The notes beneath the pieces were generated by a model. It was not told the origin of the DNA. It made no database searches and saw only the letters and a list, made by a program, of their open reading frames with translations. Positions 1 through 54,305 of a DNA stretch of 54,305 nt are shown here, one piece after another. Every line of letters begins with the position of its first letter. Within the stretch, counting starts at the first letter, position 1. Origin of the DNA: Actinomycetes bacterium (GTDB lineage: Bacteria > Armatimonadota > SYMT01); contig JANPLG010000164.1 in assembly GCA_031426395.1 (NCBI GenBank), positions 1 to 54,305 of the forward strand. The letters run 5' to 3'. Both the position numbers and the translations under genes were made by a program.

Positions 1-279
1 GAGGAACTCCATCGCGATGTAGTAGCGGCCCTGCGACTGCCCGTGATCGAGGATGCGGACGATGTTGGTGTGCTTGAGGCTGGCGGCGGCGCGGGCCTCC
101 CGTGTGAATCGGGCGATGCGCTCCTGCCGCTGCTGACCGACGAGGTTGGCCGGGACCTGCAGCTCCTTGAGCGCGATCTTCTTGCCACCAGCGGGATCCA
201 TCGCCTCGTAGACGATGTCGTTGCTGCGCGCAAGCTCCCGGATGATGTGGTATCGCCCAAGCGTATTCGAGGCCAACAC
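1..279 (-). CDS. Hanks-type Ser/Thr protein kinase, N-terminal part (runs off window edge; missing from ORF track)
   Basis: My translation from GTG 279: MLASNTLGRYHIIRELARSNDIVYEAMDPAGGKKIALKEL...RFTREARAAASLKHTNIVRILDHG...YYIAMEFL. This has the kinase subdomain II-V motifs (IALK, RFxREA, LxHxNIV, YIAME). AAGGGG lies upstream. Confidence 0.9.
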   Translation of the reverse strand, partial: MLASNTLGRYHIIRELARSNDIVYEAMDPAGGKKIALKELQVPANLVGQQRQERIARFTREARAAASLKHTNIVRILDHGQSQGRYYIAMEFL

Positions 280-298
280 CTGGACTGATCCCCTTCAA

Positions 299-458
299 CT
301 CTTAATCCTACTCCTACTCTTACTCCCCCTTCACTCGGGTTCTGGAACCCCGCTGGATCAAGAGGTAGGAATCCCCATCATCGGGTGTTTCGCTCCATCA
401 TCCGGGCGAGTTCTAGAACGGGAGGGAGTAAGAATTGGAGTAGGAGTAGGATTAAGAA
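299..458. repeat. Hexamer-array inverted repeat (CTCCTA/TAGGAG arms) between the PP2C and kinase genes
   Basis: cttaatcctactcctactcttactccc (~301-327) is reverse-complementary to gggagtaagaattggagtaggagtaggattaag (~424-456), allowing one extra unit. Confidence 0.8.
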
Positions 459-465
459 CTATTAC

Positions 466-1512
466 TCAACCCTTGCGGAACAGACGGCTCATCAGACCGC
501 CTTTGCCTCCGCCGGGTTCCCCACCCTGCTCCTGTCCGGCCGGTCCCTCGGGGACGCTGCCCACCGTGAACGGCGCTTCCGCGTGGTGTCCATTGCTGGC
601 TGGGGCGAGAGGCTCGCCGCCCTCCTCCGTGGCTTCAGCAAGCTCCTCATCGGAAGAGGGCCAGTCGACGATCTCCACGACCTGGAGGACGAAGGCGGTG
701 ATGTTGTCCTTGCCGCCGTAGTGGTTCGCGCGCTCCACCAGGTTCCACGCCGCGGACGAAGGAGAACCCTGCCCCAGTAGCTCCGCGATCTCCGGGTTGG
801 CGACCATGCCGCTCAGGCCGTCCGAGCAGAGCAGGTAGCGGTCTCCCACACGCAGCTCAATGGCGTAGATGTCCGGATCGACTTCAGGCGCGCCGCCCAT
901 GGAACGGGTGATGACGTTGCGGAAGGGCGACTGCTCCGCTTCGTGGAGGGACATCGCGCCGGAGCGTACCTGCTCCGCCACCCAGGAATGGTCCTCGGTC
1001 ATTTGGCGGAGCTGGCCGTCACGCAGGAGGTAGGCGCGGCTGTCGCCCACTTGCGCCAGGTAGAGGTAATCGTCCCGGACCACGCCTGCGGTGAGGGTGG
1101 CGCCCATCCCGTTCCGGCCGGGAACGGTGCGGGCGACGTCCACCACATAGGCGTTCGCCTCACGGACGGCGCGGCGCAGCGCGGCCTCGATCTCGCTGCC
1201 ACGGTCCGCAAAGTAGGAGCGAATGAAGACGTTGAGCGCCAGTTCCGAAGCCACCTGCCCGGCGGAGTGGCCCCCCATGCCATCGGCCACGGCGTAGACG
1301 CGGCCCTTGACCGCGAGGAGCTGCGGGTCGTCCGGCTCGAAAGAGTCGAACTTGTCCTCGTTGTTCTCGCGCACCAGTCCGAGGTCGGTCTTGGCGCCGC
1401 ATACGAGGTAGGCGTGGCAGCGGGGGTGTGCCGGAAGAGCCGCCTTCTGCGCCCATCCCGCCTGGAGGTCGTCCGCTTCTAACGGGGCCGTGATTTCCTG
1501 CTCGTCGCTCAT
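466..1512 (-). CDS. PP2C-family (Stp1-like) Ser/Thr phosphatase
   Basis: TDLGLVRENNED, AVADGMGGH, MGATL, VGDSRAY, LLCSDGL and GGKDNIT motifs; start moved to MSDEQ (AAGGA upstream). Confidence 0.95.
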   Translation of the reverse strand: MSDEQEITAPLEADDLQAGWAQKAALPAHPRCHAYLVCGAKTDLGLVRENNEDKFDSFEPDDPQLLAVKGRVYAVADGMGGHSAGQVASELALNVFIRSYFADRGSEIEAALRRAVREANAYVVDVARTVPGRNGMGATLTAGVVRDDYLYLAQVGDSRAYLLRDGQLRQMTEDHSWVAEQVRSGAMSLHEAEQSPFRNVITRSMGGAPEVDPDIYAIELRVGDRYLLCSDGLSGMVANPEIAELLGQGSPSSAAWNLVERANHYGGKDNITAFVLQVVEIVDWPSSDEELAEATEEGGEPLAPASNGHHAEAPFTVGSVPEGPAGQEQGGEPGGGKGGLMSRLFRKG

Positions 1513-1534
1513 AAAGATCCTTGGAAGAGGAGGG

Positions 1535-2596
1535 TCACGGAAGCATAGTCGCATTCGCGCTGGGGGCGGCATCCTCACGGTTGAGAGCGCGCGTGGGATC
1601 AGGCGCACCCGAGTCGCCGCCGGTCGCCGCTGGGAGTTCCGCAGGAGACCCTTCCGCCACGCGCACGGTGATCGCCGTCTTGCCGAAAGTTACCGCCTGA
1701 CCGGGCGCCAGCGTTACCGGCGCATGGGCTGCGAGGCGCTCGCCGTTCAGGAAGGTGCCGTTGGTGCTCCCAGCATCGACAATGGTGGCCTGGCCGTCCG
1801 CGCTTACCTGGATCTCCGCGTGCCGACCCGAAGCGAAGGCGTCCACAAGGACCACGTCGTTCCCGGAGCGCCGACCCACGCTGTTGGCACCGGCGTAGAG
1901 CGAGAACTCCGAGCCGTCCGGCATTACGGCATGCGCCACCAGGGCCCCGCGCTCCCCAGGCTGGTGAGAGCTGGGCTGGGGGGCGCTGGGCGGGGGCAAT
2001 GCGGCGGGCCGGGCGGGAGCGCCGGGCAGCGAGAGGGTGAGCTGCACGCTGCCGAACTTGACGATCTCGCCGTGGAAGGCGACCCCTTGCTCACCGGGTC
2101 GGATCTGGCGACCCCCAACGAAGGTCCCGTTGGTGCTCCCGAGGTCCTCCACGATCACCTGGGTGCCTTCCAGCCGCACCTGTCCGTGACGGCGGGAAAC
2201 CGTCGGGTCCATCAAGACGATGTCCACGCTCTCCCGACCCACCACGCTCACCCCAGACTCCAGCACGAACTCGCGACCGGTGGCATCCGTGAGCCGTGCC
2301 GCCTCTCCGGGGTCCGCAACGGGCGTGACGCCGTTGGCCGCGGACCCGAACATGAAGCCGCAATCCTGGCAGTACCGCTCCATGGGCGGGTTGGGCGTCT
2401 GGCAGACCGCGCACGTCTGACCCACCGCCTGCTGGGTGACGTCGTAGCCGGGTGTCGCGTAGCCCGGCTGGGCATAGCCGGCCGCTCCGCCGGGGAGGAC
2501 CTGGGTCGCCTCTCCGCCCGGCATCCCGTAGGGGGACTGGGGAGCGCCGTAACCCGCGGGGCCAAAGCCGGGATCCACTACGGTTCGTTCTTCCAC
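1535..2596 (-). CDS. Zinc-ribbon plus double FHA domain protein
   Basis: CxxC-x10-CxxC followed by two FHA motif sets (VGR..SRRH..DLGSTNGT; VGR..SGRH..DAGSTNGT); GTG start with GGAG upstream. Confidence 0.9.
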   Translation of the reverse strand: MEERTVVDPGFGPAGYGAPQSPYGMPGGEATQVLPGGAAGYAQPGYATPGYDVTQQAVGQTCAVCQTPNPPMERYCQDCGFMFGSAANGVTPVADPGEAARLTDATGREFVLESGVSVVGRESVDIVLMDPTVSRRHGQVRLEGTQVIVEDLGSTNGTFVGGRQIRPGEQGVAFHGEIVKFGSVQLTLSLPGAPARPAALPPPSAPQPSSHQPGERGALVAHAVMPDGSEFSLYAGANSVGRRSGNDVVLVDAFASGRHAEIQVSADGQATIVDAGSTNGTFLNGERLAAHAPVTLAPGQAVTFGKTAITVRVAEGSPAELPAATGGDSGAPDPTRALNREDAAPSANATMLP

Positions 2597-2629
2597 GTCA
2601 TTCTCCAGCCTAATGCGAGGTCGTGACTG

Positions 2630-2670
2630 CAATTGACAATTTTCAATTGACAATTATCAATTGACAATTG
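2630..2670. repeat. Tandem heptamer array (CAATTGA)-like, about 6 units
   Basis: caattga caatttt caattga caattat caattga caattg; AT-rich island in GC-rich DNA. Confidence 0.85.
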
Positions 2671-2677
2671 AGCGCCG

Positions 2678-4051
2678 CTACTTCCGCTTCCCAAGGTCCA
2701 GATCCATCACCGTCCCAATGAGCGTCTTCTCCGCATCGCCGGAGCCGACGCGCAGGCCGTGAATGGCCTGACCGACTTCCGCCGCTTGCTCTGAAGCACC
2801 GGCCTGCTGGAGGAGCATCTGGGTGCGCTGGAGGTCCGCCATGGCGTGGGCGGTGGAGAGCTGCTGGGTCTTGAGGCCCATCATGGTGCGCTCAAGGTTC
2901 CGGCTGGCACCCGCGACTTCGATCTCGCGCTGGACGGTGCCGTTGACACCGCTCTTTACCAGCCCCGCATCGTCCACGAAGTTGAAGACTACATCCGCTT
3001 CGATGCGCTGATTGAAAGCGCCGGTGACACAGTCATCGTAGAAGACCTCCGCCTTGGCCACGCGGTAGGTGGCGGCGGGCCGGCGGCCGAGAGCCAGCTC
3101 CGTCAGGATGCGGACGGTCGCGCCGCGGTCGAGGTCGGAAAGCTGCACCTCCACGGTGCGGGGTCCGATGGTGGGCTGGTGGCCGTAAACTTGGCGGAGG
3201 TCGGTCCAGCGGCTCAGCACCAGCCGCAGACGGATGTTCTTGGCCACGATGGAGAGCAACTGCTCCATCTCGGAGCGGAAGACTTCCGGGATCAGTTCCG
3301 GGCGCGTGATGTAGTAGTAGTTGCCGCCGCCGCGCCGGGCCATGCCGACCAGCAGCTCCTCGTTGTACTCCGGCCCGAAGCCGAGGGCGGTGATGGTGAT
3401 GCCACGGCTGCGCTGCTCCCCGGCAGCCCCCACGATGGACGAATAGTCCTTCACGCCGGCCGTCGGCTCGCCGTCCGTGAGGACGACCACGCGGTTGACG
3501 TAGCCCTCGCTGCGGACGGAGGCCACCTGACTGGCGCCGGCCACAAGGCCATCGTAGATGTTGGTGGTGTTGCCCGGCTGGATGCGGTTGATGTGCTCCT
3601 TGACCAGCCCCTTGTTCACCACCCGGCGCGCCGGCATGACGATGTCGACCCGCTCCTCGAAGGTGACGACGGAGAGCACGTCGTTCTGGTCGAGGAGGTC
3701 GACCACGTGGCCGCATGCCCGCTTCACGTACTCCAGTGGCTCGCCTTCCATGGAACCGCTGCGGTCGATGACAAGGCAAAGGTTGAGCGGCATGCGCCGT
3801 CCGACCATCCCACCGCCCGCGTTGAGCTGGAAGAGGATGTGGTCCGAAGCACTACGGCCCGCCTGGGCATACTGGTTGCCCGTGATCACATCGAGGGAAA
3901 GTGCTTGCGGCGGCGCGCCCATGGCGGTGCGGGCGGGGTCGAAGCCACCGGGGGCATAGCCGCCGGGTCCGAAGCCCCCAATCTGGGTGGCATCCCCGCC
4001 CCCAAAGCCACCCCCGAGGTCGGCAGGGCCGATGATCCGTGTGCTTTCCAT
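2678..4051 (-). CDS. von Willebrand factor A (vWA) domain protein
   Basis: MIDAS motif DRSGSM, plus GNTTNI, LTDGE and GFGPEYNEELL. Confidence 0.92.
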   Translation of the reverse strand: MESTRIIGPADLGGGFGGGDATQIGGFGPGGYAPGGFDPARTAMGAPPQALSLDVITGNQYAQAGRSASDHILFQLNAGGGMVGRRMPLNLCLVIDRSGSMEGEPLEYVKRACGHVVDLLDQNDVLSVVTFEERVDIVMPARRVVNKGLVKEHINRIQPGNTTNIYDGLVAGASQVASVRSEGYVNRVVVLTDGEPTAGVKDYSSIVGAAGEQRSRGITITALGFGPEYNEELLVGMARRGGGNYYYITRPELIPEVFRSEMEQLLSIVAKNIRLRLVLSRWTDLRQVYGHQPTIGPRTVEVQLSDLDRGATVRILTELALGRRPAATYRVAKAEVFYDDCVTGAFNQRIEADVVFNFVDDAGLVKSGVNGTVQREIEVAGASRNLERTMMGLKTQQLSTAHAMADLQRTQMLLQQAGASEQAAEVGQAIHGLRVGSGDAEKTLIGTVMDLDLGKRK

Positions 4052-4178
4052 TAACTCGGTCCTTTTTGGAGGCGGCCCTGTTCAGTGTCGGCCCTGTTCA
4101 GAGGCGGATTGCGAGGAGGGCTAGCCCTTGCTTACGTGCTGTGGCGTCTAAAGGTAGTCTAAAGTTCCGTCCGGATCG

Positions 4179-7100
4179 CTACTTTGATCTCACGCCGGTC
4201 AGGCGGAAGTTGAAGTTGCCGCTCTCGCACTCCACGGCAATGGCGTCGCCCAGGTCGCGTGCACCGAGCAGTCCGGGAGCGACGCCCGTAAATCCTTCGC
4301 GCCAGACCTCCCGCCCGCCTTCCGAGATGCGCACCTGCGTCAGACCGCGCTTCGGAATCCGGACGACGCCAGTGGAGCCGACCGGCAGCCGGACATCCAG
4401 GCTCAGCGTCTCGCCCTCCAGCTTCCATCCACTTTCGATAGTACCATAGCCAGAGTCGTATGCGCCGCGCGCCCAGGTGATGCCGGGTCCCACCTGCGGC
4501 TGAATGCGCACCCGCCGATAGCCATAGCCGATGGGGTCCGTATCAATCCCCACGAGGTACCGCTGCAGCCATTCGCCCACGGTGCCGAATGCGAAGTGGT
4601 TCCGGCTGTTCATGTCCGGTCCCTGCTTGTCGCTGTCCCAGAGTTCCCAGATGGATGTGGCACCCTTCTCCACCATGTAGCCCCAGGACGGGAAGTCCCG
4701 TTGCAGCAGCACCCGGTAGGCGAGATCGCTCTGGCCGGTGTCGGAGAGGGCGGGGAGCAGGAAGCGGGTCCCGATGAATCCAGTGGCGAGGTGGTCGTTG
4801 CGCCGCTTCAGGGCTTCCGTGAAGCGCTGGGTGACCTGAGCGCGGCGGGCATCCGGCACCAGCCCCAGGCCGAAGCTCATCGCATACGCGGTCTGCGTAT
4901 CGCCGGTATAACGGCCCTCGGCATCGAGGAAACGCGCGTTGTAGGCGGCCTTCGCCTTGTCAGCAAGCTCCCCGTAGCGGGCGGCCTCGTCCTTCTTGCC
5001 AAGGACCCGCGCCATCTCGGAGACTGCACGGAGGTCCCAGGCGAGGTAGCCGCTGGCGATGAGGTCCTTGTTGGTCTGCTCGCCGGCGGGGACCCAATCG
5101 CCGAAGTCGTTGTTGCGGCGCTTCAGCCACAGGAGGTCCGGGTTGGCGGAAACGAGCAGATCGACATACTTCTTCACCGCCGGGTAGCTGCGCTCCAGGA
5201 GACGCGTGTCCCCGTAGGCCAGGTACTGCTCCCACGGGATGACGACGCCGGCATCTCCCCAGGAAGGGGCACCGTCCGCCTTGTTGACCACGCGCGGCGC
5301 GATGTCTCCGAATGCGCCCTCCGGCGACTGGGCGTCGAGGATGTCCCGCATCCACTTGGTCCAGAAGCCGCCCATCTCCATATTCCAGTTGGCGGTGCGG
5401 GCGAAGAGCTGGGCATCGCCCATCCAGCCGAGGCGCTCGTCACGCTGGGGGCAATCGGTGGGCACGCTCATCATGTTGCCGCGCTGGCCCCGGTGGATGT
5501 TTTCAAAGAGCTTGTTGACCAGGTCGCTGGAAGTCTCCAGGCGCGAGGTGCGCGGCATGGCGCTGTGGATCACGCGGCCTGCCAGGGCATCGAGCTTCGG
5601 CTCTCCGGGGTAGCCGGTGATCTCCACATAGCGGAAGCCGTGATAGGTGAAGCTCGGCTCCCACTCTTCGACCGTCTTCCCATTGCCGGCACCCTTGAGG
5701 ACGTAGACGTCCGTGGCGCGAGCCTTGCGGAGGTTGTCGCGGTAGACGCTGCCGTCCGGGTTGAGGATCTCGGCGAAGCGGAGCTTGATGGAGGTGCCGG
5801 CCGGCCCCTTCGCCCGCAGCCGGGCCCAGCCGACCATGTTCTCGCCCATGTCGAAAACGAAGACGCCCGGCTTCGGCTCCCGGACGGCAACCGGCGCGAT
5901 CTCCCGCGTGACCCGGATGGGCGGGCTGGTGAGGCCGCTCAACTGCGGGTTCTGATCCGCGAAGAGCTGAACCGCTTGCCAGACGTTGGTCGGCTGCACC
6001 AGGTCCGGATTCGTCCATTCCGGCAGTTCGCGGCGGGCGTCGTAGGTCTCGCCGGCGTAGAGGTCAGATTCCAGGATGGGGCCGTTCGATCCAAGCCAGC
6101 TCCGGTCGGTGGTGATCGTCTCCGCGCCGCCGTCCTCGTAGCGGACCTGGATCTGCAGCTTCAGCCGCGCGGGGCTGGGACCGAAGTGGTTGCGGGCGAG
6201 GTCCGGGCCGAGGGATCCGGCATACCAACCATCCGCGAGTACCGCGCCAACCACGTTGGCACCCCGGCGAAGGTCTGAGGTGACGTCGTAGGTCTGATAC
6301 TGAACGCGCTTCGTGTAGTCCGTCCACCCGGGCGCGAGGACCTCGTCACCGATCCGCTTGCCGTTCAGATGGAGCTCGTAGAGGCCAAGGGCGGAGACGT
6401 AGGCGCGGGCGGAGCGGATGCCGCGCGTGAGCTGGAACTGCTTTCGGAGGTGCGGACTGGGACCTGCATTGCCGTGGCTGCCAATGGCGACCTTCCCCCA
6501 CGGCGCAATCCCCAGCGCGCCGAGGACTTTGGTGGCAGGCCAGGAAGCATCATTAAAGCCAGGCTTCTCCCAGCCGACCATATCCCGGCTGCTCGCCTTC
6601 CAAGAGGCGTCGATGTCCTGGACCAGCTCCGGCCCGCTCTCAAACTCGATGACCAGGCGTCCCATCAGGGCCGCAGGTCCCTCCGTCGCGTTGTTAGCCA
6701 CCACCGCAAAGGTGTTCGCGCCACCGACGAGCTTGTCGAGGATGTCGCTAGGCTGGGCACTGGGCCAACCGTTGGCGGAGCCGGCCTGCGCACCGTTCGC
6801 CCAGAGTTGGGCGTCGTTGTCCACGGCCATCCAAAAGGTCGCGCGCTTCGGCTTGCGGTCGAGGGAGAGGGTCTTGCGGAAGTAGCGCTTACCGGCGGCG
6901 GCGCTCTGGACGGGGTTCCCTTCCGGGAACCAGACCCACTTCGCGCCATCCAGGGAGGCGACTTTGGCGGCAGGCCCATTCCCCGGATAGCCGATCCATG
7001 CGGCCTTCCAGTCGCCCGCGTCCAGGCCGGTCTCGAACCAGGCGGTCTCGCTGAAGGCGGAGGGCGCGCCGGAGCGATCCCAGACGCGGACCCGCCAGTG

Positions 7101-7451
7101 CACCCGCTGCGCAGAACCGAGCGGCCGACCGGCATAGACCACGTGCTGGCTCTGATCCGAGGTGACGCGGCCACTGTCCCAGAGGTCGGCCTTGCCCGCC
7201 TGCAGCAGCTTCGCATCGGAGGCAGCGAGGAGTTGGTAGGCGGTCTGCCGCTCACCCCGCGTGGCCCCGCCCAATTGCCAGGAGAGGCGCGGAACCCGCT
7301 CGTCCAGCCCTAGTGGGTTCGCCAGATACTCGCAGCGAAGGCGTTGGGCGCGGATGCCGGCACCGGGTGCCCCGGCGGAAGGAAGGGCACCCGTCACGGC
7401 AAGGAGCAGGCCGGCGGAAAGAAAAACGAGGGATGGGGTGAGACGGGACAT
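4179..7451 (-). CDS. Secreted alpha-L-rhamnosidase (GH78)
   Basis: LRCEYLANPLGLD, PTDCPQRDERLGWMGD, GATSIWELW and SRNH motifs; signal peptide from MSRLTP (GGAG upstream). Confidence 0.93.
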   Translation of the reverse strand: MSRLTPSLVFLSAGLLLAVTGALPSAGAPGAGIRAQRLRCEYLANPLGLDERVPRLSWQLGGATRGERQTAYQLLAASDAKLLQAGKADLWDSGRVTSDQSQHVVYAGRPLGSAQRVHWRVRVWDRSGAPSAFSETAWFETGLDAGDWKAAWIGYPGNGPAAKVASLDGAKWVWFPEGNPVQSAAAGKRYFRKTLSLDRKPKRATFWMAVDNDAQLWANGAQAGSANGWPSAQPSDILDKLVGGANTFAVVANNATEGPAALMGRLVIEFESGPELVQDIDASWKASSRDMVGWEKPGFNDASWPATKVLGALGIAPWGKVAIGSHGNAGPSPHLRKQFQLTRGIRSARAYVSALGLYELHLNGKRIGDEVLAPGWTDYTKRVQYQTYDVTSDLRRGANVVGAVLADGWYAGSLGPDLARNHFGPSPARLKLQIQVRYEDGGAETITTDRSWLGSNGPILESDLYAGETYDARRELPEWTNPDLVQPTNVWQAVQLFADQNPQLSGLTSPPIRVTREIAPVAVREPKPGVFVFDMGENMVGWARLRAKGPAGTSIKLRFAEILNPDGSVYRDNLRKARATDVYVLKGAGNGKTVEEWEPSFTYHGFRYVEITGYPGEPKLDALAGRVIHSAMPRTSRLETSSDLVNKLFENIHRGQRGNMMSVPTDCPQRDERLGWMGDAQLFARTANWNMEMGGFWTKWMRDILDAQSPEGAFGDIAPRVVNKADGAPSWGDAGVVIPWEQYLAYGDTRLLERSYPAVKKYVDLLVSANPDLLWLKRRNNDFGDWVPAGEQTNKDLIASGYLAWDLRAVSEMARVLGKKDEAARYGELADKAKAAYNARFLDAEGRYTGDTQTAYAMSFGLGLVPDARRAQVTQRFTEALKRRNDHLATGFIGTRFLLPALSDTGQSDLAYRVLLQRDFPSWGYMVEKGATSIWELWDSDKQGPDMNSRNHFAFGTVGEWLQRYLVGIDTDPIGYGYRRVRIQPQVGPGITWARGAYDSGYGTIESGWKLEGETLSLDVRLPVGSTGVVRIPKRGLTQVRISEGGREVWREGFTGVAPGLLGARDLGDAIAVECESGNFNFRLTGVRSK

Positions 7452-7798
7452 CGGTCGCTCCAGGGCCCCGGGGAAAGGGAATCGAAGAGGGAAAGGGAGA
7501 GGGGCGTGGGTCAGCAAGCCGTGTTCCAGGCGCACGCTCGGTTGGGCGAGGAAACAGGCAGTGTACCGGTTCCGCCCCGGGACGCGGCTCTCCTCCGCCA
7601 CTACAGTTAGACGGATGCCCGGACTGCCGCCGTCTTCGCGCGCAAGCACGGCCGGAATCCGTGGAAAGCTCCGATTAGGTAGACTGCGATGCAGAAAAGG
7701 GCACGATGGGGCGATCTCCGCTTAACTCTTGCTGAAGTGCCCCTTCCTGACACTCCGGGATTGATTGGGTAGGGTTTGACTGGCGGTATGTGTGAGTT

Positions 7799-8047
7799 GT
7801 GAGACGCAAGCAACACAATCAGCCGCTCTCCGTACTGCAGGTCCCGCCGCGCGCCCTCTGGCCCGTGATCCGGCACCTGGCCCGTAAGCACGGGGTGAGC
7901 CTCAGTGACGCCCTCACCCGCCTGCGCGTTGCGGACGTGGCCGGGATGACGCGTGAGGAACTGCTCCACGTCTACCGCATGGGTCCGCGTAAAGTGGACG
8001 CGTGGGAGACTGCCCTGGGCCAGGTTGGAGCGCGCCTGGCGGGGTGA
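7799..8047 (+). CDS. Small protein resembling the RNA polymerase alpha C-terminal domain (HhH)
   Basis: RVADVAGMTREELLHVYRMGPRKVDAWETALGQVGARL resembles the alpha-CTD pattern (vgDL..t..eLl...nlG.ksl.ei...L...gl.L). Confidence 0.5.
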   Translation: MRRKQHNQPLSVLQVPPRALWPVIRHLARKHGVSLSDALTRLRVADVAGMTREELLHVYRMGPRKVDAWETALGQVGARLAG

Positions 8048-8143
8048 GCACGATCAGGCCCCGACGCCGAGCGCGGGGCCGAATCTCAATTCGCTAATGC
8101 GTACGCTGGTCACCGCAAGACCCCTAGCGGCAGAGCCTGCTGA

Positions 8144-9457
8144 TTAGCGGATAGGGCGCAACATCACGAACTGAATGTCCTTCGCGACCCCCGGCTTGAG
8201 CTCGAGGACCTCCTCAAGCGGCACGTAACCGGATGTTTCGACCCAAGCAATCCACGTCCCCGCAGGTACGGCCTCGAAGTGAAAGTAACCGTGCTTGTCA
8301 GTCTCGGCAGTGAGCACGGGGTTGACGCCGCCCCCACCGTCCGCAGGTCCACCATAAGGGGTTGTGAGCGTGATGACCGCCCCGGCAATCGGCTCGCCCG
8401 CTTGGTTCACCACCTGCCCTGCCAGCGTGGCAAGGCCCGAGTGGGTGTCCGCCTCCAGGGAGAGGTCGACCACCAGCACCTGCCGCCGCCGGACCAGCAC
8501 GTTCTGCTGGGCGGGCAAGTAGCCTTCGGCGTACACGATGAGGTGACCGTGCCCAGACGGGATGTTCAGGGCGTAGTCCCCATTCTCGTCCGTCAGGGTG
8601 GAGAAGTAGCCGGGATTGATCACCCGGACGCCTCGGGCCGTGCTGGCAGCCCATACGTCGTCGGTATAGACGCTCACCAGAGCACCCTCCACGGGCACCC
8701 CCTCGGCGTCCGAGATCCGGCCCCGGACTTTGCCCACCCCCTCTTCGACCGCCTCACGAAGCTGGAAGTCGGCCACGGCCGTGCGGTTGGCTTCCACATA
8801 GACCCAATTGAGGCCGCCTTCCAGACCGGGGACCGCAACCGACACTTCGTAGCTGCCGGGAGGCGCACCGCGGAACGCGTACGCACCGCTCTTGTCCGTC
8901 ACCGCTACCAGCCGCGCCGTGCTGGGACTAACCCGCCTTCCGCCGTGCTTACCACCGCCCGTTCCATCGTCAGAAACCCGCTCTGCCACTACTTCCACGC
9001 CAGAAATCGGTTCACCGGCAGTATCGTGAGGGTCGACCACGCGAGTCACGATGCCCGTGATTTGCCCTCCCACCACCAGTTCGACCCGGCTCAGTCGCTC
9101 GGTCGCATTGCGGCGGATGCGGACGGGAACATAAGCGGCCCGCGAAGTCCCCGCCTGGAAGATGGCAAGAGTGTGGCCGCCCACGGGCAGGTTGCGAAGG
9201 GTGAAGCGATCCGCCTTCAGCCGCGCCCTCACCCGCACGCCGTCCAGGGTGAAGATGAACCGAGCCGCCCGGGCACCGCCGGCGGTCGCCACCCGTCCGG
9301 TGACGTGGCCCATTGCCGCAGAAGGGGGTGCCGGACTGGCCTGGGTGGGCGCGTTGTGCCCCACCAGACCCAGGCTGGTCGCCAAAAGGACGAAGACCGG
9401 GGCCATCCACCGGGACATCTGCGAAGTGACAAGCGTCGGACGCATGCATTGCTCCAA
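8144..9457 (-). CDS. Secreted protein with repeated carboxypeptidase regulatory-like beta-sandwich domains
   Basis: Repeated G.V.d..GePi.GA.V / TD..G.Y / PG.Y.v / GY motifs; N-terminal hydrophobic segment. Confidence 0.85.
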   Translation of the reverse strand: MEQCMRPTLVTSQMSRWMAPVFVLLATSLGLVGHNAPTQASPAPPSAAMGHVTGRVATAGGARAARFIFTLDGVRVRARLKADRFTLRNLPVGGHTLAIFQAGTSRAAYVPVRIRRNATERLSRVELVVGGQITGIVTRVVDPHDTAGEPISGVEVVAERVSDDGTGGGKHGGRRVSPSTARLVAVTDKSGAYAFRGAPPGSYEVSVAVPGLEGGLNWVYVEANRTAVADFQLREAVEEGVGKVRGRISDAEGVPVEGALVSVYTDDVWAASTARGVRVINPGYFSTLTDENGDYALNIPSGHGHLIVYAEGYLPAQQNVLVRRRQVLVVDLSLEADTHSGLATLAGQVVNQAGEPIAGAVITLTTPYGGPADGGGGVNPVLTAETDKHGYFHFEAVPAGTWIAWVETSGYVPLEEVLELKPGVAKDIQFVMLRPIR

Positions 9458-9624
9458 TTCAAGGCGGAGGTCCCCGTCAGCATCGATACGCGGGCTTGGA
9501 ACCTGGCCGTCGCATGTCGGTTCTACGGGCGGGCAAAGAAGCCCTTTCTTAAGTGTGGCAAATCTGAAATCACCGCAACCCGGTGTGAAGTCGAAGGCGT
9601 TGCTCGGTATACGGAGCGAGCGGG

Positions 9625-10389
9625 TTAGTGAAGGTCGCCGAGCCGATGCTGGACTACCGTTAGGCCGACCAGCACCGCTGTCTCCGCGCGGAGGATCCGC
9701 CCCCCGAGACTTAGCGAGCGGGCGCCGCTCGCGTAGAGCAGCTCGCTTTCCGCATCCGACCAGCCGCCTTCCGGCCCGACCGCCAGTGCCACGCGTCGGG
9801 AGCCATGCTCCAGGGGATCGGTGCCCTTGAGCCGCTCATCCAGCCGCTCGTCCAGGACGAGGCGGAGGTCGGCGGCCGTCCATTCCGCAGCCTGGAGTGC
9901 ATCGCCAAGAGGGAGGACCGGGTGCAGGGCGGGGACGCTCCCGCGGCGGCATTGTTTCACCGCGCGCAGAATCTGACCGCGCCATGCGTGGGCCTTCTCA
10001 TGCTCCAGGCCGGCGAGTCCCACGCTCCGCTCCGTGAAGACAGGTTGTACGGCGGCCGCACCCAGCTCCGTCGCCTTCTGCATCACCTGCAGCATCCGCT
10101 GCCGAGCAAAGATGGCGCAGAGCAGCGTCAGATGGAGCCCAGACTCTGGAGCGATCCGCATCTGTTCAAAGACCAGTGCTTCACCGCCCGTTTCGCTGGC
10201 GTTGAGGAGATTGGCGCGGTACCAGTCATCCGCCGCGTCCTGGAGGGTGAAGCTCTCCTTCACGTTCACCTCGCGCAGCCGCAGTCCACGCACCAGATCA
10301 AAATCCAGCGGCACGGTTTGCCCCGCCGCAAGCTGCAACGGATGGCGGAGCGGAGGAAGGGCGATCAGTTCAGGGGAGAGTGGATGCAT
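9625..10389 (-). CDS. rsmE: 16S rRNA m3U1498 methyltransferase
   Basis: QKATELG, AVKQCRR, VGPEGGWS and LGGRILRAETA SPOUT motifs. Confidence 0.92.
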   Translation of the reverse strand: MHPLSPELIALPPLRHPLQLAAGQTVPLDFDLVRGLRLREVNVKESFTLQDAADDWYRANLLNASETGGEALVFEQMRIAPESGLHLTLLCAIFARQRMLQVMQKATELGAAAVQPVFTERSVGLAGLEHEKAHAWRGQILRAVKQCRRGSVPALHPVLPLGDALQAAEWTAADLRLVLDERLDERLKGTDPLEHGSRRVALAVGPEGGWSDAESELLYASGARSLSLGGRILRAETAVLVGLTVVQHRLGDLH

Positions 10390-10462
10390 GGGGGGCCAGT
10401 GATCTAGTGGTCGGTCAAGTTAGGAATGTGCTTTCCGGCATTGCCTCGATTCGTGGGCACTT

Positions 10463-10547
10463 GCGCCCTTCCAGGGCTTTCGAGATTCCTGCATCGGACA
10501 CCATGGGCGTGCGCCCCATGGCTACATGCTTTCGCCCCTCCGGGGCT
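10463..10547. repeat. Isolated REP-like element related to the array at 15.2-16.6 kb
   Basis: gcgcccttccagggct and ccatgggcgtgcgccccatggct...cgcccctccggggct show the same two-hairpin layout. Confidence 0.6.
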
Positions 10548-10731
10548 AGTGGGCGGCGAAACGTGGGCCGCAATTCCACCAAAGGCCGTTGGTAGCTGGC
10601 CTGCTAGGCAACGTACCTAGCTTGACCAGCCAATAGTCCCGGCCGCACCTCTGCACCGGGACCTTGCTCTGTTGACGCACGATATGCCAGCGCTCCTCCC
10701 TGGGACGACACCTCAAGTGGCGGCTACGGGT

Positions 10732-11718
10732 TCAGGCCGCGCGACGCATTGGCTCCCACGCGGTCGCGGTGCGCACCGGCTTGCGGGCCATCAAGAGGAA
10801 GCTCTCCGGCCCGTGGGTCCGGTGCAGGGTGTGGTGGACCGCCTTCCCGAGGAGCGCCCGAAGTCCCGTCTCCGAGTCCTCATCGGGATTGGGCACCTCC
10901 CCGGTGAAGGCGCGCGCCACCGGCTCCAGCCCGTGCCGCCGAAGCAGCGCTGAGGCCGAGTCTGGCGTGAAGTGCCAGCGGGCGTGGCGGACACCCGCGT
11001 AGTCGTCCCGTGTGGCGGGGCGCCAACCGAGCAGGCCGTGCGCTGCCTGGAAGAATTGGGGTGGCCGGTGCATCGACTTCACCACGAGCACGCCGCCGTC
11101 GATCAGCCGCCGCTGAAGCGCCGCGAGCTCACGGTTAGGGTCCGGTACCACGAAGAGGCTGTCCCAGAAGGAAACCACACTGAACCGATCGGTGTCGTCC
11201 GAAACATCCCCCGCCTCCCCCGCATCGCCGCCCTCCCGACCAGATGGTTCCGGAAGCTCCGAGGCCGCGCTGCAGGAGTAACGACCTTCAGGGGCCATGC
11301 GCCTCGCCCGTTCCACCGCTGCGGGCGCAGGGTCGATCCCCGTGACCTCCCATCCCCGATCCAATGCCGCCCGCGCGAAGTAGCCGCCGCCGCACCCAAC
11401 ATCGAGCCAGTGGTTGCCGCGTGCTTCGCGGCGGAACCCAATCTCGCTCAGGTGTTGCTCCACCCACTCCAGGTGGCGGGCGAAATCACGGACCATCCCT
11501 GCGGCACGCGGTTCGTAGTGGCGCTTGTAGTAGTCGTCGGTGAAGCGTTCGTCCGGCGCCGTGTCGTGCGTCGGCGGGACGGTCCAAACTACGCCGCATC
11601 CGGGCTCCTCCCCCGTCCCGCTCCCAGACCCGGCCTCGCAGCGGTACGTGGCCCGCTCCCCGTTCCAGAGTTGGAGAGAAGGGGCACCGCAGAGTGAGCA
11701 GGGTTCGTGATGACGCAT
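10732..11718 (-). CDS. Class I SAM-dependent methyltransferase with N-terminal Cys motif
   Basis: CSLCG, WLDVGCGGG, GIDP and LIDGGVLV; the true gene is the 3' third of the 1008-aa ORF. Confidence 0.85.
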   Translation of the reverse strand: MRHHEPCSLCGAPSLQLWNGERATYRCEAGSGSGTGEEPGCGVVWTVPPTHDTAPDERFTDDYYKRHYEPRAAGMVRDFARHLEWVEQHLSEIGFRREARGNHWLDVGCGGGYFARAALDRGWEVTGIDPAPAAVERARRMAPEGRYSCSAASELPEPSGREGGDAGEAGDVSDDTDRFSVVSFWDSLFVVPDPNRELAALQRRLIDGGVLVVKSMHRPPQFFQAAHGLLGWRPATRDDYAGVRHARWHFTPDSASALLRRHGLEPVARAFTGEVPNPDEDSETGLRALLGKAVHHTLHRTHGPESFLLMARKPVRTATAWEPMRRAA

Positions 11719-12030
11719 GGACCTCCGGTGCTGGAGAAGGGCAAAGCAGGAGAAAGGCAGGGTGGGGGAACTGCACTCGTGAGTACCCCGACAACTCGTG
11801 GGCCAAACGCCTGCCGAGTTGGGGGTTGGATAGGTCGAAGCTCGCAATTGGCAGTTCATCGAACGGTCGCTAGTGGCTCCCTGGATGACCGGTCGCATCC
11901 CCGGCTGCGGCTGGCACTGCCGGACTGCGGGCGGAGGTCCGCAATCGGTTAGAATGGCTCCGCTTGCTGCTATCTCTCGCCGCTCTCTCTCGGCGCTATC
12001 TAGCGCCCTGAGGCCTCCCCGAATCCCCGC

Positions 12031-13749
12031 ATGGCACTCCTCATCGACGGGCTGATCATCATCGTTTACTTCGTGGCGATCACCGCCATCGGGCTCTACA
12101 TGGGCCGGCGGGAGCACAGCCTCCACGACTTCGCGCTGGGCGGACGGAAGGTGCCGTGGTGGGCGGTGATGGCGAGCATCATCGCCGCCGAGACCAGCGC
12201 GGCGACCTTTCTCGGCACACCGGGCGAAGGCTTCGACAAGAAAAACCTCGCCTACGTGCAGCTCGTCTTCGGCCTGATCCTGGGGCGGATGATCGTGGGC
12301 TACGTCTTCCTGAAGCCGTACTACGCCTACAAGGTGTACACCGTCTACGACTACCTCGGCGTGCGCTTCGGTCCCCGCAGCAAGTCGTTCATCTCCGGCC
12401 TCTTCCTGATCATGCGGACCCTGGCGAGCGGGACCCGGCTCTTCATCCCTTCCCTGGTGATGGTGCTGGCATGGCGGCTCTTCACGGACGGCAGCGTCGA
12501 GTACAGCCAGACCGCGGTCACCAGCGTCTGGCCCTACCTCATCGCCATCACGCTGCTGACGATTCTGACCTGCGCCTACACCGCCATCGGTGGCATCAAG
12601 GCCGTCATCTGGACGGACGTGTTCCAGGCAGCCCTGATGTTCGGCAGCGCGATCATCGCCATCGTGACGCTGCTGCAGCACATCGGAGGGATCGGGCCGG
12701 TGCTCGAGGCCGCTCCCGCCCTGGGCCGTCTGGACGGTTACATCCTCACCGGCTTCGAGAACAAGCCACCCAAGGATCTCTGGGATGGGTTCAAGACGAT
12801 CCTTGCGAGCGACTACACCATCTTCACGGCGCTGATCGGCAGCACGCTGGGCAGCATGGCCGCCTTTGGAACGGACCAGGACATGGTCCAGCGGATGCTC
12901 TCTTCGGAGACCTACCAGAAGGCGCGGCGGAGCATGATTACCTCCGCGATCATGGACATTCCGATTGCGGCGGCGTTCACCTTCATCGGCATTCTGCTCT
13001 TCGCCTACTACCAGATGGAGCCGAAGTTCCTTCCGGTCGACGCCACGGGCAAGGCGGTCAACAGCGACGTGTTCGGGAACTACATCCTGAACGTGATGCC
13101 GGTCGGCATCCGCGGCCTCGTGCTGGCGGGAGTCTTCGCCACGGCGATGGGCAGCTTCTCCGCCGCGCTGAACGCCCTGGCCACCAGCGCCACCAACGAC
13201 TGGTACATTCCGCGGAGGCCCGGAAAGACGGAAGAGCATTACGTGAAGGCGGCGCGAATATTCACCGTCATCTTTGCCCTGCTGATGATCGTCATCGCGG
13301 GGGGCTTTGCCTATGCGAAGGTGAATGACCCGAACATTCGCATCATCCCGGTGGTGCTGGGCATCGCCAACTTCATCCTGGGGCCGATGCTGGGGGTCTT
13401 CCTCATCGGGATGTTCACCAAGAACCGGGGCTCCGACCGGGGCAACGTGATCGCGGTCATCTGCGGCCTCACGGCCACCATCTTCCTGGGCGACCTTCAC
13501 ATCACCTTCGCTAACCTGATGGGACCCGCTTTCGGGATGGTGGAGCCGTGGGCCCGGCCGGAATGGCTGCCCAAGATCTCCTTCATGTGGTTCGCGATGA
13601 TCGGGGCGGTGGTGGTGTTCACGGTCGGCATGTTCTTCAAGACCCCGCCGGAGGTGCTGGAAGAAGCCAAGAGGCAGGCCGAGGAAGCAGCCAGCGGAGA
13701 CGACCGCCCGATGGCGATGCGGGATCAGCCACGGATCAGCCTGGAGTAG
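12031..13749 (+). CDS. Sodium:solute symporter (SSS family)
   Basis: AAETSAATFLGTPG, GGIKAVIWTDVFQ and GTDQDMVQRML; many transmembrane segments. Confidence 0.95.
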   Translation: MALLIDGLIIIVYFVAITAIGLYMGRREHSLHDFALGGRKVPWWAVMASIIAAETSAATFLGTPGEGFDKKNLAYVQLVFGLILGRMIVGYVFLKPYYAYKVYTVYDYLGVRFGPRSKSFISGLFLIMRTLASGTRLFIPSLVMVLAWRLFTDGSVEYSQTAVTSVWPYLIAITLLTILTCAYTAIGGIKAVIWTDVFQAALMFGSAIIAIVTLLQHIGGIGPVLEAAPALGRLDGYILTGFENKPPKDLWDGFKTILASDYTIFTALIGSTLGSMAAFGTDQDMVQRMLSSETYQKARRSMITSAIMDIPIAAAFTFIGILLFAYYQMEPKFLPVDATGKAVNSDVFGNYILNVMPVGIRGLVLAGVFATAMGSFSAALNALATSATNDWYIPRRPGKTEEHYVKAARIFTVIFALLMIVIAGGFAYAKVNDPNIRIIPVVLGIANFILGPMLGVFLIGMFTKNRGSDRGNVIAVICGLTATIFLGDLHITFANLMGPAFGMVEPWARPEWLPKISFMWFAMIGAVVVFTVGMFFKTPPEVLEEAKRQAEEAASGDDRPMAMRDQPRISLE

Positions 13750-13756
13750 CCCGCCC

Positions 13757-13944
13757 ATTGCGGAATGCGGAATGCGGAGTGCGGAATGCGGATTGCGCGC
13801 CAGGCATGTGGGGATGTGTGGGTGTTTGGGTGTGTGGGGCGCGGAACGTAAGGTTTCTGAAGGTCCCAGAAAAACAGACCGGGGGGGACACCACCACCAC
13901 CACCGACCTGCGGGTTTCTGGTTCCTGGTTTCTAGTTTCTGGTT
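13757..13944. repeat. Cluster of short tandem arrays: (GCGGAAT)n, (GTGTGGGT)-like and (GGTTTCT)-like
   Basis: attgcggaatgcggaatgcggagtgcggaatgcggattg at 13757-13795; gtgggatgtgtgggtgtttgggtgtgtggg at ~13808-13838; ggtttctggttcctggtttctagtttctggtt at ~13913-13944. Confidence 0.85.
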
Positions 13945-14077
13945 GGTGGGTGGACCGGAGACCCCGGGTCATTCCCCGGTCAGGCATGACCGCCGCAACT
14001 GGCTCCCTGTCGCGACCGAGGGAATCCCGCGTAGATCCCAGGCGTGGCTGCACCGAAGGGACGGTCACCGGATGGTG

Positions 14078-14440
14078 AACCGCCAAGTCGCCAAGGACGC
14101 CAAGAGGGGGAAGAGAGGGCCGCAGAGTTGTTGGTCCAGGGCGTTCACGATTGTGCCGGTGGGTTGCATGCATCACGCGCAGGGGCGTGGTTCCCTGGAC
14201 CCTCGTAGGGCAGTTGGCGCACGCGCCGGACGAGGGGATGCCAAGGGTGACGGAGGGTGGTGCGGGGCAGGATCGGTCCTGGTTGGCGGTAGGCGGTGCG
14301 GGAGCCAGGCAACCGTCGTCATTCCCGGCGAGGGACGGCTGGGGGCGTGGTCCCTGTGCGCTCCGGGAATCCAGGGCACGGCCATCTGGGGCGTAGGCGG
14401 TCCCGGAGATGGGAACCGCCAAGGCGCCAAGGACGCCAAG
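14078..14440 (+). repeat. Two copies of AACCGCCAAGnCGCCAAGGACGCCAAG
   Basis: 14078-14104 and 14414-14440 differ by one mismatch. Confidence 0.8.
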
Positions 14441-14565
14441 TGCAGACGGAGCGAGGGGGCGAGGGAGAGAGGGAGCGACGTGGCGTGGCGTCAGGCCGTG
14501 GTATGGCTCGTCCGGGCCAAGTTTAGCGTTTCGGCTAAGGGGGTGGGTGCGGGCGAGGGGGTGCA

Positions 14566-15078
14566 TCAGGCCACCTCCCTCTGGTTTTCCTGGGCGCGGG
14601 TGGCGGCGCGGAGGTGCTGGCGGAGCTGGGCGATGGTCTGGCGTTGCTGGTCGGTGGTCTGGCGGGACTGCTGGAGGCGGCGTTCCAACTCCGTGGTGCG
14701 GGTGGTGGCCTCGGCGAGTTCCGCCTCCAGGGTGCGGAGGCGCTGCTGGAGTCCGCGGACGCCGATGGAGCGGAGGAGGACGCCGGCGGAGGTGCAGAGG
14801 GCGTGCGCGCGGGCGGTGTCTGCCCGAGGCACGGTGGCAAGGTAGTTGGAGACGCTCACCATGAGGCGGTGGACGTCGTCGACGGATTCCAGGGTGGCGG
14901 GCTCTGGGAGGATGGTCGCCGGTTCCCCAGAGGGCGGAGCGGCGGTCCCTTCCCGGAGGCCGGTGGCGCGCTCCGCCTCGCGCGCGGGGTCATGGTGCCA
15001 GCAGTAGCCGGTCTGCTTGCTGGCGTAGCCACGGCAGGCGACGCCGTCCGGACGGACAAAGGCGCAGTAGACCGACAT
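14566..15078 (-). CDS. Hypothetical protein with N-terminal CCCH zinc motif and C-terminal coiled coil
   Basis: CAFVRPDGVACRGYASKQTGYCWHH; heptad-rich LQQRLRTLEAELAEA...; GGAG upstream. Confidence 0.7.
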   Translation of the reverse strand: MSVYCAFVRPDGVACRGYASKQTGYCWHHDPAREAERATGLREGTAAPPSGEPATILPEPATLESVDDVHRLMVSVSNYLATVPRADTARAHALCTSAGVLLRSIGVRGLQQRLRTLEAELAEATTRTTELERRLQQSRQTTDQQRQTIAQLRQHLRAATRAQENQREVA

Positions 15079-15200
15079 GGCAGTGATCTCCGGTCACGGG
15101 GCGGGGGTGGCGCCCAGGGGTTCCTTCGATCACGTAGCGTGTGGGAGTGGGGGTTTGTCCGATGGGTTTACGCCCCTTCGACCACTATCGGTTCTGAAAC

Positions 15201-16596
15201 TGAACCCGGCTCTGGACCACCCAGGGCGGTGCCCTGGGCTGGCGTATTGCGCCCCTTCAGGGCTGGGGTGTGATGGGGCCTCGGTCCCAGGGCACCGCCC
15301 TCGGGCTCTCGCTGTGGCGCCTCACCGCTCTGGACAGCAGAGGCGATCCCCGCCTATGCCTTGGGCTCGGTTGTCGTCGAGCCGTACAATCAAGCATTCC
15401 CTGTCCTCAACCAGTAGCGATGCCGCAATCTCTCTCCCGACTCCACATCCACCTGATTTTCAGCACCAAGCATCGGGAGCCTTGGATCACCGATGCTGTG
15501 CGGCCTGAGTTGCACGCCTACATGGCGCAGATTCTGAAGGCCCATCGGTGCACGCCAGTGCTGATCAACTCCGTGGAGGACCACGTCCACCTTCTCATCG
15601 ACCTCGCCCGCACCGTCACGGTCAGCAAGGTCGTCGAGGATCTGAAGGTCGACTCCTCGAAATGGATCAAGACCCAGGGACCGGAGTTCGCCGGTTTCGC
15701 ATGGCAGGGTGGATATGGGGCGTTTGCCATCTCAGAGGTTCATTTGAATCGCGTGGGCACCTACATCGCCAGGCAGCAGGAGCACCACCGCACGGAATCG
15801 TTCCAGGACGAATGCCGCGCCCTGTTTCAGTCGGAGGGGATCGCCTACGACGAGCGGTACGTCTGGGACTGAACCCGGCTCTCGAACACCCAGGACGGTG
15901 CCCTGGGCTGGCGTAGTACGCCCCTTCAGGGCTGGACGGTACCGGACAACCGAGCACCCAGGGCGGTGCCCTGGGCTGGCATAGTACGCCCCTTCAGGGC
16001 TGGGCATTACGTATGGCTTGAACGCACAGCGCTGGCGTATTGCGCCCGTTTGGGGCTGACCGACTGGTACGCCCGGTCATGATCTCAATACCCCGTCGTT
16101 CCGCACCGATGCCTCCACCGGTCGCCTTGCAACGAATGGTACCTACCCGTATACCGTGTGAACCCCAGCCCCAACGGGGCGAGATAAGCTAGCCCAGGGC
16201 ATCGCCCTGGGACCTGTCGTCTCGTACAACCCACAGCCCTGAAGGGGCGCAATACGCTAGCCCAGGGCACCGCCCTGGGACTCGCCCCCAGAGCCCCGCC
16301 CCGGGATGCCACCACCCCTCTGCATCGCAGACGCGCTGCCTCTGAGGGGCCAGGGCATTGCCATCCATCAACGCTACGCCTGCCCCTGAACCCGGCTCTC
16401 GACCACCCAGGGCGATGCCCTGGGCTGCCTTATCGCGCCCCTCCAGGGCTGGGGTTATGGTGAGGCCTCGGTCCCAGGGCTCTGCCCTGGGCTGCCTTAT
16501 TGCGCCCCTTCAGGGCTGGACGGTTCCTATGGGCCGGACGCACGGCGTCACAGCCCCACCAGGACGTACTACGATAGCCCAGGGCACCGCCCTGGG
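15201..16596. repeat. REP-like palindromic array (about 10 copies, both orientations) flanking the Y1 transposase
   Basis: Unit CCCAGGGC-n3/4-GCCCTGGGCT-n-CGCCCCTTCAGGGCT at 15220, 15286, 15889, 15957, 16031 (partial), 16406 and 16473; inverted copies at 16167, 16235 and 16552. Confidence 0.9.
15420..15872 (+). mobile_element. tnpA: IS200/IS605-family Y1 HUH transposase (REP-associated, RAYT-like)
   Basis: MPQSLSRLHIHLIFSTKHR, DHVHLL (HUH), FAWQGGYGAF and catalytic Y in YIARQQEHH; no tnpB nearby. Confidence 0.92.
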
Positions 16597-18688
16597 GACA
16601 TGGGCGAACGCTAGGCCAGGGCATACGTCCGGACAAGAACCACATCCCAGACGCTCTGCCTCTGAGGGGCCAACTGAGGCCTCCCGAGGAGGCAGAGGTG
16701 GACGGCACGAGATCGAGGCGACTGCGGAAGAGACGGAGTTTGGGCGGTGGCTGGAGCAGGTGAGCCCCGGCATGGCCTGGAACCCCCGGCACCTGCGCTC
16801 CCTGCAGGCGGAGTTGGAGCGCATCTGGCTGGGACAGACTGACCGGCTGATGCTCTTCCTGCCGCCCCGCAACGGCAAGAGCGAGCTGTGCACCGTCCGC
16901 TTTCCGCTCTACCTGCTGGAGCGGGAGGCGGATCGGCGCATCGTGGTCGGCGCGTACAACCAGTCGCTGGCGGAACGGCTCAGCCCTCGCAGCCGCCGCC
17001 TGGCGCGGGAACTGGAGCGGGAAGGCCGGCTGGCCCTCTCCGCAGAGCGCAGGACCGCCGCCGATTGGGAGACCGCCGCCGGGGGTGGAATTCGGGCGGT
17101 CGGCGTGGGGAGCGGCGTCACCGGCCTGGGCGCGGACCTGATCCTGATCGACGACCCGGTCAAGAGCCGGGAGGAGGCGGAGAGCCGCGCCTACCGGGAC
17201 CGCGTCTGGGACTGGTACCGGGATGACCTGTACACCCGCCTGGAGCCGGGCGGCGCCATCGTCCTGATCATGACCCGCTGGCATGAAGACGACCTCGCCG
17301 GCCGCATCCTCACCAGCGAGGACGCCGGAACCTGGCGCGTGGTGCGGCTGCCGGCGATAGCGGAGGGTTCGTGCGTTGGGGCGTCCCGGTGCGTGGGGTC
17401 GGGCCTCGTGCAGGCTGAATGGGAGAATGGGAGAGTGGGGGAATGGGAGAGGTCTCGTGCGGAGGCGGCGCTTGGGGCCGGTGCGGTTCGCCTCGATCTT
17501 GATGAAAGGGAGAATGGGAGAATGGGGGAATGGGAGACCCTGGGGGCGGAGACGGCTCCCACTCTTGCATTCGCCGACTCCCCCATCCAGAACGGCAAGG
17601 TTGGACAGCGATTGGGGCAGGACCCGCCAGAGCCAGCGGCACCCGTAACGGCACCCAACTCCCCCATTCTCCCACTCACCCATTCCCCCATTCAAAAGGG
17701 ACGCGAGGAGCAGCCTCACGGTCTCGGATTCTCAACGATCGGAGCCGACTGGCGGACCGCAGGCGAAGCGCTCTGGCCGGAGCGGTTTCCGGTCACGGAA
17801 CTGGAGCGGACGCGGCGGGTGCTGGGGGAGCGGAGCTTCTCGGCGCTCTACCAGGGGCGGCCGCAGCCGGCGGAGGGCGGGCTTTTCCGGCGGGAGTGGT
17901 TCCGCGTGGTGGACCGGGTGCCGGCAGGGCTGCGGTGGGTCCGCTTCTGGGACACTGCGGCCAAGGCGACGGAGCGCAGCGACTACTGGGCCGGGGTGCT
18001 GGCGGCGCGGTCGGCGGATGGGAACTGGTACCTGCGGGGGATGGTCCGCGGCCGGTGGGAGTACCCGCAGGCCAAGCAGGTGGTGCTGCAGACCGCCGAG
18101 GCGGATGGGCCAGGGGTGGTGGCCGGTATCGAGGACTCCGCCAACGGGTCGGCGCTGATCCAGGACCTGCGGCGGGATCCACGCGGGGCGCGGTTTCCGT
18201 GGGTGCCGGTGCGCGTCTCGGCGGAGAAGGCGGTCCGCGCCGGGACCTGGGCCAGCCTGGCCGAGGGCGGACTGGTCCACCTGGAGGCCGGCCCCTGGAC
18301 GGCGGCGTTCCTGGACGAGGTCGAGAGCTTCCCCTGGGGCAAGCATGACGACCAGGTCGACGCTGTCAGCGGCGCGGTAGAGTTGGTGCTGCGGCAGGGA
18401 ACGGTGCACCGGCCAAGGTCACTCGTCGGACCGCCGCGTAGCGCCTGGCTGCCGGGATGGGTCATCCCCCCATGCCTTCGCGGTATCGGTCGATGGATCT
18501 CGGTGCGGTGCGGTGATCTCATTCGCGAAACGCTGCCACACCGGGCGCCCCGGAGAAGGCGGCATCCGGTCTCGGCCTGGGTGCGCCGCGACGTTGCGAA
18601 GCGACCCGCAACAGTAGGGGGCGCCACTGTGAGCAAAGAGCGTTCCGAAGACTGCACTAGGCTACGGTCGATTGCTTGCCGATTATAA
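16529..18688 (+). CDS. Phage terminase large subunit-like protein (start uncertain; in-frame insertion)
   Basis: Walker A LPPRNGKSE, Walker B LILIDDP, IMTRWHEDDLAG; nuclease motifs RFWDTA, GIED and FPWGKHDDQVDA. Confidence 0.85.
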   Translation: MGRTHGVTAPPGRTTIAQGTALGTWANARPGHTSGQEPHPRRSASEGPTEASRGGRGGRHEIEATAEETEFGRWLEQVSPGMAWNPRHLRSLQAELERIWLGQTDRLMLFLPPRNGKSELCTVRFPLYLLEREADRRIVVGAYNQSLAERLSPRSRRLARELEREGRLALSAERRTAADWETAAGGGIRAVGVGSGVTGLGADLILIDDPVKSREEAESRAYRDRVWDWYRDDLYTRLEPGGAIVLIMTRWHEDDLAGRILTSEDAGTWRVVRLPAIAEGSCVGASRCVGSGLVQAEWENGRVGEWERSRAEAALGAGAVRLDLDERENGRMGEWETLGAETAPTLAFADSPIQNGKVGQRLGQDPPEPAAPVTAPNSPILPLTHSPIQKGREEQPHGLGFSTIGADWRTAGEALWPERFPVTELERTRRVLGERSFSALYQGRPQPAEGGLFRREWFRVVDRVPAGLRWVRFWDTAAKATERSDYWAGVLAARSADGNWYLRGMVRGRWEYPQAKQVVLQTAEADGPGVVAGIEDSANGSALIQDLRRDPRGARFPWVPVRVSAEKAVRAGTWASLAEGGLVHLEAGPWTAAFLDEVESFPWGKHDDQVDAVSGAVELVLRQGTVHRPRSLVGPPRSAWLPGWVIPPCLRGIGRWISVRCGDLIRETLPHRAPRRRRHPVSAWVRRDVAKRPATVGGATVSKERSEDCTRLRSIACRL

Positions 18689-18917
18689 CTCCAGTGGTTG
18701 CTTGCCCCAGATGACGCCGATCGATGCGTGACTCCCCCCTTGGCTTCCTCCAGGGATGATGGGATTTGCATCTTTTGGGTGAGGATGCGGGCCGTGGCTG
18801 CCACTATCTAGCAAGCGAGCTTTCCTCCGGATCGGGAGGAGTGCTCCAGTGTATTACCCGTGGTCGTCAGGCCGACGAAGTCGGTACGGCTCCGCCTTCC
18901 GAAGAGAACGCTCGTCC

Positions 18918-19394
18918 ATGTCCTCAAACTTGCCCCCGCGGGCACGACACTCCGACCTTATTGTCCGAGAGATCGGTGACGAGACCCTGGTCTACGACCT
19001 GCGCACGCACCACGCCCACGCACTGAACGTTTCCGCATCGCTCATCTGGCGCTCTTGCGATGGATCGCTTGCGGAGAGCGGGCTCGCGCAACGGCTCAGC
19101 GAGGGCACCGGGCTGCCCGCCGATTCCGAGATGGTGCAGCTCGCGCTACGGCAATTGAGCGAAGCGGATCTGCTTGAAGCTCCGGCCGGCGGTGAAAGTC
19201 GCATCTCCAGGCGAGAGCTGGCGCAGCGCCTTCAACTGGTTGGAGCGCTCGCCCTCCTGGTCCCGGCGGTTGAGTCAGTGATCGCTCCGCGCGCCGCCGA
19301 TGCCGCTTCCGCGTGCTCTGGCAAAGGCGAGTCGTGCATCACCCGGCCATGCTGCCCGCCGATGATCTGCAACTTCGCGGGGATCTGCGAGTAG
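18918..19394 (+). CDS. PqqD/RRE-domain protein fused to an SRR-hydrophobic segment and a 6-Cys knottin-like tail
   Basis: REIGDETLVYD..AHALN..A..IW..CDG..LRQLSEADLL (PqqD pattern); ISRRELAQ..LALLVPAVESVIAP..AAS; CSGKGESCITRPCCPPMICNFAGICE. Confidence 0.85.
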   Translation: MSSNLPPRARHSDLIVREIGDETLVYDLRTHHAHALNVSASLIWRSCDGSLAESGLAQRLSEGTGLPADSEMVQLALRQLSEADLLEAPAGGESRISRRELAQRLQLVGALALLVPAVESVIAPRAADAASACSGKGESCITRPCCPPMICNFAGICE

Positions 19395-19529
19395 CCGTTC
19401 CGGCCTATCGTCCCTGATTGGCGACCGTCGCGATGGCGCCTTCCCGATCCGCATTCCGCCGTCGCCGCTCTCAGGAGCCGCCCGATGAACGGTCCCATCA
19501 TGCTCTTCTTGTCCACAAGTAAAGTCTCA

Positions 19530-22500
19530 ATGCGCCGCTCTCGCTTGGTGGCTTCGGTTCTTCCGCTTGCAGCGGTGGTCTTCTGCGCCACAGCCGCGTC
19601 CGCCGTGACTCCCACCGGCGTCTATGTTCCCACCGCCCTCACCTTCACCCGACCTGCCGGTGGAAACAGTGTGGGCCGAACCGGCTCCGCTGCTCAGCCG
19701 TTCCGCGACGACGTGATACTGGACACCGTGACCTTTCCGGGTAACGTCGGCTTCCCAGGGAACGCGGTTTACACTGTCGCCTCCTCGCAGGCGCGCGCGA
19801 TGCAGGCGGTGCGGATCACCAACAATGGCACCTACATCGGGGCAAACACAAACGCGGAATTCGGCGCGCTCGACAACGGCGGGGACGGCAATGCGACACC
19901 GTTCGTCAAGGCGGGAATAGTCGCGGAAGGAGCGCCACTCCCCCTCGCAACGCAGGAATCGACCAATCCCGCGATCCAGCAACCCGCGATCCGTCAGGCC
20001 TTCGGCAGCTTATCGCTCGTGGAAGGCATCGACGGAGAGGGTGGCCCTTTCCAATTGACCTTCATTTTCCAGAGCAGTGTCTCGGACAGCCACCCCCTGG
20101 TCGATGATCCTCGGCCCGAGGTGTTGATGTTCGAGCGCGGGTTGAACTCCAACTGGCAGGTTGAGGCGATTGTCGGCGGGACCATCGACAGCCCCATCTT
20201 CGCGCCGGTTCCGGTGGTCCTGGATGTCACCCGGAACATTGCGGGAACGGCCAACGACACCGACCCCTGGCCCAGCGGAATCTTCATCGAGACCTCGGAG
20301 ATCACTCCCAGCAACCAGCAGCTCGGCGCGGTGGCGATCGACCTGAATGCCTTCTGGGGCGGCGGTGTGGCAGGTACCATCTACGGCCTTCGGGTCACAA
20401 CGGTTGACAATACGGGACCGGATCTCTACGGGATCTTTGGATTGGCGCGGGACCCGGTGATCCAGTTCGGACCCATCCCGCCGGAGTTGGAGGATCCCTC
20501 ATCCGCTGTGCGCTTCGAGGAGTTCGCGGCGCATCCTAGCCCCGCCGGGAATGTCCTGAAGTGGAAGACCGCTTGGGAAACGGACAATCTCGGCTTCAAC
20601 ATCTATCAGGAGGATGGCAGTGGGAGCAGCGCGCGGAAGCGGCTCAACCCATCGCTGATTGCTGGCTCGGCGCTGGTGGCGGGTGCGGGGAGGGAACTGC
20701 GCAGCGGCTACGAGTACTCCTGGCTGGACCGGAACGGCGGCGGCGGAGCGTACTGGCTGGAAGACGTCGACCTTCGCGGCGCGCGCGCCTGGCACGGCCC
20801 GTTCTATGCCGATGCAAGTCCCAATGAGGACGAAGCCGCCGGGGACAACTCGCCACTGCTGGCGGAACTGAACAGCGGCGAAGTCGAGTCCGGGGTCCGC
20901 ACGGGATCGGTTCTCCGCGCAATGCCGCTTCCCGTGGCTCGCGGTGGCGCAAGGCAGCGCGATGCACGGAACGATGTCCAGCTTCGGCTGGCAGGGCTGA
21001 ATGCCCTCAAGCTTTCCGTCCGGGAGGAAGGCTGGTACCGGGTCACCGGCAAGGAGTTGCTGGAGGCCGGCCTGAGTCCGCGGACTCAGGCCGCGCGGCT
21101 CCGCCTCTATGCGGATGGACGTGAAGTTCCGATCAGCGTCAGGACTGCCGTCAATAACCGCATTGCTGCGAAGGACACGCTGGAGTTCTACGGCCTCGGC
21201 CTCGACACGCCCTCTACGGATACGCGGGTCTACTGGCTGGTGGTCGGCGAACCCGGAGGCCTACGGATCGCATCCCAGACCAGCGCTGCAGGTATCGCGC
21301 CCGCTGCCAGCTTCACCGAAACGGTGGAGCGCGTGGAGCACCGGATCTACTTCCCCTCGGCACTGAATGGCGAGGCGGACAACTTCTTCGGACCCGTGGT
21401 CACGGGCACCCCGGTGGAGCAGCCGCTGACGGTGCCGAACCCGGTCGGGACGCAAGGTGGCCAGGCGCTCCTCTCTGTATCGCTGCAGGGCGCGACCAAT
21501 CTGCCGACCCCCGGTCCCGACCACCGGGTTCGAGTGAGCTTCAACGGCACGGTGGTAGGTGAGGTCGCCTTCGACGGGAAGACCGTTGGCAGCGGCGAGT
21601 TCCCGGTGGCCGCCAGCAGCGTGGTGAGTGGGACAAACCAGGTCGTGCTCACGGCACTGGCGGGTGGCGAGGATGTCTCGCTGGTTCGCCGGGTCGCCCT
21701 GACCCATCAGCGCGGGTTCGCGGCGGCGGGCAACCGGCTCCGGTTGACCGCACAGGCTGGGCAGCCGGTGAGCATCTCCGGCTTCAGCAAGAGCAATGTC
21801 CGCGTCGTGGACGTGACCGATCCGTTCGCTCCCATTGGGGTTGCCGGGCAGGTTGCGGCGGTGAAAGGTGGGTTCGCCTTTGCCGGCGTCGTTCCGTCCG
21901 GCCTCGCTGGCACCCGTGTGCTCCTCGCGTTTGCGGACTCGGCCATTCTTGAGCCGTACCGGGTGGCGGTGAACACGCCGTCCGCCTGGACGACATCCAC
22001 CGCTGGCGCCGACCTGGTATGCGTTGGCCCCGCAGATCTCCTGAAATCGGCGCATCCCCTCGTCCAGCATCGGCGACTCCAGGGCATGACGGTCGCTTCG
22101 GTCAACGTGGAAGACGTCTTCGACGAATTGAGCTTTGGAAGCAAGTCGCCTGCCGCGCTGAAGGCGTTCCTCGCTGCCGCCGGCCAGCGATGGGTCAAGA
22201 AGCCGCGGTTCGCGCTGCTGGTCGGCGATGCCACCTATGACCCGCGCAACTACCTGGGCCGTGGCGCGAACGACCGGGTGCCCACCGCCTTCGTCCCGAC
22301 CTCCTACCTGGAAACTGCCTCCGACGATTGGTTCGCGGACTTCAACGAGGACGGCGTGCCGGAGATCGCCGTGGGCCGGTTGCCGGTGAGCACCGCGAAG
22401 TCAGCGGCAACGGTGGCCAAAAAGATCGTGGGCTATGACAAGCCGGTCGGAAGCGTGAGCTGGAAGAAGCAACTGCTGCTGGTGAGCGGCAAGGATACGC

Positions 22501-23033
22501 CGGACTACCCGTTCACGGCGGCGCTCCGCTCCCTGCGCACGCAAATGCCGGCAGGGTACGGCGTCACCGAGGCCCGCTACCAGGACCAGGGGCTATCCGC
22601 CGCTCGAACGAGCTTCTTCAACGCGATCAAAGCCGGCGCGCTGGTGGTCAACTACCAGGGTCACGGTCGGCAGAACGGATGGTCGGACGACCTGCTGAAG
22701 GCCGAGGACATCGCGACGCTTCGGAACGAGACGCGGCTGCCGCTGTTCGTGAGCATGACCTGCTTCAACGGCACCCTGCAGGATCCGACGATCCTCTGCC
22801 TCGGAACGGTGCTATTGCGCGCGCCCAAGGGTGGGGCGGTGGCCGCGTGGGCCTCGTCCGGGCTAACGGTGCCGTCGGAGCAGGCGAGCATGAACCAGGC
22901 GCTCTACCGGGAGTTGTTGGGCACGAAGAAGACGCTGGGTGAGGCGATCATGGGCGCGAAGAGCGCGGCGCTGGACCCGGACGTTCGCCGCACCTGGATC
23001 CTCTTCGGTGATCCTTCCATGACGCTGCGCTAA
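19530..23033 (+). CDS. Secreted multidomain C25 (gingipain-family) cysteine peptidase
   Basis: Signal peptide; LLVGDATYDPRNY, SDDWF, AVGRLP; catalytic dyad VNYQGHG and SMTCFNG; C-terminal LFGDP. Confidence 0.9.
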   Translation: MRRSRLVASVLPLAAVVFCATAASAVTPTGVYVPTALTFTRPAGGNSVGRTGSAAQPFRDDVILDTVTFPGNVGFPGNAVYTVASSQARAMQAVRITNNGTYIGANTNAEFGALDNGGDGNATPFVKAGIVAEGAPLPLATQESTNPAIQQPAIRQAFGSLSLVEGIDGEGGPFQLTFIFQSSVSDSHPLVDDPRPEVLMFERGLNSNWQVEAIVGGTIDSPIFAPVPVVLDVTRNIAGTANDTDPWPSGIFIETSEITPSNQQLGAVAIDLNAFWGGGVAGTIYGLRVTTVDNTGPDLYGIFGLARDPVIQFGPIPPELEDPSSAVRFEEFAAHPSPAGNVLKWKTAWETDNLGFNIYQEDGSGSSARKRLNPSLIAGSALVAGAGRELRSGYEYSWLDRNGGGGAYWLEDVDLRGARAWHGPFYADASPNEDEAAGDNSPLLAELNSGEVESGVRTGSVLRAMPLPVARGGARQRDARNDVQLRLAGLNALKLSVREEGWYRVTGKELLEAGLSPRTQAARLRLYADGREVPISVRTAVNNRIAAKDTLEFYGLGLDTPSTDTRVYWLVVGEPGGLRIASQTSAAGIAPAASFTETVERVEHRIYFPSALNGEADNFFGPVVTGTPVEQPLTVPNPVGTQGGQALLSVSLQGATNLPTPGPDHRVRVSFNGTVVGEVAFDGKTVGSGEFPVAASSVVSGTNQVVLTALAGGEDVSLVRRVALTHQRGFAAAGNRLRLTAQAGQPVSISGFSKSNVRVVDVTDPFAPIGVAGQVAAVKGGFAFAGVVPSGLAGTRVLLAFADSAILEPYRVAVNTPSAWTTSTAGADLVCVGPADLLKSAHPLVQHRRLQGMTVASVNVEDVFDELSFGSKSPAALKAFLAAAGQRWVKKPRFALLVGDATYDPRNYLGRGANDRVPTAFVPTSYLETASDDWFADFNEDGVPEIAVGRLPVSTAKSAATVAKKIVGYDKPVGSVSWKKQLLLVSGKDTPDYPFTAALRSLRTQMPAGYGVTEARYQDQGLSAARTSFFNAIKAGALVVNYQGHGRQNGWSDDLLKAEDIATLRNETRLPLFVSMTCFNGTLQDPTILCLGTVLLRAPKGGAVAAWASSGLTVPSEQASMNQALYRELLGTKKTLGEAIMGAKSAALDPDVRRTWILFGDPSMTLR

Positions 23034-23036
23034 CCG

Positions 23037-24116
23037 ATGGTAGCGCGTCCCGGAAACACTCGGGAACGTATGGGCGCCGGGATCGCGGAGTTGCTCCGTG
23101 GTTCCTGGCGCCCATTACCGTTCCAAACGGAAGGCGAAGCTGAATCGTGGCGGATGCTTCTGCCGGAGCTCACGCCGCCCCTGCTGGCGACCGGCTGCGG
23201 ACCGCTGGCATGGCGCCGCCTGTGGGAAACGGATCTTGCGGCAACGGCGGAGGCCGGCGAACTCCGCCAGGCCTACCGGATGCACGCGTTGCGTTCGGCG
23301 GCGCAGGAAGGCGAGCTGGCGCGGGTTGCGGGGGCGCTTTCGGAGGCGGGGGTGGAGCCGCTCCTACTGAAGGGCTGGGGGGTTGCCCAGCACTACGCGG
23401 AGCCGCACCTACGACCCTACGGCGACCTGGACTTTTTGGTGACCTCCGAGCTCTCGGAAACAGCGCGTCGGACAGTCGACGGGGTCGCCCGACTTCGTTG
23501 CCCGGTGGAGTTGCATCAGCGGTTCAACTTTCCCAGCGACCGCTCCCACGCGGAGTTGCTGGGTCGTTCGAGTACGGTTGCTTGCGGCGCAGTGACGCTG
23601 CGCATTCCCGCGCCGGAAGACCACTTGCGGCTCCTGGCACTCCACATGCTCTCCCACGGCGCGTGGCGGCCGCTCTGGCTCTGCGACATCGCGGCGCTGC
23701 TCGAAGGCGCGGGCGAGGCATTCGATTGGGACCTCTGCTTGTCCGGTGATGCGAGGCTCACCGGCTGGGTGGAGGCATCGGTGCTGCTTGCGCGGGACCT
23801 GCTGGGGCTTGAACGGGGCCGGTTGCCGAAGCGGCTGGCATCGCGAGCTTTGCCCTCATGGGTGGCCATCTCCGTGCTCCGTCAATGGGGGCGCGGAACG
23901 GGCTCCAGTACCCGCGAGTCGCTTCGCCTTGGCGATCTCGTGCGGCGACCACGCGATGTGGTGGATGAGCTTGCGCTACGGCTGCGCAATCCAATTGAGG
24001 CCACCGTGGAACGGCGACTTGCCTTCGACCGGTCGTCGCCGCTGTCCGCGGTGGTGGCGGCGACGGTGGTGCGGGGACTGTCGTGGTTGTGTGACGGAAC
24101 TCAGATTGCAAATTGA
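23037..24116 (+). CDS. Nucleotidyltransferase family protein (NTP_transf_5-like)
   Basis: LLLKG, Y..P.LRPYGDLDFLV, VELH, PAPEDHL..LALH and WLCDI. Confidence 0.88.
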   Translation: MVARPGNTRERMGAGIAELLRGSWRPLPFQTEGEAESWRMLLPELTPPLLATGCGPLAWRRLWETDLAATAEAGELRQAYRMHALRSAAQEGELARVAGALSEAGVEPLLLKGWGVAQHYAEPHLRPYGDLDFLVTSELSETARRTVDGVARLRCPVELHQRFNFPSDRSHAELLGRSSTVACGAVTLRIPAPEDHLRLLALHMLSHGAWRPLWLCDIAALLEGAGEAFDWDLCLSGDARLTGWVEASVLLARDLLGLERGRLPKRLASRALPSWVAISVLRQWGRGTGSSTRESLRLGDLVRRPRDVVDELALRLRNPIEATVERRLAFDRSSPLSAVVAATVVRGLSWLCDGTQIAN

Positions 24117-24337
24117 AAAGTGCAAACTGCTTGGTGCCGATTTCGCTTGGGCCGTTTGCCCTGGTAGAGGTTGTTGAGCTCGTACTTGAGGTCGCCCTGA
24201 AGCTGATCCTAATAGGCCGCGTCGCTGCCCGGCTTTATGATCCAGTCGACGATATCCAGGCCAAAGGCGAGATCGCGAGCGCCGGTCTCGCTGGCGACCA
24301 GTGACCCGCCGGCCACGCCGTTGACGTATCCCCGCTG

Positions 24338-24535
24338 CTACTCCAGGTCGTCGCCTTCCGTACGGCGGAAGTAGTCGGCCAGGTTGAGGTCGCCTTCCAG
24401 CACGCGGGCGAGGAGCCAGCCCGCGACGCCGCCCGCAACGATGAAGACCGCCTTGAACAGTCCGTACTGGACGATCATCCAGGCGAACACCGTACCGCCA
24501 ACCACGCCGACCAACCGCAAGGAGACGCGCTTCAT
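24338..24535 (-). CDS. DUF2273-like small membrane protein
   Basis: 65 aa with two hydrophobic helices and YGLFKAVFI; lies in the asp23-amaP operon. Confidence 0.8.
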   Translation of the reverse strand: MKRVSLRLVGVVGGTVFAWMIVQYGLFKAVFIVAGGVAGWLLARVLEGDLNLADYFRRTEGDDLE

Positions 24536-25152
24536 TGGACCCGTCTCCTGGCCGGGGCACCAGTACCGAGGCGACTCGAGAACCCGGCCATTGCGGGCGG
24601 CGAGGTAACTTGCAAATGGAAGTGGCTGCGCAACGGTGCCTGCCCGATGTGGTTCTCCAACGCTTCGTTCAGAGCGCGGCGGAGATCGTCAATGAGCAGC
24701 GGCGTGTTGGTCTCCGGCTTCACGCTGATGCGGCAGGTGAAGATTAGGCCCTTGCGCGTCGGCCGAACCTCCGCCTGCGCGGCCTCAACTTCGGCGAACT
24801 CCCGGATCACGTGGAGCGCCAGCCGACGCAGCCCCACCAGGGAGACGCGCACCACGCCCGCTCGGTCTGCGGCCAGCACTAGCTCGCGGGAGCGGGCTGG
24901 GACGCGCAACTCAAGGACAAGCAGTCCGAAGCCGAACGCGATGGCTCCCAGGCCACCGGCTGCAGTCCAGAAGAGGGTCATCCCCACCAGGGCCTGCAAC
25001 TCGCGGACCACCCAACGCCAGCCGCTGTGCGATAGTGCGGGGTCGATGGGAATCCATCCGCTGGTCGCCGCAACCGTGAAGACTCCCGCTGCGGTGAGCA
25101 GCAAGGCCAGGAGGGCGACCAGCAGGCGATTGAACAGGTGGAGATGGACCAC
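24532..25152 (-). CDS. AmaP-like membrane anchor protein
   Basis: Two transmembrane helices followed by a G.VRVS Asp23-like domain; adjacent to asp23. Confidence 0.7.
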   Translation of the reverse strand: MVHLHLFNRLLVALLALLLTAAGVFTVAATSGWIPIDPALSHSGWRWVVRELQALVGMTLFWTAAGGLGAIAFGFGLLVLELRVPARSRELVLAADRAGVVRVSLVGLRRLALHVIREFAEVEAAQAEVRPTRKGLIFTCRISVKPETNTPLLIDDLRRALNEALENHIGQAPLRSHFHLQVTSPPAMAGFSSRLGTGAPARRRVQ

Positions 25153-25179
25153 GGAGGCTCCGGACTACCCGACGCGGGG

Positions 25180-25629
25180 CTACTCGACGCGCTTCGTGAT
25201 GGGGGCCGGCTCTTCACCCGGGAAGAAGAGGTCGAGCACCTCGACGTTCACTTCCTTGACGATCAGGCCGGTCATGGATTCCACGCGGCTGATCACGTTG
25301 TTGCGGACGCCCGCCGCCACCGCCGGGATGTTCACCCCGTAGTCCACGCTGATGCGGACATCAATGGCTGCTTCCTTCTCGCCGACTTCCACGCCCACGC
25401 CGGTGTCTCGGCCTTCCTGGCGGGTCACGGTGCGCGCCAGGTTCGCGACTGCTTGCTGCAGCTTGCCGGAAGCGATGAGGGCATGGACCCCCGGCACTTC
25501 TCGGACCGCCAGCCCGGCAATCTTCGCCACGACGCCATCAGCGATCGTGATCTTTCCCTTTTCCTGCTGGATGGTGGTGACGTGCTCCGTCGCCGCCAGA
25601 GTTCTGGTCTCGCCGCTGTTCGCTGCCAT
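25180..25629 (-). CDS. Asp23/Gls24 family envelope stress protein
   Basis: GKITIADGVVAKIAGLAVREVPGV, GVGVEVGEKEAAID and MTGLIVKEVNVEV. Confidence 0.95.
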   Translation of the reverse strand: MAANSGETRTLAATEHVTTIQQEKGKITIADGVVAKIAGLAVREVPGVHALIASGKLQQAVANLARTVTRQEGRDTGVGVEVGEKEAAIDVRISVDYGVNIPAVAAGVRNNVISRVESMTGLIVKEVNVEVLDLFFPGEEPAPITKRVE

Positions 25630-25858
25630 GGAAATGCTCCTGGGAGAGGCGGGACGTGACCCGCCGGTCAGAGCAGCCGATAGGCCCGGCTTGTGCCCGG
25701 ACTGCCGACTGTCTGCTTTCCGGTTAGCGAATCAGCGGCAAGGTCCCTGCTTGGATGCTGACTAAACTTTGTGAAGCGCCTGCTCGCAGCCCGAAGGAGC
25801 GTGGGCGTCCCCCCAACAGCCTGGGGAATTCACGGCCCCGCCCTGCCTGCAGCTTGCC

Positions 25859-25909
25859 CGCATCTCAATCCGCATCTCAATCCGCATTCCGTATTCCGTA
25901 TTCCGCAAT
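25859..25909. repeat. Heptamer array (TCCGCAT)n, inverse of the array at 13757
   Basis: caatccgcattccgtattccgtattccgcaat at 25878-25909, preceded by a duplicated cgcatctcaatc. Confidence 0.85.
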
Positions 25910-25918
25910 TGACTGCGT

Positions 25919-26341
25919 TCACAGCACTTCGTTCTGGAACAGCTCGCAGATCTCTCCGTCTGGACCCCTGAAGAAGGCGATCCGCACTTCGATTCCGGAG
26001 AGGGTGAGCGACTTAGGCTCCATCGTCACCTCGGCTCCGGCGGCGCGGGCGAGTTCAAGCGCAGCATCGCAATCGTCGGTCCGAAGGCAGAAGTGGAGGA
26101 TGGCAGCCTCACTGGGCGCGTCCGGCTCACGGGGGTCTCGCTCGAAGATCTCCAGGTAGTTGCCGTCGCCGGTGTCCAGCATACAGGCGCGGCGAGGCAC
26201 CTCGCCCCACTCCACACCGAGACCGAAGCCGAGCCCCTCCTGCCAGAACCGCAGGCTTTGGTCCCAATCTGCGGTCCTGATGGCAACGTGATGAAATCCG
26301 CAACCGGGGATGGCTGCATTAGGCTGCTTGGCTCGGCGCAT
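25919..26341 (-). CDS. VOC/glyoxalase family protein
   Basis: FHHVAI, YLEIF, HFCL and FFRGPDGEICEL. Confidence 0.92.
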   Translation of the reverse strand: MRRAKQPNAAIPGCGFHHVAIRTADWDQSLRFWQEGLGFGLGVEWGEVPRRACMLDTGDGNYLEIFERDPREPDAPSEAAILHFCLRTDDCDAALELARAAGAEVTMEPKSLTLSGIEVRIAFFRGPDGEICELFQNEVL

Positions 26342-26567
26342 GATGGCTCCTGGGTCGGCCACCGCTCGCCGATGTCAGGCAAGAAGATGGCGCAAAGAAC
26401 TCCCGGCAATTCCAGTGGGATGGGAGGAACTCCTGCCGAGAATAGATGTGGTACTGGCAAGAAGCCAGGGAAACCGATACGATTACCCGTTGCTTGGGTA
26501 AGCTGACAGTATCCGTAGAGGTGGGAGTGGGCATCTGGGCCCGCCCCGGTGAGGTCCGAGGTTTTGA

Positions 26568-27446
26568 ATGGAGCTTGAAACGTCCGCGTCCCCTGCTCTG
26601 GTTCGGCTTGAGAAGCACGTCACCGACTACCTCCGGTCCAACGACAACGTTGGCTACAACCGTTTTGAGGACTTTGACTGGGCCAGCCTGAAGGACAGCG
26701 TGCATATGGCCGAGATGTCCGACCTGCACGTCGGCGCGGTCGAGACGGCCATGCTGGTCGAGGACCACATCCCCGGATACGGCTCCGAGTACATCCGCCT
26801 CTTCATGGTGGACCAGACCCGCACCGACGAGGAAGCGGAGAACTGTCGCACCATGCTGCACTTTGTCTTCCGCTGGGTGGCGGAAGAGGACCGGCACGCG
26901 CACTGTCTGGAGCTATGGCTCCGCAACTGCGGCCGCAAGGACCCGAAGGCCCTGACCAGCCTGATGGTGAGCGAGTGCAAGAAGCAGTACATCGCCCCGC
27001 ATGAGAATCCGGTCCAGCTTTTCACCTACACCTCCGTGCAGGAGAAGGCGACCCAACTCTACTACCAGTGCCTTCGCCAGTCGGTGAAGGAGCCGGTGCT
27101 CCGCTCCGTGCTCGCCAAGCTGGCTCAGGACGAGGCGCGGCACTGCCACTTCTTCAGCCAGATGGTGCTGGACGCGCTGGCGGATGGCGGCAACCGGCAG
27201 ATCACGCAGATCAAGGACGCGCTTGAGAACTTCAAGATGCCGCTCTCCGAGATGATGCACAACTACCGGCGCAAGGCGATCCAGATGAAGCATGCCGCCG
27301 GCGGCTACAATCACCTGGATGCGCTGGAGTACTTCGCGCGGCTGGTGAAGCGCTCCATGGAGACTCGGAGCACCGCCCGCGGCACCTCCCTTCAGGATCT
27401 GCTGACCTTCACCCAGCAGATGATGCCGAGCACGCACAAGGCCTAA
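26568..27446 (+). CDS. Acyl-ACP desaturase-like ferritin-fold diiron protein
   Basis: LVED.IP.Y, WVAEEDRH, QEKAT, LAQDEARH and FKMP. Confidence 0.85.
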   Translation: MELETSASPALVRLEKHVTDYLRSNDNVGYNRFEDFDWASLKDSVHMAEMSDLHVGAVETAMLVEDHIPGYGSEYIRLFMVDQTRTDEEAENCRTMLHFVFRWVAEEDRHAHCLELWLRNCGRKDPKALTSLMVSECKKQYIAPHENPVQLFTYTSVQEKATQLYYQCLRQSVKEPVLRSVLAKLAQDEARHCHFFSQMVLDALADGGNRQITQIKDALENFKMPLSEMMHNYRRKAIQMKHAAGGYNHLDALEYFARLVKRSMETRSTARGTSLQDLLTFTQQMMPSTHKA

Positions 27447-27548
27447 CGGCTTCCGGCATCGCCTTCTGGCACTGCAACAAATCCGGGTCCCGGGATGCGA
27501 AGATTGTTCCGCATCCTGGGACCCTTTTGATTCACAGGCAACCCCACA

Positions 27549-28592
27549 TCAACCGTCCAGGTGATGAAGGCGTCGGCACTCCTCAATGATGTCGTCCACG
27601 AACGGCTCGCGGGGGCTGGGTGAGGGGCCGAGGGGATCTTGCACCGGCTCACCCAGCAGGACGCGGAAGGTGGCGTCGACGCTCCATGCCAGCGCCTCGG
27701 GGTCGTAGCCCCCCTCCAGCACAAAGGCGAGCCTGCCCCCGCACAACTCCGCGGCGAGGCTCCGCAGCAGGCTCACCCATTGCCCAAAGCCGGCGACCGT
27801 GGCCGCAGTATGAACGCCACTCAGGTAGCGTGCATTGGTCCAATGGGCGTCGTAGCCGGCCGAGACAAGGATCAACTCCGGCTGGTACTCACGGGCCACC
27901 GGGGCTAGGACCTCGGTGAGCGCCTTCAGGAAACCGCTGTCACCCGTGCCGCCCGGCAGGGGGACGTTCACCGTGGTCCCGAGCGCCTTCCCGCGCCCAA
28001 TCTCCGTGCGCGCGCCGGTGCCGGGATAGGCGGGATACTGGTGGTGCGAGTAGTAGAGGACGGAGGGGTCGTCGTAGAAGATCTCCTGGGTTCCGTTCCC
28101 GTGATGGACATCGAAGTCGACCAGCAGCACGTGGGAGAGGCCTCGCGTGCGTACCGCATGCCGGGCCGCGATAGCTGTGTGGTTGATGAGGCAAAAGCCC
28201 ATTCCCTCGGCAATGCAGGCGTGATGGCCCGGTGGACGGACCAGGGCAAACGCAGCGGGCACGGTCCCATCCAGCACCGCGTCCACCGCACCGATCGCTG
28301 CACCGCTGGCGGCCAGCACCGCGTCCCAGGAGCGACCGCTGAACGGGGTGTCGCCCGTGAGGTGGCCCCCGCCGCGCTCAGCATAGTGGCGAATCAGAGC
28401 GAGGTAATCCGGGTCGTGAACCGCCTCCACTGCAGAGAGCGGCGCCAGCACCGAAGGGAGATGGGTGAGCCGCTCCCACAGCCCCACACGCCGCAGGTGG
28501 TCCACCACGGCTGTGAGGCGGCCCGCGTTCTCGGGATGCTGACCCGTGTCATGCTCCAGGCAAAGCGGATTGTAGAGAATGCCGGCCTGCAT
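27549..28592 (-). CDS. Histone deacetylase-family amidohydrolase
   Basis: HPENAGRL, RPPGHHA, GFC, DFDVHHGNGTQ, SAGYDAH and LEGGY. Confidence 0.96.
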   Translation of the reverse strand: MQAGILYNPLCLEHDTGQHPENAGRLTAVVDHLRRVGLWERLTHLPSVLAPLSAVEAVHDPDYLALIRHYAERGGGHLTGDTPFSGRSWDAVLAASGAAIGAVDAVLDGTVPAAFALVRPPGHHACIAEGMGFCLINHTAIAARHAVRTRGLSHVLLVDFDVHHGNGTQEIFYDDPSVLYYSHHQYPAYPGTGARTEIGRGKALGTTVNVPLPGGTGDSGFLKALTEVLAPVAREYQPELILVSAGYDAHWTNARYLSGVHTAATVAGFGQWVSLLRSLAAELCGGRLAFVLEGGYDPEALAWSVDATFRVLLGEPVQDPLGPSPSPREPFVDDIIEECRRLHHLDG

Positions 28593-28754
28593 CAGAATCG
28601 TCCTCGCACCTTCCGCGCAACCGTCGGCGACGGCCCATCGTCACTTCTATCCTTCCCGGAACCGACCCTCCGTGTCACCCGTCGTCCCCTGAAGAGGTCC
28701 ATCGCTCGACCGGACGTTCAAGATAATGGAACTTGCGGCGCTGCGGCGCTCCGC

Positions 28755-28824
28755 CAGCCCGCAGAGCGGGGTTCGCAAGGATAGGCATCGGGTTCAGCCG
28801 ATGCCGGGCTTTGCCGCTCGCAAC
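28755..28824. repeat. REP-like element, copy 1 (copy 2 at 45134)
   Basis: cagcccgcagagcggggttcgc..ataggcatcgggttcagccgatgccgggc..gccgctcgcaac, containing two hairpins. Confidence 0.85.
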
Positions 28825-28885
28825 CCAACCTTTCCCCGCCCCCGCAATGCGACGCTGTCATCGCAACCCATTTGCCCCAACGGTC

Positions 28886-29941
28886 CTATGCGGCAGCGGC
28901 CTTGCGACGGCTGGCGCGATCATAAATGACCGCGATGACGATGGCGGCACCAAGGGCCACCGACTGCCAATAAGGCGGAAGGTTCAGCATCCGGAGTCCC
29001 TGCCGCAGCGTGGCCATCAGCAGCGCTCCGAGGATGGTCCCGCCAATGGTCCCCTGTCCGCCGGAGAGCGAAGCTCCGCCAATAACGGACGCGGCAATCG
29101 CCTCCAACTCCATGCTGGACGAGCCGTTCGGCTCCCCGATGCCGGTGCGGGCCGCCTGGATCACACCCCCAAAGCCGAACAGCAGTCCAGCCAGGACGAA
29201 GTAGAGCGTGAGAAAGCGGTCCGTGGGGATCCCGGAAAGGCGCGCGCTCTCCACATTGCTCCCAATGGCAAAGCAGTAGCGGCCGAACCGCGTCCGGGTG
29301 AGCAGCACATGCGCCAGGATTCCCAGCGCCACGATGTACCAGATCATGATGGAGGGGATGACCAGCACGCTGGTCGCCTTGTCCAGCTGTGAGTGATCGA
29401 GCGGGAACTTGCCGCTTGCGAGGCCGGAGAAGACATCCGGCACCAACTCCGTGTTCTGCGAGTTGGTGAAGGCCTGGGCCAGACCCCGGACAATCATCAT
29501 CGACCCGAGGGTGATGATGAAGGGGTGGAGCTTGGTCTTCGCGGTGAGTGCGCCGTTGAAGAAGCCGAAGACGCCACCGGAGGCGATCCCCACCAGGACG
29601 GCCAGGGGCGGCGGAACTCCGTAGTTGAGCATCAGCACCGCCGTCAGGGTGCCGCTGAAGGCGACCACAGACCCCACGGAGAGGTCGATCCCCCCGGCGA
29701 TGATGATGAAGGTCTGGCCGATCCCCACGATCACGATGATCGCCGCCTGCTCCCCGATGGCGGCGAGGCTGTCCGGGCTGATGAAGATCGGTTTCCCGAA
29801 CCTGCTCCAGGTGATGGCCGTGAAGAGCGAGGCCAGCAGCACCAGCGCCAGAAATGGCGCAAGAAGCCGCGCGGCGGAGCGCAGCATCAACGATTGCGGC
29901 GTGGGAACTTCGAGCTTGTCAGTCACGAGCTTGTCAGTCAC
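28886..29941 (-). CDS. Sugar ABC transporter permease (RbsC-like)
   Basis: GGIDLSVGS, FIITLG, TRFGR..FAIGSN..SARLSGI and ELEAIAASVIGGASL.GG.G. Confidence 0.95.
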   Translation of the reverse strand: MTDKLVTDKLEVPTPQSLMLRSAARLLAPFLALVLLASLFTAITWSRFGKPIFISPDSLAAIGEQAAIIVIVGIGQTFIIIAGGIDLSVGSVVAFSGTLTAVLMLNYGVPPPLAVLVGIASGGVFGFFNGALTAKTKLHPFIITLGSMMIVRGLAQAFTNSQNTELVPDVFSGLASGKFPLDHSQLDKATSVLVIPSIMIWYIVALGILAHVLLTRTRFGRYCFAIGSNVESARLSGIPTDRFLTLYFVLAGLLFGFGGVIQAARTGIGEPNGSSSMELEAIAASVIGGASLSGGQGTIGGTILGALLMATLRQGLRMLNLPPYWQSVALGAAIVIAVIYDRASRRKAAAA

Positions 29942-29982
29942 GGCTCAGATTACGCGGGCGGTTGACGGGGGTGGCGATGGGG

Positions 29983-30381
29983 CTACGCTCGCGGCTTGTA
30001 GGCCACGCAGTCGATCTCGACCCGGATATCGGACGGCGGGTGAGCTTCCACGGTGGTGCGGGCCGGCGGCTCAGTGGGGAAGAACTCCCGGTAGGCCTCG
30101 TTCATGGCCGCGAAGTCGAAGCGGTTTGCGAGGTAGACGTTGCACTTCACCACGTCCGCCATACTCGCGCCTGCGGCTTCCAGGATGGTCTGCACATTGC
30201 GCAGCACCTGCCGGGTCTCGGCCTGGATGCTCTCGCGGACATAGCTGCCGGTGGCGGGGTCCATCGGACCCTGGCCAGAGACGTAGATGAAATCCCCGGC
30301 AATCACAGCGGGCGAATAGGGACCGGCGGGCTTGGGAGCGTTCTCGGGAAACACGGACTGGCGCATGAAGGTGCTCGTCAA
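29983..30381 (-). CDS. RidA/YjgF family protein
   Basis: APKPAGPYSPA, VSGQ, MNEAY..FF, PPART and VEIDCVA. Confidence 0.95.
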   Translation of the reverse strand: MTSTFMRQSVFPENAPKPAGPYSPAVIAGDFIYVSGQGPMDPATGSYVRESIQAETRQVLRNVQTILEAAGASMADVVKCNVYLANRFDFAAMNEAYREFFPTEPPARTTVEAHPPSDIRVEIDCVAYKPRA

Positions 30382-30464
30382 AGGGGAGGGCGAAGGTACC
30401 TCACCTCATTCGCCGATCCATACACGCTTTCCTCGGCATCCGCTATCCAGTGGAGCCGCCACCC

Positions 30465-30756
30465 CCGTCCTTCCGGGGAAGACGCGTCGTGGAGCGTTGG
30501 ACCCGTGCCTTCCCGGAATCTCTCATGCCCTTCGGGCACCTACATTTATGAAGCGGTCGTTAGGCAAGGCCAGCCTTTGGCACGAAGTGCTTCCTATCTT
30601 GCCCCACGGCGCCGTCATTCCGGGCTGTACCTGTCATGAGCGAGGGAGTGTTGCCCTCCCGGAACCCATTTGAACCCGGCCTGATCGTGCTCCCCGCCAC
30701 GGCCAACGGAGCTATGTGTTAGCCACGGACGAGCTGAGTTTTATACGGTCCAGCCG
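30465..30756 (-). ncRNA. Unclassified conserved structured non-coding element, copy 1
   Basis: Aligns along its length with 48774-49064; 52-nt identical core; stems conserved and loops variable; strand inferred from G-U pairs. Confidence 0.6.
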
Positions 30757-31054
30757 TACTCCTTAAGTGTGTCGGAGCAGCCCCTCGCCGAACGGTGAGC
30801 CACGTTTGACGTGGGTGCATTTGACCCCTGCCAGCGCGTGCTCCCCTCCAGCGGACATACCTGGCAGTGAAGGACGCTCTCGATTGGCTCGCAGCCTCCC
30901 ATCTCCCCGTCTCCCCATCAGTCGCGGTGAAGGGATCGAAGTGCGCGTGGGCCAAGTGATGGAAGAGGCGCCTCTGCTAGGGGGATCGCCGGGCTCCCGG
31001 GTGGGGTCAACGATATGCGGCGGCAGGTCGCTTGAACGAGAATTGGAAACGAGA

Positions 31055-31783
31055 ATGACAACGCGCAGAATGGTATTGATGCTCGGAGTGGCGGGCGCGC
31101 TCGCTCTTCCGATGGCGGGCGGGGTCCGCGCGGAGGACCGGCCGCTGAACAAGGCGCCGAAGGGCTTCAAGAAACTCTTTACCGGCAAGGACCTGAAGAA
31201 CTGGCAGGGGCTGATTGAGCTTCCCAAGCGGGAGAAGATGACGCCCGAGGAGCGTAAGGCCGCCCAGGAGAAGGCCGATCAGTTGATGGCGGCTCACTGG
31301 TCCATCGAGAACGGCATCCTCGTCTTCGACGGCAAGGGGCAGAGCCTCCAGACCGCCAAGGACTACGGCGATTTCGAGATGTGGGTCGACTGGAAGATCC
31401 CGGTCAAGGGGGACAGCGGCATCTACCTGCGCGGCCAGCCCCAGGTCCAGATCTGGGAAGCCACCGACAAGCCCGCCCTCGGCCCCGATGGGAAGTTCCT
31501 CGGCTCCGGCGGCCTTTACAATAACCAGGCGAACGCCCGCCACCCTATCGTAGCGGCGGATAAGCCTGCGGGTGAATGGAACACTTTCTGGATCCGCATG
31601 GTGGGCGACCGCGTCACCATCAAGCTGAACGACGTGCTGGTGGTGGACAACACGCCCCTGGAGAACTACTGGGAGCGAGGGAAGCCGCTGCCGGCGGTCG
31701 GCCCGCTTGAGCTGCAGAATCACGGCCAGCGCCTGGAGTTCCGGAACATCTACATCAAAGAGCTGAAAAGCTCCGGAGACTGA
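31055..31783 (+). CDS. DUF1080 (3-keto-disaccharide hydrolase-like) exported protein
   Basis: LFTGKDL.NW, YGDF, GDSGIYLRG, SGGLY, GEWN and LELQNHG..EFRNIYIKEL; TRR Tat-like signal. Confidence 0.92.
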   Translation: MTTRRMVLMLGVAGALALPMAGGVRAEDRPLNKAPKGFKKLFTGKDLKNWQGLIELPKREKMTPEERKAAQEKADQLMAAHWSIENGILVFDGKGQSLQTAKDYGDFEMWVDWKIPVKGDSGIYLRGQPQVQIWEATDKPALGPDGKFLGSGGLYNNQANARHPIVAADKPAGEWNTFWIRMVGDRVTIKLNDVLVVDNTPLENYWERGKPLPAVGPLELQNHGQRLEFRNIYIKELKSSGD

Positions 31784-31809
31784 TCCGAGATCCCGGACCA
31801 CAAACGAGC

Positions 31810-31835
31810 ACAGCCCCTCCACTCGGAGGGGCTGT
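31810..31835. terminator. Probable bidirectional intrinsic terminator between DUF1080 and the tRNA
   Basis: acagcccctcc-actc-ggaggggctgt, an 11-bp perfect stem between convergent genes. Confidence 0.75.
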
Positions 31836-31840
31836 TTAAG

Positions 31841-31911
31841 TTCCCGGACAAGGATTCGAACCTCGATAAACAGCTCCAAAGGCTGCTGTCCTACCATTGG
31901 ACGATCCGGGA
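31841..31911 (-). tRNA. tRNA-Gln (anticodon UUG), CCA not encoded
   Basis: tcccgga-tc-gtccaatggtaggac-a-gcagc-ctTTGga-gctgt-ttat-cgagg-ttcgaat-ccttg-tccggga-a folds as a cloverleaf. Confidence 0.96.
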
Positions 31912-31925
31912 TCAAGCTCGCCTAG

Positions 31926-31955
31926 ACTATACCTGGGCTTCGAATGCCTGCGCAA
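31926..31955 (-). promoter_or_regulatory. Sigma70-like promoter of tRNA-Gln
   Basis: TTGCGC-18 nt-TATAGT on the minus strand, ending 14 nt upstream of the tRNA. Confidence 0.65.
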
Positions 31956-32436
31956 GCGCCTCCGAACCCCGATGGGATACGTTCCTGGAACTGGGCAACC
32001 TCAGCAGTTTTCACGAATGAGCCGGTAGCCTAGCGCCTCGTGCGCGTGGTTCGCAGGCAATCGCAAGGTCCCTCCGGCCGGCTGGACTTCACGGGTCCCC
32101 AATGAAGAGTGAGTAGAGGGCATCCAACTCAAGAGGCTGAACGGACTCCCACTGCTCCGCGCTCGGAGACGACCCTCAACGCAGAAACGAAGACAGACTC
32201 CGCTCCTTGATGTGACAGTTCATGACCCGCCCATCGACTCGTAGGCAACGACGAACCACAACGCTGGGCGGCAATGCCGAGAATCATGCGTCTCTGTCTC
32301 TCCCCCGGGGGTGCGGGGGGTGTCCCGACAACAATTCGCATAATTGTTCAAGAGTTCTCAAAGATAAGAGCCGGATCACCGGCACCTAAGTTAGACCGTT
32401 GATCCGCGCGCCGGCGCTGGTGGAAAGAAGTTCCCG

Positions 32437-33708
32437 ATGAAGCTAGCTATCCTCACCCTCGGCCTCCTCCTGGCAATCCCGATGGCCGCCACCCAGGCGG
32501 GAGATTGGCCGGCTTGGCGCGGTGCCTCCGCCAACGGTAGCACGCAGGCCGGCAGCTACCCCACCCGCTGGACGGAGGCCGACATCGCCTGGAAGCTACC
32601 CCTTCCGGGCAAGGGCGTCTCAACGCCCATCGTCTGGAAGGACCGCATCTACCTCACCACGCCGGCGGAGGATCAGGACGCCGTCCTGGCCGTCGATAAG
32701 TCGGGCAAGCAGCTCTGGCTGACCAAGCTGGGTTCCGCCAGCCCCGCCCGGCATCGGACGCTGGCTTCAAGCAGCAACGCTTCCCCGGTGACGGACGGCA
32801 AGGCAATCTTCGCTCGCTTTCGGAGCGGCCATTTCGCGGCCCTGGAGATGGACGGCAAGATCCGCTGGCGGATGAACCTCGACGAGGTCTACGGCAAGGA
32901 AGAGCTCTACTGGGATACCGGCAGCTCGCCCACGCTGGTGGGGGACCTCGTCATCCTCAGCCGCCTCCATCACGGCGAGTCGTGGGTGGCCGGCTTCGAC
33001 AAGAAGACCGGCAAGGAACGCTGGCTTCAGAAGCGCAACTACGAGGCGCCTGCGGAGAACGACAACGGCTACTCCACCCCGCTCGTTTTCCAGTACAAGG
33101 GACAGCCCGCCCTGCTGATATGGGGTGCGGACCGTCTGACCGCGCATTCAGCAGCGGATGGTAAGCTGCTTTGGTCGTGCGCCGGTTTCAACCCGCGCGC
33201 CATTGTCAACTGGCCCGCCATTGCCACGCCGGTGATCCATGGAAACATCGCGGTGGTGCCGGTGGGGCGTGACGACCGTCCCGGACAGGCCCGCCTCCAC
33301 GGCATCCGCCTCGACGGCTCCGGCGATGTCACCGAAACGCACCGGGCCTGGGTGCGCGAGGACATCGGCGTCTTCTGCTCCACACCGGTGGAATACCGCG
33401 GCAAGGTCTACCTGCTCCGCCATCGCGGCGGCGTCGTCTGCATTGATCCGGCCACCGGCAAGACCGTCTGGGAGAATGCCTTCCCCAGAGCGAGCGCCAG
33501 CTTCTACTCCTCGCCCGTGATCGCCAACGGCATCCTATACGCCGCTCGGGAAGACGGAACGGTGTTCGCCGCCCGCGTCGGTGACCAGTTCGAGCTACTT
33601 AGCGAGAATTCCATGGGAGATCGCGTGGTCGCCTCACCCGTTCCCGCCACCAACAGCCTGCTCATCCGCAGCGAGAAGCAGCTCTTCAGCATCCCAGCAA
33701 AGCCGTAG
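32437..33708 (+). CDS. PQQ-like beta-propeller repeat protein (secreted)
   Basis: DWPAWRG start; repeated SSP/STP..G and TGK..W blades. Confidence 0.92.
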   Translation: MKLAILTLGLLLAIPMAATQAGDWPAWRGASANGSTQAGSYPTRWTEADIAWKLPLPGKGVSTPIVWKDRIYLTTPAEDQDAVLAVDKSGKQLWLTKLGSASPARHRTLASSSNASPVTDGKAIFARFRSGHFAALEMDGKIRWRMNLDEVYGKEELYWDTGSSPTLVGDLVILSRLHHGESWVAGFDKKTGKERWLQKRNYEAPAENDNGYSTPLVFQYKGQPALLIWGADRLTAHSAADGKLLWSCAGFNPRAIVNWPAIATPVIHGNIAVVPVGRDDRPGQARLHGIRLDGSGDVTETHRAWVREDIGVFCSTPVEYRGKVYLLRHRGGVVCIDPATGKTVWENAFPRASASFYSSPVIANGILYAAREDGTVFAARVGDQFELLSENSMGDRVVASPVPATNSLLIRSEKQLFSIPAKP

Positions 33709-33912
33709 TAGCCTGGAAGGCCCGCAGATCTGCACCCAGGCCCGGGACCTTCACCCAGAGGTCAAGCACCGCCGCGGAGGTCGTAGAGGACGCGGCGACG
33801 GTCGGGGAGACGTGGTTCCTCCGACGGAGCCGCCGCAAACTCACCAGTGACTTCTGGGTCGCTGGCGTGTCAGAGCCTTACGCCATTAACGTTTAATCCT
33901 GTATAGCCATCC

Positions 33913-36456
33913 ATGAAGAAACTCCGCTTCCCACTCCTCGCACCTTTGCCCCTGGTGATTGCCGCAGCCGTTGGAACGGTCGGAGTCGGGACTATGGCGG
34001 TTGGTTGGGCGGCGGACAAAAGAGCTGCCGACCTCACCAAGCTGCCCCCGGCGGCGACGGCGAAGGTCGACTACCTCCGTGACATCGAGCCGCTCTTCAA
34101 GTCCCGCTGCATGGCCTGTCACGGTGCCACGAAGGCGCTCGGTGGGCTGCGGCTGCATCTCCCGGCGCAGATCCTGGAAGGCGGTGACGGCGGCATCGTG
34201 CTAACCCCCGGAAAGAGCGCGGAGAGCCGCCTGGTCCATTACATTGCCGGGGCGCTGGAGGGCAAAGTGATGCCTCCCGCCGGCCCGCGCCTCACCGCGC
34301 AGGAGGTCGGCCTGGTCCGTGCCTGGATCGACCAGGGCGCGGAGCTTCCCAAGCGAGAGGGCGCGGCGGCCTCTCCTGCATCGATTCATTGGGCGTTCCA
34401 ACCGATCTGCAAACCTGCCGTCCCGCGGGTGAAGCAGGCCGCCTGGGTCCGTAACCCGATTGATGCCTTCATCCTGGCAAGGCTGGAAGCGAAGGGGCTG
34501 AAGCCCGCACAGCTGGCGGACCCGATCACCCAGCTTCGGCGCGTTAGCCTCGACCTCACCGGGCTGCCGCCCGCCCCAGAGGAGGTTGACACCTTCCTCA
34601 AGGACCCGTCACCGGACGCCTTCGAGCGGGCAGTGGACCGGCTCCTCACCAGCCCCCACTATGGGGAGCGGTGGGGGAGGCAGTGGCTCGATCTGGCCCG
34701 GTACGCGGACAGCAACGGCTATTCGATTGATGGCGCGCGCCAGATGTGGCTCTACCGGGACTGGGTCATCCAGGCTCTCAACGCAGACCTCCCCTTCGAC
34801 CGCTTCACCATCGAGCAGCTTGCCGGCGACCTCCTCCCCAACCCTTCCCGTGAGCAGCTCATTGCCACCGGCTTCCATCGCAATACCTTGGTCAACGAGG
34901 AAGGTGGGACGGATGCAGAGCAGTTCCGCATCGAGGCGGTGGGGGATCGGGTCGATACCACCGGCGCCGTCTGGATGGGGCTGACGGTCGGCTGCGCTAA
35001 GTGCCACACGCACAAGTACGATCCGCTCACGCAGCGCGAGTACTACCAGCTCTTCGCCTTCTTCAATAGCCAGGATGAGCCGAACCTCAGCTTCCCCTCA
35101 CCGGAGCAATCGCGCCGGCTGGCGGAGTTGAAGCGCCAGCTTTCCGAGGCCCAGAAGGCACTGGCGGAGTATGACCGGCTCCACACCATTGCCAAGGGGG
35201 AGTCCCGTAAGGACGATCCAGCGCGGAAGCTGCTGGCCGACCGGGTGGCAGCTCTGCAGAAGGACGACCGGGAGTTCGCCAGGAGCGTCAACACTGCGAT
35301 GGTGCTTCGCGAGCGGCCCGAACCGCGCCCCACGCACCTCATGATCCGTGGCGACTTCCTACGCAAGGGTCCCCTCGTCCGCCCCAATGTCCCTGCGGTG
35401 CTGCCGCCGCTCCCGCCCTCAGGCACGGACGGTCATCCCACGCGCCTCGACCTTGCCCGCTGGCTGGTGAGCGAGAAAAACCCGCTCACGCCCCGCGTCA
35501 CCGTGAACCGCGTCTGGATGCAGTACTTCGGGCAGGGGCTGGTGGAAACGGAGAACGACTTCGGCGTCCAGGGCAGCCTCCCCACCCATCCGGAACTCCT
35601 CGACTACCTCGCCGCAACCTTTGCGGGAGTTCCCGGTTCCCGGTTTCCGGTTTCCGGTTCAGCCGTTCCCATCACCGGCAACAAGCAACAGGGAACAGGA
35701 AACAGGGAACAGGGAACCCCTTGGAGCCTCAAGGGGCTCCATCGGCTGATCGTTACCTCGGCCACCTATCGGCAGAGCAGCAAGCACCGGCCGGAACTGA
35801 AGGCTGTCGATCCCCGCAACCTGCTCCTCGCGAAACAGAATCGGCTGCGGCTGGACGCGGAACTCATCCGTGACACGGCGCTAGCGGCCAGCGGGCTGCT
35901 TTCTCGCAAGATCGGGGGGCCGAGCGTCTTCCCGCCCCATCCTCCCGGCACGGAGGCCCTCACGCAGGTCAAGCGCGTCTGGACCCCCAGCAAGGGCGAG
36001 GACCGCTACCGCCGGGGCCTCTACACTTGGCACTGGCGCAGCAACCCTTTCCCGCTCTTCGTCACCTTCGACGCCCCCAACGGTAACGTCACCTGCACGC
36101 GACGCCTCAGGTCCAACACGCCCAATCAGGCGCTGATGCTCGCCAATGACGAGATGTTTGTCGAGATGGCGCAGTCCCTGGGGGCGCGTGCCCTCCGCGA
36201 GGGACCCTCTGACGACGCCGGCCGCATCGCCTGGATGTTCCGCCGCTGCGTTGGGCGACAACCCGAGCCAGGGGAGGCAGCGCGCCTGGGGCAGTTCCTA
36301 CGTTCGCAGTTCGCCGCCTTCCAGGCCGAACCCACGGAAGCCGAGAAGGCCGCCCCTCGTGACCGGCCCGCCGGTGTCGATGCTCCCACCGGCGCATCCT
36401 GGAGCGCACTGGCCCGCGTCCTCCTCAACCTGGACGAGTTCATCACCCGTGAGTAA
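33913..36456 (+). CDS. Planctomycete cytochrome c + DUF1549 (PSCyt2) + DUF1553 (PSD1) protein
   Basis: CMACH and CAKCH heme motifs; NPIDAFI, YGERWGRQWLDLARYADSNG, HPELLDYLA and LNLDEFITRE. Confidence 0.95.
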   Translation: MKKLRFPLLAPLPLVIAAAVGTVGVGTMAVGWAADKRAADLTKLPPAATAKVDYLRDIEPLFKSRCMACHGATKALGGLRLHLPAQILEGGDGGIVLTPGKSAESRLVHYIAGALEGKVMPPAGPRLTAQEVGLVRAWIDQGAELPKREGAAASPASIHWAFQPICKPAVPRVKQAAWVRNPIDAFILARLEAKGLKPAQLADPITQLRRVSLDLTGLPPAPEEVDTFLKDPSPDAFERAVDRLLTSPHYGERWGRQWLDLARYADSNGYSIDGARQMWLYRDWVIQALNADLPFDRFTIEQLAGDLLPNPSREQLIATGFHRNTLVNEEGGTDAEQFRIEAVGDRVDTTGAVWMGLTVGCAKCHTHKYDPLTQREYYQLFAFFNSQDEPNLSFPSPEQSRRLAELKRQLSEAQKALAEYDRLHTIAKGESRKDDPARKLLADRVAALQKDDREFARSVNTAMVLRERPEPRPTHLMIRGDFLRKGPLVRPNVPAVLPPLPPSGTDGHPTRLDLARWLVSEKNPLTPRVTVNRVWMQYFGQGLVETENDFGVQGSLPTHPELLDYLAATFAGVPGSRFPVSGSAVPITGNKQQGTGNREQGTPWSLKGLHRLIVTSATYRQSSKHRPELKAVDPRNLLLAKQNRLRLDAELIRDTALAASGLLSRKIGGPSVFPPHPPGTEALTQVKRVWTPSKGEDRYRRGLYTWHWRSNPFPLFVTFDAPNGNVTCTRRLRSNTPNQALMLANDEMFVEMAQSLGARALREGPSDDAGRIAWMFRRCVGRQPEPGEAARLGQFLRSQFAAFQAEPTEAEKAAPRDRPAGVDAPTGASWSALARVLLNLDEFITRE

Positions 36457-36509
36457 GGTAATCCCGTCGCCCGTCGGGGAGATGTCGCCCCACCTGGAGG
36501 CTTGATCCA

Positions 36510-37100
36510 ATGTCGATAGTCGCCGAACGCCCAGGTACTGCCTATGAAGTCCGGGAACCCAGTCGCGAGGGTGCATGGGAGCTGATTGACGGAGTGTTCC
36601 AGGAGAAACCGATGGGTGCGGAGTCCGATTGGGTTGCTTCCGAGATCAGTTTCAACCTTCGACGTCAGTTGGGTCACGACGCGGATGGGTGGGTGATCAG
36701 GGAAACCACCTTCCAGTGCTTCCCCCAAGAACCGGGACGCATCCGACGACCGGACGTGGCCTACCTGCGGCGAGCGCGAACGAAGGATGGACGCTTGTCC
36801 CGCGGGCACGAAAAAACCGCACCAAGCCTCGTCGTGGAGGTCGTTTCTCCGAATGATCTGGCGGAAGAGATTGAGGGGCGCATTCACGACTTCTTGCAAG
36901 CTGGCACCGACCTCGCTTGGGTGGTCTATCCGTTGACCCGTACCGTCCACGTCTTCCGGGCAGACGGCTCCGCCCAGCGGCTCACCGGCGAGCAGGCTCT
37001 CACCGGCGAGGGGGTCCTTCCAGACTTCCACTGCTCCATCGCTGCATTCTTCGAAACCGACTACGAGGCTGAAGTTGACGCCAGGACCAGCACGCTATGA
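36510..37100 (+). CDS. Uma2-family (PD-(D/E)xK) endonuclease-like protein
   Basis: ELIDG, RRPDVAY, APSLVVEVVSPND, WVVYP..RTVHVFR and VLPDF. Confidence 0.92.
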   Translation: MSIVAERPGTAYEVREPSREGAWELIDGVFQEKPMGAESDWVASEISFNLRRQLGHDADGWVIRETTFQCFPQEPGRIRRPDVAYLRRARTKDGRLSRGHEKTAPSLVVEVVSPNDLAEEIEGRIHDFLQAGTDLAWVVYPLTRTVHVFRADGSAQRLTGEQALTGEGVLPDFHCSIAAFFETDYEAEVDARTSTL

Positions 37101-38533
37101 GTTTCGATCCCGAAAGGCTGCACCTTCGCACGCGGCGTCATTTCTTGGAGGATTGCCGCGTCGGCCTAGGGTCGATGGCACTTGCCTCGATGCTGGGGGA
37201 AGACGCGGGCGCGGCGGCCAAGCCAAAGTCGGCGTCGGATCGATCACAGCTGCCGCAGTTCCCGGCGCGAGCCAAGCGGGTCATCTTCCTTCACATGGCG
37301 GGCGGCCCCAGCCAGATCGACCTCTTCGACCCGAAGCCGAAGCTGAACGAGCTCAGCGGTCAGGTGCCGCCCAAGGAGTTCCTGGAAGGGAAGCGGTTCG
37401 CGTTCCTGAAGCCGGACGCCCGGCTCCTGGGCAGTCCGCGCACCTTCCAGCGCCATGGGCGGAGTGGCGCGGTGCTGAGCGACCTCTTCCCGCACCTCGG
37501 CACGGTGGCGGACGACATCCTCATCGTGCGGAGCCTCACCACGGATGTCTTCAACCACGGCCCGGCCAAGCTCTTCATGCAGACCGGGTCACCGCAGCCC
37601 GGCCGCCCGGCCATCGGCGCGTGGCTCACCTACGGACTCGGCAGCGAGAGCCGCGACCTCCCCGGCTTCGTGGTGCTGCAGAGCGGTCCACGTGGACCCC
37701 GTGCGGGGGCAGTCCTCTGGAGCAGCGGCTTCCTTCCCTCCAACTTCCAGGGCGTGCCCTTCCTCCCCGGCCCGCAGCCCATTGTCGACCTGGCCAGTCC
37801 TCCTGGCTACGACCACCACCGTCAGGGCGAGTTCTTCAGCGCCGTCCGGGACCTGAACGCGACCCGCCTCCAGGCCACCGGCGACCCCGAGATCGCGACA
37901 CGCCTCACGCAGTACGAGATGGCCTACCGGATGCAGACCAGCGCCCCGGAGTTGATGGACATCACGAAGGAAGATCCGCGCACCCTCGCGATGTACGGGG
38001 CCACGCCGGGGAAGCCCTCCTTCGCCAACAACTGCCTTCTGGCGCGGCGGCTTGTGGAGCGGGGAACCCGCTTCGTCCAGCTTTTCCACACTGATTGGGA
38101 CCACCACGGCGGCGCGAACATGGATCTGGAGACGCACTTTCCCCGCATCTGCCGGGAGGTCGACCAGCCCTGCGCCGCCCTCGTGCGGGACCTGAAGCAG
38201 CGCGGCCTTCTGGAAGACACCATCGTCCTGTGGGGCGGAGAGTTCGGCCGCACCCCGATGGGGGAGGTACGGGAGACCACCGGCCGGGACCACCACATTG
38301 AGGCGTTCACAATGTGGATGACCGGCGGCGGCTTCCAGCGCGGGCTCACTGTCGGAGAGACGGATGAGCTGGGCTACACCGTCGTCCAGGACAAGATGCA
38401 TGTCCACGACCTGCACGCGACCCTGCTGCATCTTCTCGGCATTGAGCACACGAAGCTGACCTACCGCTTCCAAGGCCGCGACTTCCGCCTCACGGACGTC
38501 TTCGGGAACGTCCAGCAGAAGCTGATCGCCTGA
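37097..38533 (+). CDS. DUF1501 domain protein
   Basis: TRRHFL, AKRVIFLHMAGGPSQIDLFDPKP, WDHH, WGGEFGRTP and GRDFRLTDV. Confidence 0.95.
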   Translation: MSFDPERLHLRTRRHFLEDCRVGLGSMALASMLGEDAGAAAKPKSASDRSQLPQFPARAKRVIFLHMAGGPSQIDLFDPKPKLNELSGQVPPKEFLEGKRFAFLKPDARLLGSPRTFQRHGRSGAVLSDLFPHLGTVADDILIVRSLTTDVFNHGPAKLFMQTGSPQPGRPAIGAWLTYGLGSESRDLPGFVVLQSGPRGPRAGAVLWSSGFLPSNFQGVPFLPGPQPIVDLASPPGYDHHRQGEFFSAVRDLNATRLQATGDPEIATRLTQYEMAYRMQTSAPELMDITKEDPRTLAMYGATPGKPSFANNCLLARRLVERGTRFVQLFHTDWDHHGGANMDLETHFPRICREVDQPCAALVRDLKQRGLLEDTIVLWGGEFGRTPMGEVRETTGRDHHIEAFTMWMTGGGFQRGLTVGETDELGYTVVQDKMHVHDLHATLLHLLGIEHTKLTYRFQGRDFRLTDVFGNVQQKLIA

Positions 38534-38564
38534 CCCGCAACTTAATCCGCATCATTGATCGACC

Positions 38565-39305
38565 ATGCGAATTGCCTGTTCCGCCACCGCTTTCCCCTCC
38601 GATTCCCTCGACCGGGCCATCCAGAAGGTTGCCTGGGCCGGCTATGGCGGCGTGGAACTGACTCTTGATGGCCCTGATCTCCCGGATGAAGAATCTCTCC
38701 GACAGCGCTTGCAGGTCGAGGAGTTGGAGCTGACTTCGCTCTACGCGGGAAGCATCCCGGCGGGACAGGACTCGGCGGCAATGGAAGAATTGGTCCGCGT
38801 CGGCCGCGTCGCGGCGATGGCCCGGGCTCTGCATGGCAGTGTGGTGGTGGTGAGCGCACCTGCGGCCGGCAAGTTGCCTGCACTGGCCGGCGCCCTCGCG
38901 CTCCTTGATCGGGCGCTTGGCGGAACGGACGTGGACCTGGCGCTCGTCAACCGCGCCGGCACGCTTCTGGAGAAACCGCAAGACTTCACCATGCTCTGGG
39001 ACGCAGGGTTGCCGGAGCGTGTCGGCATCGCGCTGGACCCCGGTGCAGCGCACGATGCCGATTGGGACGCGGCGGAACTCGATACGCTCCCCGTCCTTCC
39101 CCGCCACGTCTACCTCACTGACCGTCGCGGCACTCAGCCGGTCCCCGCCGGTGACGGCGAGATCCATCTCTCGGCGATCGTGGATGCCCTGCGCGTGCGC
39201 GGCTACTCCGGCGCGCTCTGCCTCAAGCTCGAAGGTGCCGATCCGTGGTCCGTCGAGCCGGTAGTTAAAGAGATCCGCGAACTCTCCGCCGCCTGGCTTG
39301 GCTAG
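38565..39305 (+). CDS. Xylose isomerase-like TIM-barrel protein (metal ligands degenerate)
   Basis: AGYGGVEL, ALD.G, HV.L.D, G.GEI and GYSGAL. Confidence 0.75.
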   Translation: MRIACSATAFPSDSLDRAIQKVAWAGYGGVELTLDGPDLPDEESLRQRLQVEELELTSLYAGSIPAGQDSAAMEELVRVGRVAAMARALHGSVVVVSAPAAGKLPALAGALALLDRALGGTDVDLALVNRAGTLLEKPQDFTMLWDAGLPERVGIALDPGAAHDADWDAAELDTLPVLPRHVYLTDRRGTQPVPAGDGEIHLSAIVDALRVRGYSGALCLKLEGADPWSVEPVVKEIRELSAAWLG

Positions 39306-39330
39306 ACATGCGGGGGGCGCCACCGACGCC

Positions 39331-40578
39331 TTACTGTGCGGGAACCTCGTCCCGCCAGCCGCGCCAGAGCCAGCGGAGGCTGTCCGGCAGGATGGCCTGG
39401 CCGTGCTTGCCGCTGTGAAAGCCCTGGCCCCACACCAGCTTGTAGTCGTAACCGGAGTATGCGAAAGCCTTCGCCATGGTCAGGTTGGCTAGCGGCCAGT
39501 TCCCGTTGGCGTTGTCGAGGTCGTTCTCCCCGTCCTGTAAGAAGACGCGGATCAGCTTGCGCGGGGTCTTGCGGATAAGCGCCGGGTAGTTGTGGCCGCC
39601 CTCCCGCATGGTGGCCCCGTGCTGGATGTTGGTGAAGCTTCCGACCCATGAAAGAACCTTGCTGAAATCCGCAGGGCGCTCCCAAGCGGCGGTGAAGGCG
39701 CAGATCCCGCCGCTGCTGCTCCCCGCGATCGCACGACCCGCACCGTCCTTCCGCAGCTTCACGCTCTTTTCCACCTCCGGCAGAATCTCTTCTAGAAGAA
39801 AGCGGGCGTACTGGTCGGAGAGGGTGTCGTACTCCCTGCTACGATTGGAACCGCCGCTGGACAACGTTCCCGGCTGGATGAACACGCCAACCGTCACCGG
39901 CATATCGCCCTGGTGGATCAGGTTATCGAGCATGGTGGGAACGTAGCCGCGCGGTCCGGCACCGTCCTGGAAGATCATCACGGCAGCAGGCTTGTCCGCG
40001 GTGTACTGGGCGGGGACATAGACCCACCAGTCGCGGGTGGTCCCTGCGAAGACCTTGCTCTCCCAGCGCGGCATCTGCTTCACGGTGCCCTTTGGGACGC
40101 CGGGACGCTCCTTGCTGTCGGGGTGGTTGAGGTAGACCTCCAACTGTCCGCCGCCATGCCGCTCCGCGCCCTGAACACGCCCACCCTGACGCGTTCCGCC
40201 GACCTCGTACTGCCAGCGGAAAGCGCGGCCATCCGGGAGAGTAGTCGCCGCTGCCCAGACGCCGCTGGTGCCGATCCGCTCCAGCGGCAGGGTGAAGCTG
40301 CCGTCGTCGGAGATCACCCGGACTGGCCCGGGATGCTCAGGGAGTTCCACGGCCCAGGCCACGTCCACCTCGTCCACGCGCGGCTGCGGATACTTCGCGA
40401 GGCTGGCACCCCATGCCGACCGTATCTGTGTCGCGAGGCGGTCGGCGTCCGCCCCCGTCGGCTTCGACGAGAGCGCACGGCTCAGGGTGCGGGGAGTCAG
40501 TCGCGTCTCCTGCGCCTGGGAGGCGGAGATGAGGCCGAGGGCGAGCAGCGAGACGGTGAGCGCGGGGTGGGGTCGCAT
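39331..40578 (-). CDS. Secreted esterase (enterochelin esterase-like alpha/beta hydrolase)
   Basis: WVYVPAQY, IFQDG, NRSREYD, nucleophile AGSSSGG and QDGENDL. Confidence 0.9.
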   Translation of the reverse strand: MRPHPALTVSLLALGLISASQAQETRLTPRTLSRALSSKPTGADADRLATQIRSAWGASLAKYPQPRVDEVDVAWAVELPEHPGPVRVISDDGSFTLPLERIGTSGVWAAATTLPDGRAFRWQYEVGGTRQGGRVQGAERHGGGQLEVYLNHPDSKERPGVPKGTVKQMPRWESKVFAGTTRDWWVYVPAQYTADKPAAVMIFQDGAGPRGYVPTMLDNLIHQGDMPVTVGVFIQPGTLSSGGSNRSREYDTLSDQYARFLLEEILPEVEKSVKLRKDGAGRAIAGSSSGGICAFTAAWERPADFSKVLSWVGSFTNIQHGATMREGGHNYPALIRKTPRKLIRVFLQDGENDLDNANGNWPLANLTMAKAFAYSGYDYKLVWGQGFHSGKHGQAILPDSLRWLWRGWRDEVPAQ

Positions 40579-40638
40579 ATGTGTAAGGGGTGGGATGGCG
40601 GGCCGACCCGGAACCGGCAATTCGGTAAACGTTAGAAA

Positions 40639-40761
40639 TCACCGCAGAGACGCGGAGTGCGCAGAGGTCAGACACCTAATCAGAGGAGCTCACTCGTTCC
40701 TGTCCAACACGAGCCGCCGTGCATTCCGATGCCTCCCTGCGTCCTCTGCGCCTCTGCGGTT
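40639..40761. repeat. Inverted repeat of the (CGCAGAG)n type
   Basis: accgcagagacgcggagtgcgcagagg versus cctccctgcgtcctctgcgcctctgcggt. Confidence 0.75.
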
Positions 40762-40794
40762 CCAACCTCGATTGGGATGTGAAGCGATTCCGGC

Positions 40795-41829
40795 TCACCC
40801 CTTGCCCGCACCAGGCGGTGGAGCTTGCCGGATTGCCGGCGCAGCCACGCCTTCGCCACGGCGTTCCTCCGGTAGCCAGCCATTCGCTGGGTAGTCGAGG
40901 CCGTAGGCGTCCGCCATGCGGTTGAAGAAGGCGAAGAGCGAGGTGATGAATGAGGCTTCGAAGATCTGCTCATCGGTCCAGCCGACCTTCCGCAGCCCTT
41001 CCACGTCTCCGTCCCGGACCCGGGCAGGCGTCAGCGTCAGCGCCTTGACGTAGTCCATCAGCGCCCGCTCCTTCTCCGGCAGCTTGGCGATGTCGATCTT
41101 CCCGGTAGCGATGGCGTCCACTTCGTTCTTGTTTTGACCCTGCAACTGCAGGTTACGGGCGTGTGCGCCCAGTCAAAACTTGCACTCGTTGAGCGCCGAG
41201 ACGTGGGTGGCTATCATCTCCTTGACGCGCCGGTCCAGGAAGCCGTCGGAGAAGTGGGCCTTGCGGGCCAGGTCGTTGATGGAGAAGAGGAAATCCGGGG
41301 CCAGGCTCATCGTCTTCATGATGCCGCCCTTCAGACGACGGCCCATGACCTTCTCGATCTGCTGCATCCGGGGATCGTCATCCGCCGCCCAATCGATGCG
41401 CATCACGTCGGCCGCCTTGCGGACCGCCGTCTGGATGGCGGCGGCATCGGAACTGCGCGTCACCAGCCGTCCGCGACGGTCGTAGACCATCGCCGTGGGC
41501 GTCTCGGTCACTTGATACTGCTTGACCAGCGGTTCGGTGCCGGAGCGAACCGGGATCCATCGCAGCCCGATCCGCCCCGCCAGCTCCTTCTCGAAGCCCG
41601 CCGCGAAGGAGCGCTCCGTGGCGCTGCCGGGCCGGTAGAAGAGGAAGAGGGTCGGCATTTCCGGTGCTCGCCGGGAGACCAGCGCCAGCTCGCGCTCCGG
41701 GGTGATCTCGCGGACCGCCGAGGCGGGCGCGGCGGGGATCGGCACCGCGGGAACCTGCGGGGCGGCCGTGGCCACACCCGTGGACGCCAACAGCAGCGAC
41801 AGCGCGCCGCCGAACAACAAGGCTCGCAT
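40795..41829 (-). CDS. Probable selenoprotein: signal peptide + thioredoxin-like fold + AhpD/CMD-like domain with CxxU
   Basis: The in-frame TGA at 41173-41175 reads KEMIATHVSALNECKF-U-LGAHARNL..., joining two same-frame ORFs into one AhpD-like domain. Confidence 0.8.
41139..41172 (-). promoter_or_regulatory. Candidate bacterial SECIS hairpin(s)
   Basis: After UGA: GGGCG-CACA-CGCCC, then CCUGC-AGUU-GCAGG; the second loop starts 25 nt after the UGA with G at loop position 2. Confidence 0.5.
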
Positions 41830-41832
41830 GAG

Positions 41833-42681
41833 TTAGTTCTCCCGGAACCACGCCTGCGCGTTGGGCGAAAGGGACTTGCGGTAGGCCACGGCGGACCCAG
41901 GTAGATGCCAGGCGTCGGGTCCCCGGAACCACTTGGCGTGGCCGTCCGCCAGGAGGTAAACTCCACCGCCGTTGTGCTTGAAGCGGGCCGCGCAGTAGGC
42001 CGCCGCGCTTCCCTGGTTGACCGGGACCGCCGTCATTCCCTCTTCGCTTCCGGTGCAATTGCTTGTCATGTCGTCCCCACCTACCGCCGGCCGCGTCCCG
42101 AGTCCGTGGGCAAGCAAGACTACCGAGGCCGGGGCTGACACCGAGGCCAGGCTGGCTGGCTGGGGTCCGGGAAACCACGGATTGCCGGGCAGCAGGCTGC
42201 GGTTGGCCATCGGTACTAGCCAGCCGTTGGCTACATAGCTCATCGCGGATGTCACCTGGGCTGCCGGGAAGGCGGGAACCGCCGGACTGCCAGTGCGCAT
42301 CGGCACGGAAGTGTCGGAAAAGCTGGGGCACTGGTAGAAGGTGCGCTGCGTTCCCGGCGTGAAGCCGAACCCCGCGGCGCCCACCTTGACGTACGGCTCC
42401 AGCAGATCATAGAAGGTGACCTGCCCGGCACCCAGATTTGACGCAGCCCAGGGAAAGCTCTCATCGTAGTCCTGGGAATACATCCCAAAGGCGATGCCAA
42501 CCTGCCGCATATTGCTGGTGCACGAGGCCTTGCGAGCCGCCGACCGTGCCTGGGCGAAGACCGGGAAGAGGATCGCGGCCAGGATGGCGATGATAGCGAT
42601 CACCACGAGCAGCTCAATCAGGGTGAAGCCCCGGCTGCGGATGGCCCGTCCGGAGGTGAGTTTCAGGTAGAGGGACGACAT
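41833..42681 (-). CDS. Prepilin-type N-terminal cleavage/methylation protein (DUF1559-like, H-X9-DG)
   Basis: [44 protein letters not shown] and [16 protein letters not shown]. Confidence 0.95.
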
Positions 42682-42859
42682 GACGAGTTCACTCCGGGAC
42701 GAAGAAGCCACAGCGCTCCTCGGGTCTGAAGCTACTCTACCAGCGGACGAACCTCCTCACCGTTAAGACCGGTTAAGGATAGTTCCGCAGAGGACTTTCA
42801 CGCCATAAACCACCCGCGATGGCTCCTAACCCCCGCATCCGGGGACGCAGGCGGGAGCT

Positions 42860-44986
42860 TCAGCGGGTTTGCCTCTCGATGCGCAGCCAGTTGGGTTCAT
42901 TCCGAAGCATCCGGACGACCGTCTCCGCGAAGGTCCAGCGTTCCGGTTCTGCGGTGGTGAGAACGACACGGGTCCGCTCCGCAGCCATCGCGAGGGCGGC
43001 CGGGTGGTCGAGGACCTTGAGGCTGTTCAGGAAGTACGGCCCTTGCATCGCGCTGGTCGGGAGTCCATCGAGCACCAGGCCGGAGAGGTCCTGCTCGAAG
43101 AGTGAGGCATAGAGGGCGATGCCCGCCATGCGTCCTTCGCCGCGAACGGTGATGCGGGACCCGCCGAGCGACGGCTCTGATCGCAGAGTCTGAATCGCCC
43201 TTCGGAGATCCCAGACGCGCATGGTGTCCAGGCTTTGGCCGAGCAGGTAGAAACGCCGCTCCACATGGACCTTCTTCTGGGGATCACCGCTCCATGCGGT
43301 GGGACCTATGCCCCGGGGGGCCAGCCAGGCAGTCGCACCCCGCGCCGAGCGGACCTGCTGCCGCAGCGCCTCCCACCCCGCCTTGGAGGGGGGAAGGGAG
43401 CTGAGGACGGCTGACGGGATCTCCTCGGACGCAAGCTGCGACTCCAGCGCCGGATGGACCTGCGCCAGCCATCGCAGCCAGTGCGCCTCATCCTGCACGT
43501 TGATCTGGATCTCTTCCTGCTTCGCCACGACCGCGCGGGAGGCGATGTAGATGCGGAGCGGCACGTTCTCCTGGCTGCGGAAATCGACCGCGGTGAGGCG
43601 GACGCCGTCCTTCTGGATCGTGAAGGGGCGCTTGGCCTCGACCGGCCCCTCGTCCGTCGGCCACCCCGCGAACGACTCCTGCCGAAGCCGTGCCAGCCAG
43701 CCGTCGCGAGTCCGTGCCCACTCGTCCTTGGAGGTGGGAACGGCAGGCTCTCCGGCGGCTGGGACGAAGCTGGCGTGAATCTGTGTGTTGCGCTGATCCT
43801 CCGGAAGCTTTCCGAGCACCTTGAGTTGCTCCGACTGAAAGAACTTCTCCGCCGCAGTGGTGACGAGTGGGTCCTCACCCTTCAGCCAGCGGTTGAACCA
43901 CCGGAGCGCGGGGACCTGAAGGTCCTGCGTGTCCTTGTGAGGCCCCTCGGTGATGAGCAGCCCGAGGCGGTCCTTCGCGCCGAGCTGGTTGTAGAGGCGG
44001 CGGACCTTCTCATGCGTGCGGATCACGCCGCTGAGCGGGAAGATCGGGTCCTGGTCCGTGTTCGAGAGCAGCAGGGGACGGGGTGCGACCATCGCGGCAA
44101 GCTGAGGATAGTCCCAGCGGTAGCTGTTCACGAAGAACATGCAGTCGCAGTGCCCCTCCACCACGCCGTCAACGACGTGATTCTGGAGGTCGGTGATGCC
44201 CGCGACCGGGACGGCGGCTTTGACCCGCTCATCCAGCGCCGCCACGAACCAGGAGTAGGCGCCGCCCCCGGAGCGGCCCGTCACCCCGATCTTCTCCCCG
44301 TTGACCTCGGGACGCGATTGGAGGTAATCGATGGCGCGCATGCCGTTCCACGCTTCCACCCCGCCTGGGGTGTAGCCGCGCGCGAGCCACCACCACATCC
44401 CTTCGCGGTAGGTGCCGTGATGGAGGCCCTCAATCTCACCAAGCTGCAGCGTGTCGAGGATCAGGCAGACGTAGCCGTTGCGGGCGAGCCATCCGCCGTG
44501 GTGCTGGTAGAAGCTCTTGGAGCCGTAGCTGACACTGTCCTTCTTGTTGTTGCCGTGGCCGCACACGTAAAGGATGGCCGGCAGCTTGCCCTGTCGCTGC
44601 TTCGGGACGTAGAGATTGCCGGTGACGTAAAGCCCCGGCCGGCTCTGGAAGACGAGCTTCTCCACCACGAAATCAGGGTGATCCACGCGACCCGTGATCT
44701 CCGGTTTGAGATCGGTGCGCGGCGGAAGCGGCTCTAAGCCCAGCATCTCCCGAAGCTGGCGGCGATACTCGTCCTTGCGGCTGTTCCAGTCGTCTGCTGA
44801 ATTGATCTCCGCTAGGGATCGCTTCTCCAGGCGAGCCGTTTCGGTCTTGAAGTAATCGGCCAGGAGGCGGTCACCGCGCGTGGGGGCAGGCGGCACCTTC
44901 GCCTGCTGCGCCAAAACCCCCGAACCGGTGAGCAGAACGGCGAGGACCAAAGCGGCTTGCGCCAATGAGGGGACGAGGGAACGCAT
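42860..44986 (-). CDS. Secreted acetylxylan esterase-like alpha/beta hydrolase
   Basis: FQSRPGLYVTGNLY, CGH, RAIDYL, GRSGGG and APRPLL. Confidence 0.88.
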   Translation of the reverse strand: MRSLVPSLAQAALVLAVLLTGSGVLAQQAKVPPAPTRGDRLLADYFKTETARLEKRSLAEINSADDWNSRKDEYRRQLREMLGLEPLPPRTDLKPEITGRVDHPDFVVEKLVFQSRPGLYVTGNLYVPKQRQGKLPAILYVCGHGNNKKDSVSYGSKSFYQHHGGWLARNGYVCLILDTLQLGEIEGLHHGTYREGMWWWLARGYTPGGVEAWNGMRAIDYLQSRPEVNGEKIGVTGRSGGGAYSWFVAALDERVKAAVPVAGITDLQNHVVDGVVEGHCDCMFFVNSYRWDYPQLAAMVAPRPLLLSNTDQDPIFPLSGVIRTHEKVRRLYNQLGAKDRLGLLITEGPHKDTQDLQVPALRWFNRWLKGEDPLVTTAAEKFFQSEQLKVLGKLPEDQRNTQIHASFVPAAGEPAVPTSKDEWARTRDGWLARLRQESFAGWPTDEGPVEAKRPFTIQKDGVRLTAVDFRSQENVPLRIYIASRAVVAKQEEIQINVQDEAHWLRWLAQVHPALESQLASEEIPSAVLSSLPPSKAGWEALRQQVRSARGATAWLAPRGIGPTAWSGDPQKKVHVERRFYLLGQSLDTMRVWDLRRAIQTLRSEPSLGGSRITVRGEGRMAGIALYASLFEQDLSGLVLDGLPTSAMQGPYFLNSLKVLDHPAALAMAAERTRVVLTTAEPERWTFAETVVRMLRNEPNWLRIERQTR

Positions 44987-45133
44987 GGAAGGCTCCGGGC
45001 GGTGACGCGCGAAAGTTGACCCAACGCACTGAGATTCCGCCTCTCCCGCGCAACTCCTGCCGCTACATTGCTCGGAGACGGAATCACCCGTTAGGATGGT
45101 GAAACTCCGTCCACCAGAAGACGGGTCTGCTTT

Positions 45134-45203
45134 CAGCCCGCAGAGCGGGGTTCGCGTGAATAGGCGTCGGGTTCAGCCGATGCCGGGCACAGCCGCTCGC
45201 AAC
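45134..45203. repeat. REP-like element, copy 2 (copy 1 at 28755)
   Basis: Near-identical 70-nt sequence. Confidence 0.85.
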
Positions 45204-45256
45204 TCACTCGCTTGAAGACCTGAGATGCCGCGCTTCAGTGGACAACTAACCGACCG

Positions 45257-46063
45257 CTATCGAGAAGCCTGGGACATTGGGGCAATAGGACGAGCATCGC
45301 GCGCTTTGAAGGCGTAGAGCGCGACCGCGAGCGTGTCTCCCACCCGCAATGGCTTGCCATCCATCGCGGACGAGTGGCAGCGGACGCACTCGCGGGTACC
45401 CGCCACGATGGGCCGAGCCGTCACCGACCACATTCCAACACGAGTGGGCTTTTCACTTTCCGTCTCGCCGCCCGCAAGCGCCTCAATTCCCGCTCGTTCC
45501 TTCTCCTCGTGCGACGGAGGTGTCGAACCGGTCTCCGAGGTGAGGATGAGCGGGTCCCGCGAGAGGCGGACGCCCTTTCGGCCTCCCAGGAACCGCGAAA
45601 CCAGGCCTTGTTTCTTGGACGGAACCCGGGTGGCGATGGCGACGGCACTCTCCCAGCCCGCGTGGTCCAGGGCCTTCACCGGATCGTAGTCATCGGCAAC
45701 GCGGACGCTGTCCCAGCGAGCGGGCCGGACCGGATCCCGGCGACGGACCCACGTCCCCCGCATCGGCCCCTCTGCGACAATCTGCGGCGCAGGCATCAAG
45801 GTGCCATGTCCGGCCACCTGACGGTCCTGGAGCACCCGGCTAGTCCCGAAGACACCCCTTATCAGGTCGAAGTACGCAAAACGGATCTGCACCGCCTCAT
45901 CCAGGTCCGCGACCAGCCGGTCAGGCGGGAAAGAAACGGGAGTAATTGCGGCAACTCTTTCGGGCGGCCAGAGCGCCCGCTCCAGCAGGCGGTATCCAAC
46001 AGCCATGACGCCGCAGACGGTTAGCGCTCCAATCGCTCCCAGCACAAGCGAGGTTCGTGCCAT
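45257..46063 (-). CDS. Membrane-anchored c-type heme protein (DUF3365/Tll0287-like C-terminus)
   Basis: N-terminal transmembrane helix; ARPIVAGTRECVRCH..LRVGDTLAV. Confidence 0.7.
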   Translation of the reverse strand: MARTSLVLGAIGALTVCGVMAVGYRLLERALWPPERVAAITPVSFPPDRLVADLDEAVQIRFAYFDLIRGVFGTSRVLQDRQVAGHGTLMPAPQIVAEGPMRGTWVRRRDPVRPARWDSVRVADDYDPVKALDHAGWESAVAIATRVPSKKQGLVSRFLGGRKGVRLSRDPLILTSETGSTPPSHEEKERAGIEALAGGETESEKPTRVGMWSVTARPIVAGTRECVRCHSSAMDGKPLRVGDTLAVALYAFKARDARPIAPMSQASR

Positions 46064-46158
46064 GTCATCCCTCAACTGTGTGGCCCCAACGAAACTGAGG
46101 TGTTCTCGTTAGAGGCGCGGCCAGAGTGAAGGTTACGCTCTCAGAGGAATCCCGGAGT

Positions 46159-47304
46159 TCACTTCGCAGCCGCTTTGCCCCAGCCCATCGGTGGGCCGTA
46201 CTTCTCCAGGTCGGTGACCAGGTGGAGGCAGTGGTCGTCCGCGTGGAGCGAGCGGGCCGCTAAGGAGACCTTCTTGGGGAATGGCTTCCCACCGGCCTCG
46301 GTATAGGCCTTCTCCACTTGTGCGGGGAAGAAGTCGCCGACGTAGCGGGAGATTCGCGGGTTTTTGAGGACGGCGGCCTTCACCGCGTTGACCTGCCCCA
46401 TCGCCGCCGCCGGGCTGCGGTGGGTGGTGACGAGCTTCTTTCCCGCATCCCGCAGCGTCACGAAGTAAAGCCGCTGGTCCGCGAGGAGCGTGCCGTCCGC
46501 CACCGGACCATGCCCCGGCGCGACGATACGCGGCTTGAGACGCTGTGCCGCTTCCAACGTCTTGATCCAGTCCCCGATGTTGCCATCGCCGGTGTAGTTG
46601 TAGGGACCGTTGACGCAGGCGTCGCCGGAGAAGAGGATGCGCTCCTTGGGAAGCCAGGCCCAGCCATCACCCCGCGTGTGGGCCACGCCGAGGTAGTGCA
46701 GCTCAACGCGGTGCTTGCCGTCATCGAAGTGCATCTCCTTGGGGAAGAGGAGGGTCGGCGGCTGCAGCTTGCTCGCGGCGATGTCCGGGCGGCCCTTCGC
46801 TTCCTCCCACCGGCCTGGCTTGCCGCCGTAGTAGCCGGTCTCGTACTTCTTCATCTCTTCCAGCGCGGCTGCGGTCGCAACCGGGACCGCGCCGTTGTCG
46901 ACCCAGAACTGGTTGCCGTAGGCGTGGTCCCCGTGGTGGTGCGTATCGAACGCGAAGCGTACGGGGCGGTCGGTCTGCCCCTGGATCTTGGGAAGGATCA
47001 CCTGCGCGCCGGATGGGAAGTTGGCGTCCACCACCAGGACGTAGTCGTCAAAGACGACCCAGCCGTTGTTGCAGTGACCGCCACCCTTGAGATCGCCTTC
47101 ATGGAAGAAGACGCCGGGTGCCAGGGTCTTCACTTGGTTCACCCGCGAGGGCGCCTTCGCTGGAACCAGCGTGTCGGGAGCGGAACCCGTTCCCGCCTGC
47201 GACGCCGCCGGCCGCAGCCAGAGAGCACCCGCCACGCCCAGCGCACCCAAACCCACGGCAGCGCCGGTTCCAATCCGCTTCACCAACTGCTGGCTGATTG
47301 CCAT
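46159..47304 (-). CDS. MBL-fold metallo-hydrolase (cyclase-like), exported
   Basis: THHHGDHAYGN, AHTRGD, FSGD and PGHG. Confidence 0.93.
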   Translation of the reverse strand: MAISQQLVKRIGTGAAVGLGALGVAGALWLRPAASQAGTGSAPDTLVPAKAPSRVNQVKTLAPGVFFHEGDLKGGGHCNNGWVVFDDYVLVVDANFPSGAQVILPKIQGQTDRPVRFAFDTHHHGDHAYGNQFWVDNGAVPVATAAALEEMKKYETGYYGGKPGRWEEAKGRPDIAASKLQPPTLLFPKEMHFDDGKHRVELHYLGVAHTRGDGWAWLPKERILFSGDACVNGPYNYTGDGNIGDWIKTLEAAQRLKPRIVAPGHGPVADGTLLADQRLYFVTLRDAGKKLVTTHRSPAAAMGQVNAVKAAVLKNPRISRYVGDFFPAQVEKAYTEAGGKPFPKKVSLAARSLHADDHCLHLVTDLEKYGPPMGWGKAAAK

Positions 47305-47525
47305 GGTTCCCACTCCGAAATCGTTGAGCGGTGTGATCGCCGCTTCAGCAGACGGTTCCACAAGCGGGCCGCCAACTCCTATCCGAGCGGTCCGCCAACC
47401 TGTTGCACGTTACGCTTGGCCAACACCATCGTCCTCAAACAACTACTCTCGAATGCGAATTCCCGCCACCAGCCCCAGCACGCTCCGCCAACCTCGGCCC
47501 ACCGTCACAACACGTTGCGAAGCCT

Positions 47526-47552
47526 GCATTCTGCATTCTGCATTCTGAATTC
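47526..47552. repeat. Heptamer array (GCATTCT)n
   Basis: gcattctgcattctgcattctgaattc, abutting the stop codon of the racemase gene. Confidence 0.8.
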
Positions 47553-48684
47553 ACCCCACGAGTTTCATCCCACCCGTATGCCGCGCGATCCCTTCGGCGC
47601 TCCAACGGAAACCGAGGCCGGGACCATCCGGGATGGTGAGGAAGCCCTCCGCGTCCAGCGCTGGAGGCGTCTCGCAAAGGTCCTCGATGTAGGGCGCGGG
47701 AGTGATGTACTCCACCCAGCGCGCATTTCCCGCCGCCGCGACAAGCTGCAGGTCCGCCGCCAGGCCGACCGCCGTGTTCCAGCCGTGCGGCACGAAGAGG
47801 ATGGAGTGCTCATCCGCATACTGGGCAATCCGGTGCTCTTCCGTGATGCCGCCCACCTTGGTGACGTCCGGCTGGATGTAGTCGACCGCCCGCCGTTCGA
47901 TCCATGGAAGGAAGCTCTGCCGACGGGTCAGCACCTCGCAGCCGGCGATGGGGACGGGCGAGTGCTCCGTCAGCTTGACGTAGCCTTCGAGGTCGTCCGG
48001 CCGCAGCGCCTCCTCGAACCAGGTGATGTCGTACTGGGCCAGCATCCGCGCGGTCTGGATTGCCCATTTGTAGCCGTGCGGCCAGTAAGCGTCCGAGCCG
48101 CCGGCGTCGACCATCAGCTCCACGTCCGGCCCAACGGCCTCGCGCGCGGCTCGGACAATCGCCTCGTCCGTTCGCGCATCCCGCCGGCCGAAAGGGCCCC
48201 ACCCGATCTTGAAGGCGCGGAAGCCCCGCTCCAGGCCGGGAAGAAGGCGCTCCGCCATGCCCTCCGGCTCGGTCATCAGCAGGGAACCGTACGGCTTGAT
48301 CCGTTCGCGGCGGCGACCTCCCAGGAGGCGGCTGATCGGCTGGCCGGTGATCTTCCCCCAGAGGTCCCATAGTGCGATGTCGATGCCGGAGATGGCGTGC
48401 GTAATCGAACCGCCGCGCCCCTGCCAGAAGGTGTTCTGGTGAAGGTTCTCCGAGACCACCGCTGGGTCACACGCGGATGCGCCGATCAGGAAGGGGCGGA
48501 GCACACCCAGCGCACCCTCCACCAGCTTGCCCGAGGTGAACACCGACCCCAGGCCAGAGACCCCTTCGTCAGAGACCACCTCCAGCAAGGTGTGTAGATT
48601 CTCCTCCGGGTCGAACCCGGACGACCAGCCGCCATCCGGCGTAGCTCCGATGAGCGGTAGGACACGTAGTTCGCGGATCTTCAT
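47551..48684 (-). CDS. Mandelate racemase/muconate lactonizing enzyme family (enolase superfamily)
   Basis: AISGIDIALWDL.GK, AFKIG, LMVDA, WFEE, QPDVTKVGGITE and PHGW. Confidence 0.95.
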   Translation of the reverse strand: MKIRELRVLPLIGATPDGGWSSGFDPEENLHTLLEVVSDEGVSGLGSVFTSGKLVEGALGVLRPFLIGASACDPAVVSENLHQNTFWQGRGGSITHAISGIDIALWDLWGKITGQPISRLLGGRRRERIKPYGSLLMTEPEGMAERLLPGLERGFRAFKIGWGPFGRRDARTDEAIVRAAREAVGPDVELMVDAGGSDAYWPHGYKWAIQTARMLAQYDITWFEEALRPDDLEGYVKLTEHSPVPIAGCEVLTRRQSFLPWIERRAVDYIQPDVTKVGGITEEHRIAQYADEHSILFVPHGWNTAVGLAADLQLVAAAGNARWVEYITPAPYIEDLCETPPALDAEGFLTIPDGPGLGFRWSAEGIARHTGGMKLVG

Positions 48685-48689
48685 GAGAG

Positions 48690-48718
48690 AGGGTTCAGGG
48701 TTCAGGGTTCGGGGTTCA
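48690..48718. repeat. Heptamer array (GGGTTCA)x4
   Basis: agggttcagggttcagggttcggggttca, immediately upstream of the racemase start. Confidence 0.85.
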
Positions 48719-48773
48719 GTCTTGGGCCGAAGCCCTTGGTCTGCAATGAGGGGTGGTTCGGAAACCCCGTAGG

Positions 48774-49064
48774 CCGTCACTCCGGGCACACTTGAGGCAT
48801 TGGAGTGTGGACTAACTCCCCTCCCGGAATCTGCCATGCCTTCGCGGCACCCATCCATGAAACGGTCGTTAAGCAAGGCCAGCCATCGGCACGAAATGCT
48901 TCCTATCCGGCACCCAGCGCCGTCATTCCGGGCTGTACCTCTCATGGGCGAGGGAGTGTTGTCCTCCCGGAACCCATTTGAACCCGGCCTGATCGTGCTC
49001 CCCGCCACGGCCAAGGGAGCTATGTGTTAGCCAAGGGCGAGATCAGTTTCACAGGATCCAGCCG
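48774..49064 (-). ncRNA. Unclassified conserved structured non-coding element, copy 2
   Basis: See copy 1 at 30465-30756. Confidence 0.6.
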
Positions 49065-49251
49065 GATCGACGCTGCGCGTGGGAGAAGTCCTTCCGCCGA
49101 CCGCAACCGTGTCCGGTTCCCGCGCGTTGGGTGGTTCTCCTGCCGTGGATTCGATACCCGTGTCTCAACGCCAGCCGTGCCGCGCCCTTGTGATTTAATG
49201 GGGCCAGCCGGGGCAATCGACTCCCAGGCAGCGGGGATTGGCGGAGGCGGC

Positions 49252-50130
49252 ATGGCAGCCCGAATCATTGACGGCAAGGCGGTAGCGGCGGAGGTCCTGA
49301 AGGGCCTGGCGCTGGAGGCGGCCCAACTCCGGGAAGCCCGCGTCATAGCAACCATCGCGGTGGTGCTGGTGGGGGACGACCCTGCCTCCCACACCTACGT
49401 CCGAAGCAAGATCCGCACCGCGGAGAGCCTGGGGATGGGGTCGCGCGCCCACATCTTGCCGGAGAGCACGCCGCACGCGGAACTGATGGGCCTGGTGCAG
49501 CAACTCAACGAAGACCCGGCGGTCCACGGGATCCTGGTTCAGCTTCCGCTCCCTCCGCAGATCAACGCCACCGAGGTACTGGACGCCATCCACCCGCTGA
49601 AGGATGTCGATGGCTTTCATCCCTACAACGTGGGCAAACTGGTCCAGGGCGGCACCCCCATGCCGCCCTGCACGCCTGCGGGCATCCTGGAGCTGATCCG
49701 GCACTCCGGGATCAGCCTGCCCGGGAAGGAAGCGGTGGTGGTGGGGCGAAGCAACATCGTGGGGAAGCCGGTGGCGCTGCTGCTGCTGGCGGAGAACGCC
49801 ACGGTGACCGTCTGCCACAGCCGCACCGCTGACGTGGCGGCAGTCTGCCGTCGCGCGGACGTGCTGGTGGTGGCCATCGGACGGGCGCGGATGATTACGG
49901 CTGACTTCGTGAAGGAGGGTGCGGTGGTGATCGATGTCGGCACTAACCGCCTCACGGAGGGGCTTGCCGAGGGGGAGCAAGCCGGGAAGCTGTGCGGGGA
50001 TGTCGACTTCGCCTCCGTCTCCCAGAAGGCGGGTGCGCTCACACCCGTGCCAGGCGGCGTCGGCCCAATGACCATCGCCATGCTGATGAAGAACACCTTG
50101 ACTGCGGCGCGGCTCCAATCCGCAGCCTGA
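49252..50130 (+). CDS. folD: Methylenetetrahydrofolate dehydrogenase/cyclohydrolase
   Basis: [46 protein letters not shown] and [11 protein letters not shown]. Confidence 0.98.
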
Positions 50131-50269
50131 CCCCGCGTCTGGCAGATTCCAGGGCCGCGAAACACCGCGGCACCCGACTTACGTCATGACATCGGGCCTT
50201 CAGGTCTCGCTCATGCCCCTTGTACGGCGATATTCCTCGACCCGCCGACATCCGCCTCGGGAGAACGCC

Positions 50270-51202
50270 TTGCCGATCTCTGCCCATCGGGCCGCTCGCC
50301 TCACCGCGCTCATCGCCGCCTCGGCCCTTTTGGCGGGTGGCGCATCCTCCGCGTGGGCAATGGCCGACCCTGTTCCGGCTACCCGAGTGCCGGATGCCGA
50401 CCGCGTCTACCGCGTGCCATACCGCCTCACCGACACCAAGCATCTGCTGGTGCGGGCGCGCATCAACGGCAAGGGGCCGTTCAACTTCATCGTCGACACC
50501 GGTGCGCCCGCGCTCTTCATGAGCACGGATGCCGCGAAGAAGGCGGGAGTGCCTCGAACCGCCGACGGCTGGGGCACCTGTGACCGGGTGCTGCTTGAAG
50601 GCGGCGCGAACGTGGAGAAGGTCCTCGCGCGCATCGACCAGCCTGCCCAGCTCCGTGCCATGAACGCCACCGGACTGCCTGGTGCGCAGGTGGATGGCGT
50701 TCTCGGTTACACGCTGCTGGCGCACTTCCGAATGGAGATCGACCTGACGCGGGCGGAGATGCACTGGACGCGCCTCAACACGCAGATCGCCATTCCTATC
50801 CCCATCAAGGCGGAGGTGCCCGATCACGGTAAGCCGGAGGAGTCGCCAAAGGGTGTTCAGCAGATGGAGGGCCTCGCAAATCTCGCCAGCCTGATGATGA
50901 AGCGACAGGCCGGGCCCACGGTGATCCTGCGCGGATTCCTTGGGCTGGAGCTGGCGGACACGGCGGGTGCCGTGCGGGTGCGCTCTGTCCTGCCGGAGAG
51001 CCCAGCGGCGAAAGCTGGCGTGAAGGCCGGGGACCGCATCGCCAGCGTGGCGGTGGGAACCGGAAAGCTGACCGTCATCACGAGTAGCGCCGGCGTTTTG
51101 CGGGCCGCACGCACCTCGCCGGCGGGAGAGAAGCTTCGGTTCAAGGTGACCCGCGGCGTCAAGCCGCTGATCCTGACGCTGGTCGCCGGGGGAGGACTCT
51201 AG
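50270..51202 (+). CDS. Secreted retropepsin-like aspartyl protease with PDZ domain
   Basis: INGKGPFNFIVDTGA, DGVLG; PDZ motifs FLGL..SPAAKAGVKAGDRI; TTG start with GGAG upstream. Confidence 0.88.
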   Translation: MPISAHRAARLTALIAASALLAGGASSAWAMADPVPATRVPDADRVYRVPYRLTDTKHLLVRARINGKGPFNFIVDTGAPALFMSTDAAKKAGVPRTADGWGTCDRVLLEGGANVEKVLARIDQPAQLRAMNATGLPGAQVDGVLGYTLLAHFRMEIDLTRAEMHWTRLNTQIAIPIPIKAEVPDHGKPEESPKGVQQMEGLANLASLMMKRQAGPTVILRGFLGLELADTAGAVRVRSVLPESPAAKAGVKAGDRIASVAVGTGKLTVITSSAGVLRAARTSPAGEKLRFKVTRGVKPLILTLVAGGGL

Positions 51203-52060
51203 ATGAGATCGCAGACACTGGGGGTCCTAATTCTCGCGTCGGGCGGATGCCTGCTGAACGCACCCGCCCGAGCGGCACAAGTGACGGCTCCCGCACCCGA
51301 CCCGACCCGAGGCGCGATTACAGCGCCGCTGGAGGTCACCCGGACGAAGCACCTGGCGGTGCAGGTGCGGATCAATGGCCAGGGTCCGTTCCGCTTGATC
51401 CTCGATACCGGCGCACCGCTCAGCTTCGTGAGCGGCCGGCTGGCGGCGAAGGTGGGGTTGATCAAGCAGGAAGCTGCCAACCGCCCTGCCTTCTTTGGGA
51501 TGCGGGGCCAGTCGGTTCTGAAGAGCGTCGATATCGGTGGGGCGGCGGTGAAGGACCTGGGGGTCATGATCCTAGACCACCCCATTGTCCAGGCACTGGA
51601 GCAGGTCGACGCCCCCCTCGACGGAATCATCGGCTTCAGCTTCTTCGCGCGCTACCGGACCACGCTGGATTACCAGGCCGGAAAGGTCACCTTCCTGCCG
51701 GTCAAGTACGTCCCCGAGGACGTGATGACCGGCATCTTGGCCCGCCTCTCCAACCCCGGTGTCACCCAGACCCGTGGCATCGCGCCCGCCGCTCTCTGGG
51801 GCTTCGACATCGAGAAGAAGGATGCCGGGGACGAAACGGCGGGTGTCCGGGTTTCCCGCGTCTATCCCGGCAGCGCCGCGGATGCCGCCGGCTTGCGGAA
51901 GGACGACCGCCTTCTCACGCTGGACGGCCGCTGGACCGAGAGCGCAAGCGATACGTGGGAGGCAGCGGCCCGAGTCAAGCCGCACCAGGAGACGGTGATC
52001 ACCGTCCGCCGTGGCGAAGAGGAGCTGGAACTCCGCGTCCGCCCGCGCGCAGGACTGTAG
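51203..52060 (+). CDS. Secreted retropepsin-like aspartyl protease with PDZ domain (paralog)
   Basis: INGQGPFRLILDTGA, DGIIG; PDZ motif GSAADAAGLRKDDRL. Confidence 0.9.
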   Translation: MRSQTLGVLILASGGCLLNAPARAAQVTAPAPDPTRGAITAPLEVTRTKHLAVQVRINGQGPFRLILDTGAPLSFVSGRLAAKVGLIKQEAANRPAFFGMRGQSVLKSVDIGGAAVKDLGVMILDHPIVQALEQVDAPLDGIIGFSFFARYRTTLDYQAGKVTFLPVKYVPEDVMTGILARLSNPGVTQTRGIAPAALWGFDIEKKDAGDETAGVRVSRVYPGSAADAAGLRKDDRLLTLDGRWTESASDTWEAAARVKPHQETVITVRRGEEELELRVRPRAGL

Positions 52061-52283
52061 ATCAGAAGCACGGTCCCGGGAGCTTCCATCGTAAGGTGCG
52101 TGATGATCCAGCACTGTTGGGTGAACCTCGGGTGCCTGTGCATCAGTGCATGCGCGCCGTAGTTATTTAAGATGCGTGAAACATTCTCGTAACAAAGCCC
52201 CCCCCCAATCATGGTAACCAAGTAGCGGTTGTACAGTTAGCTACCTTAACGATGCACATTGCGAGTAAGGAAAGGGAACTGCA

Positions 52284-52769
52284 ATGCAAGTCAACAGGCA
52301 GGGGTTAATGCTCATCCTGATTGGAGCATGCACGCTTGGGGTCAGCGCACGTCCGGCGGAAGCCCAGAACCAGGCACCATCGCGACTGCCTCAAATGACT
52401 GGCACCGCCCAGGCACCGATCGAGAAGACGCCTGGTGCATTCATTGCCTACGTCATCACCCAGACTGACAAGGACACACCTATGCTCGGGACGACGGTGA
52501 TTGACACAACCTGCAAGATCACCCCTGTAGCCATTGAGAGTATGGTTGCCGAGGGCAGGACCTATGCCTTGCGGGGCGTAGATGCAAACGGAACGCACAC
52601 CTGGGACATTACGGGGACTGTAGTTGCAACAGGTGGTACGTATGTCGACCGGTGGCGGCTCTACAATGACCGTGTCCAGGGTGACGTGTATTTGGACGAG
52701 CCATTAACGGTGTCGCAGACGGTGCATGTTGCGGAACCGCAACCCCCTGGCGGCGGCGGCGGCTGCTAG
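52284..52769 (+). CDS. Hypothetical secreted protein
   Basis: AAGGGA upstream, signal peptide ending AEA, beta-rich body, PPGGGGGC tail. Confidence 0.65.
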   Translation: MQVNRQGLMLILIGACTLGVSARPAEAQNQAPSRLPQMTGTAQAPIEKTPGAFIAYVITQTDKDTPMLGTTVIDTTCKITPVAIESMVAEGRTYALRGVDANGTHTWDITGTVVATGGTYVDRWRLYNDRVQGDVYLDEPLTVSQTVHVAEPQPPGGGGGC

Positions 52770-52865
52770 GGTGGAATTCTTCGCGCCGGTGCCCTGGCTT
52801 GACAGTGTGCCGGCGCGGACTCGACGGCAACTCATTCACTTGGGAAGCGTAGGGCCAACCAACTC

Positions 52866-53900
52866 ATGAGCACAACTGTCCACAAACTATCGAGGAGAGC
52901 ATCGGCTCGCTACCTCTTCTCTCTCGCAGCCCTGACGGCGATGATCTCGGGCACAGTGTGGGCTGCTGCGTCCCAGGCGGCTCCGGTTCAGCGCGTGGGT
53001 GATCCGCCAAAACTCGTCACCTTCAATCTGCGGAAAGCCAAGCTTCCGGACGCGCTCAAGGAACTCAGCCGGCTGGCGGGCGTACCGTTCTTGACGGATG
53101 CCTTCTCCGACGATCCAGTGTTCTCGGAGATACGCGTGGAAAACGTCCCCGTGGACGTGGCGATTACAAGGGTGGCGGAACTCTTTGATCGCGAGTTGAT
53201 GGCTGGTGACCGCATTCTGGTGCTTCGGCACCGGAAGTGGATTCACAAGCGCCGATTACCTGCGAGTTACTTCCCCTGGACTGTTGAGGCCAACGGAAGA
53301 GGCGCGATCGAACGGGCTAGCGTGCCGGTGCCCACCTTCACGTACCGTTTCGAGGTGGCCGACATCGAATCCGGCGCGCTGATCCGACGGATGAACAAAC
53401 TGGCCAGCAGCGCCCATTCTTTCCCCGCCGAGTTGGCAAGGCACCGAGTTTCGATGATTGGAGAGCGGGCCACCGCTTTCCAGGTCATGGCGGGAATGGA
53501 AGTGCTCTTCAACGCCACTACCACACTGTCGCTGCGCCAGACTGACGCCCAGAAGAAGCAGGAAACCGCTGCGTTGCAGGCCGCCCTGGAAACCCGAACG
53601 TCCGATGAAGGACTCTCGGATGAGCTCAAGCAGGCGCTGGGTACCCTCGTGACCCCCGCAGAACGTGCGGCGCTTGCTGCAAACCAGAAGGTGAAGGTGA
53701 GCCTGGATCGACTACCTCCGGACGTTCGAAAGAAGGCCGAGAAGTACGTGCAGCAACAGTGGTCGGCCGTTCGCTCAGCAGTGGGAGAGGATCAGAGCCT
53801 CGATTTCAGTCGCGGAGTCTGGCTGAGCATCGATCCGAACCCAGCGCTGCTCCTTGGGGTGCACACCCACCTCATGGGTGGCGGGGCGATCGGCTTCTGA
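52866..53900 (+). CDS. Hypothetical secreted protein with STN/secretin-N-like repeats
   Basis: Signal-like N-terminus; VTFNLRKAKLPDALKELSRLAGVPF and VENVPVDVAITRVAELFD. Confidence 0.6.
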   Translation: MSTTVHKLSRRASARYLFSLAALTAMISGTVWAAASQAAPVQRVGDPPKLVTFNLRKAKLPDALKELSRLAGVPFLTDAFSDDPVFSEIRVENVPVDVAITRVAELFDRELMAGDRILVLRHRKWIHKRRLPASYFPWTVEANGRGAIERASVPVPTFTYRFEVADIESGALIRRMNKLASSAHSFPAELARHRVSMIGERATAFQVMAGMEVLFNATTTLSLRQTDAQKKQETAALQAALETRTSDEGLSDELKQALGTLVTPAERAALAANQKVKVSLDRLPPDVRKKAEKYVQQQWSAVRSAVGEDQSLDFSRGVWLSIDPNPALLLGVHTHLMGGGAIGF

Positions 53901-54305
53901 CGCCTTCGCTGGCCCAAAGCTGCTCCTGGGAAAGTACAAAGAAACCGCCGGTGCGCGCTTTCTAAGGGGCGCGACCGGCGGGTCTTCAGCCAGGGCCAAT
54001 AGTCAATCGTCTAAATGTGAAGGACGCCGCTGGCGAAGAATGAGCTGCTTGTCGTAGTCATGCACTTAGACGTTCTTTAGAACTGGCGAGTTCCATCTTT
54101 AGACCAATCTTTTCCGGGGCGCGGATCAGGGTTCCAAAGTCTGGGTTCAGTCTGCGGCGAGCGGCCATGGCGATTTGGTAGTCAGGGCAAAGCACTTTGC
54201 ACCGTGAATCGACCCTGCAGGTGCTGCGGGCGGCTGCTTGAAGATTGGGGATTCGCAGCGGGGGCGGCAGCCGACGATTCTTCCTTAGGCTCGCAACCAG
54301 AGGAA

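Follow-up and report, generated by a model that had tools for sequence, protein, structure and literature searches.

It is probable, though only modestly so, that a 158-residue protein encoded in the window (the whole 54,305-nucleotide stretch of DNA analyzed here) is a RiPP-like, "self-leadered" precursor whose product, a small disulfide-rich peptide, is tailored before export and secreted (Table 1). The PqqD/RRE-like domain of the precursor, in the cytoplasm, would dock two tailoring enzymes, an HprK-like P-loop kinase and a PF14907 nucleotidyltransferase. These enzymes would modify the precursor ahead of export; by analogy with lasso peptide tailoring, phosphorylation may come first, and a sugar or nucleotide would then be placed on the phosphate. 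An internal S-R-R-x-h-h-(K/R) signal would then carry the C-terminal part over the membrane, signal peptidase I would cleave after A127-D128-A129, and the resulting core of about 29 residues would form three disulfides, probably in an inhibitor-cystine-knot (ICK)-like fold. Outside the cytoplasm, a PorU/gingipain-like secreted C25 peptidase, an optional component, could trim or attach the exported product.

Table 1. Coordinates of the precursor, its predicted parts and the adjoining genes in the window
Feature	Position	Strand	Remarks
Precursor gene, 158 aa + stop	18918..19394	+	One chain: PqqD/RRE domain, then an internal export signal, then a Cys-rich core
PqqD/RRE-like domain, residues 22-85	18981..19172	+	Pfam PF05402 match
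Internal twin-arginine-type signal, residues 97-129	19206..19304	+	SRRELAQRL, hydrophobic stretch, AxA
Predicted mature core, residues 130-158, ASACSGKGESCITRPCCPPMICNFAGICE	19305..19391	+	Six Cys, C-x6-C-x4-CC-x4-C-x5-C
Secreted C25 cysteine peptidase, 1182 aa	19485..23033	+	C25 domain 22020-23027; His1060 22662-22664; Cys1093 22761-22763
PF14907 (NTP_transf_5) nucleotidyltransferase, 359 aa	23037..24116	+	Pfam; conserved precursor partner

The precursor ORF runs from an ATG at 18918 to a stop at 19392-19394. Its PqqD assignment lies barely above the PF05402 gathering threshold (24.3 bits versus a cut-off of 23.4; E 3.9e-5), and the same model matches 42 of 42 subfamily members, with a best E value of 8.2e-11. 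Against the PDB, the domain returned weak matches (E 0.17 to 0.8): two PqqD entries, 3g2b and 5sxy, and one lasso B1 chaperone, 9x90. We predict that this domain stays in the cytoplasm. A preliminary description of this DNA had proposed that one 158-residue protein joins an RRE to an internal Tat-like SRR-hydrophobic-AxA segment and a Cys core. The ORF, the DNA and the Pfam match bear this fusion out, and the RRE-signal-tail architecture recurs in 244 of the 248 relatives examined, which, judged from the sequences, exceeds chance. DNA and Pfam likewise confirm that a C25 peptidase with an intact His/Cys pair and an NTP_transf_5 gene follow on the same strand; 90 nt separate the precursor from the C25 gene, and 3 nt lie between the C25 stop and the nucleotidyltransferase. 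All three ORFs are intact and, from sequence and alignments, their key residues are conserved. Logan contigs of run X1, an independent assembly, span 17208-21089 and 22080-23638 with 0 differences; since run X1 is probably the source sample, this agreement checks the assembler and not the biology.

With a profile built from 5 members, 10,258 cluster representatives were recovered as related at E<=1e-3; tightening the threshold to E<=1e-30 left 1,591. The 75 loci that we compared lie in MAGs of at least 8 phyla or phylum-level groups. We found no published description of the module family in the literature; it is very large and apparently undescribed, and it probably makes modified secreted mini-peptides. 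Its members belong to uncultured soil and sediment bacteria. How is divergence distributed along these proteins? A conserved leader with a hypervariable core had been proposed as a test, and this is the pattern seen across homologues: mean pairwise identity (600 pairs from 169 sequences) was 47% in the N-domain, 46.5% in the signal and 26% in the tail, or 18% when Cys was left out. Of 24 paralogue pairs from the same locus, 22 differed more in the tail than in the N-domain, and the paralogues of one locus (L011) were 100% identical in both N-domain and signal and 47% identical in the tail. Up to 4 tandem precursor copies occur per locus, and the tails are short, with a median of 38 residues after the AxA.

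By eye, the signal in the window consists of I-S97-R98-R99-E-L-A-Q-R-L, a hydrophobic stretch from L105 to P124 (with P116 and P124) and then A127-D128-A129, a putative signal peptidase I site. R98, R99, A127 and A129 are invariant in alignment A1. The window motif follows an S/T-R-R-x-F-L-K-like pattern with an h-region and AxA, but position +5 is Q instead of K/R. Across the family (n = 230), S/T stands at -1 in 181 sequences, R/K at +5 in 179 and G at +8 in 153. The Pfam TAT_signal model matched just 2 of 42 subfamily members. The source genome encodes TatC, and we infer that export is Tat dependent. Twin-arginine signal peptides share with the family the S/T-R-R-x-h-h-K/R motif, a mildly hydrophobic h-region and AxA, and here too a peptide-binding domain goes with the signal, as it does with Tat proofreading chaperones of the TorD/DmsD type. 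Unlike usual Tat signals, however, the precursor signal lies about 100 residues from the N terminus, behind a folded domain of the same chain, and its cargo is a peptide of 26 to 40 residues, not a cofactor enzyme.

Perhaps the segment is never cleaved? The protein would then be a bitopic membrane protein, with the RR-hydrophobic segment as an uncleaved signal-anchor, the Cys-rich part as a variable ectodomain and the PqqD domain as an adaptor or regulator of the kinase and nucleotidyltransferase in envelope or exopolysaccharide synthesis. Wzz/GNVR/BY-kinase polysaccharide genes lie beside 14 of the 75 loci and glycosyltransferases recur nearby, so that an envelope role fits equally well as a natural-product role. 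Moreover, the C25 N terminus shows weak similarity to an exosortase-dependent surface protein (NF041929; 65.8 bits versus 75), and cleavage of the signal is so far only predicted. However, in 185 of 236 sequences the first Cys follows an AxA with a Pro at about -6, usually by 1 to 3 residues, and this is the pattern of a cleaved signal. The h-region, with its conserved Pro and its richness in Ala, Gly, Ser and Thr, also argues against an anchor, and short, hypervariable, tandem-duplicated tails would be unusual in a sensor or anchor. Pfam scans of the window ORFs found no polysaccharide genes at this locus. We regard a membrane-anchored protein as unlikely, yet worth serious attention.

In a precursor of a secreted peptide, the tail would be the product. 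The window core has its Cys residues at C133, C140, C145, C146, C151 and C157, with E158 as the last residue; the stretch bounded by the outermost Cys is 25 residues long, or 26 with E158 included. Its framework is the commonest of the family (61 of 244 relatives) and is of the short-loop C-C-CC-C-C type, with loop lengths inside the usual ICK range. Of 244 tails, 223 have an even number of Cys, 12 an odd number and 9 none; among the 235 that bear Cys, 223 are thus even. Some family tails are Lys rich.

The preliminary description had likened the C-C-CC-C-C tail to cystine-knot peptides, and at the profile level the likeness holds. All 27 PDB matches at E<=1 to a profile of 23 such tails were small disulfide-rich toxins or inhibitors, mostly named spider, cone-snail or plant knottin types; the best match was marginal (E 3.5e-4), and compositional bias was flagged for 10.8 of its 22.9 bits. 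Among solved knottins, the window core weakly matched asteropsins E, F and G and the toxins LITX and LaIT1; it matched no Pfam family at E<=10. The cores of three relatives matched the Omega-toxin, Conotoxin and Toxin_12 Pfam models, all under the cut-off. The family consensus, ATClPSGasC..aqCCSglC, resembles PTCIPSGQPC..NCCSQSC of 1axh. The core has C-C-CC-C-C in common with omega-atracotoxin-Hv1, O-superfamily conotoxins, plant knottin inhibitors and sponge asteropsins. Unlike these ICK peptides, it belongs to a bacterial precursor, in which a 129-residue leader with a folded domain replaces the eukaryotic signal and propeptide. The similarity of the core to ICK peptides is marginal and could reflect convergence.

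The commonest partner of the precursor, found beside 40 of the 75 loci, is an HprK-like kinase that the preliminary description overlooked. A PF14907-type nucleotidyltransferase accompanies 39 loci, and its standing as a genuine conserved partner is upheld. The usual order, on one strand, is kinase, precursor(s), nucleotidyltransferase. A single precursor gene stands alone at 13 of the 75 loci, and others have only several precursors, with no enzyme within 8 kb; many of the 75 loci are truncated by contig ends. The window holds no HprK-like kinase. In the source genome the kinase is a single, solitary gene on contig C487 (E 3e-73), intact in that every invariant column of alignment A3 is present, and in a sister genome (G001) it is likewise intact, single copy and unlinked from the precursor. 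Of 41 related genomes, 8 carry the kinase, 7 the precursor and 7 the nucleotidyltransferase, all within the same set; the other 33 have none of the three at the thresholds used.

The window nucleotidyltransferase matches PF14907 with 103.2 bits against a gathering threshold of 31.2 (E 2.3e-29). Its carboxylates D130 and D132 are present, and G113, R126, D130, D132, H160, E194, D195, H203 and D217 are invariant in 33 homologues; it has E158 where 32 of the 33 have D. No signal peptide was apparent by eye. TIGR04352 (HprK-related kinase A) scored 58-68 bits on three partner kinases, below its curated 200, and by these scores the kinases are relatives of that family, not members. On the window protein, TIGR04353, the PqqD chaperone model of the HPr-rel-A system, scored 20.2 bits, below its curated 35. 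These two are the best NCBIfam matches for the kinase and the PqqD domain. The HPr-rel-A system has the same gene trio as the module, presumably a TIGR04352 kinase, a TIGR04353 PqqD family peptide chaperone and a nucleotidyltransferase. Unlike that uncharacterised system, the module scores far under the cut-offs, and its PqqD protein has a signal and a Cys-rich tail.

Lasso peptide tailoring offers an analogy. The HprK-type enzyme PsmK puts a phosphate on the lasso peptide pseudomycoidin, to which PsmN, an NTP transferase that is itself uncharacterised, then attaches a hexose (PMC6993621). The sets for paeninodin and pseudomycoidin (a B1 RRE, the HprK-type kinase PadeK or PsmK, and PsmN) contain the same three protein types, linked, with cytoplasmic enzymes working on a ribosomal peptide. 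A P-loop is present in the module kinase together with an acidic SDE motif, and the DxD motif of the module nucleotidyltransferase resembles D134/D136 of PsmN (PMC6993621). Unlike lasso sets, the module has no cyclase or B2 protease among the ORFs and neighbours scanned, and its RRE, unlike lasso B1, is fused to its own substrate, in which an internal signal for export precedes a disulfide-rich core. The acceptor in the lasso precedent is a C-terminal Ser, whereas the module family ends in Ser in only 9 of 230 sequences and the window peptide in Glu. The proposal that the peptide is "possibly nucleotidylated" had nothing behind it but the family name; the sole studied precedent is phosphorylation and then hexose addition (PMC6993621).

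Could the peptide be exported without any modification? The PqqD domain would then bind its own twin-arginine signal, as built-in Tat proofreading that times export, and the enzymes would act elsewhere. RRE domains do bind extended peptide segments, as is generally known and as the RRE-Finder report states (PMC7470986). In addition, no conserved acceptor Ser/Thr could be assigned in the family, an S/T preceding the first Cys in only 131 of 230 sequences. However, kinase, nucleotidyltransferase and precursor tightly co-occur, both as neighbours and across genomes, and both enzymes are apparently without export signals by eye, so that the precursor is their obvious local substrate. We consider export of an unmodified peptide quite improbable.

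The C25 peptidase stands differently. Pfam Peptidase_C25 covers residues 846-1181 (259.6 bits; E 6.9e-77), and His1060 and Cys1093 align with His211 and Cys244 of gingipain R (1cvr), which we take to be its catalytic pair. The N terminus, MRRSRLVASVLPLAAVVFCATAASA, resembles a signal peptide by eye. The best solved-structure match is PorU (6za2; E 4.6e-13); the T9SS sortase PorU models NF033707 and NF052324 gave 218.2 and 172.4 bits, below 420 and 450, and the PorU model match covers positions 6-732 of 1095 only. The protein is like PorU and the gingipains in its C25 domain, conserved His/Cys pair and secretion. Unlike PorU, it ends at the catalytic domain, without the C-terminal third of the PorU model, and its N-terminal region is weakly XDP2-like; the host is likely not a member of the Bacteroidota, and no T9SS context was seen. 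It is the only C25 gene of the 6.16-Mb genome, and the sole C25 gene of sister genome G001 also adjoins the precursor. In the other loci compared, a C25 gene lies beside the precursor in 14 of the 75, across Acidobacteriota, Actinomycetota and Binatia, and two genomes of the same family that carry precursors (G004 and G005) have no C25 gene at all. C25 is a facultative accessory. The trio named in the preliminary description is therefore not the conserved one: the nucleotidyltransferase is a conserved companion of the precursor, but C25 is a minority one.

That description had also raised the alternative that the knot-like peptide chiefly inhibits or regulates the neighboring C25. Protease inhibition does occur among knottins, the tail-profile matches include spinach trypsin inhibitor 3, and the genome's only C25 gene does adjoin the precursor. 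However, 61 of the 75 loci lack a C25 gene within 8 kb; together with its absence from G004 and G005, this means that the family function cannot depend on C25. Known knottin inhibitors hit other protease classes, to our knowledge serine proteases or carboxypeptidases. We find C25 inhibition very improbable as the main function.

Tentatively, the tailored precursor may represent a new class of ribosomal peptide, with an RRE in cis, cytoplasmic phosphorylation followed by glycosylation or nucleotidylation, twin-arginine export and release as a bacterial cystine-knot peptide; where C25 is present, PorU-like trimming or surface attachment could follow. This is possible, though we would not yet bet on it. 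If true, thousands of hypervariable cores would make bacteria a large source of knottins that has gone unrecognised. A still bolder corollary, far less likely and given very little credence here, is that symbionts carrying such modules produce sponge knottins of unknown genetic origin, for example the asteropsins.

As the preliminary description had stated, no lasso cyclase or radical SAM gene is present: Pfam scans of 43 window ORFs found no lasso cyclase, B2 protease or radical SAM enzyme. The lasso macrolactam synthetase (C) and the transglutaminase-like leader peptidase (B/B2) were also absent from 16 Pfam-scanned neighbor representatives, drawn from 12 of the 30 most recurrent neighbor clusters of the 75 loci. 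Directly upstream of the module lie an IS200-type transposase with REP-like repeats and a lone terminase gene. Might mobile elements have assembled chance neighbors around a decaying orphan precursor? The kinase is missing at the locus, and no other locus of the 76 compared shows the order precursor, C25, nucleotidyltransferase. Against such an accident, none of the three ORFs is disrupted, their key residues are conserved, and they are separated by the short gaps given above. We think an accident scarcely credible: the kinase is retained in the genome, and the same three families cluster, in other orders, in sister genome G001 and in G038.

The preliminary description had presented the locus as a RiPP-like RRE-knottin fusion followed by a C25 peptidase and an NTP_transf_5 (PF14907) nucleotidyltransferase, and all three genes matched it when we checked the ORFs and the DNA sequence. 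The PqqD domain of the precursor occupies residues 22-85 and, at 24.3 bits against a threshold of 23.4, is barely above the Pfam limit. It is followed by the segment I-S97-R98-R99-E-L-A-Q-R-L, a hydrophobic stretch and A127-D128-A129. The tail cysteines (133, 140, 145, 146, 151 and 157) form the pattern C-x6-C-x4-CC-x4-C-x5-C. The 1182-aa C25 protein begins 90 nt downstream, with a signal peptide judged by eye. Pfam recognises a C25 peptidase domain in it (E 6.9e-77); in the alignment with gingipain R, His1060 pairs with His211 and Cys1093 with Cys244. The nucleotidyltransferase starts 3 nt past the C25 stop (Pfam, E 2.3e-29). No lasso cyclase, B2 peptidase or radical SAM enzyme was matched among the 43 window ORFs scanned. 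Logan contigs from one run, probably the source sample, bridged both gene junctions with 0 differences; that was the sole DNA run containing the stretch, and no RNA run containing it was listed.

Features discussed here, with locations and with occurrence among the 75 loci compared; occurrence counts are lower bounds because many loci end at contig breaks
Feature	Location	Loci	Remarks
Precursor ORF	window 18918-19394		158 aa; PqqD domain, signal segment, six-Cys tail
Precursor core	window 19305-19391		
P-loop kinase, ~275 aa		40/75	no Pfam match; NCBIfam HprK-related kinase A 58-68 bits vs cut-off 200
PF14907 nucleotidyltransferase		33/75 + 6 of second type	
C25 peptidase		14/75	two cut by contig ends
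Wzz/GNVR/BY-kinase polysaccharide co-polymerase		14/75	
Second module of this genome	G000:C182:55000-61100 (L119 4073-6736, minus)		
Family members with Lys/Gly-rich tails	L106 8027-8491; L109 7772-8689; genome G005		Cys-poor or Cys-free
~430-aa conserved protein	e.g. L019 8515-9804, minus		no Pfam/NCBIfam match
Module of Gemmatirosa kalamazoonensis KBS708, plasmid 1	L120, NZ_CP007129.1, ~1,039,400-1,043,700		Gemmatimonadota
Palindromic repeats	window 15220-16600		
IS200-type Y1 transposase	window 15270-15872		
Phage terminase large subunit	window 16358-18688		phrog_38, E 5e-96
GGGAGAATGGG-type repeat block	window ~17400-17700		
PSCyt1/PSCyt2/PSD1 + DUF1501 gene pair; DUF1559 prepilin-like protein	window 33913-38533 and 41833-42711		

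A word-index search for relatives of the precursor found 5. The profile built from them, run against 1.84 billion cluster representatives (50% identity clusters), matched 10,258 at E<=1e-3, 5,838 at E<=1e-10 and 1,591 at E<=1e-30, and nearly all of the best 150 matches covered most of the profile. Source annotations call these proteins 'hypothetical protein' or 'PqqD', and a protein atlas searched for the sequence did not contain it. Scanning species-representative genomes yielded 75 loci, every one titled MAG and, counted by title, distributed as follows: 48 Acidobacteriota, 10 Actinomycetota, 8 Gemmatimonadota, 4 Myxococcota or 'delta proteobacterium', 2 Chloroflexota and one each from Armatimonadota, Binatia and Planctomycetota. 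Members of at least 8 phyla thus carry the family, for the most part bacteria of soil and sediment that have not been cultured.

Precursor anatomy was compared in 153 representatives together with 95 locus ORFs, making 248 sequences (not de-duplicated between the sets). RR followed by an uncharged stretch was present in 244 of the 248. Motif counts anchored on RR fit the twin-arginine consensus, and TatC was found in the window's genome. In 185 of 236 sequences an AxA stood ahead of the first Cys, which mostly followed 1-3 residues later; the median length past AxA was 38 residues. Of 244 tails, 223 had an even Cys count, 12 had an odd one and 9 were free of Cys, and the commonest framework was the C-C-CC-C-C of the window (61/244; modal spacing 6, 5, 3, 4). 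Mean pairwise identity was 47% in the N-domain and 46.5% in the signal, falling to 26% in the tail (18% without Cys). Paralogue pairs in multi-copy loci behaved likewise, the tail being less conserved in 22 of 24; at one such locus (L011) identity was 100% in the N-domain, 100% in the signal and 47% in the tail. Such figures are what one sees in RiPP precursors and venom peptides, a 'conserved leader, hypervariable core' pattern. The idea of a ToxR-like membrane-bound transcription factor was dropped, the N-domain being acidic by eye and the tails hypervariable.

Some tails are Cys-poor or Cys-free near the cleavage site and rich in Lys and Gly instead (e.g. ASGSNGKKKGHTDKGKSDGKGKGPKK). Hence, the leader serves another kind of cargo too.

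Is the Cys-rich core a knottin? Taken alone, the window core had no Pfam family match, and its similarity to solved knottins was weak (LITX, E 0.019; asteropsins E, F and G, E 0.035-0.06). We also built a profile from 23 C-C-CC-C-C tails of the window and the loci. At E<=1 it matched 27 sequences in the PDB, every one a small disulfide-rich toxin or inhibitor; most carry names of spider, cone-snail, assassin-bug, nemertean or plant types that count as knottins. The best was omega-atracotoxin-Hv1 (E 3.5e-4, with about half of the score flagged as compositional bias). These matches support a knot-like scaffold, short of proving homology or disulfide connectivity.

The window core also resembles asteropsins in C-x-G-x-G-E-x-C...PCCPP(L/M)xC (PDB 2m3j, 2n2g, 2n3p and 2lzy), at the same non-significant E values. 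The phyla carrying the precursor family overlap the typical sponge symbiont phyla. A 2026 paper stated the genetic origin of asteropsins to be unknown, and PMC13418204 reports that a related sponge encodes its knottins itself. With matches below significance, the asteropsin link is a lead only.

The recurrent neighbours listed in the table came from label-free clustering of every ORF in the 75 loci. The usual order, on one strand, is kinase, 1-4 precursor genes, nucleotidyltransferase. The kinase alignment retains the P-loop residues G128, G133 and K134 and the S150-D151-E152 motif, and the nucleotidyltransferases retain D130 and D132. Inspection by eye showed no export signal in either enzyme, which means that they could act on the core before export only. 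Apparent kinase-nucleotidyltransferase fusions in three loci (L039, L051 and L076) were over-extended ORF calls; by BLAST, the kinase part stood alone in that frame.

We lean towards a self-leadered exported peptide that undergoes RRE-recruited tailoring. The cytoplasmic RRE domain of the precursor would recruit the kinase and the nucleotidyltransferase, the internal twin-arginine-type signal would then export the peptide, and signal-peptidase cleavage and then oxidation would follow, with C25 acting optionally after export. There is a precedent for such tailoring: as described in PMC6993621, PsmK phosphorylates the lasso peptide pseudomycoidin and PsmN adds a hexose to the phosphate. However, three observations stand against this reading. 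A C-terminal Ser, the lasso acceptor site, ends just 9 of 230 sequences; polysaccharide genes lie beside 14 loci; and some loci have no enzymes nearby. Perhaps the precursor is a bitopic envelope protein? The polysaccharide neighbours are compatible with this, the AxA sites and hypervariable tails speak for a released core, and we regard the envelope protein as unlikely. A second alternative is a peptide that is unmodified and self-chaperoned; kinase, nucleotidyltransferase and precursor recur together as neighbours and across genomes, and we give this alternative little credence.

Six loci from Pyrinomonadaceae and related MAGs (L019, L027, L030, L043, L045 and L049) have 2-4 precursors about 2 kb apart and neither kinase nor nucleotidyltransferase within 8 kb. 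Where seen, a conserved protein of ~430 aa lies between the precursor copies.

The kinase, missing from the window, is a single-copy gene of this genome. It lies on contig C487 and is 45% identical to the kinase of locus L006 (E 3e-73); there, neither a precursor nor a nucleotidyltransferase adjoins it. A 124-aa ORF beside it, considered as a precursor, was the antisense shadow of a thioredoxin gene. Among 41 related genomes (G000 is this genome and G001 its sister), the kinase (E<=1e-91) was present in G000-G006 and G038, strong precursor matches in G000, G001, G002, G004, G005, G006 and G038, and the nucleotidyltransferase (E<=1e-25) in G000, G001, G002, G003, G005, G006 and G038; the remaining 33 had none of the three at those thresholds. 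Because these genomes are not independent, the co-occurrence amounts to about two lineages. The sister genome likewise has a solitary kinase, and its nucleotidyltransferase, C25 and precursor genes are clustered in an order differing from that of the window. The surroundings of the two orphan kinases show no synteny. An intact, single-copy, unlinked kinase kept in both genomes argues for action in trans.

This genome carries a second module, with no close sequence relation to that of the window, on contig C182. Downstream of a 986-aa DUF11-repeat protein, it starts with an HprK-like kinase (TIGR04352, 40 bits), continues with a homologue of archaeal-type signal peptidase I and ends with a nucleotidyltransferase of family PF14907 (149.6 bits). 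That it has a signal peptidase of its own hints at exported substrates for such kinase/nucleotidyltransferase pairs in general. We saw no PqqD gene in this module; a 109-aa candidate ORF was unlike PqqD by eye.

The C25 gene is the only one in the 6.16-Mb genome, and the sister genome's sole C25 gene also abuts a precursor. In G038, C25 comes after a kinase-precursor pair, and other C25-adjacent loci belong to Acidobacteriota, Actinomycetota and Binatia. G004 and G005, however, have precursors and no C25, and in G006 and G002 the C25 genes are located away from the precursors. Such adjacency across phyla, combined with absence or distance in some genomes, indicates a link that is real but facultative. 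The order precursor, C25, nucleotidyltransferase is the window's alone among the 76 loci compared, as chance adjacency might produce; with the same three families clustered in other orders in the sister genome and in G038, an accidental arrangement is very improbable. The peptide might instead inhibit C25, given that the tail-profile matches include inhibitors; with precursors present in genomes that have no C25, we consider this doubtful in the extreme, if less so than chance. The closest solved relative of the C25 protein is the T9SS sortase PorU (E 4.6e-13), and the protein missed the PorU models (218 vs 420 bits). Here it might trim the exported peptide, release it or transfer it as PorU does.

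In its working, the module is closest to lasso-peptide tailoring, but it lacks lasso enzymes and its product would be secreted and knottin-like. By the definitions of each, it belongs neither to lasso clusters nor to the NCBIfam HPr-rel-A families, and it is not PorU. We found no paper on a PqqD-fused, exported Cys-rich precursor with kinase and PF14907 in a search of main texts that covered few subscription journals; orphan clusters of this kind may already stand in the co-occurrence tables of papers that mined for lasso peptides or RREs. RRE domains are expected on enzymes or standalone rather than on the substrate, export signals at the N-terminus, and cystine-knot mini-proteins are regarded as essentially eukaryotic. 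If our reading holds, all three expectations change, and the orphan HprK-like kinase and PF14907 pair would gain a function outside lasso clusters. With cores diversifying like venom peptides, the family would offer stable disulfide-rich scaffolds as a natural library of large size. One cultured bacterium, KBS708, carries the module on a plasmid whose PLSDB record is unannotated. There, a kinase (E 6e-43), a PqqD-signal-six-Cys precursor, a nucleotidyltransferase on the opposite strand and a membrane protein that, by eye, includes a thioredoxin-like CxxC part lie together. Hence, the question is testable at the bench.

Upstream of the precursor, the gene for a phage terminase large subunit stands alone, and we recognised no further phage genes around it. 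Its N and C domains are separated by an inserted repeat block, at which Logan contig depth is higher. Our search of viral contigs found no relative, so nothing points to a phage-borne module, the neighbouring terminase notwithstanding. Farther upstream, at least 9 copies of a GC-rich palindromic unit of 46-50 nt (CCCAGGGCGGTGCCCTGGG...CAGGGCTG), in both orientations, flank the Y1 transposase; these look like REP elements with a REP-associated tyrosine transposase. Planctomycetota-like genomes typically carry the PSCyt1/PSCyt2/PSD1, DUF1501 and DUF1559 families, whose presence in the window suggests the phylum of the host.

Follow-up and report, generated by a model that had tools for sequence, protein, structure and literature searches.

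Two related intergenic elements as probable members of a lineage-specific, high-copy, MITE-like mosaic repeat family with a compensated internal helix

The Correia elements of Neisseria, ERIC/IRU, RUP and Nezha are bacterial MITEs. Mosaic repeats are represented by the BIMEs of enterobacteria and the BOX elements of pneumococci (see also PMC3049150). Riboswitches and other leaders keep a constant position upstream of related genes and are conserved across species, and bridge RNAs and omega RNAs adjoin a gene for an IS110-type recombinase, TnpB or IscB. Here, we focused on an intergenic element found as two copies, A and B, in a 54,305-nt stretch of DNA (the window). This element showed neither the constant position nor the cross-species conservation of a leader, and its copies did not adjoin any of the enzyme genes just named.

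We aligned copies A and B on the minus strand, and the mean column identity was 86% over 391 columns. A run of 52 nt was identical in the two copies, while small indels of 1-2 nt elsewhere in the alignment rule out a shared reading frame. A preliminary description of this DNA had proposed two similar, non-coding copies on the same strand, each in a divergent intergenic region; the alignment bears out the former point and the flanking gene calls the latter. Copy A is flanked by a RidA-family gene on the minus strand (29983-30381) and, on the plus strand, by a 3-keto-disaccharide-hydrolase-like gene. The neighbours of copy B are an enolase-superfamily gene on the minus strand (47551-48684) and, on the plus strand, folD (49252-50130). 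The boundaries first given, 30465-30756 and 48774-49064, were too tight, as similarity between the copies extends about 25-40 nt further at each end (Table 1). The same description had recognised no known RNA signature, and this was upheld by a search of Rfam 15, which gave zero matches at the gathering score on either copy. At E<=10, only three sub-threshold eukaryotic matches appeared in the interval 30300-30900, and when the whole window was compared with Rfam 15 (riboswitches, ribozymes, RNase P, SRP, tmRNA, 6S, HEARO and others) the element stayed unmatched at the gathering thresholds. ARAGORN likewise reported zero tRNA- or tmRNA-like genes in 50 copies. A -10-like promoter had also been suggested, and a simple promoter and terminator scan returned zero sites at either copy.

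Table 1. Positions of the two copies, their parts and the adjoining tandem array in the window
Feature	Coordinates	Strand	Evidence or remark
Copy A, long form	30442..30797	-	nhmmer match 30467-30758, HMM positions 3-295; ends approximate (arms degenerate), extended by comparison with full-length copies
Copy A core, ~100 nt, holding the module 1 P1 domain	30597..30700	-	covariance model R1, 114.9 bits, E 1.5e-19
Copy A P1 clamp helix	30617..30665	-	5' strand 30658-30665 pairs with 3' strand 30617-30624
Copy A module 2, second P1-type domain with divergent interior	30471..30518	-	read from sequence
Copy B, long form, both arms recognisable	48748..49106	-	nhmmer match 48773-49066
Copy B core	48905..49008	-	R1, 106.4 bits, E 7.3e-18
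Copy B P1 clamp helix	48925..48973	-	5' strand 48966-48973 pairs with 3' strand 48925-48932
Heptamer tandem array, AGGGTTC x4.3	48690..48719	.	between copy B and the enolase-family start codon

The element had been described as present twice, which proved wrong by a wide count. BLAST of copy A against its own genome (6.16 Mb in 611 contigs) gave 43 matches, nhmmer with a 300-position HMM built from 26 long copies gave 87, and R1, a covariance model for which 60 copies of the ~100-nt core were used, gave 122 at E<=0.01. In the probable source metagenome, the unique flanks of copy A had a summed contig depth of 7.7 and the core one of up to 840, which fits about a hundred copies if all of them come from the same organism. 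Pairwise identity among 62 cores ranged from 0.52 to 1.00 with a median of 0.73, indicating that the family is old within its lineage. At this median identity, nearly invariant sequence adjoins the core helix, P1, across three subfamilies.

The search for homologues in the genome and the phylum, which the preliminary description had proposed, thus yielded about a hundred copies in this genome, and R1 with stricter filters detected none in 150 other genomes sampled across the phylum. The core was not found by BLAST in any of 40 relatives, nor by R1 in six genomes of the same family, including the sole genome of the same genus. A strict exact-pattern scan of a genome collection with one genome per species found nothing, and a loose pattern scan of the genome collection returned four Streptomyces stretches, which were taken as chance matches because the element HMM does not recognise them. 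Exact-pattern scans of a metagenome contig collection with two patterns gave 0 and 0 matches, and the element was unmatched in plasmid and phage collections. Short contigs identical to the window were also present in a second metagenome, which comes from soil, indicating that the organism itself occurs in another study. Text searching of the literature, where sequence comparison with papers is impossible, found no description of the element. A 'Solibacter-1' motif that has no Rfam entry is listed by Weinberg et al. 2010 (PMC2864571).

A complete long form measures ~350 nt and consists of two arms, module 2 (a P1 domain with a variable interior) and an internal module of ~225 nt, which carries a second, better conserved P1 domain, namely the ~100-nt core. 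The layout is one of two modules, with one interior conserved and the other variable. At their tips, the arms carry imperfect inverted repeats based on the palindrome GACCGGTC; in full long copies, for example at C464:1066-1413, an imperfect inverted repeat of ~15 nt containing GACCGGTC is found at both ends, and both ends are present in the full long copies of contigs C464 and C252. In a short form of 133 nt, the 5' arm is joined directly to a P1-type domain and the 3' arm, without the internal module; this P1 domain and module 2 of copy A are homologous. The layout of arms and P1 domain in the short form indicates that the long form equals the short form plus the ~225-nt internal module with its core. 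Either an insertion may have produced the long form or a deletion the short one. An HMM of the short form gave 40 matches, of which 20 were stand-alone at E<=1e-12 and most others were the two arms of long copies, including those of copy B (49049-49103 and 48761-48835). Among 13 near-full short copies, the 5' terminal 9-mer was matched in nine and the 3' 8-mer in 12, with no more than two mismatches. No target-site duplication, in the form of a flanking direct repeat, was visible at these 13 short copies or at the full long copies. The arms are degenerate in many copies, copy A included; a second subfamily carries the core with quite different flanks, and tail-to-head arrangements also occur.

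The exact palindrome TGACCGGTCA occurred 35 times in the genome, against a median of three for 60 palindromes of the same composition, and two to nine times in each of five relatives; it also bounds other small repeat units. This excess, together with the bounding of other units, suggests that the 'inverted repeat' may be a shared recognition or junction motif rather than the private end of one transposon. The short palindrome-based repeat could represent a duplicated palindromic target or a junction motif common to several repeat types. A recurring motif of ~45 nt often adjoins TGACCGGTCA. Moreover, a separate repeat unit of ~130 nt with TGACCGGTCA at both ends was observed at C257:7890-8036, C534:6145-6268, C585:40655-40785 and C593:55-185; one of its ends has a heptamer array, the opposite end a second short repeat. 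By our own reading, pieces like the two ends of this unit lie on either side of the element in C252, which suggests nesting.

We further compared insertion sites with the corresponding loci of relatives. At the C171 locus, 558 nt separate the flanking genes here, from stop to start codon, while the distance is 4 nt in the same-genus genome G001 and 25 nt in G004 of a second genus; a gap of 17 nt lies between the ends of the BLAST segments in a third genus. At the C252 locus, the spacer is ~690 nt here versus 13 nt in the relative G006, with the start codon placed from the alignment. Besides the element, the extra DNA at both loci includes G-rich tandem repeats downstream of the stop codon and heptamer-type repeats that precede the start codon. 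The element is thus present here and absent from relatives at these two syntenic sites, in a comparison between genera or species and not between strains. Both flanks were recovered in a relative for two of the four non-window loci tested, and one flank for the other two (C468 and C222). Synteny with G001 is broken at both window copies, and the empty-site evidence comes from C171 and C252 instead; around the intervals 30381-30767 and 48684-49252 of the window, the two neighbouring genes of each copy are found on separate contigs in G001. In the contigs of two metagenome runs across the element, no empty-site allele was seen, which does not imply its absence. These loci show that, in one lineage, intergenic space within former operons can expand from 4-25 nt to 560-690 nt, and that this growth proceeds by stacking of several repeat types.

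Tandem arrays resembling that at 48690-48719 accompany the element at the C171 and C252 insertion sites. The window array stands directly before the enolase-family start codon, as similar arrays stand before start codons at those two loci. Eight arrays of period 7 and several of period 8 were observed in the 54-kb window, and the tandem arrays include those at 48690-48719, 47524-47552, 35629-35717, 25881-25905, 13759-13944 and 2630-2671.

P1 is a helix of 8 bp that closes an interior of 33-45 nt. In an alignment of 60 cores, it was 90-93% paired with both-sided changes at five of the eight pairs, and its covariation score was reached by none of 500 shuffles. As a control, the partner strand was slid by 1-3 columns, and pairing was 38-55% versus 86% for the structure. 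RNAalifold, run without a supplied structure, returned P1 as the sole predicted helix. The P1 of copy A, which encloses ~33 nt, draws its helix support from this 60-copy alignment, and the P1 domain of the short forms showed further compensated variants at three positions in our own reading of a 20-row alignment. The same 9-nt tandem duplication was observed in the loop beside P1 at C163:~3783-3895 and C244:~4325-4437. Two inner hairpins that we tried were weak, at 81% and 73% paired. The peripheral stems proposed in the preliminary description were 81%, 84% and 77% paired in 26 long copies; double-sided compensation was absent from them, and changes mostly broke pairs. Calling the element structured is therefore apt for P1 alone, since the other stems decay uncompensated and folding energies are mostly close to those of shuffled sequences. 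On the minus strand, the minimum-free-energy z-scores of the two window copies were -0.83 and 0.07, and that of copy A on the plus strand was 0.00; seven of nine folds were not below their shuffles. When three short forms were folded on both strands, C379 alone stood out, with z-scores of -3.6 and -4.0, and low values on both strands point to a symmetry at the DNA level. Wobble pairs picked no strand either, with G-U favouring the minus strand at the terminal pair and 17 C-A cells corresponding to G-U on the opposite strand. Inspection by eye also raised two further pairings, a pseudoknot (AUGGG/CCCAU) and an outer helix as an alternative (CCGGGUU/AGCCCGG), which were set aside since neither is kept in the subfamily sequences. 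An 11-codon ORF inside the core was also rejected: its stop is not kept in other subfamilies, and by our own reading its 'synonymous' changes are compensated P1 positions.

Candidate mobilising enzymes were sought in the genome, which encodes six Y1 transposase genes and one IS110-type gene; a search for a TnpB domain found none. The long-form HMM gave zero matches at the six Y1 loci and the IS110-type locus. The short-form HMM gave one weak match across these seven loci, at ~14170-14254 on the plus strand (E 6.6e-05 within the locus set), which lies about 1.2 kb upstream of the Y1 gene of the window. One element copy was found 1.6 kb from the Y1 gene on contig C577. A search for an autonomous parent revealed no between-copy similarity longer than ~475 nt and no matching pair of ends 0.7-4 kb apart with an ORF; with an assembly of 611 contigs, the parent insertion sequence may be unassembled. 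Three of the Y1 genes have Acido-Lenti-1 motifs on their flanks; two others have different repeats there. In the window, six matches to Acido-Lenti-1 RNA (RF01687) were observed on both sides of the Y1 gene (~15421-15872, plus strand; interval 15220-16517), a layout that resembles a RAYT gene with REP sequences, and at two more of the six Y1 loci such matches lie beside the gene. The Acido-Lenti-1 motif may simply be a REP family. At the loci on C373, C535 and C549, two further Y1 genes each have short segments on their flanks of which the genome contains 13-28 occurrences, and a ~200-nt segment upstream of the sole IS110-type gene likewise recurs 13-28 times.

Genes around the copies were called with a crude codon-usage model of our own, which underlies the intergenic and orientation counts, and the element strand was taken as the window minus strand. 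All 52 copies scoring at least 60 bits overlapped no predicted gene, on contigs with a coding fraction of 0.78 by the same caller. Twenty of them were antisense between tandem genes (anti-tandem), 13 convergent, nine sense between tandem genes (co-tandem), eight divergent and two at contig ends. A tandem-aptamer leader had been among the options of the preliminary description, and a cis-regulatory leader for the RidA/permease operon and the enolase-family gene would agree with the position of both window copies, which end about 85-90 nt upstream of a co-directional start codon. However, when downstream genes were tabulated across the family, they were mutually unrelated, and co-directional at 18 of 51 copies and opposed at 33 (binomial p 0.049). 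No recurring partner gene emerged from the 222 proteins encoded within 3 kb of the 52 copies, the largest cluster having three members. Moreover, in five relatives the element was absent beside or upstream of the orthologues of the RidA operon and the enolase-family gene, the latter lying immediately 3' of another gene in G001. Mixed orientation, unrelated neighbours and orthologues without the element exclude a dedicated leader and a fixed partner gene; the context of the copies effectively refutes the leader reading, against which the restriction of the family to one genome also counts. The two modules, one with a conserved and one with a variable interior, recall instead an orphan guide-type RNA (bridge RNA or omega RNA) of an RNA-guided mobile-element enzyme, in which the conserved module would bind the enzyme or the donor and the variable module the target. 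This proposal, also made in the preliminary description, is extremely improbable: the genome has no TnpB domain, no copy adjoins its sole IS110-type gene, the neighbourhoods of the copies share no recurring partner gene, and the window was unmatched by Rfam at the gathering score. In the target search that had been suggested, the variable module-2 interiors of A and B matched nothing else in the genome.

Another reading, a REPIN-like element that one of the Y1 (HUH) transposases of the genome moves as single-stranded DNA, with P1 as the recognised hairpin, would be in keeping with the six Y1 genes, with the conserved and compensated helix and with the copy near the C577 gene, and the missing target duplication fits Y1 mechanisms. 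We consider this very unlikely, given that the element HMMs were unmatched at the Y1 flanks except for the weak short-form match near the Y1 gene of the window, that the Y1 genes are flanked by Acido-Lenti-1 (three) or different repeats (two), and that the 33-45 nt enclosed by P1 are unlike a REP palindrome of 20-40 nt. The compensatory changes themselves imply that a fold is under selection, something that a reading as purely selfish DNA does not call for, and they keep a functional-RNA or single-strand-recognition reading alive at low odds. The copies might be multi-copy functional structured RNAs, either small RNA genes or cis elements for stability, processing or termination, in which P1 and its conserved single-stranded flanks would be functional and the copy number would stem from gene-family expansion or exaptation. 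Besides the compensated P1, the near-invariant sequence adjoining it across three subfamilies speaks for such RNAs, as do peripheral hairpins capped by GNRA-like and UUC loops and a small 5'-arm hairpin that, by our own reading, varies between G-U, G-C and A-U on the element strand. Functional RNAs are nonetheless an unlikely explanation of a family of more than 100 copies in mixed orientations to their neighbours that genome, phylum and metagenome searches did not find outside one genome. The window copies also lack a promoter-like or terminator-like site, seven of nine folds were no better than shuffles, peripheral stems decay uncompensated, and wobble pairs identify no strand.

Taken together, we favour, with a probability of about 0.7, the reading that A and B are long-form members of a lineage-specific, high-copy, MITE-like mosaic family of non-coding interspersed repeats. 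The empty sites in relatives and the terminal inverted repeats support insertion, and insertion as DNA. The copies would have spread by DNA insertion, mobilised in trans by a transposase recognising their termini, and the P1 fold may matter in single-stranded RNA or DNA, serving either propagation or tolerance inside transcripts. Next to the RidA, enolase and folD genes, the copies are probably passengers and not dedicated regulators. Of the 'non-autonomous mobile RNA' suggested earlier, the non-autonomous mobile element fits best, but no sign of movement in RNA form was observed. Tail-to-head junctions and the shuffling of modules would be atypical for cut-and-paste MITEs and count against the MITE reading. 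The (T)GACCGGTC(A) ends, the missing target duplication, the nesting, the tail-to-head junctions and a P1 compensated in more than 100 copies sit poorly with ordinary cut-and-paste MITEs and lead us to allow an outside chance that the P1 clamp is a working part of an undescribed mobilisation system. The P1 domain, as RNA or single-stranded DNA, could then be the fold recognised by a site-specific or circle-forming recombinase whose target site is palindromic.

For annotation, these results mean that about a hundred intergenic stretches of the genome come down to one repeat family, to which much of the fragmentation of the assembly is probably traceable, and that two similar copies in one window should not be taken for a pair of regulatory RNAs. 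An 8-bp helix that is compensated across diverged copies would be worth an experiment if it reflects a mechanism of mobilisation.

Compared with known systems, the element resembles REP sequences and REPINs with their RAYT genes in being a high-copy intergenic repeat with a conserved hairpin and no target duplication, and REP/REPIN-RAYT systems are also present in its genome. Unlike REP sequences, it does not flank Y1 transposase genes, and its 133-350 nt with a complex interior differ from a pair of 20-40-nt palindromes. With BIMEs and BOX elements, it shares a small set of modules in differing numbers and orders and an intergenic position, often inside operons, whereas its modules are larger (~100-nt core) and terminal inverted repeats are present. 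It departs from MITEs in that its inverted repeat is short and palindrome-based, its internal helix is compensated and its modules are reshuffled and nested, while neither a target-site duplication nor a parent insertion sequence was found for it. Like MITEs, however, the element is short and non-coding, occurs in tens to hundreds of intergenic copies through a lineage-specific expansion, has terminal inverted repeats and both long and short forms (~350 and 133 nt), and is inserted between genes that are adjacent in relatives.
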